Virus record (IMG/VR): IMGVR_UViG_3300031953_000049
Span: 1 to 40,392 of that record
DNA length: 40,392 nt
DNA from: a virus
Taxonomy: Duplodnaviria > Caudoviricetes
Strand: one strand, 5' to 3'
Made by a program: the position numbers and the translations under genes. Shown here one piece after another: positions 1-40,392 of the stretch (the first letter of the stretch is position 1; each line of letters begins with the position of its first letter). The notes beneath the pieces were generated by a model that ran no database searches, was not told where the DNA came from, and saw only the letters and a list, made by a program, of their open reading frames with translations.

Positions 1-127
1 CCACCTCATAAGGAGTCCACCTCATGTCAACTGCAACTGAAAAGAAGATCGAACTGATCAACCAGCTTCTCGCCAAGGCCGAGAAGACCACGCCGGAAGA
101 GGCTGAAGCCCTCACCGAGCACGCTGA
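1..127. repeat. 127-bp terminal direct repeat, left copy (circular assembly overlap)
   Basis: Bases 1-127 are identical to 40266-40392; the repeat cuts through a gene, as expected for the k-mer overlap of a circular or circularly permuted genome. Confidence 0.95.
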
Positions 128-764
128 ACGTCTCATGGTCAAGTACATGATTGACCAGTCCGTCCTGGAAGCCAAGCGCTCCAAGGCTGGCTCGGCTACC
201 GAGAAGATCATCACTCGTACCTACGTCTGCTCCGGTAGCTACCAGAAGCCCCTGATGCAGTTCATCCACGCAGTCGGCCGCGCATACGGCAACGTAGAGT
301 TCATGAAGAGCAATGGTCGCAACACGATCACGCTGCACATGGTCGGCTTCCAGTCGGATGTTGACCAGCTGTACATCCTCGCTGAGTCGCTGCACATCCA
401 AGCAACCGTCGCAATGAGCGCATGGTGGAAGGTCAACAAGAACGACTTTGACATGCGCAGTACCGAAGGCAAGTGGAACGCTCGTGCAGCCTTCCTGACG
501 GGCTTCGGCGACGGAGCAGCACGTCGCATGCGGGATAACAGGGCTAGCGCCATCCAGGAGGCTGAGAAAGAGAGCAGCGGTACTGAGCTAGCCATCATTG
601 ACCGAGGACAGGCTGTGCAGGCGTACATGTCAAACCTCGGTGTTCGCAAGGGTCGTGCCACCAAGAAGGCATTTGACCACAACGCATCATCGGCTGGATT
701 CACCGCCGGACAGAACTCCAACACTGGAGAGAAGGGTCTAGGACACACCAAGCAGCTGAGCTAA
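24..764 (+). CDS. DUF2786-like protein
   Basis: N-terminal KKIELINQLLAKAEKTTPEEAEALTEHAERLMVKY matches the DUF2786 pattern; AAGGAG RBS at 10-15. Confidence 0.7.
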   Translation: MSTATEKKIELINQLLAKAEKTTPEEAEALTEHAERLMVKYMIDQSVLEAKRSKAGSATEKIITRTYVCSGSYQKPLMQFIHAVGRAYGNVEFMKSNGRNTITLHMVGFQSDVDQLYILAESLHIQATVAMSAWWKVNKNDFDMRSTEGKWNARAAFLTGFGDGAARRMRDNRASAIQEAEKESSGTELAIIDRGQAVQAYMSNLGVRKGRATKKAFDHNASSAGFTAGQNSNTGEKGLGHTKQLS

Positions 765-770
765 CAGGAG

Positions 771-794
771 GGGGGGCTGGTATAACGGCCCCCC
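771..794 (+). terminator. GC-rich hairpin, putative terminator
   Basis: GGGGGGCTG-GTATAA-CGGCCCCCC directly after the stop of 24..764; weak U-tract. Confidence 0.5.
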
Positions 795-842
795 ATACCC
801 TAGGCTAGGACATACCCCATTAGCGTCCCTAAGGAGGACCAC

Positions 843-1598
843 ATGCTTCACAAGAATACGATTGACGATGTGGTGCTGGCATTGAGCACAGCCCCCATTG
901 ATCCACGCACCGGGAACAAGGTGCTCTACTCGGTTGACTGGATCGCGGACCAGCACAGCATGATCGGCGCTGTCAACGAAGACTGGGTCCGCCGTGAGCT
1001 GGCTTGGTTCAACTCAGGCAGTGACCTTCTGGCCGACATGGAAGGTCCAGTGCCAGCGCTCTTCCAAGCGTGTGCAGGCGACGACGGCAAGGTGAACAGT
1101 GCCTACGGCCACATCCTGTTCGGTGATCGCAACCGAGTCGGGCAGCCTGTCCACGTGGGAGTCTTCCAGAACGTTGTGGACGCCTTCCTCAAGGAGGGCT
1201 TAGGCACTCGGCACAGCGTCGCAATTATCAGCGACAGAAGCGTGCACGAGTTGTCCCACTTCCAGGGTCGCAACGACTTCATCTGCACGAACGCGCTCAA
1301 CTTCATGGTGGACGCAGAAGGGCACCTACACATCATCGCCCAGATGCGCAGTATGGACGCCGTGTTCGGCTACCGCGCTGACTACAGCATGTGGGACAAC
1401 CTCATGGAGCGTGTGCTGAATTATCTGGCACTGCCCTTCCCAGAGCTGAAGCGTGGCACCATCACTTTCCAGGTTGCCAACCTCCACGTCTATCCACGCC
1501 ACTTCGCTCTCCTCGAGGATGTGGCCTACGACATTGACGAACGACTTCAGCGTCGCGTCTGGCAAGCGCCTATCGAAGGAAGCGAGGCCACAGCGTGA
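843..1598 (+). CDS. Thymidylate-synthase-fold dCMP hydroxymethylase-like enzyme (T4 gp42-like)
   Basis: Motifs RELAWF, VNSAYG, DFICTN (catalytic Cys), MRSMDAVFGYRADY and NLHVYPRHF parallel T4 gp42; Asp rather than Asn at the specificity position; AAGGAGG RBS. Confidence 0.88.
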   Translation: MLHKNTIDDVVLALSTAPIDPRTGNKVLYSVDWIADQHSMIGAVNEDWVRRELAWFNSGSDLLADMEGPVPALFQACAGDDGKVNSAYGHILFGDRNRVGQPVHVGVFQNVVDAFLKEGLGTRHSVAIISDRSVHELSHFQGRNDFICTNALNFMVDAEGHLHIIAQMRSMDAVFGYRADYSMWDNLMERVLNYLALPFPELKRGTITFQVANLHVYPRHFALLEDVAYDIDERLQRRVWQAPIEGSEATA

Positions 1599-1735
1599 AT
1601 CCCTGGGACTTGGTCATGATCTGGATGGGCTGGGCAATGCTGAGCTTCCTCGTGATAATCACTCTCTTCATCGGAGTGGCTATCGTGGTTGGCATTGCCA
1701 AGGCTGTCCAGAAGCAGCTCCGCAGCAAGGAGTAG
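1595..1735 (+). CDS. Small membrane protein (46 aa, not in ORF track)
   Basis: GTG start overlaps the upstream TGA; MNPWDLVMIWMGWAMLSFLVIITLFIGVAIVVGIAKAVQKQLRSKE has a long hydrophobic helix and fills the intergenic gap. Confidence 0.7.
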   Translation: MNPWDLVMIWMGWAMLSFLVIITLFIGVAIVVGIAKAVQKQLRSKE

Positions 1736-1738
1736 ACC

Positions 1739-2689
1739 GTGAATGAGCATATACCCCTTCTGAAGGTTGCCAAGCCTTCCTGGATATATCCCATCTATGT
1801 GCCGACGTACAATCGCCCCGGTGCTGCACTCTTCCTGAACACCATGAACGACGCTCCAGATAGTGTGAAGCGCAAGATTCGCATCGTGGTTCGCAAGGAG
1901 CAGGCTGATGCCTACCTGAAGTCCTATCCATGGGCTAAGCAGGTTCTCGTGAAGCTTCCAGGGTTAGGGGCAGCACGCATGAGAGCTGTCCGCCATGCAC
2001 GATCCCAGGGCTTCACACGCATCCTGCAGATAGACGATGACATCCGCTCGGTGTCCCTGCTGGAGCGCCTGCCACGTGAAGGCAAGACAGACCATACTCG
2101 CAGGCACAGCTTCGGGGTGAGTGGTCGTAGTCGTGTTGACAACTACGTTCGATCCCTAGCTGTGGCCTGTCAGATGGCCGAGAGCGCGTTTGATGCAGAA
2201 CCACTCGCAGCACTAGGGCATCCTCGCAACGGTCTCTTCAGCGGAGACGTAGACACCACAGTGGGAGCAACCTTTGACAAGGGGGGATTCCCGTGTGCAG
2301 TAATCTTCTACGATCTGGACCGGCTCACCTTGGAGGAGTTGCCACCCGAGTTTCACATGCACGGTGAAGACCTAGGCACGACGCTGCACTTGCTATCGTC
2401 TGGGCAGAAGTGGTTCACGCTGCCAGCTGTGGCACAGGATGCCGATACTGGCATAGAGACCACCATCCCGATTGATCCGCAGAGTCCTACGGCGCGTCAG
2501 CCAGACTTGGACAATGCCTTCAAGGTCTACCCAGAGATCGCACCGTACCTGAGAGCCACCTTGCGGAACAAGGCTGGAGGAATCATGAAGATAGGTGTAC
2601 ACTGGACTCAGTGGTATGCCTTCTCCGGTGCACAGCCCAGAGAAGTATCCATGCATGACATCGTCACACAGATCAAGGAGAAGCAATAA
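1739..2689 (+). CDS. GT-A fold DNA glycosyltransferase (T2/T6 beta-glucosyl-HMC-alpha-glucosyltransferase / TAGT / GREB1-like)
   Basis: IYVPTYNR, IRIVVRKEQADAY, GLGAAR, DxD motif in QIDDDI, late ED motif in HGEDLG; adjacent to the hydroxymethylase-like gene. Confidence 0.8.
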   Translation: MNEHIPLLKVAKPSWIYPIYVPTYNRPGAALFLNTMNDAPDSVKRKIRIVVRKEQADAYLKSYPWAKQVLVKLPGLGAARMRAVRHARSQGFTRILQIDDDIRSVSLLERLPREGKTDHTRRHSFGVSGRSRVDNYVRSLAVACQMAESAFDAEPLAALGHPRNGLFSGDVDTTVGATFDKGGFPCAVIFYDLDRLTLEELPPEFHMHGEDLGTTLHLLSSGQKWFTLPAVAQDADTGIETTIPIDPQSPTARQPDLDNAFKVYPEIAPYLRATLRNKAGGIMKIGVHWTQWYAFSGAQPREVSMHDIVTQIKEKQ

Positions 2690-3282
2690 TGTTCATCGCG
2701 TTTGAAGGCCCGGACAAGACGGGCAAGTCCACCAGCGCTACTAACCTCGCTCACGATCACATTGCTCTATACAATGCGACCAAGAACATGCACGCACGAC
2801 AGCAAGAGGAAGTTAGCCTATATCCCGATTACATCCCAATTACCTATGATCGTATTGACTGGCTAAGTCACATGGTCTACCGCTTGGCTATGCCCGACCG
2901 AGAATGGTATGACGATCGTCCTCGCACGGTGTTCGCCATGCCTGACACACATCTCGTTGTGAAGATACATGCAGCTGAGACAGTGCGTGGCATCAAGGAT
3001 GAACTGTATGATGCAGGAAGCCCTCTTGCAGCTGTCAACGACATGTACTACTACCAGACGCTCTTTCTCATCGAGATGAACAAGAGAACTGACTATTCAC
3101 TGTTCCGCACCATCTCTCTGGTAGAGGTGCACAGTGACATCGATAACAAGGTGTTCGCACAGAGATGGCTCAAGTTAGACAGTCCTATCATAGATGAGAC
3201 TGAAGTCGATGCAGCGTTCTACACAGATGACTATCTGATGACGGTACTCCGTGAAGAAGAACGACAGCGGATCACAGTCTGA
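2689..3282 (+). CDS. Thymidylate-kinase-like P-loop nucleotide kinase
   Basis: N-terminal FIAFEGPDKTGKST Walker A and DR..LS..VY motif (YDRIDWLSHMVY). Confidence 0.8.
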   Translation: MFIAFEGPDKTGKSTSATNLAHDHIALYNATKNMHARQQEEVSLYPDYIPITYDRIDWLSHMVYRLAMPDREWYDDRPRTVFAMPDTHLVVKIHAAETVRGIKDELYDAGSPLAAVNDMYYYQTLFLIEMNKRTDYSLFRTISLVEVHSDIDNKVFAQRWLKLDSPIIDETEVDAAFYTDDYLMTVLREEERQRITV

Positions 3283-3985
3283 CCACGGCAAGCATCTCCA
3301 CCTTGACCACCTGTTCAAGGTGGGAGTGCTGCTAGACCGTTCTCAGAACAAGAAGCTATCCCAGGCCACACGCATGGAGGCCGCGCAAGAACTCCTTCGT
3401 TACCGTGACGAGGGAATCATCATACAGACTAGTAAGGAGGTGAGCAAGGTGGCTAAGAAAAGCACACGCGCTCACGAAGAACCTGATCCAGTGTTCGGTG
3501 GCAGGGGTATTATCTTCGCGGTGATTGATGACCGTGAGGAGATGCGCGAAGGTCGGGTAACAACCATCGACGTTCTAACCGAAGGCATTGAATCGGCCCT
3601 AGACGCAGGGCACGAGACCAGCGAAGACATCGCACGGTATCTGACCACCAGTGCGTTCCAGCACATAACCGACAAGCGCGTGCGATTCAACAGCGTGCTC
3701 AAAGCTGGTGACATCGTAGGTGCTCAGATTGTGCGCAAGCTGCACAACGCATACAACGATCTAGCCGTCACAGCGGAAGAAGAGGAAGACCCTAAGCAGA
3801 AGGCTCTTCTCCGCTCCGAAGCTACTGGATTCGCAGAGGCGCTGATGGTAGTGCTAAGCCCTTTCAGCAGCGAAGACCAGGAAGACCCTAGGCTGGTATC
3901 CTGGGAAGAAATAGACCGTATGACAGCCACCTTCGAGAAGGAGCAACGGTTCGTTATCAAGGAGAGAAAAGGAACACCACAATGA
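3251..3985 (+). CDS. Hypothetical protein
   Basis: 244-aa ORF inside the operon; stop overlaps the next ATG. Confidence 0.7.
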   Translation: MKKNDSGSQSDHGKHLHLDHLFKVGVLLDRSQNKKLSQATRMEAAQELLRYRDEGIIIQTSKEVSKVAKKSTRAHEEPDPVFGGRGIIFAVIDDREEMREGRVTTIDVLTEGIESALDAGHETSEDIARYLTTSAFQHITDKRVRFNSVLKAGDIVGAQIVRKLHNAYNDLAVTAEEEEDPKQKALLRSEATGFAEALMVVLSPFSSEDQEDPRLVSWEEIDRMTATFEKEQRFVIKERKGTPQ

Positions 3986-4497
3986 GCGAACGAGATGACA
4001 TCACAGAGCAGGCGTATCACCTCCCACCAGCCCTGTTCAGTCGCGAAGAAGCTGATGCCCTTGGAAAGGCATTTGACAAGCGCTTCCCACCTAAAGAAGA
4101 CATCGAGGAGTATCACACGATGCAGGAGCTGGTTCACAACACAGCTACAGGCTTCAACCTCTTGCTGAAGATGCAGCACAGCTTGGAGGAGAAGTGGGGT
4201 CGTGACGTAGACGTCAATGATCCTGAAGCTGTGAGCAGGCACATTCGGGACACCATCCTGTGTACCACTGATGAGCTCCATGAGGTGCTGGCTGAGGTCA
4301 ACTGGAAGCCATGGAAGGATTCACGCGGCATCAAGGATGTGGATAAGTACCGTGAGGAGATGGCCGACGTGCTGCACTTCGTCCTCTCGCTGTACCTAGC
4401 AGCAGGTGTCAGCGGTCAGGAGATCGTCACTGACTACATGGCTAAGCATCAAGAGAACCTAGCGCGAACACGTTCGGCTGAGTACAAGGCAAGCTGA
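3982..4497 (+). CDS. All-alpha NTP pyrophosphatase (MazG / dimeric dUTPase / T4 gp56 dCTPase-like)
   Basis: DELHEVL, WKPWK, EEMADVLHF and Y..KH.EN..R motifs. Confidence 0.85.
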   Translation: MSERDDITEQAYHLPPALFSREEADALGKAFDKRFPPKEDIEEYHTMQELVHNTATGFNLLLKMQHSLEEKWGRDVDVNDPEAVSRHIRDTILCTTDELHEVLAEVNWKPWKDSRGIKDVDKYREEMADVLHFVLSLYLAAGVSGQEIVTDYMAKHQENLARTRSAEYKAS

Positions 4498-4751
4498 TGG
4501 ACGTGCAACTAGAGGTCCGTGAAGCTAATCGCAGACTCAAGCGTTCAGCCGATCGCATGGCTATCATCGCAGCAGCTAAGGTCAACGGGATGACGCCTAA
4601 AGAGTATGCAGATAAGCTTGATAGAGAACGTCTAGAAAAGCTTAGGGCCATGCCGTCCGCTGCTGAGCAGCTGGGAACCATCTACCGTCAGATCAATGAC
4701 GCGTTCGTGGAGTTCGCAGAGAACTTCGCACGTGGCTGGAACGGCCGATGA
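4497..4751 (+). CDS. Hypothetical protein
   Basis: 84-aa ORF translationally coupled at both ends (TGATG, ATGA). Confidence 0.7.
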   Translation: MDVQLEVREANRRLKRSADRMAIIAAAKVNGMTPKEYADKLDRERLEKLRAMPSAAEQLGTIYRQINDAFVEFAENFARGWNGR

Positions 4752-5212
4752 CACGTTCATCGTGGGACACGGTCTGGGCAGATGTTGCTCGGGCTGTGTC
4801 CCGTAGGTCGTCCTGCGATCGTGCTCAGGTAGGTGCTGTCATTGTCAAGAACAACCGAGTGGTCTCTACAGGCTACAACGGTCCTGCCAGTGGGTATCCG
4901 GCAGACACTAGCCTGGGATGCCAGAACTGGTGTCTGAGAGCAGCTGGTGGCGTCCCAGACATGGTTAGTGGTTACGGATACGCCTGCCCGAGCGTCCATG
5001 CCGAGGCGAATGCTCTGCTGCATGCCAGTAGGACTGATGTTGAAGGTGCCACAATCTATGTGACTCACGCACCATGCGCCGATTGTGCCAAGCTGGTTTC
5101 CGCCTCAGGTGTGGCCCGACTAATTATCCTTCAACCCATCGAGTCGCACAGACCCGATCCTACCCGATATCTAGAGGGGTGTGGTATCGAGATAATAACA
5201 CTTGCGTCCTGA
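4748..5212 (+). CDS. dCMP deaminase
   Basis: RSSC..AQVGAVIV, STGYNG, HAEANAL and PCADC zinc-binding motifs. Confidence 0.92.
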   Translation: MTRSSWDTVWADVARAVSRRSSCDRAQVGAVIVKNNRVVSTGYNGPASGYPADTSLGCQNWCLRAAGGVPDMVSGYGYACPSVHAEANALLHASRTDVEGATIYVTHAPCADCAKLVSASGVARLIILQPIESHRPDPTRYLEGCGIEIITLAS

Positions 5213-5230
5213 CCCTGCTTAGGGCATACT
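5202..5230 (+). promoter_or_regulatory. SigmaA-like promoter for the surface-protein gene
   Basis: TTGCGT-17 nt-CATACT upstream of an AAGGAGG RBS. Confidence 0.55.
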
Positions 5231-5266
5231 GACCATTCTAATAACCCTACGTTCCAAGGAGGAACA

Positions 5267-5968
5267 ATGAAGATCACAAAGATGCTAGCAGGCGCTGTCA
5301 CAGCTCTGCTTGTAGGAGGAGGGCTAGCGTTCGCCACAGTGCTTCCAGCTAGCGCTACAGTCAACGAGGACTGTGTCCCATCAGAAGCCTGGACTGAGGT
5401 AGTCACCCCCGAGGTGCCTGCCGTAGACGAGGTTCCAGCTGTGGATGCAGTGTACGAAACAGTCATCATCAAAGAAGCTGGCTGGCAGCGCTACTCATTC
5501 ACAGGCAAGTGGAAGAGCGATGATGCTCCAGAATTCCCGGGAGATCAGTGGCAGGCTAACGTCGCCGGCGATCCTCATGGTGTCGGAGTTGAAGGCGCAT
5601 ACTTCCGCAGCCACGAGAACTCGGGGAACGTTGACTGGTTCTATCTTGAAGCCACACCAGCTGAGACCGAGCAGCGCCTTGTGTCTGAAGCTGTCCCGGC
5701 AATCCCAGGGCAGGAAGCTATCCCAGCAGTGACCATCGAGCATGAAGCGGTCGTCTGTGAAGAAGAGCCTGTAGTAGTGGTTCCTCCGGTGGATACCACA
5801 CCTCCTGTCCAGATTGATGATCCAGTGAAGGCTGTGCCAGTAGCGGCGACGCTGGCATACACTGGAAGCGATGACAAGCAGGGCGTTCTGCTCGGAGGCC
5901 TTGCGTCACTGCTGATCGGTGTCAGTGCTGTAGTCGTATCTGCTATTCGACGCCGTATGCTGGTCTAG
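5267..5968 (+). CDS. Secreted, sortase-anchored (LAXTG) cell-wall protein
   Basis: N-terminal signal peptide (MKITK, hydrophobic core, PASA); C-terminal LAYTG, then a hydrophobic helix and RRR tail. Confidence 0.8.
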   Translation: MKITKMLAGAVTALLVGGGLAFATVLPASATVNEDCVPSEAWTEVVTPEVPAVDEVPAVDAVYETVIIKEAGWQRYSFTGKWKSDDAPEFPGDQWQANVAGDPHGVGVEGAYFRSHENSGNVDWFYLEATPAETEQRLVSEAVPAIPGQEAIPAVTIEHEAVVCEEEPVVVVPPVDTTPPVQIDDPVKAVPVAATLAYTGSDDKQGVLLGGLASLLIGVSAVVVSAIRRRMLV

Positions 5969-7335
5969 TGTCCTTTCAACTAAGGGACTCCCAGAGTGTC
6001 GCGTTGGAACGACTGGTTGAACCCGGTCGAACCTTCGCGGCTCTCTGGGCTGAGCCACGTTCAGGGAAGACCGCTGTGGCTCTAAAGTGGGTACAGCACC
6101 ACAAGCCCCCGATCGTAGTTATCGTGGGTCCCAAGGTCGCTGAAGGCGTATGGAAGACTGAAGCTGCTAAGTGGCTGAAGACGAGATACAGGTTCTTCCC
6201 GCTGACTGCTGGCAACACATATCCAGAGCCTGTTCGGTTCAAGGGTGTCACGCTGCTGTTCGTGAACTATGAGCAGTTCGGCAAGGCTCCCTGGAAGAGG
6301 CTCGGGCCATATCTGCGCAAGCTGGCTAAGCTGGCTGACGGCAAGGGCATGATGCTGCTGGACGAGTCTCACATCATCAAGACACCTAGCTCTGTGTTCG
6401 GCCGTAACATCCGGCCACTGGCTCACTCGTGGTCGTACAGGCTGCTGATGACTGGCACACCTGTTACTAACCCAGACCAGATTGATGCGATCTACGGTCA
6501 GTGGACATTCCTGAACCCTGCCATCCGAGATGAGTGGGCAAGCGCAAGGGACTTCCGTGAACACTTCGGTGAGTGGACTAATGTCAAGGGCTTCCCCGAA
6601 CTCATCCGTCCCATACGTCAGGCTCAGCTGAACGAGTACATCCAGTCCGACGTCATCACTATGGTTGGACCCGGTGACCCGGTGCCTATCCGCAAGGTTC
6701 GATATCCTGTCCCGGCTGACGTCATGAAGATGCACAGGGACATGCTGAAGAAGGGTGTGGTGTACGTCGGCGGCAGAACAGTCATCGGGCTGAACCCCCT
6801 GACCCGTCTCTTACGCATGCGCACTCTTGTCGGTGGCTGGTTCAAGGATGAGGATGGCGAGTCGTTCACAGTGCTGCCAGCAGCCCGAGCCAGACTATCC
6901 GCACTGGGCAAGGTGCTTGAAAGGTGTGACGGCAAGGTCATCATCGCATGCACGCACTTGTGGGAAGTGAAGCTGGTGCGCAGATACCTGAACATGAAGG
7001 GACTGGGACACCTGCTAATCACCGGGGCCACACCTAACAAGAACCATGTGATTGAGGCGTTCCAGCAGGACCGTGAGAAGCGCGTGCTGCTGGTGCAGCC
7101 CCGGACGGTGGCTATGGCAGTAGACATCTCCGTAGCCCAGGACTTGATCTGGTACACCAGCGATTTCAACTACGTCACGTTCAAGCAAGCCAGCGACCGG
7201 ATCAAGCTGTCCCCAGTGAGTCCGACGGTGTGGTTCTTGTGTGGCCGTGGCACAGTGGATGAGGATGTCTGGACCACGCTGCAAGAAGACCACGAGCACC
7301 TTAGAAAGGTCATCCGTCGTATCCGTAGAAAATAG
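5968..7335 (+). CDS. SNF2-like SF2 DNA helicase
   Basis: EPRSGKT Walker A, LLDESH Walker B, MTGTP motif III, C-terminal helicase domain. Confidence 0.9.
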   Translation: MSFQLRDSQSVALERLVEPGRTFAALWAEPRSGKTAVALKWVQHHKPPIVVIVGPKVAEGVWKTEAAKWLKTRYRFFPLTAGNTYPEPVRFKGVTLLFVNYEQFGKAPWKRLGPYLRKLAKLADGKGMMLLDESHIIKTPSSVFGRNIRPLAHSWSYRLLMTGTPVTNPDQIDAIYGQWTFLNPAIRDEWASARDFREHFGEWTNVKGFPELIRPIRQAQLNEYIQSDVITMVGPGDPVPIRKVRYPVPADVMKMHRDMLKKGVVYVGGRTVIGLNPLTRLLRMRTLVGGWFKDEDGESFTVLPAARARLSALGKVLERCDGKVIIACTHLWEVKLVRRYLNMKGLGHLLITGATPNKNHVIEAFQQDREKRVLLVQPRTVAMAVDISVAQDLIWYTSDFNYVTFKQASDRIKLSPVSPTVWFLCGRGTVDEDVWTTLQEDHEHLRKVIRRIRRK

Positions 7336-7348
7336 TTTCGTCTAGGAG

Positions 7349-7377
7349 TTGCACACATCGGCATCAGCATGTACAGT
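7349..7377 (+). promoter_or_regulatory. SigmaA-like promoter
   Basis: TTGCAC-17 nt-TACAGT, preceded by AT-rich AGAAAATA. Confidence 0.6.
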
Positions 7378-7428
7378 GATACTCACAAGGCACCCCGCCA
7401 CCATGAACCATCAACCAAGGAGTCCACA

Positions 7429-7833
7429 ATGGCTACCACACGCAAGTCCACTAAGTCCACCAAGGCAGTCGCACCCGTTGAAGCTGAAGAGACCACAGAG
7501 GTAGCTTCAACCGAGCCTTCCATCAAGCAGGTCATCAACACTGGTATCGACACCGTCGTTGCCGAGACTGGTGTTGACTCGCAGAAGGCCCGTTACAAGG
7601 CCATGCGTGCTATCGCATTCATCGCCTTCCGTTCGGCTATCGAAGATGGCACGTTCGACGAACTCATCGCAGCAGCTATCGCTGACGTTGACGAGCTTCC
7701 CACCGGATGGCAGCTTGAGCGCTCTGTAGCAGCCAAGCCAGCAGCCAAGAAAGCAGCCAAGCCAGCAGTCAAGAAGACCGCTGAGAAGGTCGCTCCGACC
7801 AAGCCAGCAGCACGCAAGCGTCCTGTCCGCTAA
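7429..7833 (+). CDS. Small protein with basic termini and histone-H1-like AKP tail
   Basis: ATG 7429 behind AAGGAG; C-terminus AAKPAAKKAAKPAVKK. Confidence 0.75.
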   Translation: MATTRKSTKSTKAVAPVEAEETTEVASTEPSIKQVINTGIDTVVAETGVDSQKARYKAMRAIAFIAFRSAIEDGTFDELIAAAIADVDELPTGWQLERSVAAKPAAKKAAKPAVKKTAEKVAPTKPAARKRPVR

Positions 7834-7840
7834 CCAACCA

Positions 7841-7878
7841 CATGAAGCCCTCACCTCTCACCGGGTGAGGGTTTCATG
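7841..7878 (+). terminator. Long hairpin (terminator or RNA-processing stem) just 5' of the tRNA
   Basis: CATGAAGCCCTCACC pairs with GGTGAGGGTTTCATG (15 bp, one G-U); no U-tract. Confidence 0.55.
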
Positions 7879-7881
7879 CTA

Positions 7882-7951
7882 GGGCCAATAGCTCAAGTAG
7901 AGCGCTGAGATCAACTCTCAGTAGGTGTGGGTTCAAGTCCCACTCGGTCCA
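7882..7951 (+). tRNA. Atypical tRNA: CAA anticodon on an Ala-like body (possibly a pseudo-tRNA)
   Basis: Cloverleaf GGGCCAA-TA-GCTC(AAGTA)GAGC-G-CTGAG(ATCAACT)CTCAG-TAGGT-GTGGG(TTCAAGT)CCCAC-TCGGTCC-A; CCA not encoded. Confidence 0.8.
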
Positions 7952-7987
7952 CTGCACTATAATTTCACACACATTAGGAGTCCACCT

Positions 7988-9856
7988 ATGCAACTACTTA
8001 TCAGCGATGATCTAGCTGAGGTACAGGCTTATCTAGCCCAGTCCAAGGCACCACTCATCTTTGACATCGAGACCACAGCACTGACTGTCGGCAAGGGTCA
8101 GATTCTCTGTGTAGCCTTCGCTCCCTACGATCGTGACGATGTGATGGTCTGGTGGCCTAGCAGTCCGGCCGAACTCGGCAAGCTCCGCATCCGTAATGGC
8201 GTAGCCCACAACTCTCCGTTTGACAAGAGGTGGCTCCTTAGCTATGGTGCTCAGGTGCGAATCACGTGGGACACGATGTTCATGGCTCACCTGCTTGATG
8301 AGAATCATCCGGTAGGACTGAAGGACCTAGGGCAACGGCTCCTCGGCTATACCGACTGGGCTGACGACAACGTGAAGAACCTTGGTGAAGAGTTCGGCCA
8401 GATGTGGGAAGATCGCAAGAGCATCTCACGCAAGGCGTGGGAAGCCAGCAAGCAACGCGTCAGCATCTATGCAGCCAAGGACGGCCACATCACGCGGGAG
8501 CTTCTAAAGTGGCAGCGCCGACACGTCAAGAAGAATCTCAAGCCCTTCGAGAATCCAGTCAGGGTGATGCGCGAAGTGATGCTGCCTGCCAGCCCTGCAC
8601 TCCTGCAGATGGAAGACACGTGGCTACCAGTACGACTAGGTCTGGTGGCTAAGACGCAAGCCAAGGTTGAAGACCAGATAGCAGCCATCGAGAACAAGCT
8701 TGACTCCAGCATCCCAGACATCGAAGACTGGCCGGAGTGGTTGAAGAAGACGAAACCTAAGTGGGGAAACACTAACTGGACTAAGTGGTGGCTCTACGTC
8801 TATCAAGGAGCTCTCTGTCCACGTCGCACCAAGCCGACAAAGACATGGCCCGAAGGAAACCCTGGGATGTCCCAAGAGGACCTAGCCAAGATTGACCATC
8901 CGGCTGCACGCCTGCTGTCCCAGCGCAGCACGCTCTACAAGCAGCTAACAGGGTTTCTCAATCCCATCATGGATCGCACGGTGGATGGCCGCATACCAAC
9001 AAGCTTCAGTCTCACCGGGACTGTTACAGGGAGACTCAGCAGTAGTAGCCCTAGCAAGGAGACACCGGGGCTGAACTCGCAGCAGATACCCCGGGACAGG
9101 GCAACCAGAAATCTGTTCGGTGAACCCGGTAAGGCGTGGATTGAGGTTGACTTCAGCCAGCTGGAGCTTCGTGTGGCCGCTGTGATGGCTAACGAGCCAA
9201 CCATGCTGGAACTCTTTAGAAACGATGAGGACATCCACACCTACATAGCCCAGAGGCTGGTTCGTGGTAGTGAGGTCACCAAGCAGCACAGGACTCTCGC
9301 TAAGGGCGTCAACTTCGGCTTCCTCTACGGTATGATGGCTAAACACTTCGCCGACTATGTGCGAGAGAGCTACGGCGTCATCATTACTCGCAAGGAAGCT
9401 GAGGTGTTCCGTGATGAGTACTTCACCACCTTCGGTGGACTGCCCGAGTGGTATCGCAAGCAGCGTCGTGAAGCTATTGAGTTCGGTGGCGTGCACAACG
9501 AGTTCGGCAGGTTCAGGCACTTGCCTCGGGTGTACCACGAAGACTTCTGGGTACAGGAGAACGCATTCAGGCAGGCTATCAACTCGCCTGTGCAGTCTAC
9601 AGGTAGCGACTTCATGCTGATCAGTTTAGGTCGGCTCGCAACTGACTTGCGTCTCCCAGAGCTGGGAGCTAAGCTGGTCACCACTGTCCATGACTCCGTG
9701 TGCTTGACTGCCCCATACAAGACAGCGCGTAGAGTAGGACGAATCGTAAAAGAGACAATGGAGCAAGCTGATGACACCTTGGATAGAAAGTTCTTTCTCA
9801 AAGCAGACGTCACGATCTCACGATGCTGGGGAGGTGAACCCCTTGCCGAATTCTAA
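7988..9856 (+). CDS. DNA polymerase, family A (3'-5' exonuclease plus polymerase domains)
   Basis: Exo I FDIETT, TGRLSS, motif A DFSQLELR, motif B RTLAKGVNFGFLYG, motif C VHDS; ATG 7988 follows AGGAG, whereas the longer ORF-track start lies inside the tRNA. Confidence 0.95.
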   Translation: MQLLISDDLAEVQAYLAQSKAPLIFDIETTALTVGKGQILCVAFAPYDRDDVMVWWPSSPAELGKLRIRNGVAHNSPFDKRWLLSYGAQVRITWDTMFMAHLLDENHPVGLKDLGQRLLGYTDWADDNVKNLGEEFGQMWEDRKSISRKAWEASKQRVSIYAAKDGHITRELLKWQRRHVKKNLKPFENPVRVMREVMLPASPALLQMEDTWLPVRLGLVAKTQAKVEDQIAAIENKLDSSIPDIEDWPEWLKKTKPKWGNTNWTKWWLYVYQGALCPRRTKPTKTWPEGNPGMSQEDLAKIDHPAARLLSQRSTLYKQLTGFLNPIMDRTVDGRIPTSFSLTGTVTGRLSSSSPSKETPGLNSQQIPRDRATRNLFGEPGKAWIEVDFSQLELRVAAVMANEPTMLELFRNDEDIHTYIAQRLVRGSEVTKQHRTLAKGVNFGFLYGMMAKHFADYVRESYGVIITRKEAEVFRDEYFTTFGGLPEWYRKQRREAIEFGGVHNEFGRFRHLPRVYHEDFWVQENAFRQAINSPVQSTGSDFMLISLGRLATDLRLPELGAKLVTTVHDSVCLTAPYKTARRVGRIVKETMEQADDTLDRKFFLKADVTISRCWGGEPLAEF

Positions 9857-10001
9857 GAGATGTGGTCACACGTACTACCTTGAAGGATCTACGGTTCCTG
9901 ACAGGATCTTGCAGTGCTGGAAACGTAATGGTACTCACGACATCCATCGCACCCTGTGCATGTCGTGGGACTCATCAGAAACATGGAGGATAGTCAAGTG
10001 A
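9843..10001 (+). CDS. Small Cys/His-containing hypothetical protein
   Basis: TTG start 8 nt after GGAGG; fills the gap between polymerase and nuclease; stop overlaps the next GTG. Confidence 0.5.
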   Translation: MPNSKRCGHTYYLEGSTVPDRILQCWKRNGTHDIHRTLCMSWDSSETWRIVK

Positions 10002-11167
10002 CTGCCAAGGCACTACCATCCACAGGCAAGAAGCCCGGGAGCAAGGCGTGGCACGGAGCTCGTGGCACGTGGCCCACAACTGAGGATGGCAAGCTGATCA
10101 TCACTCAGAGCATGGTGAGCGGCTTCGTAGCCTGTCCCAGGGAAACTTACTACGGCATCATCCTAGGACTCCGTCCACGTCTTCAGAGCAAGCCTCTGAC
10201 TCGTGGCACGTGGATTCATAGCCTGCTGGAGGAACGTGCTCAGGGTGGCAACTGGAAGAAGCTGCACAAGGAGTTGACAGCCAAGGCTGAAGCTGAAACG
10301 TTCGAAGAGGAGACAGCTGGCCTTGCTCTCGAGTGCTACAACATTGTCCTCAGTTACGACTGGGTCCACCGTAATGACGTCCTGACTCCCATTGCAGTAG
10401 AGCTGACGGTAGAGCGTCCCATGTTCAAAGGGAAGGTGCTGTACCGTGGCCGCATTGACATCATCTGGTTGGATGAAGAGGGCAACGTGTGGCTCGGCGA
10501 CCACAAGACTCACGCCACACTGCCGGACTGGAGATACCGTGAACTCGCCTTCCAGCATTACTCCTATCTCTGGGCAGTGGCTAACTCTCCTCAGTACAAG
10601 GCGCTCCGGTACAAGGGCAAGCCTCTACCACAGCCGAAGGGCTTCATCTATGACTACTGCAGAACCAGCGCCATTCACACGCCTACGCTGACACAGAAGG
10701 GCAAGATAAGCCGAGTGCTGAAGCCCAGTGGCACGACGCTCCCAGTGTTCAAGGAGTGGCTCATCAAGAACAACATGGCAACCATTATCAACAGGAAGTT
10801 CCTGCTGGCTATCGAAGACGCTGGTGAGCGTGCCTATGTAGAAGAGTTCCTGGTGGCCCTTATGCACCGAGACTACTCCACGGAGTTTAGGCGTGACCGA
10901 CTTACCTTCAGCCCAGAACAGGCTGAACGACAGCGCAAGGCGTTCGTCACGAGTTCTCGTCGCCTGCTACAGTACAAGTGGGACGACCCAGATTGTGTGG
11001 AACGGAACACCAGTGCGTGCTCGGGCTACATGTGCAACTACAAGGACCTCACAGTAGCTGACTTGATGCACGGCAACTCGGACATTGAACAGCGCACACG
11101 CTACGTCACAACACGTGACCCACTTGACTACTACCCAAATCAGAGCAAGAAGAAGGGCAAGAAATGA
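9998..11167 (+). CDS. Cas4/RecB-like PD-(D/E)xK exonuclease
   Basis: CPRETYY, RGTWIHSLLE, E...GRIDII...DHKT, Q..SY, C-terminal Cys cluster; GTG 9998 behind GGAGGA. Confidence 0.88.
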   Translation: MTAKALPSTGKKPGSKAWHGARGTWPTTEDGKLIITQSMVSGFVACPRETYYGIILGLRPRLQSKPLTRGTWIHSLLEERAQGGNWKKLHKELTAKAEAETFEEETAGLALECYNIVLSYDWVHRNDVLTPIAVELTVERPMFKGKVLYRGRIDIIWLDEEGNVWLGDHKTHATLPDWRYRELAFQHYSYLWAVANSPQYKALRYKGKPLPQPKGFIYDYCRTSAIHTPTLTQKGKISRVLKPSGTTLPVFKEWLIKNNMATIINRKFLLAIEDAGERAYVEEFLVALMHRDYSTEFRRDRLTFSPEQAERQRKAFVTSSRRLLQYKWDDPDCVERNTSACSGYMCNYKDLTVADLMHGNSDIEQRTRYVTTRDPLDYYPNQSKKKGKK

Positions 11168-11829
11168 TCTACACCATCTACAGCAGGCCGAAGGTCGGCA
11201 AGACGACACTAGCCCTGAAGGATGCCCCGAAAGGCAAGACGGCCATCCTCAGCGCTGATCAAGGTCTCACTGGTATTGACACCACGGGCATCACGGTGGA
11301 AGAGGACATGTCTGCTAAGAACTTGTCCAAGCTCATGAACGGTTCTTTCATCAAGAGCCACGATCGCATCGTACTGGACACGGCCACATCACTCCACGCC
11401 ACGATGCTGTTCGAGATGACCAAGGGTGGAGGAGCAACTCAGTCCCAATACGGCATAGCGAACTCGGCACTGCTGGCACTGGTACGCACACTCCGCGATG
11501 AGAAGCAGAAGGAATGCATCATCCTGGCTCAGGAGAAACTGATACTCCCTAATGAAGACTGGATCAGTGAGGACGACGATGAGGACACCGGGGTAATGAC
11601 CACAGTTGATCTATCCCCCGGCTCTGCCAGTGGCGTCATGCAGATGTCAGATGTCATCGGCAGGCTGTACATCGCACACGTCAACGGGAAAGTCGTTCGC
11701 AGGCTCTGGCTAGGTCCGTCCGCCTCAATTGTGGCTGGTGCGCGGAGCAGGGTGTACACTGGCACTCCCCCATATCTCAAGACGCCTACAATAGGCAAGT
11801 TGAACACACTTCTCGGCTGGACCCGCTAG
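11164..11829 (+). CDS. AAA ATPase (Sak4/AAA_24-like)
   Basis: YSRPKVGKTT Walker A, IVLDT Walker B; lies between the exonuclease and the SSB-like gene. Confidence 0.8.
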   Translation: MIYTIYSRPKVGKTTLALKDAPKGKTAILSADQGLTGIDTTGITVEEDMSAKNLSKLMNGSFIKSHDRIVLDTATSLHATMLFEMTKGGGATQSQYGIANSALLALVRTLRDEKQKECIILAQEKLILPNEDWISEDDDEDTGVMTTVDLSPGSASGVMQMSDVIGRLYIAHVNGKVVRRLWLGPSASIVAGARSRVYTGTPPYLKTPTIGKLNTLLGWTR

Positions 11830-11863
11830 TCGAGAATTCACAAGAAAACAAGAAGGATATCTC

Positions 11864-12703
11864 ATGGCAAAGAAGATCAGACTCGACTTCAGCAAGACTG
11901 AAGAACGCTCGGGTTGGAACACACGCAGCATCCCTGAGGGGCTGCACAAGGCAAAGATCGTTTCGGTGCAGGAAACTGAAGCCGGCGATGGAACTGCAAT
12001 GCTCGTCTACGCGCTGGCTCCTACAGACTCACGCTACAAGTCGCGCCTCTTCCCGTTCTACTGCAAGCTCCAGCAGAACCAGTACTGGAAGCTCCGTGAC
12101 CTCGCGGTAGCTGCTGGCATGACCATCCCTAAGAAGGCGGTCAACTTCGATCCTGACGCCCCTGTCGGCAAGACCATTGCCATCGAGGTTGAGGACGAGA
12201 CCGGGCAGTACGCAGGTCGCAGTCAGGTTCAGGCAACCTACGGTCTGGACATCCTCGACGAAGACGGCGACGCTGCCAACGACGACTCAGATGATGAGGA
12301 GTACGAGGACGAAGAAGACGAGGCTGAGGAAGCTGACGACGAAGAAGAGTACGAAGACGAAGAGGATGAGGAGGATGACGAGGAAGAGGAAGAAGACCTC
12401 AGCACTCTCACCATCACCGAACTTCGCAAGCGTGCCAAGGAACTCGGCATCGACCACTCCGGCGTCAAGAAGGCCGACCTGATTGACCTTATCCTCGAAG
12501 AGGAAGAGGCCGAAGAGGAGGACGAAGACGAGCTTGACGACGATGACCTTGAAGATGAGGACCTCGAAGACGAAGAGTTCGAAGACGATGAAGAAGACGA
12601 AGAGGAAGAGCCTGAGCCTGCTCCTCGCCGTCGTGCTGCATCGGCTAAGGCGAAGGCACCTGCCAAGGCTGCCACAGCTAAGCGCACCGTCAAGCGTCGC
12701 TAA
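11864..12703 (+). CDS. SSB-like (DUF669-like) protein with acidic tracts and a small HeH/Rho-N-like domain
   Basis: IPEGLHKAKIVSV N-terminal pattern; long D/E tracts; LTITELRKRAKELGI..KKADLIDLI; basic tail. Confidence 0.65.
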   Translation: MAKKIRLDFSKTEERSGWNTRSIPEGLHKAKIVSVQETEAGDGTAMLVYALAPTDSRYKSRLFPFYCKLQQNQYWKLRDLAVAAGMTIPKKAVNFDPDAPVGKTIAIEVEDETGQYAGRSQVQATYGLDILDEDGDAANDDSDDEEYEDEEDEAEEADDEEEYEDEEDEEDDEEEEEDLSTLTITELRKRAKELGIDHSGVKKADLIDLILEEEEAEEEDEDELDDDDLEDEDLEDEEFEDDEEDEEEEPEPAPRRRAASAKAKAPAKAATAKRTVKRR

Positions 12704-12705
12704 CC

Positions 12706-12999
12706 ATGGATGAAGCGGAGGTCGTACGCCGGATGCTGGCAACGCTCAACAAGTTGCCTGAGGTGTACGCCCTCCGCACTCATGGAGGTTCCTTTCAGCA
12801 GAAAGGTACTCCCGATATTCTCGGCTGTGCCTACGGCAGGTTCTTCGCTATAGAAGCTAAGAAGTCTGCCCGGGAGAAACCGACTGAAGCGCAGAAGTAC
12901 ACACTCAGGAAGTTCCAACAGGCAGGCGGAGCAACATTCGTCAGCCATGATCCCAAGGCTCAGGAAGTAGTAGAGTGGATATCAACCCTCTCGACATAG
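12706..12999 (+). CDS. VRR-Nuc domain nuclease / resolvase
   Basis: E.EV, GTPDIL, FFAIEAK, PTEAQ motifs. Confidence 0.88.
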   Translation: MDEAEVVRRMLATLNKLPEVYALRTHGGSFQQKGTPDILGCAYGRFFAIEAKKSAREKPTEAQKYTLRKFQQAGGATFVSHDPKAQEVVEWISTLST

Positions 13000-14639
13000 T
13001 TCGTAAGGTATGGCAGCATTCAGGTGTAGCCGGAAGCGTGTGGGTTCCCCACATCTACAAGATAGGACAGCCTGACCACGAGAAGTTTCGTGAAGGTGCA
13101 GTAGTCAATGCACGCAAGCCAGTCTTCCCAGACATGCGAGATAGTGTGGACTGGTATTGGACACCAGCAGTAAGCAGCAGCGACAGTCGTCGTGCCAAGG
13201 AGTATCCTGCTCAGCGTGCAGTGTGGGTAGACTGCGACGAGTCGTATGACCGTAAACTGCTGGAGTCATTGAAGCCCTCCTACATGTGGGAAACTAGCCC
13301 CGGACACCTCCAAGCCATCTGGCTGCTGAAAGCCCCGATAGCCAGCAACGAGTTCCACCGTGATGGCTTCATCGGCATGCTGACGCAAGCGCTAGGCGCT
13401 GATAAATCAGGTGTTGATATAGGGCAGCTGCTTAGGGTTCCAGGCAGCACACATCACAAGAAGAAACCGTTCAAGGGTGTCGTTCACGCCTCAGGTGGTC
13501 GCGTGTGGACACAGGGGCAGCTTCTCCAACGTGTGGCCCGAGGTCTAGGGTTCTCCGCAGGGCTGGCCTCTGAGCTAGGTGCCGAGGACCCATACGGAGA
13601 TCGCTCTAAGCTGCTATGGAAGTTCAGCCGAAACGCTGCTGAGCTAGGGCTGGCACAAGATCTCACGTTCAAGCTTATCAAGGCTACCGCCTGGAACAAG
13701 TGGAAGGACGAGCCTGACCGTCTCAGAGAAGACATTGCGAATGCTTATGCTCAGCAGCCAGCCACACCTAAAGACCCAGAGCGTCAGCAGGCCTCTGAGC
13801 TACATGATGCCCACGAAGATGAGGACGCCCCGGTAGAAGCATGGGGGATGGCAACGGTAGAGCAGTTCGGGCAGATAATCCGGAAGCCTATTTCGTGGGT
13901 CGTTCCCGGCATTATTCCGGAAGCTGGCTGTGGTCTTCTGGTGTCAGCTCCTAAGGTTGGCAAGACCCGTATCGCCATTGAAATCGCGCTAGGGCTGGCT
14001 ACTGGTAGAAAGCCACTAGGCATCCAGCTGAGCCGTCCTAAGGCAGTAGGATTCTTCTCCCTGGAGGACGGCGAGTACCTGTTCTCCAGTCGCCTCAATG
14101 ACGGACTCAATAAGTCCCAGGGCCGACAGAAGTATCACTGGGACGGCCACATCAAGCGCAGCGACAAGGGTCTCACGTGGGAGCCACCTATCCCAATGAA
14201 CCTGTTCACTAACTTCGCACAGATAGACTTGTCTGAGGATGAGGACAAGCAGCGCCTCTATGAGACCATCGAGAAGTATGAACTGAAGCTGGTAATCATT
14301 GACACGCTGTCCATGGCAGTGGGCAAGTCAAACGTGTCCGACTCCAAAGACATGTACGCCATCCTGAAGGACCTCAAGACCATTGCCAAGGCTACCGGAT
14401 GCGCCATCATGTTTATCCACCACACTCGCAAGCGTGTCTTCGAGAAAGGTGAGACTATCCAGGAGGCCATCCTAGGCAGCACGGCTCTCCACGCTTGGTC
14501 AGACTTCATCATGAACTTAGTGCCTCCCACTGAAGACAGCGACCTGCTCAGGCTTGGTGTTCAGACCAAGATGGGGAACAACGTGCACTTCATTGACAGC
14601 AACCTGAAGATCATAAAGCAGCCACCAGTCGAAGAATAG
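12975..14639 (+). CDS. Primase (RepB-like) fused to a RecA-like AAA_25 helicase
   Basis: VWVDCD, WETSPGHLQAIW, LLRVPGS primase motifs; SAPKVGKT, SLED, IIDTL, IHHTRK, GSTAL helicase motifs. Confidence 0.85.
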   Translation: MDINPLDIVRKVWQHSGVAGSVWVPHIYKIGQPDHEKFREGAVVNARKPVFPDMRDSVDWYWTPAVSSSDSRRAKEYPAQRAVWVDCDESYDRKLLESLKPSYMWETSPGHLQAIWLLKAPIASNEFHRDGFIGMLTQALGADKSGVDIGQLLRVPGSTHHKKKPFKGVVHASGGRVWTQGQLLQRVARGLGFSAGLASELGAEDPYGDRSKLLWKFSRNAAELGLAQDLTFKLIKATAWNKWKDEPDRLREDIANAYAQQPATPKDPERQQASELHDAHEDEDAPVEAWGMATVEQFGQIIRKPISWVVPGIIPEAGCGLLVSAPKVGKTRIAIEIALGLATGRKPLGIQLSRPKAVGFFSLEDGEYLFSSRLNDGLNKSQGRQKYHWDGHIKRSDKGLTWEPPIPMNLFTNFAQIDLSEDEDKQRLYETIEKYELKLVIIDTLSMAVGKSNVSDSKDMYAILKDLKTIAKATGCAIMFIHHTRKRVFEKGETIQEAILGSTALHAWSDFIMNLVPPTEDSDLLRLGVQTKMGNNVHFIDSNLKIIKQPPVEE

Positions 14640-14679
14640 TTGCACAGTTCCTGAAGTATGTGCTATGATGATTATATCA
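14640..14679 (+). promoter_or_regulatory. Early-type promoter with palindromic box
   Basis: TTGCAC-18 nt-TATGAT followed by GATTATATCAAG. Confidence 0.75.
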
Positions 14680-14705
14680 AGTCAACCACTACCAAGGAGC
14701 ACACC

Positions 14706-14825
14706 ATGATCTACACTGACCGTCACAATGGACGTAAGTACAAGGTTCTCCGTGTCGCCGACCTGAACGGTCGCTTCCTTGACAAGAACCTCCAGCGGTA
14801 CGAGATCAAGAAGGTGTACATCTAA
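14706..14825 (+). CDS. Small basic hypothetical protein (39 aa, not in ORF track)
   Basis: AAGGAG RBS and own promoter; MIYTDRHNGRKYKVLRVADLNGRFLDKNLQRYEIKKVYI. Confidence 0.75.
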   Translation: MIYTDRHNGRKYKVLRVADLNGRFLDKNLQRYEIKKVYI

Positions 14826-14944
14826 TGAAGTGCCCTTACTGCCACGGCCGAGGGCTAGTGGCGTACGACACTGACGACATAGGTGAAGACGAGGTTGAAA
14901 CCTGCCGGGAGTGTGACGGTACAGGTCGGCAGGAAGACCGCTAG
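14825..14944 (+). CDS. Mini DnaJ-type zinc-finger protein (39 aa, not in ORF track)
   Basis: TAATG coupling; CPYCHGRG and CRECDGTG are two CxxCxGxG motifs. Confidence 0.75.
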   Translation: MKCPYCHGRGLVAYDTDDIGEDEVETCRECDGTGRQEDR

Positions 14945-14978
14945 GCAGCTGTCCCTCCATTAGGGGGCTAGGCTGCCT
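14943..14978 (+). terminator. Hairpin ending the rightward transcription unit
   Basis: AGGCAGC...CCCT-CCATT-AGGG...GCTGCCT imperfect stem at the convergence of the two genome halves. Confidence 0.45.
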
Positions 14979-15031
14979 TGCTGTGTCTCTGAGGCCTCTC
15001 TCAGAGCGTCTCTAGGACGGTATAACGCAGA

Positions 15032-15060
15032 ACGCCCCCTGCCGTATTAGCAAGGGGCGT
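15032..15060 (-). terminator. Terminator of the late/lysis operon
   Basis: On - strand ACGCCCCTTGC-TAATACG-GCAGGGGGCGT followed by TCTGCGTTAT. Confidence 0.6.
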
Positions 15061-15074
15061 CTGGGATGCTTCAG

Positions 15075-15164
15075 TTATTGACAACTGTCACACTGGAGGT
15101 CATCCATTGGATCAGTGGGAACAGGATACTCTTCATACCCCATCCCCGGGAGTTGTGTGGTCAT
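15075..15164 (-). CDS. 29-aa microprotein with C-terminal CxxC (not in ORF track)
   Basis: TGATG coupling to the holin stop; MTTQLPGMGYEEYPVPTDPMDDLQCDSCQ. Confidence 0.6.
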   Translation of the reverse strand: MTTQLPGMGYEEYPVPTDPMDDLQCDSCQ

Positions 15165-15466
15165 CACTCATTGCCCTCCGGCTTCCTGTTGTTGACGATG
15201 GCAGTAGCGCCACCGTTCTCATCTGATGTCAGGTTGTTCACTGTCGCCGTCGCGCTACCTGAGCCAGCTGGCTTCCTGTTGCTGATCACAGCTACAGCGC
15301 CACCAGTACCAAGAGCAGCCACCACGATGGCGACCCATTCCTGACCAGACACCACACCGTCGGCCAGCGCAGCGCCTAGCACTACTAGCGCTGGAACCAG
15401 GACAGCTGCGATAGCCTTCCGGTATTCAGCAATCTTCTGTGAGATTGTCATTGTCATTTCACTCAC
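15164..15466 (-). CDS. Holin-like membrane protein
   Basis: Two hydrophobic helices (KAIAAVLVPALVVLGAAL; EWVAIVVAALGTGGAVAVI) in the lysis cassette. Confidence 0.75.
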   Translation of the reverse strand: MSEMTMTISQKIAEYRKAIAAVLVPALVVLGAALADGVVSGQEWVAIVVAALGTGGAVAVISNRKPAGSGSATATVNNLTSDENGGATAIVNNRKPEGNE

Positions 15467-15779
15467 CTTCCGGGTGATGTTTATTTACCTTATTTTCCAC
15501 AACAACCATTCGGTCGAATGTGGCCTTAGTCCCACGCTCAATGCGATCTAGCGTGTTACGTGTCCTACGTTGTTCTTCAGGCAGCGCCACTACAGCGTTG
15601 ACCCCTTCTACTATGCCCGAGATAACGGGCCACCCTTTCACCAGAGCACCGACAAGAGCTCCGATCAGGATCACCCAGAACACTATCTGCAGCAGGTTGG
15701 TTTCCATAAGCATGGCTCTTATCCACTCCTCGTATGATGGCGATTGAGTAGCTGTCACAGCCATGATTAGAAAGATCAA
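15459..15779 (-). CDS. Membrane protein of the lysis cassette
   Basis: TTG start overlapping the endolysin TGA with GGAGG RBS (alternative ATG 15764); one TM helix then a coiled-coil-like segment. Confidence 0.7.
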
Positions 15780-16804
15780 GACGTGCCTCCCCACAATGCA
15801 GCGATCACTGAAGCGATGATGGTGATCAGTGCAGCTAGTCCGACCCACGGACCGGGAGGTGGCACCTCCGGTTCCTTCACCGTGTCCGCTGGCTCCGGCT
15901 CAGGTACTGGCTTCACTGGATCTGGTTCAACTGGCACCGGCTCCGGTTCCGGCTCCGGTTCAGGTTCTACCGGCTCAGGAACAGGGTCAGGCTCAACAGG
16001 CTCAGGCGTCGGCTCAGGCTCAGGAACAGGTTCCGGGGCAGGCTCTGGCTCTGGTGTGGGTTCCGGCCCTGGGACAGGCTCAGGGACAGGAACTGGCACG
16101 GGAACAACAGGGTCAGGCTTGAGTTCATCTGTCATGTTCCTGAGACCGTCAGCGTTACGCGGCTCCAGGAATGAAGAGCAGTGAACTACATGCTTATCCT
16201 TCATCACGTACCACAGGTTTAGACCACCGATTCGCTGACCGTTAGCATACCCGATCATCGTGTAGATGGTGTCAGGCTTCAGCACTGATGTGATCTTAGC
16301 CTTGGTGCTAGTAGTGGCACGCACGTTAGCGAAGGTGTTCGCCGTCTTGCGCTGATCCTTGAACATCCCGGCAGGCGCGAGAGTAGTGATGTCAACTGTG
16401 TTGCCACCATTAGTCTTGGACCAGCCCAGGAACGGAAGCTTAGCTGACGACTGGAAGCTGCTAAAGCTGCCATAGCCAGCATTCCGTGACACTCCACCGA
16501 AGCGGGTCGTAACGTGACGAGAGCCACGCATCCACAGATTACCTCCAATATAGATAGCCACATCATCATCTGGCTCCCAGTACCACCAGCCGAACGCACC
16601 GATGGGGATGTTGGTCATGTCCTTGCTCAGTGGTCCAGAAGCCAGCCGAGCAGCACGCGCTGACCGATAGTCACGCTTCCAGTCACCTGAGAACTTGCAG
16701 CACCGGGCGACGAACGCTTGGCACCACATGTTCCACTCTTCAACTCCGCCTCCCGACGGGTTATACTTCTCGAAGAAGTTGTCAAACTCTTCTATGGTAG
16801 CCAT
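15776..16804 (-). CDS. Endolysin: CHAP/NlpC-like domain, SH3b-like domain, Pro/Glu linker, C-terminal TM helix
   Basis: WCQAFV..SARAA..PIGA..VAIYIG peptidase pattern; [14 protein letters not shown]3b pattern; located after tail genes and before holin; GGAGG RBS. Confidence 0.75.
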
Positions 16805-16917
16805 TATTTATCACCTCCGTTAGGTGTGTAGGGACCGTCAATCTCTGGGTCATAGTAGGCACTGGCATCTGGCTGTTCAGGCTCTACAGGCTCAGTGGGT
16901 TCAGTTGATTTCTCCAT
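16804..16917 (-). CDS. Small acidic Pro-rich protein (37 aa, not in ORF track)
   Basis: AAGGAG RBS; TAATG coupling to the endolysin; [37 protein letters not shown]. Confidence 0.65.
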
Positions 16918-16930
16918 GCTGTTCTCCTTG

Positions 16931-17221
16931 TTATTGCAGGCCCACGATGAGCCGTGCATTTTCGTCAGATACACCTAATCCAACGAGCTGATCAAGTGCT
17001 GCTGTCTTAGCTGTAATGACCAGTGGATCTTCTATAGGAACTTCTAAATCAACGGGAGTTGGTGACACCCAGACACCCGCTATCAGTGTCCATCCTGGGC
17101 TCACATCTTCAGGAACCTTAACCAGAACACAGCCATCAGGCACTTCAAACTCTTGGTCACTATCCCAGAGAATAATATTCACTGCCAGTGCTCCATCTAC
17201 AAGCGCGAAACGCTCAATCAT
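16931..17221 (-). CDS. Hypothetical protein (tail-fibre associated)
   Basis: Coupled to the Gly-rich tail gene; V.PGW motif. Confidence 0.65.
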   Translation of the reverse strand: MIERFALVDGALAVNIILWDSDQEFEVPDGCVLVKVPEDVSPGWTLIAGVWVSPTPVDLEVPIEDPLVITAKTAALDQLVGLGVSDENARLIVGLQ

Positions 17222-18081
17222 GCGTACACCTCCACAATCACAATTCCGGGACCACCCTTACCTCCGACGGCATTAGCTCCGCCTCCGTTAGTTGATGACC
17301 CGCCACCTCCACCTCCTGGACCCTTGCTGTCGTCTCCTGTGTAAGTTCCGCCACCTGATCCGCCACCGGAGGCAGCGCCACCTCCCCCGAGGACACTCGC
17401 TCCACCGCCTCCACTAGCACAGAGGGTAGCGTCTCCTGATCCTGTAGAGCCACCCTGACCAGACAAGAGGATTGTACCTATCGTTCCCACACCAGCAGGA
17501 CCTGATGGGACATAGGCTGGATAAGTGTTGTTAGGCTTGCGATATCCACCGCCTCCACCGTTAGCAGCTACGTGAGACCCGAAGCTGGTAGCGCCACCGT
17601 CTGAGCCTGTGTTGTTTGACACACCAAGGCCACCAGCGCCGACGGTGACTGTGACAGAAGCAGCTAGGCTGCTGATAGGAAGAAGCTTCTCTGCGTAGCC
17701 TCCTCCTCCACCGCCTGAACCGAATGAGTTGTACGAACCAGCGCCTGAACCTCCACCAGCGCCTCCACCACCGACCAGCTTGACACGCACAGCCTTCGCG
17801 CTGGGATAGCTTGCCTTAGTGAATGTCCCTGATGCCGAGAAAACCACTAGCTCTAACAGGTTGTATCCCACATCAGCTGCAATACCTCCTGACCGTCCAA
17901 GAACTAAGAGTCGGTTGCCTGAGATCTCAACACGAACCCGGTCATCCACGATCAGTGTGGCTGGATCTATTAGCGAGTCAGGCGTGATAGGTAGTGCAGC
18001 ACTATCTCCGTCAAGCTTGATACGCAGTGGAGACACTGCTGTGACAGTGGCCCATCTGAACTTAGTGATGTCCGTACTCAT
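17218..18081 (-). CDS. Glycine-rich minor tail protein
   Basis: SGTFT..VKLVGGGGAGG...GGPGIVIVE Gly-rich domain with N-terminal beta-rich segment. Confidence 0.8.
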   Translation of the reverse strand: MSTDITKFRWATVTAVSPLRIKLDGDSAALPITPDSLIDPATLIVDDRVRVEISGNRLLVLGRSGGIAADVGYNLLELVVFSASGTFTKASYPSAKAVRVKLVGGGGAGGGSGAGSYNSFGSGGGGGGYAEKLLPISSLAASVTVTVGAGGLGVSNNTGSDGGATSFGSHVAANGGGGGYRKPNNTYPAYVPSGPAGVGTIGTILLSGQGGSTGSGDATLCASGGGGASVLGGGGAASGGGSGGGTYTGDDSKGPGGGGGGSSTNGGGANAVGGKGGPGIVIVEVYA

Positions 18082-19247
18082 AGTGAGATGACCTCCTGTA
18101 GCGTTGTCTTCATAAGTCCTAGTGGCACTGTGTCTAGCGAAGTACCAGTAACCACATATCTAGCGTCAATGTCAGCCTTGGTGTGCGAGAAGCGCAGTAC
18201 GTCTGAAACCCTGATAGGAATTGATAGGTGTTCTATCTTGACTTGTGCCTGCACTGCCGACATGGCTACTAAGGTTGCTCGGGCACGATTCTCCAGGAAT
18301 TCAACGATCTCAAGTGTGGTTCCTTCAGGGCATTCAACTGAGTCAAGAGTATGTGTTACCCAGCGACCCTTCCTGGGATATGAGTAGGGTGATGCTGGAT
18401 CTTCGTTGGTCCAAGTTCCTACCAGTGCTGGCTCGTCTTCTCCACCAGCTGCCTGCACTGCGATAACCTTGTTAGGCACCTTGAAAGCGTCACGGTCAAG
18501 CGACCAGTTAGGATCGTAGATAGACAGTTCCCCATCACGCAGTTCACGAGGTACACCAAGGACTTCATACGTAAGAGAACGGTCAGCAGGCAGCACCCGA
18601 GGCGTCGCCTGGAAGTTACCATAACCATCCATCCATAGGGCATCATATCCGGCCACACCAAGCAGGTCATTTACGATGGTCAGCTTGGAGGTGCCCACTT
18701 CCCACACCATGTTGGATGAAGTAGCTAGCGTGGAAGATGCGTCAATGACGATGCTCTCGCCGGCTGATGATAGGATGGTCTGCACGGTCTGCAGAATAAG
18801 GGCACCAGCTGGCACTGAGTAGGACTCACTGATCTCGTCCTGAGATGGCACAGTGCAGCGGTCAAGCAGTTCAATGACCCATACTCGCCCAGTGTTCTCC
18901 CACTCCTCCTTAGCAGCTGACATGAGGAAGACTCCCAGTGGGTTCTCCGGTAGCCCTTCCACCATTAGCACCGGCCGGAGACGAACTGATTCCATAGCCA
19001 GATCAGCGATACGCATCGTTCCGGGGCTAGCCTTATCCAAGTCAATTACTTGTAGCCTGCCCCTGCCCTTGACAGCTGCATACTGTGTCCAAGACAAAGA
19101 GCCATCAGACACTCCGTCCAAGGTGCCAACAAGAACGTCAACCCCTGCTACGTGCTCAAGAACTTCCCAGCGGTATGACGTAGTTCTATCGCCATACAGC
19201 ACGTCCTGAGTTGACAGAACCCTTATCGGTATGATAGGATCAGACAT
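18078..19247 (-). CDS. Minor tail protein (hub-like)
   Basis: 389 aa, downstream of the tape measure gene; PLGVF and VPNKVI patterns. Confidence 0.7.
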   Translation of the reverse strand: MSDPIIPIRVLSTQDVLYGDRTTSYRWEVLEHVAGVDVLVGTLDGVSDGSLSWTQYAAVKGRGRLQVIDLDKASPGTMRIADLAMESVRLRPVLMVEGLPENPLGVFLMSAAKEEWENTGRVWVIELLDRCTVPSQDEISESYSVPAGALILQTVQTILSSAGESIVIDASSTLATSSNMVWEVGTSKLTIVNDLLGVAGYDALWMDGYGNFQATPRVLPADRSLTYEVLGVPRELRDGELSIYDPNWSLDRDAFKVPNKVIAVQAAGGEDEPALVGTWTNEDPASPYSYPRKGRWVTHTLDSVECPEGTTLEIVEFLENRARATLVAMSAVQAQVKIEHLSIPIRVSDVLRFSHTKADIDARYVVTGTSLDTVPLGLMKTTLQEVISL

Positions 19248-19256
19248 GGTTGCCCC

Positions 19257-21482
19257 CTATGAGGTTTCTGTCAGAGTGAATGATAGGTCGCCTCTGTCGG
19301 TCTTTCGGTACGCCACCGAACCCTTGACTGAACCGAACACACGACGACCAGAAGAATCCCGGTAGCATGCACGCCCTGGGATGAGAAGAAAGTTACGAAG
19401 CTCGGAGATGGTCTGGCCGAATCCATCAAAGATGAACGAGGATACCTTCAGACCCACTGAGGTCTCCACACCGTAGAGTCCGATTGGCTTAGTCCTACCA
19501 GCAGCTTCTACAGTGGTACTAGCCACACCAAGAGACTCAGACACTTTGAGATTAGCACCGAACATCACCACAGTGTCAAATCCAGCACCCTTGGATAGGT
19601 AGGCCCGTCGGCACTCCTCCGTCACCAGTGTGACCACAACGGTCGTCTCAGCTCCGATGGCGCTCGTTGTGGTGATGGTGTATGTGTTAGTGCCATGTAC
19701 CGTCGGCGTCGTGTCTAAGAGAGTCATGAGGGCTTCAGTAGGGTAGTCCTCGATTAGGATATCAGTGTCGTCAAGGATTTCACGAGACACTGTGATGGTG
19801 ACAGCTGCTGCTTCACCAGCACCGGGTTCCGGTATCGCCAAGTCAATTTGACCCCATCCACTAGCAGGCAAGAAGATGAGAGGATCAACCACTGGTTCAA
19901 CAGGTGCTAAGTAAGAAACGCTGAATGCGTTAGTTGTCCAGTCTGACCAGAGTCCGTTGGAACCCTGCACCCGAGCGCTGACTGTGTAGGCTGTGTCATT
20001 CTGAACCTTGGTAGCCATCGTGATACCGATGAGGATGTTGCTGTCCAGCTCCTCTTGGACTACACCAGCAAGCAAGAGTCTCACAGTAGCCTTGACGAAC
20101 GTTGAACCTTCAGCCTGGGAGAACCCGAGATTGACCTTGAGCGTAGCCACGGTGACAACCGATGCTTCTGCCGGTGACGTGATTGTGGCGACCGGGATCG
20201 TCTTGAAGGTTGTCGTCTTGGCATCAGACCACGGTGATGCACCAGTACCATCTGAGCCACCTGTCGCAGCCTGACCCCATGTGCGTACTTGAGTTGTCAG
20301 TGCGACGTCGGCTGCATAGGTGCCTCCAGCGAACGTGAAGCTGTTAGCTGTAGAGGTGACCTTGCCAGTGGTGTTCCAGGTAGTGCCTCCGTCAGTGGAG
20401 TAGCGTGTCTCGTAGTGCTTCTGAGGAGTGGTGTCAACCGAGTTGTGTACCCAGTTGACAACGAAGTCCGCAGCCTTGTCGGAGTAGAGACCTGTCGCTG
20501 GTGTGGTCGGCTTATTAGGAGCGACAAGCAGCTGCACCGAGTTGGACGTTGACCAACCTGACAGCAGAGCACCAGCTGTCGCACGCACCCGATAGATGTG
20601 AACTTCGGCAGCGTTCGGGGCCACATGAGTATAGGAGACAGTGCCGGACGGAAGGGTGACAAGTGCAGCCCCATCCCACGTGGTCACGCCACCGGATACG
20701 ACACCATGCCAGATTTCGTGAGCGTGCTCTGTGTAGCCGACATGAGGCGTGAAGCCTACTGTAATGTCAAGACTTGCTTCCTTGGTCGCTATCGCGTCCG
20801 TTGGAGCCGCTGGTGTGGTATAAGCAGCAGCCGAGGAAGCTGACCAAGCAGACGTCCCAGCCGAGTTAGCTTCACGAACCTGAAGGATGACCTTCTGGTT
20901 AGCTTCAACTGCTACGGTGACAGACGTTGTTGCTGAGATAGGTGCCAGCTCAACGAAAGCAGCACCGTTGACAGCCTTGCGAATCTGGCTGGTGTTCGGT
21001 GCGTCGTTGGTTACAGCAGGACGACTCCATGCAGCCGACAACTGAGTGTCTGAGACATAAGTGTTAGTCACACCAGTAGGAGTATCGGGGACATCGTAGA
21101 TGCGTGTCAGACCAAGAGACCATGAACCGTTAGCGGAACCGAAGTTGCCACCAGACGAGTCGTTAGCAGCGTAGGAACCTGAAGCCACCTTGGTTCCATC
21201 TGAGTTGTGAACAACGGTGTCAGACCCAGAACCTATCAGCTTGGAGCTGTACGCAGTGAAGTCGTAGGGTGCCCAGCCATTAGCACTGAACGATACGTCA
21301 CCAGACATTGATCCAGTGTTACCCGAGTTGCTGGTGAAGTAACCACCTCCTGACAGCTTCTCGACCCACAGCCAGCCCGAGCAGACATGGCTGTTTCCGG
21401 CAACGTTGACAGAGCCCTGCGTCACCCTTGCATGGTGGCGATACTGGGAATTCCCCGAGAATGTTTTATAGAAATCAGCCAT
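19257..21482 (-). CDS. Minor tail protein with FN3/Ig-like repeats
   Basis: 741 aa, Thr/Ser/Ala-rich; repeated PxxP..W..Y.VRA..S.WS fibronectin-III patterns. Confidence 0.8.
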   Translation of the reverse strand: MADFYKTFSGNSQYRHHARVTQGSVNVAGNSHVCSGWLWVEKLSGGGYFTSNSGNTGSMSGDVSFSANGWAPYDFTAYSSKLIGSGSDTVVHNSDGTKVASGSYAANDSSGGNFGSANGSWSLGLTRIYDVPDTPTGVTNTYVSDTQLSAAWSRPAVTNDAPNTSQIRKAVNGAAFVELAPISATTSVTVAVEANQKVILQVREANSAGTSAWSASSAAAYTTPAAPTDAIATKEASLDITVGFTPHVGYTEHAHEIWHGVVSGGVTTWDGAALVTLPSGTVSYTHVAPNAAEVHIYRVRATAGALLSGWSTSNSVQLLVAPNKPTTPATGLYSDKAADFVVNWVHNSVDTTPQKHYETRYSTDGGTTWNTTGKVTSTANSFTFAGGTYAADVALTTQVRTWGQAATGGSDGTGASPWSDAKTTTFKTIPVATITSPAEASVVTVATLKVNLGFSQAEGSTFVKATVRLLLAGVVQEELDSNILIGITMATKVQNDTAYTVSARVQGSNGLWSDWTTNAFSVSYLAPVEPVVDPLIFLPASGWGQIDLAIPEPGAGEAAAVTITVSREILDDTDILIEDYPTEALMTLLDTTPTVHGTNTYTITTTSAIGAETTVVVTLVTEECRRAYLSKGAGFDTVVMFGANLKVSESLGVASTTVEAAGRTKPIGLYGVETSVGLKVSSFIFDGFGQTISELRNFLLIPGRACYRDSSGRRVFGSVKGSVAYRKTDRGDLSFTLTETS

Positions 21483-21488
21483 GAGTGA

Positions 21489-21653
21489 CTACTCCGTAAC
21501 TACGTCAAATGTGTCAGCGAACTCCTGTGCGCTGTAGATACCGATTTCCAGTTCCGGCCCTGGATCGAAGTCAACGATGACACGACCGTTCAGGAGAGAG
21601 GAGCGTTCAAACTCAAACTCCCTGCCGTCTGACTTGTTCTTGCATATGCCCAT
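21489..21653 (-). CDS. Small hypothetical protein (54 aa, not in ORF track)
   Basis: AGGAGA RBS; MGICKNKSDGREFEFERSSLLNGRVIVDFDPGPELEIGIYSAQEFADTFDVVTE fills the gap after the tape measure gene. Confidence 0.65.
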   Translation of the reverse strand: MGICKNKSDGREFEFERSSLLNGRVIVDFDPGPELEIGIYSAQEFADTFDVVTE

Positions 21654-21699
21654 GATAATCTCCTAGACCGTGTGAACGGTCGGTTGCATGGCCTTCTCA

Positions 21700-24132
21700 T
21701 TAGACATGAGTTAGACCTCCTTGACGGGACTGCACCCGCATTGAATCTACGATGGCCGTAGCCAGTGTAGAAATCGAATCCTTTGACAGGTACACTGCTG
21801 CACTGTCTTTCGCCTTATCCTGTGACGCGAAGGCGTCGGTGATAGCCCCGCTAATTAGGTAGGGATCAAGTGTGGCTTCAACGGTAGACCGTCCTGCGAA
21901 CTGCGGAGTTGCCTGCATTGGAATGATGCTCTGTGTGAGGTTAGTGTCGTGCGTGAAAGCCACACTCGTGCTCAGCTTGCCTGCTTCATCCATGATGCGA
22001 CTGTTGAGATCCTTGATAGGCTTCAGCGCGGCATCCTCGTTCTCTTCGACGCCACCTCCGATACCTGCTGGCAGCTGCACGCCGATTTCCATCTTCATGC
22101 GACGCGAAGGAGAGTTGATACCGAAGAAGTCTTTGATTCCGCCCATCACGTTGTCAACGAATCCACTGATCTTTCCCATCAGCCAGCCAGCAGCGTCGCT
22201 GATGCCTTCCCAGAGACCCTTGATCAGGTTGAGACCCGCTGTGACCATCTGTGGTACAGCACCAGCAATGGCACCGATGATGGCACCGATGATCTTGGGA
22301 ATGGCCTTCACGATGCCGCCGATGATGGCTGGCATGTTACTCACAATCGCCACCAGTAGTTGGATACCAGCCATGATCAGCATAGGGATGGCACCTATCA
22401 GACCGTTGATGATACCACCGATGATCTGAGGAATCGCACTTACGATGGTGCTGATGATCTCAGGCAGTGCACCGATCAGTGCTATGAACAGTTCAATACC
22501 ACCTTCGATGATAGTGGGGATGGCTCCCAGCACTGCTGTCATCAGGCTGGAGATAATGACTGGAAGGGCTGCCACGATCGTAGTGATAATCTCAGGCAGT
22601 GCTGCTACAAGGCTGGTGAGAAGTGTGATGCCTGCCTGTATGATCAGGGGGAGAGATGAGGTAAGAGCGCCTATGATGGCAGTGATGATTCCGGGCAGTG
22701 CTGCCACGAGAGCGTTGATGGTTGTTGGCAGTGCTTCAATGAGACCGTTGAACAATGCGATACCGGCTTCTATCAGCATCGGCACACCTGTCGTGACGAA
22801 GTCCACGATGCCGTCAATAATGGCTGGCAAGGCTTCAATGATAACCGGGATGCTATCAACGATGCCAGTAGCGAGTCCCATCAGTAGCTGAACACCAGCA
22901 TCCAGCATCATCGGTGCAGCATCAATGAGCGCCTGCACCATAGCTAGGAGGCCTGTGATGACAGCTGGGATTAGAGTGGGAAGCGCCTCACCTATCCCGG
23001 TAGCAAGACTAGCTATAGCTTCAGCCCCAGCAACTATGAGCAGTGGACCTAGCGTGGCTACGGTATCAACAAGGCTCACGACCGCTGGGAGCAGCGCAGG
23101 AAGGAGCGCTGGCAGTGCACCAACGATTCCCTGTAATAGGCCTCCGATGAGAGCCACACCAGCGTTGAGCACTGCTGGCAGTGCAGCGCCTATAGCACTG
23201 ACTATCGTTTCGCCCATGCTGCCGAGCTGAGGACCTAGCTTTTCAACGTTGGTGGCTATGGATTCGATGACAGGGATGATGTTAGTCACTACCTGCTGGA
23301 AGCTGGATACTACGTTGCCTGCCAGCGTTGCGACATCAGCATCAGCATCGCCTAGCCCGGTAAGAAGGTTAGTCCATGCTCCGCGCATGGTGTCAATGGA
23401 ACCTGAGATGGTCTCGCTGGCTTCTTTAGCTGTAGTGCCTGTGATGCCCATCTTGTCTTGAACGACACCGATGGCACCGATGATCTTGTCATATGAAACG
23501 CTGTTGATGTTAGCAGCTGTCGCGGTGAAGGAGTCACCCATGACACCCGACTCGTTGACCAGTCGTGCCATCTCAGCACCAGTACCACCGAAGCCGAGCT
23601 TGAGGTTGTCAAGCATGGAGAAGTTCTGCTTAGCGAAGCCCTGATAGGCGTTCTGGATGCTACCGATGTCGGAGCCGAACTTAGCAGCGTTGTCAGACAT
23701 GTCAATGATGGCTCGGTTGGCAATGTCAGCAGCCTTATCCGTGTCACCACCGACACCAGCGATAAGGGCAGCACTGAAGCTCGTAACCTGGGACATGTAC
23801 TCGTTCGCACTAAGTCCGGCTGTCTTGTACGCTTCATTCGCGTACCCTTCCATCTTACCTGCTGCACCCTTGAACAGAGTTTCGATACCACCGATGTTCT
23901 GCTCATACGCGGCATAAGCACCGATGACACCGACCACGAGAGCAGCACCAGCAGCAGCCGAAGCAGCTGCGAAAGCGGTGACGGCCACACCAGCGCCCTT
24001 GAGACCGCCACTAACCAGCGTGCCTAGCTTGGAGTCAGTCTTAGAAGCACCGTCACCAATTCCGTTGAGGCCCTTGGTTACGCCTTCGGCACCATCGAGT
24101 GAGACTTTGATCTTCACGTCGTTGTTAGCCAT
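21700..24132 (-). CDS. Tape measure protein
   Basis: 810 aa; YEQNIGG, GFAKQNFSMLDNLKLG, amphipathic LP..I repeats, FGINSPSR C-terminal motif. Confidence 0.93.
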   Translation of the reverse strand: MANNDVKIKVSLDGAEGVTKGLNGIGDGASKTDSKLGTLVSGGLKGAGVAVTAFAAASAAAGAALVVGVIGAYAAYEQNIGGIETLFKGAAGKMEGYANEAYKTAGLSANEYMSQVTSFSAALIAGVGGDTDKAADIANRAIIDMSDNAAKFGSDIGSIQNAYQGFAKQNFSMLDNLKLGFGGTGAEMARLVNESGVMGDSFTATAANINSVSYDKIIGAIGVVQDKMGITGTTAKEASETISGSIDTMRGAWTNLLTGLGDADADVATLAGNVVSSFQQVVTNIIPVIESIATNVEKLGPQLGSMGETIVSAIGAALPAVLNAGVALIGGLLQGIVGALPALLPALLPAVVSLVDTVATLGPLLIVAGAEAIASLATGIGEALPTLIPAVITGLLAMVQALIDAAPMMLDAGVQLLMGLATGIVDSIPVIIEALPAIIDGIVDFVTTGVPMLIEAGIALFNGLIEALPTTINALVAALPGIITAIIGALTSSLPLIIQAGITLLTSLVAALPEIITTIVAALPVIISSLMTAVLGAIPTIIEGGIELFIALIGALPEIISTIVSAIPQIIGGIINGLIGAIPMLIMAGIQLLVAIVSNMPAIIGGIVKAIPKIIGAIIGAIAGAVPQMVTAGLNLIKGLWEGISDAAGWLMGKISGFVDNVMGGIKDFFGINSPSRRMKMEIGVQLPAGIGGGVEENEDAALKPIKDLNSRIMDEAGKLSTSVAFTHDTNLTQSIIPMQATPQFAGRSTVEATLDPYLISGAITDAFASQDKAKDSAAVYLSKDSISTLATAIVDSMRVQSRQGGLTHV

Positions 24133-24150
24133 GCTGCCCTCCTTCCTAAG

Positions 24151-24585
24151 TTATTTCTCCGGCTGTGGTAGAGCTTCACCTTCACGTTGGCTTAGCCAGA
24201 ATGTCCCCAGCTGGGGATCAGGACCGTTGCCCTTCTGGTGTGATTCAATAGACGTCTTGTTAGCTGTGCTCCACATGTTCTGTCCAACCGCGATGGCCTG
24301 CTGTGCTGGACATTCCATGGACCACGCCGTATAGTCCTCTATTGTTTCTTCTCTACCTAATCTTGAGTTGTGTAGATGTTGAGCCAGTGGCCTACCACAT
24401 CCGGGGCACTTAGCATCCTTGAGATATTTCCATTGAGATAGCACTTCTAGATCTAACTCGTCCCAGGTGTCCGGACTTCCCCCGTCAAGGAGGCGAACCG
24501 GAGGTCGTCCAGACACCAGAGCCATGTCAAGCAGGAGCGCTAGACGAGGCCCGATTTCGTAGGGCGTATTGAAACGTCGCCCCCC
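24151..24585 (-). CDS. Tail assembly chaperone, frameshift extension (gpT-like)
   Basis: Open in the -1 frame overlapping the end of 24540..25100; no clear RBS; directly upstream of tape measure. Confidence 0.7.
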   Translation of the reverse strand, partial: GGRRFNTPYEIGPRLALLLDMALVSGRPPVRLLDGGSPDTWDELDLEVLSQWKYLKDAKCPGCGRPLAQHLHNSRLGREETIEDYTAWSMECPAQQAIAVGQNMWSTANKTSIESHQKGNGPDPQLGTFWLSQREGEALPQPEK

Positions 24586-25100
24586 GAGTTCTGCCAAGAC
24601 ATGAACGCCTGCACAACTTGATGCAGTGATCCGCCCGGCAGAATTCCAGCGTTACCCTTGGAACTCATGGAGGCAGCGTCGGTCGTAAGGGGCTTAGCAT
24701 CTGGATTGATCAAGTTCCCCTCCTCGTCCTCTGCTACCGGGTCAACTCCGTAGACACCGATGAACGTCTTGACTAGAACCTTTTCGTACTGATCCACAGG
24801 CGTCAAGCCCTGCTGTTTGATAAGCAGTGCCCACTCCCCGAGTTCCAGCTGGTGATACTGGACCCAGACAGAGTTGGACTCCGGCTTGGTCTCAGCCACA
24901 CGTTGTTCTAGCTCCGACAAGTTGTCAGCGAGGAAGCCCTGTCCGATGACCTGCTTCATGGCCTTAGCCTGAGTCAGTTCTTTCTTGGCGTCCTCGTGCT
25001 CCTGGGAATAGGTGCTTCCCAGATCAACTTCCAGTGTAAGTACCGACGCTCGTCGGGCCTCTACAGCTGCCTTGAGTTCTTCATAACTATTGAATGCCAT
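24540..25100 (-). CDS. Tail assembly chaperone (gpG-like)
   Basis: Between major tail and tape measure genes; AAGGAGG RBS. Confidence 0.8.
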   Translation of the reverse strand: MAFNSYEELKAAVEARRASVLTLEVDLGSTYSQEHEDAKKELTQAKAMKQVIGQGFLADNLSELEQRVAETKPESNSVWVQYHQLELGEWALLIKQQGLTPVDQYEKVLVKTFIGVYGVDPVAEDEEGNLINPDAKPLTTDAASMSSKGNAGILPGGSLHQVVQAFMSWQNSGGDVSIRPTKSGLV

Positions 25101-25132
25101 TAGTCAGTCCTCCTTGGACTTGTTGTGGTTGG

Positions 25133-25630
25133 TTAGATGGCGATTGCTACAGCGTTGCTGGAGCGTGCCTGTACGGTGACGTGAGCGGTGATGCCGACGA
25201 ACGTGTTGTTCGCCTCGAGAGGATCAATGGAAGTGATGATAACCTTCCATACCCAGACGAGCTGAGCAGCTGTTACCGCTGTGTCGTGAGCAATGCCATC
25301 ACGTCGCCAGACGTAAACGACGTCGCCGATGTTCAGGCCGGTGATGAGGTCTGTGTCTGCCTGACCAGTGCCCTTGATGACAAGGTCGTCGATTGAGTGG
25401 GTAGTGCTGCCCGGGAGCTGTTCGCTCGATGGGTCACACAGCCAGTCAATGGATTCGCTGTCGGTGCTGCTTGTGCCGTTGAACGTCTGAACTGAACACG
25501 AGAGATCGAGTCCCGCGTCAAGCTCTGCGACAGTCGGTGCGTTGATGTCAACGACCGCTGGTGCCACGCCTACGGCGACATTTCCTCGGCTGATCTGTGT
25601 CGAGGGGTTCCATGCTGTAAGTGGTGCCAT
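25133..25630 (-). CDS. Major tail protein
   Basis: APTVAELDAG.DLSC, LCD...EQLPG, VWRRDG, V.VWKV patterns of actinophage tail-tube proteins. Confidence 0.85.
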   Translation of the reverse strand: MAPLTAWNPSTQISRGNVAVGVAPAVVDINAPTVAELDAGLDLSCSVQTFNGTSSTDSESIDWLCDPSSEQLPGSTTHSIDDLVIKGTGQADTDLITGLNIGDVVYVWRRDGIAHDTAVTAAQLVWVWKVIITSIDPLEANNTFVGITAHVTVQARSSNAVAIAI

Positions 25631-25696
25631 GATCTTGCCTTTCTACTTAGTTGCCCTTGGTGCCCTAGGATTAGGACCCCTCGGCTATTTGAGGAC

Positions 25697-26017
25697 TTAG
25701 TCGTCCTGGTCTAGTTCGTCGTCATGCTCGAGAGCAGCAACGAGATCGGCCTTGAGGTGGCCGTCGGGTGTGATCTGATGTTCTTCCTCATAGCTTTCAT
25801 TTCGGAAGTCAATCTCAGCCTGAAGCTGTGCCACCGTGAAGCTCTGGTAAGAACCTTCCTCTTCGGTGTGGCCCTTGCGCTTAGGCGTGAATCCAATCAC
25901 CGTCTCGCCGGCGACTAGGTCACGAACCTTGGTGTGCACAGCCCCGTTGAAGTTGTGCTCGCTGATTGCGTATCGAACGTTGGACTCCTTGTGGTCCACG
26001 ACAATGCCCTTAGACAT
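25697..26017 (-). CDS. Hypothetical protein with C-terminal HeH/SAP-like motif
   Basis: YQSFTVAQLQAEI...KADLVAALE. Confidence 0.65.
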   Translation of the reverse strand: MSKGIVVDHKESNVRYAISEHNFNGAVHTKVRDLVAGETVIGFTPKRKGHTEEEGSYQSFTVAQLQAEIDFRNESYEEEHQITPDGHLKADLVAALEHDDELDQDD

Positions 26018-26367
26018 TAGATTCCTCCTTGATTTAGTTGGACAGTTACTTGCGACTCATAGTGGCCCTCTACCTGAGCTCCTGAGTATCCCATAGAGGT
26101 GGATAGTGTGGTGCCACCAACACGAGCGCCCTGTAGCTCTGCCATGACCAGCACGGCGAGATTGAAGGACGCTTCAACGCTGGCAGCTGCACAGTAGAGC
26201 GTGAACTGGAAGTCCCAGTCAATGGCATCTCCGCAGATGGCCTCTTCCAGGGTGCTGGCTGCCAGTGGTCGGCTGACCACGTATGGCAGAGCCTGCCCGG
26301 TGATGGGATAACCTTCAGTGGCAGGGGCAGCGGTGACTAGGTTGGTGATGTCGTTGAAGATGCTCAT
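26017..26367 (-). CDS. Tail terminator-like protein
   Basis: Position in the head-tail block; LPYVV motif. Confidence 0.6.
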   Translation of the reverse strand: MSIFNDITNLVTAAPATEGYPITGQALPYVVSRPLAASTLEEAICGDAIDWDFQFTLYCAAASVEASFNLAVLVMAELQGARVGGTTLSTSMGYSGAQVEGHYESQVTVQLNQGGI

Positions 26368-26717
26368 AGCCCTAAGTCCTCCGCGCTGAAGATGTCCTTA
26401 GCCTGATCGTTCAGCTTGGCAGCAGTCGTCAAGTGGAACGGGCGTGCTTCCATGCGACTGGTTCCCAGGGCTACGAACGTGGCGTAGGTTACGGTCGGGC
26501 CGATGAAGACGGTGTTCTTGCCTGCGGACTCAGCCGAGGTGCTGTTCACCATCGTGCCAGTGTCCACCGCGTGCATGTTCTGTATTTCCGTCTTCATGAT
26601 ACCGACACCGACCTGAGCTAAGGTGCGGAGCTTGGTGTCAATGGTGGGATCTACCTTTCGGGCAGCAGCCTGAGCCAGTGAAGCAAGCTGTCCCATAGTG
26701 AGCTTCTTGTCAGCCAT
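26364..26717 (-). CDS. HK97 gp10-like neck/tail-completion protein
   Basis: AVDTGTM.NS, YATFVALGTSRMEARPF. Confidence 0.8.
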   Translation of the reverse strand: MADKKLTMGQLASLAQAAARKVDPTIDTKLRTLAQVGVGIMKTEIQNMHAVDTGTMVNSTSAESAGKNTVFIGPTVTYATFVALGTSRMEARPFHLTTAAKLNDQAKDIFSAEDLGL

Positions 26718-27133
26718 TAGAGACCCCCCTTGCCTTCCTGATTGACGTTCTCAAAGTCACTAGCCACACCCTTGCGAATCATGGCTAGACCGTTCTTGCT
26801 GATCTTGTCCATGAGCAGCACCTTGTTGACTAGGTCAGGCTCCGACAGGCAGCTGATGACCTTCACAGCTTGTCCGGCTGCTAGGGCTGTGCCCTTAGCC
26901 ACCTTGACACTGTAGACGCTGTCAGTACGACTCTCCACAGCGTTAGCCAGACTAGTCGTTTGAACCAGCCCTGGGATAGGCGTACCCACGGGAGTAAGTG
27001 CTCGGGTGACCGTGGCACCGACTGTCACCGGAGGACCGACGGTAAGTATCTGGATGGAGTCTAACAGGGTGGCCGCTGCAAGCATGCGTCCGGCCTCATC
27101 CAAGGTCTGTGTTGACATCGTCATTGCCGTCAC
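26717..27133 (-). CDS. Head-tail joining (stopper-like) protein
   Basis: Size and position in the head-tail block; exact start uncertain. Confidence 0.55.
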   Translation of the reverse strand: MTAMTMSTQTLDEAGRMLAAATLLDSIQILTVGPPVTVGATVTRALTPVGTPIPGLVQTTSLANAVESRTDSVYSVKVAKGTALAAGQAVKVISCLSEPDLVNKVLLMDKISKNGLAMIRKGVASDFENVNQEGKGGL

Positions 27134-27518
27134 CCCTTCCGCTCATGTCTGTATGGTAAACATGCGGAGAGCCGGGGATGGTAATGAGTCCGAGAGGCCC
27201 TCTCGCTGTCGCCTGAGCGATCTTAGACATGCTTCTGTAGTATAGTGCCAGCCCAGACCAGCTGGGAGCGTCTACAGAGACGCTGGTTCCTTCGGAACTA
27301 GACTGTTTCACGAAGGGCTGAGCCTGAAGAAACCCGAGCATGCTAAGCGCTGCCCAGTAGACATCATGTGTGTCAACGTATCCGGGCTGTCCGGGCCACA
27401 CATCATCGCCGTCGGGAATTAGCGCCGTTGCCAGTGCTGCATTCTTCATGGGATCGGTAAGGAGGGCATATCCGGGCAAGCTGCTGAGCAGTGTGCTGAG
27501 GTCTTCGATTGCAGTCAT
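27096..27518 (-). CDS. Head-to-tail adaptor-like protein
   Basis: Follows capsid genes; AAGGAGG RBS; SSEGTSVS motif. Confidence 0.6.
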   Translation of the reverse strand: MTAIEDLSTLLSSLPGYALLTDPMKNAALATALIPDGDDVWPGQPGYVDTHDVYWAALSMLGFLQAQPFVKQSSSEGTSVSVDAPSWSGLALYYRSMSKIAQATARGPLGLITIPGSPHVYHTDMSGRGDGNDDVNTDLG

Positions 27519-27544
27519 GATGTCCTCCTTGATGGTATAAGTAA

Positions 27545-27571
27545 GGGGCAGGCAGACCCGCTACCTGCCCC
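27545..27571 (-). terminator. Terminator after the capsid genes
   Basis: GGGGCAGGTAG-CGGGT-CTGCCTGCCCC followed by TTACTTAT on the - strand. Confidence 0.7.
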
Positions 27572-27586
27572 TCGTGATGTTGCTTG

Positions 27587-27778
27587 TTAGTTCTTCAGCG
27601 CCATGATGAGCGCATTGTGGTCAGCCTTGAGTTCGTTGACCAGTGTTACCACTGCATCAAACTCACCCTTGGTTGGTGCAGCAACCGAAGCCACTGCATC
27701 AGGGCTGTCCGTGAGCTTATCAGGAACATTGAGTTCCTCATGAAGCCCTAGGTTGCGACCTGCTAGTCGGCTAGCCAT
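27587..27778 (-). CDS. Small capsid-associated (head fibre/decoration-like) protein
   Basis: Coupled to the capsid gene; APTKGEFDAVVTLVNELKADHNALIMALK coiled-coil motif. Confidence 0.65.
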   Translation of the reverse strand: MASRLAGRNLGLHEELNVPDKLTDSPDAVASVAAPTKGEFDAVVTLVNELKADHNALIMALKN

Positions 27779-28740
27779 TAGACGTCACCTACGGGGATGC
27801 CGTCACCGATGACCGGGTCGGTCTCGGTAACAACGGCGAAGGGGTAGTCGGATGGATCTCCGCCGACCCGAGCGTTGCTGTACGCAGTAGCGAAACCGAC
27901 GCGGAACTTGAATCGCAGTGCGACCATGTCACGCTCGGCGAGGTTGATTCCGCCGACAGTGGCCTGATCAAGCAGCTTGACCTGGACATCCTCACGGATA
28001 CCGATGACGACCTTGGAGCTGTCGCCGACGAGCAGTGCAGCCTCGTCGCGGTCCCATCCACCGTTCTTGACGTAGTTCAGGTCCTGACCGTAGATGCTGG
28101 CAGTGCTGCCATCGCTACGGAGAGCGTCAAGGTAGATCGGTGCACCATCGGCGTCGCGGAGTGCTCGGAGCTGACGACGCAGGAAGCGACCGGTGAAGGC
28201 GCTGTTTACGTCGAACTCGTCGTCTTCCACAAGACCGAAGGCCTCGTTGATGTCGTCCGCAAGGTCGATGCCTGTACCCTGCACAACATAGTTTGAAGCT
28301 GCAATGGCACCGGGCACCAGAGCAGGGTCAAGCCACGTGGCAGGTTTATTGACACCGAAGAATACAGCTGCATCGAGGATGCGGCCGAACTCCTGTGCCA
28401 CCAGTGGGCGAACTTCACCCCAGATATCGAAGCTGCTGTCCGCGAGAGTGTTCTCGTGAACCGGAACGATCACTGCCATTTCCTCGGCGATGAGTTCCTT
28501 GTTGGTCCAGCTGACCTTGGAGGTAGGCTTGACGCCTGTACCTTCAGCAGCTGTTCCGTCAGTTACCCATCCAGCGGTCGGGATAGCGGCGAGAACCGGC
28601 ATCCGGGACACACCTGCCGACATGCGAACGGTGCGGAAGGCTGCAAGAGCCGCCGACGTGTGCTGATCGGGTTTGATGATCTCGTTGATGTCCTGACGAG
28701 CAAGCAGGGCCAGCGCGTCAGCACGAGTGATGTCAGCCAT
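27778..28740 (-). CDS. Major capsid protein (HK97 fold)
   Basis: AGWV.G, KPTSK..W, E.AVIVPV.E..L.DS, LD.AVFFG, NLAERDMVALR. Confidence 0.93.
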   Translation of the reverse strand: MADITRADALALLARQDINEIIKPDQHTSAALAAFRTVRMSAGVSRMPVLAAIPTAGWVTDGTAAEGTGVKPTSKVSWTNKELIAEEMAVIVPVHENTLADSSFDIWGEVRPLVAQEFGRILDAAVFFGVNKPATWLDPALVPGAIAASNYVVQGTGIDLADDINEAFGLVEDDEFDVNSAFTGRFLRRQLRALRDADGAPIYLDALRSDGSTASIYGQDLNYVKNGGWDRDEAALLVGDSSKVVIGIREDVQVKLLDQATVGGINLAERDMVALRFKFRVGFATAYSNARVGGDPSDYPFAVVTETDPVIGDGIPVGDV

Positions 28741-28791
28741 TGGACTGACTCCTTTCCGGCCCTAGAGCCATTGTTGAAGGTATGTGTCGGG

Positions 28792-29349
28792 CTACTTGAT
28801 AGCTGCCCGGAGCAAGTCATTCTGGACAGGCTTCTTACCCGAAGGTTCGCCTGCTGCAGAACTCAATGCTTGTGATGTGGCTGTTGGGTTAGCCTTGTTC
28901 CAGTCCTTGACGATGGATTCTACATCCTTGTCAGACTCAAACAGTGACTTAGTGAAAGTCCGGCTATCGAGAGCCTTTCCCAGGGGTCCGCCTGCTGCTT
29001 GGAGAAACTGTTCCAAGCGGTCATAGCGAGTCTGGAGAGTATCCACGGCTTCCTTGGTAGGACGGGCCTTGAGCTCATCCTCTAGCTGTGTGACCTTGGC
29101 ACTGGTAGCGCGTAGCTCGGTGATCTCAGATTTCTGAGTTGCGAGTGCTGCCTTCTGCGTGGCAAGGGTCTTGACCAGAGGATGGTCGTTTGGAAGCTCT
29201 GCTGGCTTCTCGTTGCTGGGCTGCTGCTGCTCCTGACCACCCGTTTCGGGTGTAGTGCTCTGCTGCTGACCCTGCTGCTCCTGCCCCGAGGTTTCCTCGG
29301 TGCTGGTGCCTGTGGTGCTAGTCGATTCCGACTCGTTGCTGGTAGCCAT
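28792..29349 (-). CDS. Scaffolding protein
   Basis: Low-complexity N-terminus, coiled coil, C-terminal NDLLRAA; directly upstream of the capsid gene; ATG 29349 behind AAGGAAG. Confidence 0.8.
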   Translation of the reverse strand: MATSNESESTSTTGTSTEETSGQEQQGQQQSTTPETGGQEQQQPSNEKPAELPNDHPLVKTLATQKAALATQKSEITELRATSAKVTQLEDELKARPTKEAVDTLQTRYDRLEQFLQAAGGPLGKALDSRTFTKSLFESDKDVESIVKDWNKANPTATSQALSSAAGEPSGKKPVQNDLLRAAIK

Positions 29350-29368
29350 TTCGGCTTCCTTTCCTGTC

Positions 29369-29397
29369 ATGGTACATGGACTCACACGGATGTGCAA
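29369..29397 (-). promoter_or_regulatory. SigmaA-like promoter for scaffold/capsid genes
   Basis: TTGCAC-17 nt-TACCAT on the - strand. Confidence 0.6.
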
Positions 29398-29522
29398 GCC
29401 CTAACCTCATTCCGGCGTGTTGCCAGTGTTTATGAGGTCTTCCTCCTTGGAAGTCTTTTCTTTCACTAAATCTTCAGGCGTCGGTATGACTATGACACCA
29501 TAGACAGCTGATTCCACCATTC

Positions 29523-30845
29523 TTAGACTTGCACCAGTGTCAGCACGTTGTCCTTCCGTGATAGGATTCGCCATGTTGTCCCCCTCTCTACGATTATCTC
29601 GGCACCGGCTGAAGCTGCCTTAGTGCCAGCCTTAGGAATCATGCGTAGGGAATAGTCTGACACGCCACTCCCGATGTCCATAGCGCGCTCCTTAGCATAG
29701 AAGTCAGCTATCTTTCGGCTAGTGGTAGTGGATGTCCATCCAACCATGCTCACATCTGATCCCACTGTGAACGCCGCTACCTGCTTTTCAGTCAGTGCCA
29801 TCCCCCGCCATAGCTCAATGTCCTCAACTAGGCTGTTCTCAGCTATGGCAGAGTCTAGGTTCTTTACAGTCACCCCTCCGGGCTTCTTTCCAGCGCGGAA
29901 TGCTGCATTCTGTCTCAATGCCCAGTCATCATCAAGAACATACTTGTCTACAGCCTTGCGACTAGCGCCCTCATAGAACATTGTGTCATACTGTCCACGA
30001 CCGAAGGCCTCATTCTGGAACTCGGCAGCCCTAGCTCGTGATGCAGCTGCATTCAGTCTGTCATTGTCTATGGGGGCGACCGATGCTGGCACCGGATTAT
30101 TCTTCTGAGCCGGTAGCGCCTTGCTCGGAGCAGCAGGGTTAGACTTCCCGCTCAGGGGGTTACGCTGCTCGGCAGTTGATGGCCCTGCACTGTCCATAGC
30201 CTTGGCACCCTTGACCTTCTGGTCTGCCCAGCGAGGATCCATGGTTACTGAGCCATCCGGCTGGAGCGTCCCCTTGTACTTGACACGGGAGCGCAAGGTG
30301 GGAACGGGCGTGCAGCGTCCATTCGGGTGGTCACGGATGCTGCCATCCTCGATTACCAGCCCATCCCGGCTTCGGCAGTACTCGCACGTCCGCTTGGAAT
30401 CTTCGCTGCCCCATATCATCACAATCAGTGGGAGGTCAGCAATGCTGTCCCAGCTGTTCTTCCAGTAGGCACTGACAGTCTCCGTACGTGCCAACCTGTT
30501 CAGCTTGTTGAATGACTGTCCCAGGCCAGCGTTCAGAATCTGCCGTGCTGTGTCAGTAGCGTTCAGTCCTGTGGCGATACCAGCCTTGATCGCTGCCTGC
30601 TGCATGTCATTGTAGACGACGCCTGCCACTGGGCTGAGCTCTAAGACCTTAGGAACTGGGAAGTCAGCTAGGGCACCGAGACTAGCCACCTGCCCTCCCA
30701 TTCGGGCGATGAGGAGCCTGCTGCTGACCTCAAACTCTTTGATGTAGCTAGGCATGTCTGCCTGATGCCGTGGCACTCCAGCCAGCCACCGGAGGTAGAG
30801 CTTGCGTAGCTCCTTCTCCAGATCACCAGTTGGAATGGTAGGCAT
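29523..30845 (-). CDS. MuF-like minor capsid protein fused to a VIP2-like ADP-ribosyltransferase
   Basis: MuF motifs RLARTET, RTCEYC..RDG, HPNGRC; ART motifs LWRG, GWTSTT, AEIIVERG. Confidence 0.85.
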   Translation of the reverse strand: MPTIPTGDLEKELRKLYLRWLAGVPRHQADMPSYIKEFEVSSRLLIARMGGQVASLGALADFPVPKVLELSPVAGVVYNDMQQAAIKAGIATGLNATDTARQILNAGLGQSFNKLNRLARTETVSAYWKNSWDSIADLPLIVMIWGSEDSKRTCEYCRSRDGLVIEDGSIRDHPNGRCTPVPTLRSRVKYKGTLQPDGSVTMDPRWADQKVKGAKAMDSAGPSTAEQRNPLSGKSNPAAPSKALPAQKNNPVPASVAPIDNDRLNAAASRARAAEFQNEAFGRGQYDTMFYEGASRKAVDKYVLDDDWALRQNAAFRAGKKPGGVTVKNLDSAIAENSLVEDIELWRGMALTEKQVAAFTVGSDVSMVGWTSTTTSRKIADFYAKERAMDIGSGVSDYSLRMIPKAGTKAASAGAEIIVERGTTWRILSRKDNVLTLVQV

Positions 30846-31066
30846 TAGAACATCTTTCCTGTGATGGCAGCAATGCTGAACCCGAATGACAGACCCACGA
30901 TGGCACCAGCAGCGATGAACAAGGCTAGGCAGCCCAGTATGATACCCATCCCGAAGCGCATGCCTTCAACGTCCTCCCAGTTAGCTTCATCTAGGACGTC
31001 TTGTACGCCATACGCCTTCTTCTCTTCTTCGCTGACGTACTCGTCAAACTTCTCGTCGGCAGTCAT
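30845..31066 (-). CDS. Small membrane protein
   Basis: Acidic N-terminus plus hydrophobic C-terminal half; TAATG-coupled on both sides. Confidence 0.7.
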   Translation of the reverse strand: MTADEKFDEYVSEEEKKAYGVQDVLDEANWEDVEGMRFGMGIILGCLALFIAAGAIVGLSFGFSIAAITGKMF

Positions 31067-32484
31067 TATGACTTCGCTCTCTGTCCGGGGTTAGCACCAT
31101 AGGAAGCGACCTGTCCTGGTGTAGCAGGCAGCCCCGTTTGACCCATTGCAGTCATGTCGGTCGGCTCACCCGGCGAGAACTGTGTAGGTGCTCCAAGGCT
31201 GTCATCCTCGTAGTCCTCAAGGTCCACGCCCGGTGTGACGACCTCGGCGATGTACTTGATTGGATAGCCCATCTGTGACAGGCTAAGTCCGTGAGCGTCT
31301 AGCGACTCCTGGAGCAGGTCATCGTCAGTGCTCCAGAACTCATACTCAAACTCGGGCTTCTTGACCTCGGTGTCCTCGATGGGGTTGCCCTCATCATCGG
31401 TCTTCTCTTTAGGAGCAGCTATCTCCTTGGTCTTCTCGATGCCAAGCAGTTCAGCCAGCTCTGTGAGGAGTGGCTTGATGTCATCCCGCATACGGGCGAT
31501 CTTGTTGTTGAACCGCTTGCTGAGGACCTTCAGGGCCACACCAGTTGGAGGAGTGCCCGTCCCAGGCTTGAAGTAATGCTGTGGGATGCCGCTTCCGGTG
31601 CTGACCTTGTCCATGACGCTGTCGTGGTAGGCGATCATGTCCGTGATGGTCGGTGGGTCAAGCTGCCCGAACGGGCCTTCGCTGTTCGTAGTGAAGATGC
31701 GCCCTGCTGCTCCGTCGGTGGACTGCTCCGTCATGGCATCCGCATCAGGCTGGCTGGTGGCTGGCATGTACGGGTTCTTCGCGGGGATCTGTACGTTCAT
31801 CAGATACCAGAAGGGGCGTGCATACATCTCGGCAACGACCGTCAGGTCAATGATGCTGTGGTTCACCCGGTCTTGCAGCGCACTAAGCGAAGCGCCGAAG
31901 CCCTTGTCGTCAAGAGCGAACCGGAACAGTGTGTTGCCGTTCACCTCCTCAACGAAGCGGTAGCCCTCCACTGCCTTCTCAGCTGCTGCCATGTCCTCAG
32001 GCATCGGCTTGCTGAATAGGCGAGTACGCCCGTCGCTGTAGGCGAACGTGACGTGGTCTACCATGTGCTCCAGGTTGCGAGTGAAGATAGCTGCCACGGT
32101 GAAGCGGCCATCACTGATCATCTCGAAGTGCTCGGGGAAGTGGGGAGTGCCAGCGGAGTCCACCACCACAGGACACTCCCCACGCATTAGAAGGGGCGGA
32201 AGCACATTGCTGAAGCCCCTTAGCTCATCGGGTACAGGGAGGATGTTCTCCGCGTACATGTCAATCACGGTCTTGAAGATGTTCTCAGACGTGGTCTGGC
32301 TCTTCAGGTCAGGGAAGGCCTCGGTGATGTATGTCTCCCACGCCTTGCCGTGCAGCGCATAGGACATCTTCCCATTGTAGTAGGCAGCGTAAGTCGGGCT
32401 GTCCTTGGTGAGCAGCCACGCCTCCAGCTTGGTCATCGCGGTCTCCTGCTCAACAGGCACCGGGAGTCGTGTGTGTGTAGCCAT
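31066..32484 (-). CDS. Portal protein
   Basis: Follows TerL; YYNG, LQDRVNH, SGIPQHYF and TGVALK patterns; ATG 32484 just after the TerL stop. Confidence 0.85.
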   Translation of the reverse strand: MATHTRLPVPVEQETAMTKLEAWLLTKDSPTYAAYYNGKMSYALHGKAWETYITEAFPDLKSQTTSENIFKTVIDMYAENILPVPDELRGFSNVLPPLLMRGECPVVVDSAGTPHFPEHFEMISDGRFTVAAIFTRNLEHMVDHVTFAYSDGRTRLFSKPMPEDMAAAEKAVEGYRFVEEVNGNTLFRFALDDKGFGASLSALQDRVNHSIIDLTVVAEMYARPFWYLMNVQIPAKNPYMPATSQPDADAMTEQSTDGAAGRIFTTNSEGPFGQLDPPTITDMIAYHDSVMDKVSTGSGIPQHYFKPGTGTPPTGVALKVLSKRFNNKIARMRDDIKPLLTELAELLGIEKTKEIAAPKEKTDDEGNPIEDTEVKKPEFEYEFWSTDDDLLQESLDAHGLSLSQMGYPIKYIAEVVTPGVDLEDYEDDSLGAPTQFSPGEPTDMTAMGQTGLPATPGQVASYGANPGQRAKS

Positions 32485-32485
32485 G

Positions 32486-33916
32486 TTATCGTCCCATCTT
32501 GAAGTAGTCAATTCGACCTTGATTGATTGCCTGAGTCATTGCGTCCACGTCGTCGTCATGCTTGCCGAAGGGGAAGTCCCTGAACTCCTGGAACATGGCC
32601 TCGGTGAACACCGTGTCAAGCATGGCAACATTGCCTTCATCAACGACGGGCTGGATAGCCAGTGCCCTGACCTCCTTGGACCCCTGTGGGATGACTGGCT
32701 TGATCAGGGCTGCCCTCTTAGCCAGCGTGCTGATCATGGCTGCTCCGTTAGCTGCCTTCTCGACGTACACCCGTGAGGTCTGCGGCCACTTAGCAGCCAT
32801 GCGCTGAACTTGTGCCACCTGCTCGGTGAACGTGAAGCGGTCATGGACCCGGTCAACGAGTACCCACTTAGTCCCGCCGATGACAGCCCAGACATGTCCT
32901 GCCACATAGTCGCCGCTGGATGCCTTCTTCTTCTTGCCGTTCTGTATGGTGCCGAAGGTAAGGTCCCAGGACTGGATGATGACTGCATGGTTCAGCGTCT
33001 GCATGCTGCCCGTCCGCTCATCACACCACACGACGTTCTCCCAGGGTATGATGTCGATCTTGTCAACGTTGATGTAGCTACCGCCTGTGACTTGTGGGTC
33101 ACCTTGATATAGTGCCTGCCATACATACGTTCCAACGGCTCTCTTAGTGAGCTCCCAGGAGCGTGCTGAACGGTTCTGCACAGACGGTAGCCATTCCCCG
33201 ACTGCTCGGCCGATTATGTCCGCATTACCGTCTTTATCGGGCTGGGCGGAATCGTGTGTGGCCTGAGCGGGAATGTTGATGTAGGTGGCCCCGAGCACGT
33301 CGGGCTTGACTACATGGCTGATGAGGTCATCCTTGTGCCAGCGTGTCGCAACGACGATGATCTGGCTAAGGGATGCCATGCGGGTCAGGACTACCGAGCT
33401 GAACCACTCGACTGTCGTTTCCCGGATGAGTTCGGACTGCGCTTCCTGCATGTCCTTGATGGGGTCGTCAATAACGGTCATGTCACTGCGGAAGCCTGTC
33501 ATAGCGGAGCCACGGCCAGCAGCAAGCAGCCCTCCACCTTCACGTGTCTCCCAACGTTCAACTGTTGAGCTACCTGACTTCAAGGGAGTCCATGTCTGCA
33601 CCAGCCCACGAATCTGACGAGAGACAGCGTTCGCCCGCGACTGGCTATAAGTTGCATACACGATCTTCAACCATGGATTGCGAATAAGCGTCCAAGCGAT
33701 GTAGTGCACGATCCAAGTCGTCTTCCCTTCCTGAGGAGGGGTTGAATAGGCCACACAGCCCAGAGACGTGTTCAGTGCTTCAGCATCAACGCTGGCTGTG
33801 AGTACGTCGGTCAAGGCTGATTGACGAATGCCGCTTGCAGTGCAGAACACACCGAAGTCAGCCTCTACTTCTTCATAGCTGTACTGGCGAAGATCAAGCT
33901 CGTTATCAAGAAGCAT
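32486..33916 (-). CDS. terL: Terminase large subunit
   Basis: PPQEGKT Walker A, VIDDPIKD Walker B, TRWHKDDL, SWDLT, VEKAANG, FPFGKHDDDVDAMTQ. Confidence 0.96.
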   Translation of the reverse strand: MLLDNELDLRQYSYEEVEADFGVFCTASGIRQSALTDVLTASVDAEALNTSLGCVAYSTPPQEGKTTWIVHYIAWTLIRNPWLKIVYATYSQSRANAVSRQIRGLVQTWTPLKSGSSTVERWETREGGGLLAAGRGSAMTGFRSDMTVIDDPIKDMQEAQSELIRETTVEWFSSVVLTRMASLSQIIVVATRWHKDDLISHVVKPDVLGATYINIPAQATHDSAQPDKDGNADIIGRAVGEWLPSVQNRSARSWELTKRAVGTYVWQALYQGDPQVTGGSYINVDKIDIIPWENVVWCDERTGSMQTLNHAVIIQSWDLTFGTIQNGKKKKASSGDYVAGHVWAVIGGTKWVLVDRVHDRFTFTEQVAQVQRMAAKWPQTSRVYVEKAANGAAMISTLAKRAALIKPVIPQGSKEVRALAIQPVVDEGNVAMLDTVFTEAMFQEFRDFPFGKHDDDVDAMTQAINQGRIDYFKMGR

Positions 33917-34526
33917 TCTTGCTCACCTCAGCTGCTATCTCATCAACGGAGATGCCCGGGAATGCCTTGAGCAAGCGTGCAGCTTCACGAGCTGTCTGGA
34001 TGCGGACACGCTTAGTGTCAATCTCATCAGTGCCACCAGTAACCTCTTGGAGGAGACGGAGTATTTGGATCAGCTCAGTTTCAGCCTTGTGGAGTTCAAT
34101 GACCCACGGCGATACACCAGCTGTCTTCTTGGTCTTCAGTGTGCGATAGGACTCTTCGCCAACCTCGGTATCAGTGACTTCATGACTATCCCGAAGGAGA
34201 CCGATGTGCTTATTGTCCTCAGTTGAGAGGTGAGTACGAAGGGCCACAATGTCTGTCAGCTTATTGCGTGCCAGCTTAGTGAGTTCCTCTTCGACGGAGA
34301 TGCTGCCAGCGTCAGGCGTAATGCCCCATAGCGTAGCGACCTGCTGAGTGACCTTCGATCGCTTGCTTACCTTGACGCTGGCAGCAGTGCCTCCACCATG
34401 ACTCTTGCAGACGGTCAGGCCTGGAACGGCCGTCGCCTTGCATCGAGACCCGCTCGTTGTCAGAGCCTTGCAGACACGCCTCTTGGAGGACTTGGAGTCC
34501 TTAGGAGCGTTCTGTGTGGAGGGCAT
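33906..34526 (-). CDS. terS: Terminase small subunit
   Basis: Directly upstream of TerL; N-terminal C..C..CKSHGG zinc motif. Confidence 0.7.
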   Translation of the reverse strand: MPSTQNAPKDSKSSKRRVCKALTTSGSRCKATAVPGLTVCKSHGGGTAASVKVSKRSKVTQQVATLWGITPDAGSISVEEELTKLARNKLTDIVALRTHLSTEDNKHIGLLRDSHEVTDTEVGEESYRTLKTKKTAGVSPWVIELHKAETELIQILRLLQEVTGGTDEIDTKRVRIQTAREAARLLKAFPGISVDEIAAEVSKNAS

Positions 34527-34533
34527 GTGGGAA

Positions 34534-34563
34534 ACAGTACCCCACGACCCTACAAGAGCGCAA
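34534..34563 (-). promoter_or_regulatory. Promoter for a probable leaderless terS transcript
   Basis: TTGCGC-18 nt-TACTGT-7 nt-ATG with no Shine-Dalgarno sequence. Confidence 0.5.
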
Positions 34564-34612
34564 GCCGAGATCTCAGAGCGTCTGAGCCTGAGTTAATACG
34601 GGCCACACGAGG

Positions 34613-34972
34613 CTAAGAGCCGTCTGAGCAGGTTCTGTAGCCCTCTCGGATGCCATCTTCGACCATAGCCTGCACCTGTTGCCACTGCTTGAGACTGAGG
34701 ACTAGATCGTAGCCATCAATGATAGACAGAGCAATGTTAGGTACTGAGCGATTGAACGTGGCATACCGCTGAAGCGCTGCACTCGGCTCTACTGGACCAC
34801 CGAGCATCTCATCAAACACAGCACCGAGTGTGACTGGCTTATCAAACACATCATCCAGGGTCATCTTGCCCTTGCCCTCTGTCATCTCTTTGCGCATGGT
34901 CTTCTGTGCAGGGGTAAGCATCTCGTCAAGTGGGGAATAGCGTCTGGTAGTCTTGCCCTTGCCCTTAGACAT
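34613..34972 (-). CDS. Hypothetical protein
   Basis: 119-aa ORF coupled (TAATG) to the upstream gene. Confidence 0.7.
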   Translation of the reverse strand: MSKGKGKTTRRYSPLDEMLTPAQKTMRKEMTEGKGKMTLDDVFDKPVTLGAVFDEMLGGPVEPSAALQRYATFNRSVPNIALSIIDGYDLVLSLKQWQQVQAMVEDGIREGYRTCSDGS

Positions 34973-35253
34973 TAGAGCTTCCAGAAGTGGTTAGGCGATA
35001 CCGAGTAATAGATCGGCACAATGAAGATGCTGAAGATGCCGAGTACGAACCAGTGAAGGATGAACGAATGCCCCTTCTGCTGACGGACGTACTGTGCACG
35101 GTCACGGGCCTGCTTGACGTTGCTCTTCTTCGGCTGTGCATGCCGAGGACCCGACTGGGCTGGCATTGCAGCGACGTGAGTGGAAGCTGATACAGGCTGT
35201 GCAGGAACTTCACTGCGATGTTCAGCCTGTTCTGGTGAGAATGGTTCGGACAT
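34972..35253 (-). CDS. Small membrane protein
   Basis: AGGAG RBS; C-terminal hydrophobic HSFILHWFVLGIFSIFIVPIYY. Confidence 0.75.
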   Translation of the reverse strand: MSEPFSPEQAEHRSEVPAQPVSASTHVAAMPAQSGPRHAQPKKSNVKQARDRAQYVRQQKGHSFILHWFVLGIFSIFIVPIYYSVSPNHFWKL

Positions 35254-35307
35254 AAGATGGACTCCTATAGTGAATGTTGAAGGCTACCGAATAAGCAGCC
35301 AAGGGCA

Positions 35308-35336
35308 ACATTAGCACCAGCCCTGTCCCAGCGCAA
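35308..35336 (-). promoter_or_regulatory. Leftward sigmaA-like promoter
   Basis: TTGCGC-17 nt-TAATGT with TGn extended -10 on the - strand. Confidence 0.55.
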
Positions 35337-35611
35337 TAGCGACACTAATCACACTGAGCCTGTACCGAGCCAGTCTGCGTCGTTGTGCACGATGGAGCGC
35401 ATCAAGCGCGAAAGAGTGTGCAGCGCTGTGAGCAGCTGTGTGAAAGGGACACCGTGACTATTGGAGCATTAGGTACTACCTCCATCTCACCCCCTCAGCT
35501 AGCTCCTTCGGAGCGCTTCGGGTCATCTAAGGGTGCTTTTAGTTTTAAGTAGCGCGTGCATGATTTTATTTACTTAATAATACTTACCTATAGGGGAGTT
35601 AAATATGAAGC

Positions 35612-35640
35612 TTGTGCTAGTGCTGCTGGTAGTGCATACT
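35612..35640 (+). promoter_or_regulatory. Rightward sigmaA-like promoter
   Basis: TTGTGC-17 nt-CATACT after an AT-rich tract; upstream of a GAGGAGG RBS. Confidence 0.55.
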
Positions 35641-35672
35641 GAGCCTAGTCCACGACGCCTGAGGAGGCAACA

Positions 35673-35981
35673 ATGTACATACCAACCGATCCGCGTGAAG
35701 CTCTCGTCGAGAGAGGTAACGCACTGCTTGAGGTTATCTACCAGAAGCACATCTGGGAACAGACGTATCCGCTTCTCGACAGCACTATGGCTAAGGGCAT
35801 GGATGCCACCCACGAAGAGATGGAAGCAGTCACCCGGTCAGAGAGCTTCGTTGAAGCACTGCTCAGCCGAATGACGCTGGAGTCTGACGCTCACCGTATC
35901 CATGCCGAGTACATCTTGCTCCGGGAAACAGTTGAAGCGCTCACAGGTCCTCGCCAGCCTATGTCAAGTGAGGAGCTCTAA
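35673..35981 (+). CDS. Hypothetical protein
   Basis: GAGGAGG RBS; 102 aa. Confidence 0.75.
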   Translation: MYIPTDPREALVERGNALLEVIYQKHIWEQTYPLLDSTMAKGMDATHEEMEAVTRSESFVEALLSRMTLESDAHRIHAEYILLRETVEALTGPRQPMSSEEL

Positions 35982-35982
35982 C

Positions 35983-36444
35983 ATGTGTGGATGCGAACAG
36001 CACAGTGATCCAACAGCGGAATGCACCTGCATCTGTACTGAGCACGGGAACTTCAATGCAGCTGTGAACCTCGCACGCAGTCGGTGGGACACCATCACCG
36101 AGATGCAGACCATGACGGAAGACAAGATCATGCGCTGCCTTGAAGAGTATGACAAGCACAGCTGGAGTCCCAGGTTCAGGCTGTGCGACTGTGGTATGTT
36201 CTTCGAAGCACGCTTAGAAGGGCAACGACTGCACGCTCGGCATCGCATGATTCACACCATGCGTATGATTCACACTCTAAGGGTAGACGAACCTGTGAAG
36301 CCAGCTGATGCGGACTTCAACAGTCTGGCACAATACCTCTATGAGGAAATGAGTGCATCACCTGATATTGAGTTCAACATGAGCATGACTAGTAAGCGTG
36401 TCCTAGTCCGTGCTCTCAAGAAAGCTACGGAGCGACTCCAATGA
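35983..36444 (+). CDS. Cys/His-rich hypothetical protein
   Basis: ATG 35983 behind GAGGAG; CGCEQH..CTCIC.EH and H..CDCG..H..H motifs. Confidence 0.7.
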   Translation: MCGCEQHSDPTAECTCICTEHGNFNAAVNLARSRWDTITEMQTMTEDKIMRCLEEYDKHSWSPRFRLCDCGMFFEARLEGQRLHARHRMIHTMRMIHTLRVDEPVKPADADFNSLAQYLYEEMSASPDIEFNMSMTSKRVLVRALKKATERLQ

Positions 36445-36722
36445 CCTTCAAACGACGCTGCGAAAATGAGCAGCCACATGCAGCCCACGACTACGACTAC
36501 CACTGGAAGAAGGACGACCTGTTCTACCTTCCCAGCTATGTCGCTCGGCACCTGCCGGACGAGTGGGACGTCACCTACACCTGCAAGGGCATTGAAGAAC
36601 CTACCTGCACACTCTGTGGAGAACTGCTAGCAGAAGACACCCTGATGATCGGGCGACGAGCTGTGTTCTGCCCTAATGACGAGTGCGAGAAGTTCGCTCA
36701 GTCCTTCTGGGTAGAACGGTGA
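36441..36722 (+). CDS. Zinc-ribbon hypothetical protein
   Basis: ATGA coupling; CTLCG..CPNDEC. Confidence 0.7.
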   Translation: MTFKRRCENEQPHAAHDYDYHWKKDDLFYLPSYVARHLPDEWDVTYTCKGIEEPTCTLCGELLAEDTLMIGRRAVFCPNDECEKFAQSFWVER

Positions 36723-37057
36723 ATGGGGATAGACGCCACATCGGGAAAGTGTGTGTCGCGCTGCTGCATGAAGGGCATGCCAACGAGATCATCCACGATA
36801 GTTCTCATGTGGCCTTAGTTGAAGCTGTGAAGCACCTGCAGAACCAAGAGTTCTGGCAGCTGAAGACCCAGTCCAAGCATGAAGGCAAGAACGCCTCCAC
36901 CGATACACAGCTGGCTATCTGCAAGATAGCCCTGCCAGCCTTGGAGCTTGCTGTGGCTGCCCTTGAGACTGACGACTATGCAGCAGCCATAACTCACATC
37001 ACGCTAGCTATCGAGACAGACGGCACAGTGCCAGCTAAGACAAGGAGAAACAAGTGA
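36719..37057 (+). CDS. Hypothetical protein
   Basis: GTGA overlap with the upstream stop; helical 112-aa protein. Confidence 0.65.
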   Translation: MNGDRRHIGKVCVALLHEGHANEIIHDSSHVALVEAVKHLQNQEFWQLKTQSKHEGKNASTDTQLAICKIALPALELAVAALETDDYAAAITHITLAIETDGTVPAKTRRNK

Positions 37058-37185
37058 GCAAGCAGCATAAGAAGCTGAAGTGCGTGTGCAAGGGAAAGGA
37101 ACTCAGAGTCTATCTGGGAACTGACCACCAGAAACATATTTATAGGTGTCCTCTAGCACTGGGCAACCAGAAGGGTGACCGATGA
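37054..37185 (+). CDS. Small basic CxC/H/C protein (43 aa, not in ORF track)
   Basis: AAGGAG RBS, GTGA and ATGA overlaps; MSKQHKKLKCVCKGKELRVYLGTDHQKHIYRCPLALGNQKGDR. Confidence 0.65.
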   Translation: MSKQHKKLKCVCKGKELRVYLGTDHQKHIYRCPLALGNQKGDR

Positions 37186-38045
37186 AGACCACCGAGGACG
37201 TCATCAAATTCGCTCGTGCTAGGCACCGAGTCTGGGAGGGCAAGCCTGTCAAGAGCCGAGTTCTTACAACGAGGAAGTTCACCAACGTGTTCCGCGTGCT
37301 GGACAGGGGCAGCCAGTATCTACTGGAGCGAATGAACCTGCACGATGATCCTCTAGACCGTCTGATGCTGTCCTACTTCTACCGTCAGGTGAACAGGCCA
37401 GACACCATGGATGCCATCATCGAGAGGAACGATGGCTACGTCCCTGAGGCGTCCGACATCCTGGACCCGAAGTGGTATGACCGCGTCGTGGCACCAGTGG
37501 CAGCAGAACGTCCTGGAGCCTTTCTCAGTGGTGCCTACATGATACTCGTCAGCCCCGGAGATAAGCGGCCGACAGTCCAGAAGATGCAGTCAACCTTCCC
37601 AGCAGCAGGGCCACACCTAGCCCGGATCGCTGCCTTGCCTGACCTTGCCAGCAGGGTCAAAGACCTGCAGAAAGTGGACGGACTAGGGCCATTCATGGCG
37701 ATGCAGATCGCGACGGATATGGGGTACTGCGAAGGCGAGGAAGACCAAGAAAACACGTTCGTACTCGCTGGCCCTGGGAGCAGGATGGGCGTCGGGTTCC
37801 TCATCGGCAAGCCCTACGCCTCTCCTTCGGAGGCGCACGATGTTATCAGCAACTTCCCGGTGGAAGAGCTGCCACCACTGCCTGAAAGCAACGGAAGACC
37901 AGCCAGCTGGATGGACATTCAGAACGTCTTCTGCGAGTTCAGTAAGTACGTTCGTATCAGCGGTCGTGGTGTCAATCCGACTGCCAAGCCTTATGTCACC
38001 AAGGGGACGTTTCCCCTGCACATTCCTTCCCATTTCCAGCAGTAA
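37182..38045 (+). CDS. aGPT-Pplase1-family (HhH-glycosylase-like helical) DNA base-hypermodification protein
   Basis: R..V, L..RKFTNVFRVLDRGSQY, YR..NR.DT, SGAYM, GLGPFMAMQIATD, AGPGS..G, DIQNVFCEFSKY motifs. Confidence 0.85.
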   Translation: MKTTEDVIKFARARHRVWEGKPVKSRVLTTRKFTNVFRVLDRGSQYLLERMNLHDDPLDRLMLSYFYRQVNRPDTMDAIIERNDGYVPEASDILDPKWYDRVVAPVAAERPGAFLSGAYMILVSPGDKRPTVQKMQSTFPAAGPHLARIAALPDLASRVKDLQKVDGLGPFMAMQIATDMGYCEGEEDQENTFVLAGPGSRMGVGFLIGKPYASPSEAHDVISNFPVEELPPLPESNGRPASWMDIQNVFCEFSKYVRISGRGVNPTAKPYVTKGTFPLHIPSHFQQ

Positions 38046-38058
38046 TTTCACAAGAAAC

Positions 38059-38200
38059 CTGAGTAGGGCTACGCTCCGATTTTCGTAGAAAATAATCTGC
38101 GTAACTGTGAGTGTGGCCCTACTCCTATTTCTACAGAAACTTTCTGCGATAATCTGAGTAGGAATTGCACTCCTATTTCTACAGAAAATAAACCTGAAAA
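38059..38200. repeat. Degenerate tandem repeat with 48-bp period
   Basis: ACTCCTATTTCTACAGAAA at 38121 and 38169; degenerate GCTCCGATTTTCGTAGAAA at 38073. Confidence 0.85.
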
Positions 38201-38206
38201 CAGGAG

Positions 38207-38245
38207 TTGCACATCTGAAGAAGTTGACGTATGATGATTACATCA
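38207..38245 (+). promoter_or_regulatory. Early promoter with palindromic box
   Basis: TTGCAC-17 nt-TATGAT; TGATG-ATTA-CATCA. Confidence 0.8.
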
Positions 38246-38270
38246 AGTCAAACTCACCAAGGAGCACATC

Positions 38271-38402
38271 ATGACCTACTCAGCCGCATACATCAAGCGC
38301 GTAGCCGAAGACCTTCGCATCACCGAAGAAGCTGCTGCTGAATGGCTGATCAACGGTGACGATGACAACGATGTTGAAGCTGACTTCGCAGCCCGTTTCT
38401 AA
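38271..38402 (+). CDS. Small acidic early protein (43 aa, not in ORF track)
   Basis: AAGGAG RBS; MTYSAAYIKRVAEDLRITEEAAAEWLINGDDDNDVEADFAARF. Confidence 0.75.
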   Translation: MTYSAAYIKRVAEDLRITEEAAAEWLINGDDDNDVEADFAARF

Positions 38403-38428
38403 TCCACTGACCCACTAAGGAACTCATC

Positions 38429-38665
38429 ATGTCAAACGTTATTCTGAACATCAACTCCAATGCAGGCTACTCAGCTGAGCAGGTTGCCGACGAGAGCATC
38501 ACGCTCTACGCTCTCCTCGAAGCTGTGCAGCAGGCCATCGAAGAGCACGGCGAGGAAGCCAAGGTTGTCCTGAACAACGGTGGTCGCTACGGCGCTAACT
38601 ACGGCAACATCACCGACTCGTTCGACATCTTCTCGGCTGAAGACGAGGAAGACGAAGACTTCTAA
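38429..38665 (+). CDS. Small acidic early protein
   Basis: AAGGAA RBS; 78 aa ending EDEEDEDF. Confidence 0.75.
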   Translation: MSNVILNINSNAGYSAEQVADESITLYALLEAVQQAIEEHGEEAKVVLNNGGRYGANYGNITDSFDIFSAEDEEDEDF

Positions 38666-38671
38666 CATTAG

Positions 38672-38701
38672 TTGAGGAAGGGGGTAGCGCCTCTTCCTCA
38701 A
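38672..38701 (+). terminator. Hairpin overlapping the next promoter
   Basis: TTGAGGAAGGGG-GTAGCG-CCTCTTCCTCAA. Confidence 0.5.
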
Positions 38702-38722
38702 GTAGTGTAGGATGATCATATC
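38685..38722 (+). promoter_or_regulatory. Early promoter with palindromic box
   Basis: TAGCGC-17 nt-TAGGAT followed by GATCATATCAA. Confidence 0.6.
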
Positions 38723-38741
38723 AACTTCAAGGGAGCACAAC

Positions 38742-39005
38742 ATGGACATCAAGAACCTCACCACACAGCAGGCCGAAGCAGTCAAGCTCGTCAACTCTAA
38801 GACGGTCGCCTGCCACACCAGCAGCTACGGACACGACATGTGGACAACCGAAGGCCAGTACCTCGGAAAGCAGATCTCGGCCACACTCACTGGAATGGTT
38901 GCCACTGGTATCATCACCCTTCGCCGTCGCAGGGTTACGGTCTACGCCATCAACGGCACAGTCAACCGCTGGATCGCTACCGTCACACTGGAGAAGGCGA
39001 AATGA
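38742..39005 (+). CDS. Hypothetical early protein
   Basis: ATG 38742 behind AGGGAG. Confidence 0.7.
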   Translation: MDIKNLTTQQAEAVKLVNSKTVACHTSSYGHDMWTTEGQYLGKQISATLTGMVATGIITLRRRRVTVYAINGTVNRWIATVTLEKAK

Positions 39006-39121
39006 GCTTCCTAGTGACCCTTGGCTGGTTCCTGCTGGTGTTCTCGGCGGGGACCTGCTTCGGGGCTATCGTGGCCTTCAACATTGCAGCGGGTTATCAC
39101 GACAGAAAAGAAAATGAATAA
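39002..39121 (+). CDS. Small membrane protein (39 aa)
   Basis: ATGA overlap; MSFLVTLGWFLLVFSAGTCFGAIVAFNIAAGYHDRKENE. Confidence 0.6.
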   Translation: MSFLVTLGWFLLVFSAGTCFGAIVAFNIAAGYHDRKENE

Positions 39122-39136
39122 ACTTTGACTAAAAGC

Positions 39137-39175
39137 TTGTAACTTCAAGATTAGTGATATACGATGATTACATCA
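39137..39175 (+). promoter_or_regulatory. Early promoter with palindromic box
   Basis: TTGTAA-17 nt-TACGAT; GATG-ATTA-CATC. Confidence 0.75.
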
Positions 39176-39204
39176 AGTCAAACTCACTCACCAAGGAGCA
39201 CATC

Positions 39205-39480
39205 ATGGACATCAACTTCACCGCACACGAGACCACAGTCATCAACGCACTCGCCACTGGAGGCTACTTCGGTTTCTTTGACGACGGCATCCAGGCTAAC
39301 TCCACCAGCTGGACCGACGTCTTCACCGATGAAGCAGCTGGTGTCCTCGGTCTCAGTGCCAAGGCTGCCGGAGGAGTTCTCTCCTCGCTCATCAAGAAGG
39401 GTCTGTTCGAGACTGACGGCGAAGAGGGCCTCTACATGACGCAGGCTGGTGCTGACGCAGTACTCGCCCTCCGCAAGTAG
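39205..39480 (+). CDS. Winged-helix-like DNA-binding protein
   Basis: FTAHETTVINAL...LGLSAKAAGGVLSSLIKKGLF...LYMTQAG wHTH pattern; AAGGAG RBS. Confidence 0.65.
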   Translation: MDINFTAHETTVINALATGGYFGFFDDGIQANSTSWTDVFTDEAAGVLGLSAKAAGGVLSSLIKKGLFETDGEEGLYMTQAGADAVLALRK

Positions 39481-39487
39481 CTTGACC

Positions 39488-39521
39488 GGGTCGGCCCTAC
39501 GGGGTCGGCCCTAACTTATTT
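39488..39521 (+). terminator. Intrinsic terminator
   Basis: GGGTCGGCCC-TACG-GGGTCGGCCC (with G-U pairs) followed by TAACTTATTT. Confidence 0.65.
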
Positions 39522-39531
39522 GACTAAGGGC

Positions 39532-39572
39532 TTGCATGTTCAAGTTCTATGCCATATGATGATTATATCAAG
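39532..39572 (+). promoter_or_regulatory. Early promoter with palindromic box
   Basis: TTGCAT-17 nt-TATGAT followed by GATTATATCAAG. Confidence 0.8.
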
Positions 39573-39602
39573 CAAGTCCACATCAACTTCAAGGAGCACG
39601 CC

Positions 39603-39872
39603 ATGAACATCTACAAGATGAACACCGAAGAGATTTCCAGCATCGCGTTCTGGGACATCGAGAGCGCTACTGACTTCGCTAACTACAGCACAGACGTCAT
39701 CGGTTACTTCACCATCGAGCAGAACGCCATGGACGGTCGCTACTACATCGTGTCTAACACAGAGAAGAACGAACAGTACAAGCTGGGTCTCTTCATTATC
39801 ATCAGCCAAAGCTGGGGATCATCGCAAGAGATCACCTCAGCCTTCAATGAGCTAGTCGCTCTCAACAAGTAA
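39603..39872 (+). CDS. Hypothetical early protein
   Basis: ATG 39603 behind AAGGAG. Confidence 0.75.
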   Translation: MNIYKMNTEEISSIAFWDIESATDFANYSTDVIGYFTIEQNAMDGRYYIVSNTEKNEQYKLGLFIIISQSWGSSQEITSAFNELVALNK

Positions 39873-39878
39873 CCCACT

Positions 39879-39901
39879 CGGGGAGGTCACAATGGCCTCC
39901 C
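39879..39901 (+). terminator. Hairpin, putative terminator
   Basis: GGGGAGGTCA-CAA-TGGCCTCCCC after the stop codon. Confidence 0.5.
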
Positions 39902-39924
39902 CCCTAAGCACTAGGAGCAAGACC

Positions 39925-40056
39925 ATGACTGACAAGCCAGTTGTCTACTTTGACAAGAAGGAAAATGAGTGGGTATCCACTGACGGACAGCGTGTCTGTC
40001 AAGACCACGGTAACTCCTTGCCCTGCCCACACAATCACGGAAGGAAGAAGTCATGA
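39925..40056 (+). CDS. Small Cys/His protein (43 aa, not in ORF track)
   Basis: AGGAG RBS; ...VCQDHGNSLPCPHNH... Confidence 0.65.
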   Translation: MTDKPVVYFDKKENEWVSTDGQRVCQDHGNSLPCPHNHGRKKS

Positions 40057-40232
40057 CTCACACCGGACAGCACCTCCAAGGCTGTGTAAGCTGCTATAAG
40101 TTCAACGACGTGCAAGCCAAGCTGGAGCAGGCTGCCGAGGCCTACAAGTCGGGTCTCGTGCCCAGTCGCCCCACACTGGCTAAGGTCAAGCGCCTCATCC
40201 GTCAGAAACTTATTCTTCAAGGTATTGCATAA
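40053..40232 (+). CDS. Small hypothetical protein (59 aa, not in ORF track)
   Basis: ATGA overlap; MTHTGQHLQGCVSCYKFNDVQAKLEQAAEAYKSGLVPSRPTLAKVKRLIRQKLILQGIA. Confidence 0.65.
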   Translation: MTHTGQHLQGCVSCYKFNDVQAKLEQAAEAYKSGLVPSRPTLAKVKRLIRQKLILQGIA

Positions 40233-40264
40233 TCCTGAATATGATGTAAGCTGATCATATCAAG
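40225..40264 (+). promoter_or_regulatory. Early-type promoter for the gene at 24..764, reading across the circular join
   Basis: TTGCAT-16 nt-TAAGCT followed by GATCATATCAAG. Confidence 0.6.
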
Positions 40265-40265
40265 T

Positions 40266-40392
40266 CCACCTCATAAGGAGTCCACCTCATGTCAACTGCA
40301 ACTGAAAAGAAGATCGAACTGATCAACCAGCTTCTCGCCAAGGCCGAGAAGACCACGCCGGAAGAGGCTGAAGCCCTCACCGAGCACGCTGA
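40266..40392. repeat. 127-bp terminal direct repeat, right copy
   Basis: Identical to bases 1-127. Confidence 0.95.

Follow-up and report, generated by a model that had tools for sequence, protein, structure and literature searches.

The aGPT-Pplase family has been described in four hypermodifying phages, phiW-14, SP10, ViI and M6, and was not found in SPO1, T4 or lambda in the same survey (PMC5889632). On the DNA polymer, hydroxymethyluracil (hmU) becomes either thymine or a hypermodified base, the transferases being the enzymes of clade 2 (PF18724); with borohydride a clade-2 enzyme yields thymidine, and the clade-1 protein M6 gp55 could be omitted (PMC8989533, Lee 2022). Structures of clade 2 show a Cys plus a metal-binding Glu-Thr pair (PMC13458397, PMC11472151). 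The DNA of ViI and M6 is reported to hold thymidine plus one modified base only, and SP10, in which clade 1 (PF18723) is fused to a kinase, has only clade 1 and makes glutamylthymine (PMC5889632), which suggests a transfer activity of clade 1. It should be noted that the labels of M6 gp51 and gp55 are swapped relative to Pfam in the table of Lee 2018 (PMC5889632). In our literature search, which covered mostly open-access main texts, we found no report of a clade-1 activity or of clade 1 together with a hydroxymethylcytosine (hmC) pathway.

Here we analysed a window of 40,392 bases, by which we mean the whole stretch of viral DNA. Its ends have 127 bases in common (bases 1–127 recur at 40266–40392), which makes it a circular genome with a terminal repeat. 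The genome is siphovirus-like, and because nearly all matches of its capsid, hydroxymethylase and glycosyltransferase (GT) are to Microbacterium cluster-EA phages, we infer a cluster-EA-like phage of Microbacterium. Compared with 19 other EA genomes its GC content (∼55%) and CpG ratio (0.77 versus 0.88–1.0) are lower; TTAA and TCGA are under-represented. Between 38225 and 40274 a TGATTACATCAAG-like motif of 24–33 bases is repeated ahead of small early genes and followed by repeated AAGGAG ribosome sites, and these repeats likely represent a phage promoter or operator. The product of 5267–5968 has a signal-peptide-like N-terminus, LAYTG and a hydrophobic, basic C-terminus; it has no family match and resembles a sortase-anchored surface protein.

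The gene under study lies on the plus strand at 37182–38045, directly downstream of a plus-strand phrog_4362 gene (36683–37057, from the ORF list and a phrog match). As the initial annotation had stated, it is intact, an open frame of 287 codons, and the four motifs are in place: FTNVFRVLDR at residues 33–42, GLGPFMAMQIATD at 167–179, AGPG at 196–199 and DIQNVFCEFSKY at 245–256. The distance of about 3 kb to the modification cluster was also correct, since with the 127 shared bases the gap to the hydroxymethylase across the circular join comes to 3,063 bases. Membership in the aGPT-Pplase1 family was borne out by the profile search, in which PF18723 (HMUDK_hel) reached 106 bits (cut-off 25, E 2.9e-30) over residues 5–260. 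The protein aligns with M6 gp55 (24% over 305 columns, E 7e-15) and has no match to the clade-2 enzyme M6 gp51 (E 0.021). Against the 86%-identical copy in locus L075 we calculated a dN/dS of 0.096, by which the gene is under purifying selection. Directly 3' of its stop codon, at 38046–38190, there are a 44-base imperfect inverted repeat and 19-base direct repeats.

Across the join, plus-strand genes make up a cytosine-type pathway. The earlier reading that the sole TS-fold enzyme has the dCMP-type Asp holds: the product of 843–1598 is the only TS-profile match in the 27 ORFs scanned, and a dUMP hydroxymethylase, with Asn at the 177 position, is missing from the window, which has Asp180 instead. 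The best solved match of this product is the T4 dCMP hydroxymethylase (E 2e-26); its C148 and D180 align with C148 and D179 of the T4 enzyme, and its D172 corresponds to ThyA D169. We also considered a 5-hydroxy-dCMP synthase, in which D169N would be expected (PMC13326640); the retained D172 argues against it. Because this presumed hydroxymethylase resembles T4 gp42, carries Asp in place of Asn at position 177 and lacks D169N, hmC synthesis can be inferred on good grounds, and the phage likely builds its DNA with hmC. There follow a GT-A glycosyltransferase of the TAGT family PF20691 (1739–2689), which according to its profile matches likely glycosylates hmC in DNA; a P-loop kinase (2689–3282), by profile and sequence comparison likely a dNMP (hm-dCMP) kinase and not an HMUDK; a conserved EA gene inside the cluster (3251–3985, phrog_4086, also found by EA comparison); an all-alpha dUTPase_2/MazG-like pyrophosphatase (3982–4497, profile matches) with a presumed dCTPase/dUTPase role; and a profile-matched dCMP deaminase (4748–5212), an accessory gene that the EA comparison finds missing in most relatives. 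Hydroxymethylase, dNMP kinase, pyrophosphatase, dCMP deaminase and DNA glycosyltransferase are what the window has in common with the T-even glucosyl-hmC pathway (gp42, gp1, gp56, cd, alpha/beta-gt), but a GT-A (TAGT) enzyme takes the place of T4's own and T4 is without PF18723. With the clade-1 systems (M6 gp55, ViI gp160, phiW-14 gp72 and the C-terminal domain of SP10 gp186) it shares the invariant protein motifs and a gene near a TS-fold hydroxymethylase. In contrast to these systems the hydroxymethylase is of the dCMP type, the protein falls in a separate long-stem clade, and the partners are lacking: a six-frame search of the window with the clade-2 profile gave nothing, a 5-hmdU DNA kinase had no Pfam match in the 27 ORFs and a best E of 0.097 in a six-frame profile search, and the window has no PLP or rSAM hypermodification gene. 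Judged by gene content, the window carries a PF18723 member but is not a thymidine-hypermodification system.

The structure model of the 37182–38045 protein (pLDDT 92) is alpha-helical and HhH-glycosylase-like. Its best structural match is Mag1 (Z 9.6), and the top 23 rows are HhH glycosylases, PaMx11 gp46 and DUF2419. With the clade-2 transferase PaMx11 gp46 it gives Z 9.3 (rmsd 4.6, 231 aligned), a middling value which ties with the glycosylases and is within reach of helical proteins by common arrangement. A PDB sequence search returned nothing below E 0.2, and Foldseek no match at E ≤ 0.001. In a weak profile alignment of the family to clade 2 (probability 9.9%, E 0.003) the invariant Cys251, present in 125/125 rows with a residue there, falls on the clade-2 catalytic Cys. 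The protein would thus share the HhH fold and an equivalent Cys with the PF18724 transferases (M6 gp51, ViI gp247, PaMx11 gp46), but it has no Pfam match to PF18724, the Glu-Thr before the Cys is Gln247-Asn248, and a substrate-priming kinase is lacking. By motif reading, the places that would correspond to the catalytic Lys and Asp of HhH-GPD glycosylases are occupied by the invariant Phe171 and Gly197. Eight positions (7, 76, 103, 111, 115, 134, 159 and 285) emerged as candidate specificity switches between EA and hmU-type copies; none of them lies at the conserved pocket motifs, and no position of the active site changes cleanly between the two. Among the longer forms of the family, one kinase fusion (P0121) was found and no oxidoreductase fusion seen, a weak negative with 7,997 candidates scored.

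Microbacterium phage records comprise 191 with the hydroxymethylase, 174 with a TAGT enzyme and 42 with the PF18723 gene, the last being cluster-EA orthologues at 55–70% identity in the same genome region. Relative to these phages the window adds the dCMP deaminase and has the lower GC content. Their copies are annotated by domain only (for example Morrigan gp53, 'aGPT-Pplase1 domain-containing protein'), a Microbacterium phage survey names only 'thymidylate synthase' (PMC7302621), and our literature search found no nucleoside data for EA phages. All 25 EA hydroxymethylases carry the motif RSMDAV(F/W)GYRAD. The EA copies of the PF18723 protein form one clade (100/100) on a stem of 2.2 substitutions, among actinophage copies from phages with N-type (Asn) hydroxymethylases. 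The nearest outside copies, at 25–40% identity, belong to actinophage hmU clusters (Brevibacterium phage LuckyBarnes, Glutamicibacter phage Montesquieu and metagenomic kin), which unlike the window have the Asn (dUMP-type) hydroxymethylase. LuckyBarnes (L155:8801–12816) resembles the window in having clade 1 with TAGT enzymes; together with L027, L038 and L042, which have the same Asn-type set, kinase and clade 2 not being detected, it is a candidate for base-J-like glycosyl-hmU in phages.

Around family members a TS gene was found within 156 of 231 loci (redundant between scans): 124 are of the M6-gp58-type with Asn, 5 ThyA-type, 18 Asp and 9 unreadable, while 75 loci have none in range. The 18 Asp loci are 16 from EA phages plus L056 and L303; the Asn-type loci go on with clade 2, PLP and kinase genes, or with glycosyltransferases. 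Profiles PF18751, PF18748 and PF18724 found nothing in nine complete or near-complete N-type records (G001, G003, G004, G006, G008, G010, G012, G016 and W01), and therefore the gene would need only a hydroxymethyl base, some of these kinase and clade-2 absences being soft because the ADDT (clade-2) profile has limited sensitivity (it missed Montesquieu's annotated clade-2 gene) and PF18747 was left out. SP82G, Goe16, T4 and Knocker lack the gene. Hence the constant partner of the PF18723 gene is the hydroxymethylase.

Genomic evidence that the gene concerns cytosine came from the relatives. A CA/TG excess was the first sign and led to an analysis of sequence contexts. As an index we used the synonymous T/C logit in 5'-C[C/T]C of homologous core genes. 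In 13 genomes with the gene versus 7 without, this logit was 0.58 versus 1.56 on the coding strand (p 2.6e-5) and 0.56 versus 1.68 on the template strand (p 5.2e-5), the context having been picked out of 32 tests in these 20 genomes. The C_T and T_T contexts also differed on both strands, and T_T failed in new genomes; the C_G context did not differ, so that CpG deamination was dropped as a cause. Across 27 EA genomes the index runs from 0.32 to 1.15 with the gene (17 genomes) and from 1.17 to 1.82 without it (10 genomes), two groups kept apart by a thin margin (1.15 versus 1.17); the window, at 0.89, is the second highest among the gene-bearers. A prediction fixed in advance held in all six named genomes, Juicer (1.24), McGalleon (1.17) and Cheeto1 (1.49) for absence and YuuY (0.64), Juanyo (0.60) and WilliamStrong (0.50) for presence, with Juicer as the sole new lineage among them. 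The shift was seen in 19/19 genes tallied. On the core tree the state of the gene changes six times, and six independent pairs give a sign test with a median p of 0.03, at a threshold of 1.2 chosen after the values had been seen. Among real genes in 26 genomes the PF18723 gene alone separates the two index groups; a second perfect separator was rejected as an antisense shadow frame. Olihed, which has neither hydroxymethylase nor gene and was intended as an unmodified baseline, scored 0.35/1.26 over 13 genes. In conclusion, where EA genomes lack the PF18723 gene, synonymous sites move from CCC towards CTC on the coding and on the template strand.

Because the gene-less relatives have fewer CCC, the protein likely acts on those hmC that would escape the glycosyltransferase. 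Among the options raised in the initial annotation, that the family acts on hmC here is the one supported, by the tree and by the CCC footprint, and we consider it probable that the 37182–38045 protein acts on unglycosylated hmC in DNA, likely after replication. As to its product we tentatively propose 5-methylcytosine (5mC), with rather less than even confidence. Hm-dCMP would be made, phosphorylated and incorporated as in T4. The TAGT enzyme might then skip some adjacent hmC, as does T4 alpha-glucosyltransferase, which modifies one of two adjacent hmC (PMC13160076), so that bare hmC would remain chiefly in C runs. Cys251 would add to C6 and water would leave, giving an exocyclic methylene as in clade-2 enzymes. 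Addition of a hydride would then yield 5mC, in parallel with the conversion of hmU to T on the polymer. Cys-mediated hmC chemistry is known from methyltransferases, and NADH dependence has reportedly been seen for SP10; against 5mC, the protein has no cofactor-binding domain. Conversion to 5mC could hide free hmC from hmC-specific host defences, so that CCC would be lost where the gene is missing; Brig3, a glycosylase that acts in defence, removes hmC but leaves 5mC and C in place (PMC13160076). Applied to hmU, this chemistry would yield T, the sole unexplained product common to all four hmU phages. If the footprint were mutational, 5mC should raise, not lower, C-to-T at such sites.

It might also be possible, with a small probability in our estimate, that the protein is a transferase which puts an amine, amino acid or thiol onto the hmC methylene and gives an undescribed cytosine base, kinase-free here and kinase-primed in the Golden/Koji group. 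The clade-2 Cys is retained, SP10 and Nachito have clade 1 and a kinase with clade 2 not detected, a PF18751 kinase overlaps the gene in Golden, which has no GT, and the CCC footprint would follow just as well if bare hmC were capped. However, M6 and ViI have clade 1 and show no extra base, and since the window is without an HMUDK-type kinase the leaving group would be an unactivated hydroxide. The initial annotation had taken the family for the modifying enzyme and had raised a hybrid base as a possibility. However, the demonstrated transferases are clade 2 and M6 gp55 is dispensable (PMC8989533), and because of this a hybrid base is a minority outcome. The family assignment and the cytosine-type pathway of the initial annotation stand. 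A new hybrid base is possible but improbable; its chances are better in the Golden/Koji group, which has a base kinase in place of the GT.

In this group, Golden gp55 (L156:1353–1958) is the PF18751 base-kinase-family gene that overlaps the start of the PF18723 gene. Close copies occur in 13 records including Golden, which with the four of the Pikmin group make up, by arithmetic, the 17-record gap between hydroxymethylase and GT (checked directly for Golden, Koji and Pikmin). The best match of this kinase in the set compared is Knocker gp9, beside the terminase of a phage with a deazaguanine cluster, and its base-kinase role is therefore likely, not certain. Golden-type EA phages, having lost the GT, are candidates for a phosphomethyl-cytosine pathway. 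The Pikmin group has a diverged TAGT; Pikmin gp45 (L157:5642–6529), at the GT position, is an unannotated 295-aa gene with a weak TAGT match (E 0.004). Outside EA, L056 (G028, a complete genome of 40 kb) has a single TS with Asp, RSNDVWLGLPYD. The same phage carries both a clade-1 and a clade-2 gene, and its other relevant genes are a base kinase, a deaminase and one that is GT-like. L050 and L055 are its kin, the Asp motif being read, of these three, in L056 alone, and L303 has a similar TS near clade 1. The L056 type may be a second lineage that puts amino-acid-type groups on cytosine.

A role in removal or repair appears unlikely as well. The protein would strip formaldehyde from hmC to give C, or excise deaminated hmU opposite G and so lower C-to-T at CCC. 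The HhH-glycosylase-like fold fits such a role, DNA C5-methyltransferases are known to remove the hydroxymethyl group in a Cys-dependent reaction, the smaller number of CCC-to-CTC changes in gene-bearers agrees with a mutational reading, and homologues lie in predicted bacterial defence systems. Nevertheless, the HhH-GPD Lys and Asp appear to be replaced in our alignment reading, such a reaction in hmU phages would leave uracil or break their own genomes, and T is not rarer overall in genomes that have the gene. The homologues at L142:5788–11923 and L145:7842–11880 combine clade 1 with a ThyA-like TS in apparently bacterial contigs, with neighbours whose sequences read as TIR-like and nucleotide-modification-associated; these loci resemble predicted defence systems.

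As a helper, to which we give little credence, the protein would bind or flip hydroxymethyl bases for the GT or the kinase, with fuller glycosylation and no new base. Clade 1 is fused behind a region that reads as GT-B-like in L044 (837 aa, 8414–10927), L041 and L138 and is fused to base kinases in P0121 and SP10 gp186, and GT alleles co-vary with the gene. But a pocket of invariant Cys, Glu, Lys and Asp points to catalysis, the kinase domain of SP10 is active by itself (PMC8989533), and the gene is found alongside at least five GT states, one of them being the lack of a GT.

The footprint might instead stem from the glycosyltransferase alleles, the gene being an accessory that has been kept for a substrate not apparent from these data. 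Gene state changes only two to three times on the GT tree, against six on the core tree, so that the footprint may be due in part or entirely to the specificity of the GT, and about 149 of the 191 records thrive without the gene. The tree of the TS, which sits between GT and PF18723 gene in collinear relatives, shows seven changes, and the gene-less phages do not come together on the tree of any replication gene (five to eight changes). The few changes on the GT tree weaken independence, yet they tie the gene to the hmC-glycosylation step. The GT of L004 is sister to a gene-less clade, yet this partial genome carries the gene with an index of 0.81; in Golden and Koji, which have no GT, the index is 0.33 and 0.51; and the low dN/dS is a further point against this explanation, which we hold to be improbable.

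The two other options of the initial annotation fare worse. That the deaminase turns hm-dCMP into hm-dUMP, with modification of both pyrimidines and hmU as the substrate of the protein, is very unlikely: the deaminase does lie inside the window's cluster, but it occurs in 2/24 other EA genomes searched (2/20, then 0/4 further), and while both carriers have the PF18723 gene, 13/15 gene-bearing relatives are without it. No Microbacterium phage was among the best 60 of 1,649 records in the deaminase search, the footprint falls on cytosines, and T4 likewise pairs a dCMP deaminase with its hydroxymethylase and has no hmU in its DNA. That the protein works on DNA with the 2689–3282 kinase, a P-loop protein of the same cluster, can practically be dismissed, since this kinase is a core gene (20/20 EA genomes) present with or without the PF18723 gene, would supply the dNMP kinase that an hmC phage needs, has no similarity to M6 gp54, no HMUDK Pfam match (E 0.097 to the base-kinase profile) and no PDB sequence match, and stands beside a separate PF18751 kinase in Golden and Koji, while commercial 5-HMUDK was inactive on hmC-DNA (PMC6457204).

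The PF18723 gene is thus an already domain-annotated, conserved gene in a new biochemical context. If the conversion of hmC to 5mC were extended to the family, which we regard as doubtful though possible, clade-1 aGPT-Pplases would be polymer-level enzymes that turn hydroxymethyl- into methylpyrimidines: hmU into T in phiW-14, SP10, ViI and M6, hmC into 5mC without a methyltransferase in EA phages, and in the Golden/Koji group the products might be phosphomethyl- or amino-acid-type cytosines. Among the conserved genes of the thymidine-hypermodification set, clade 1 alone lacks an assigned activity in the literature surveyed, and the polymer-level step from hmU to T has no assigned enzyme. Both become testable because EA phages are small, cultured and available as natural sister pairs with and without the gene (Mandalorian/Eleri, Golden/ChickenKing and Pikmin/Schubert), and the CCC footprint points to where changes should be sought. 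Epigenetic mapping would also gain a tool from an enzyme that turns hmC in DNA into 5mC, into C or into a tagged base.
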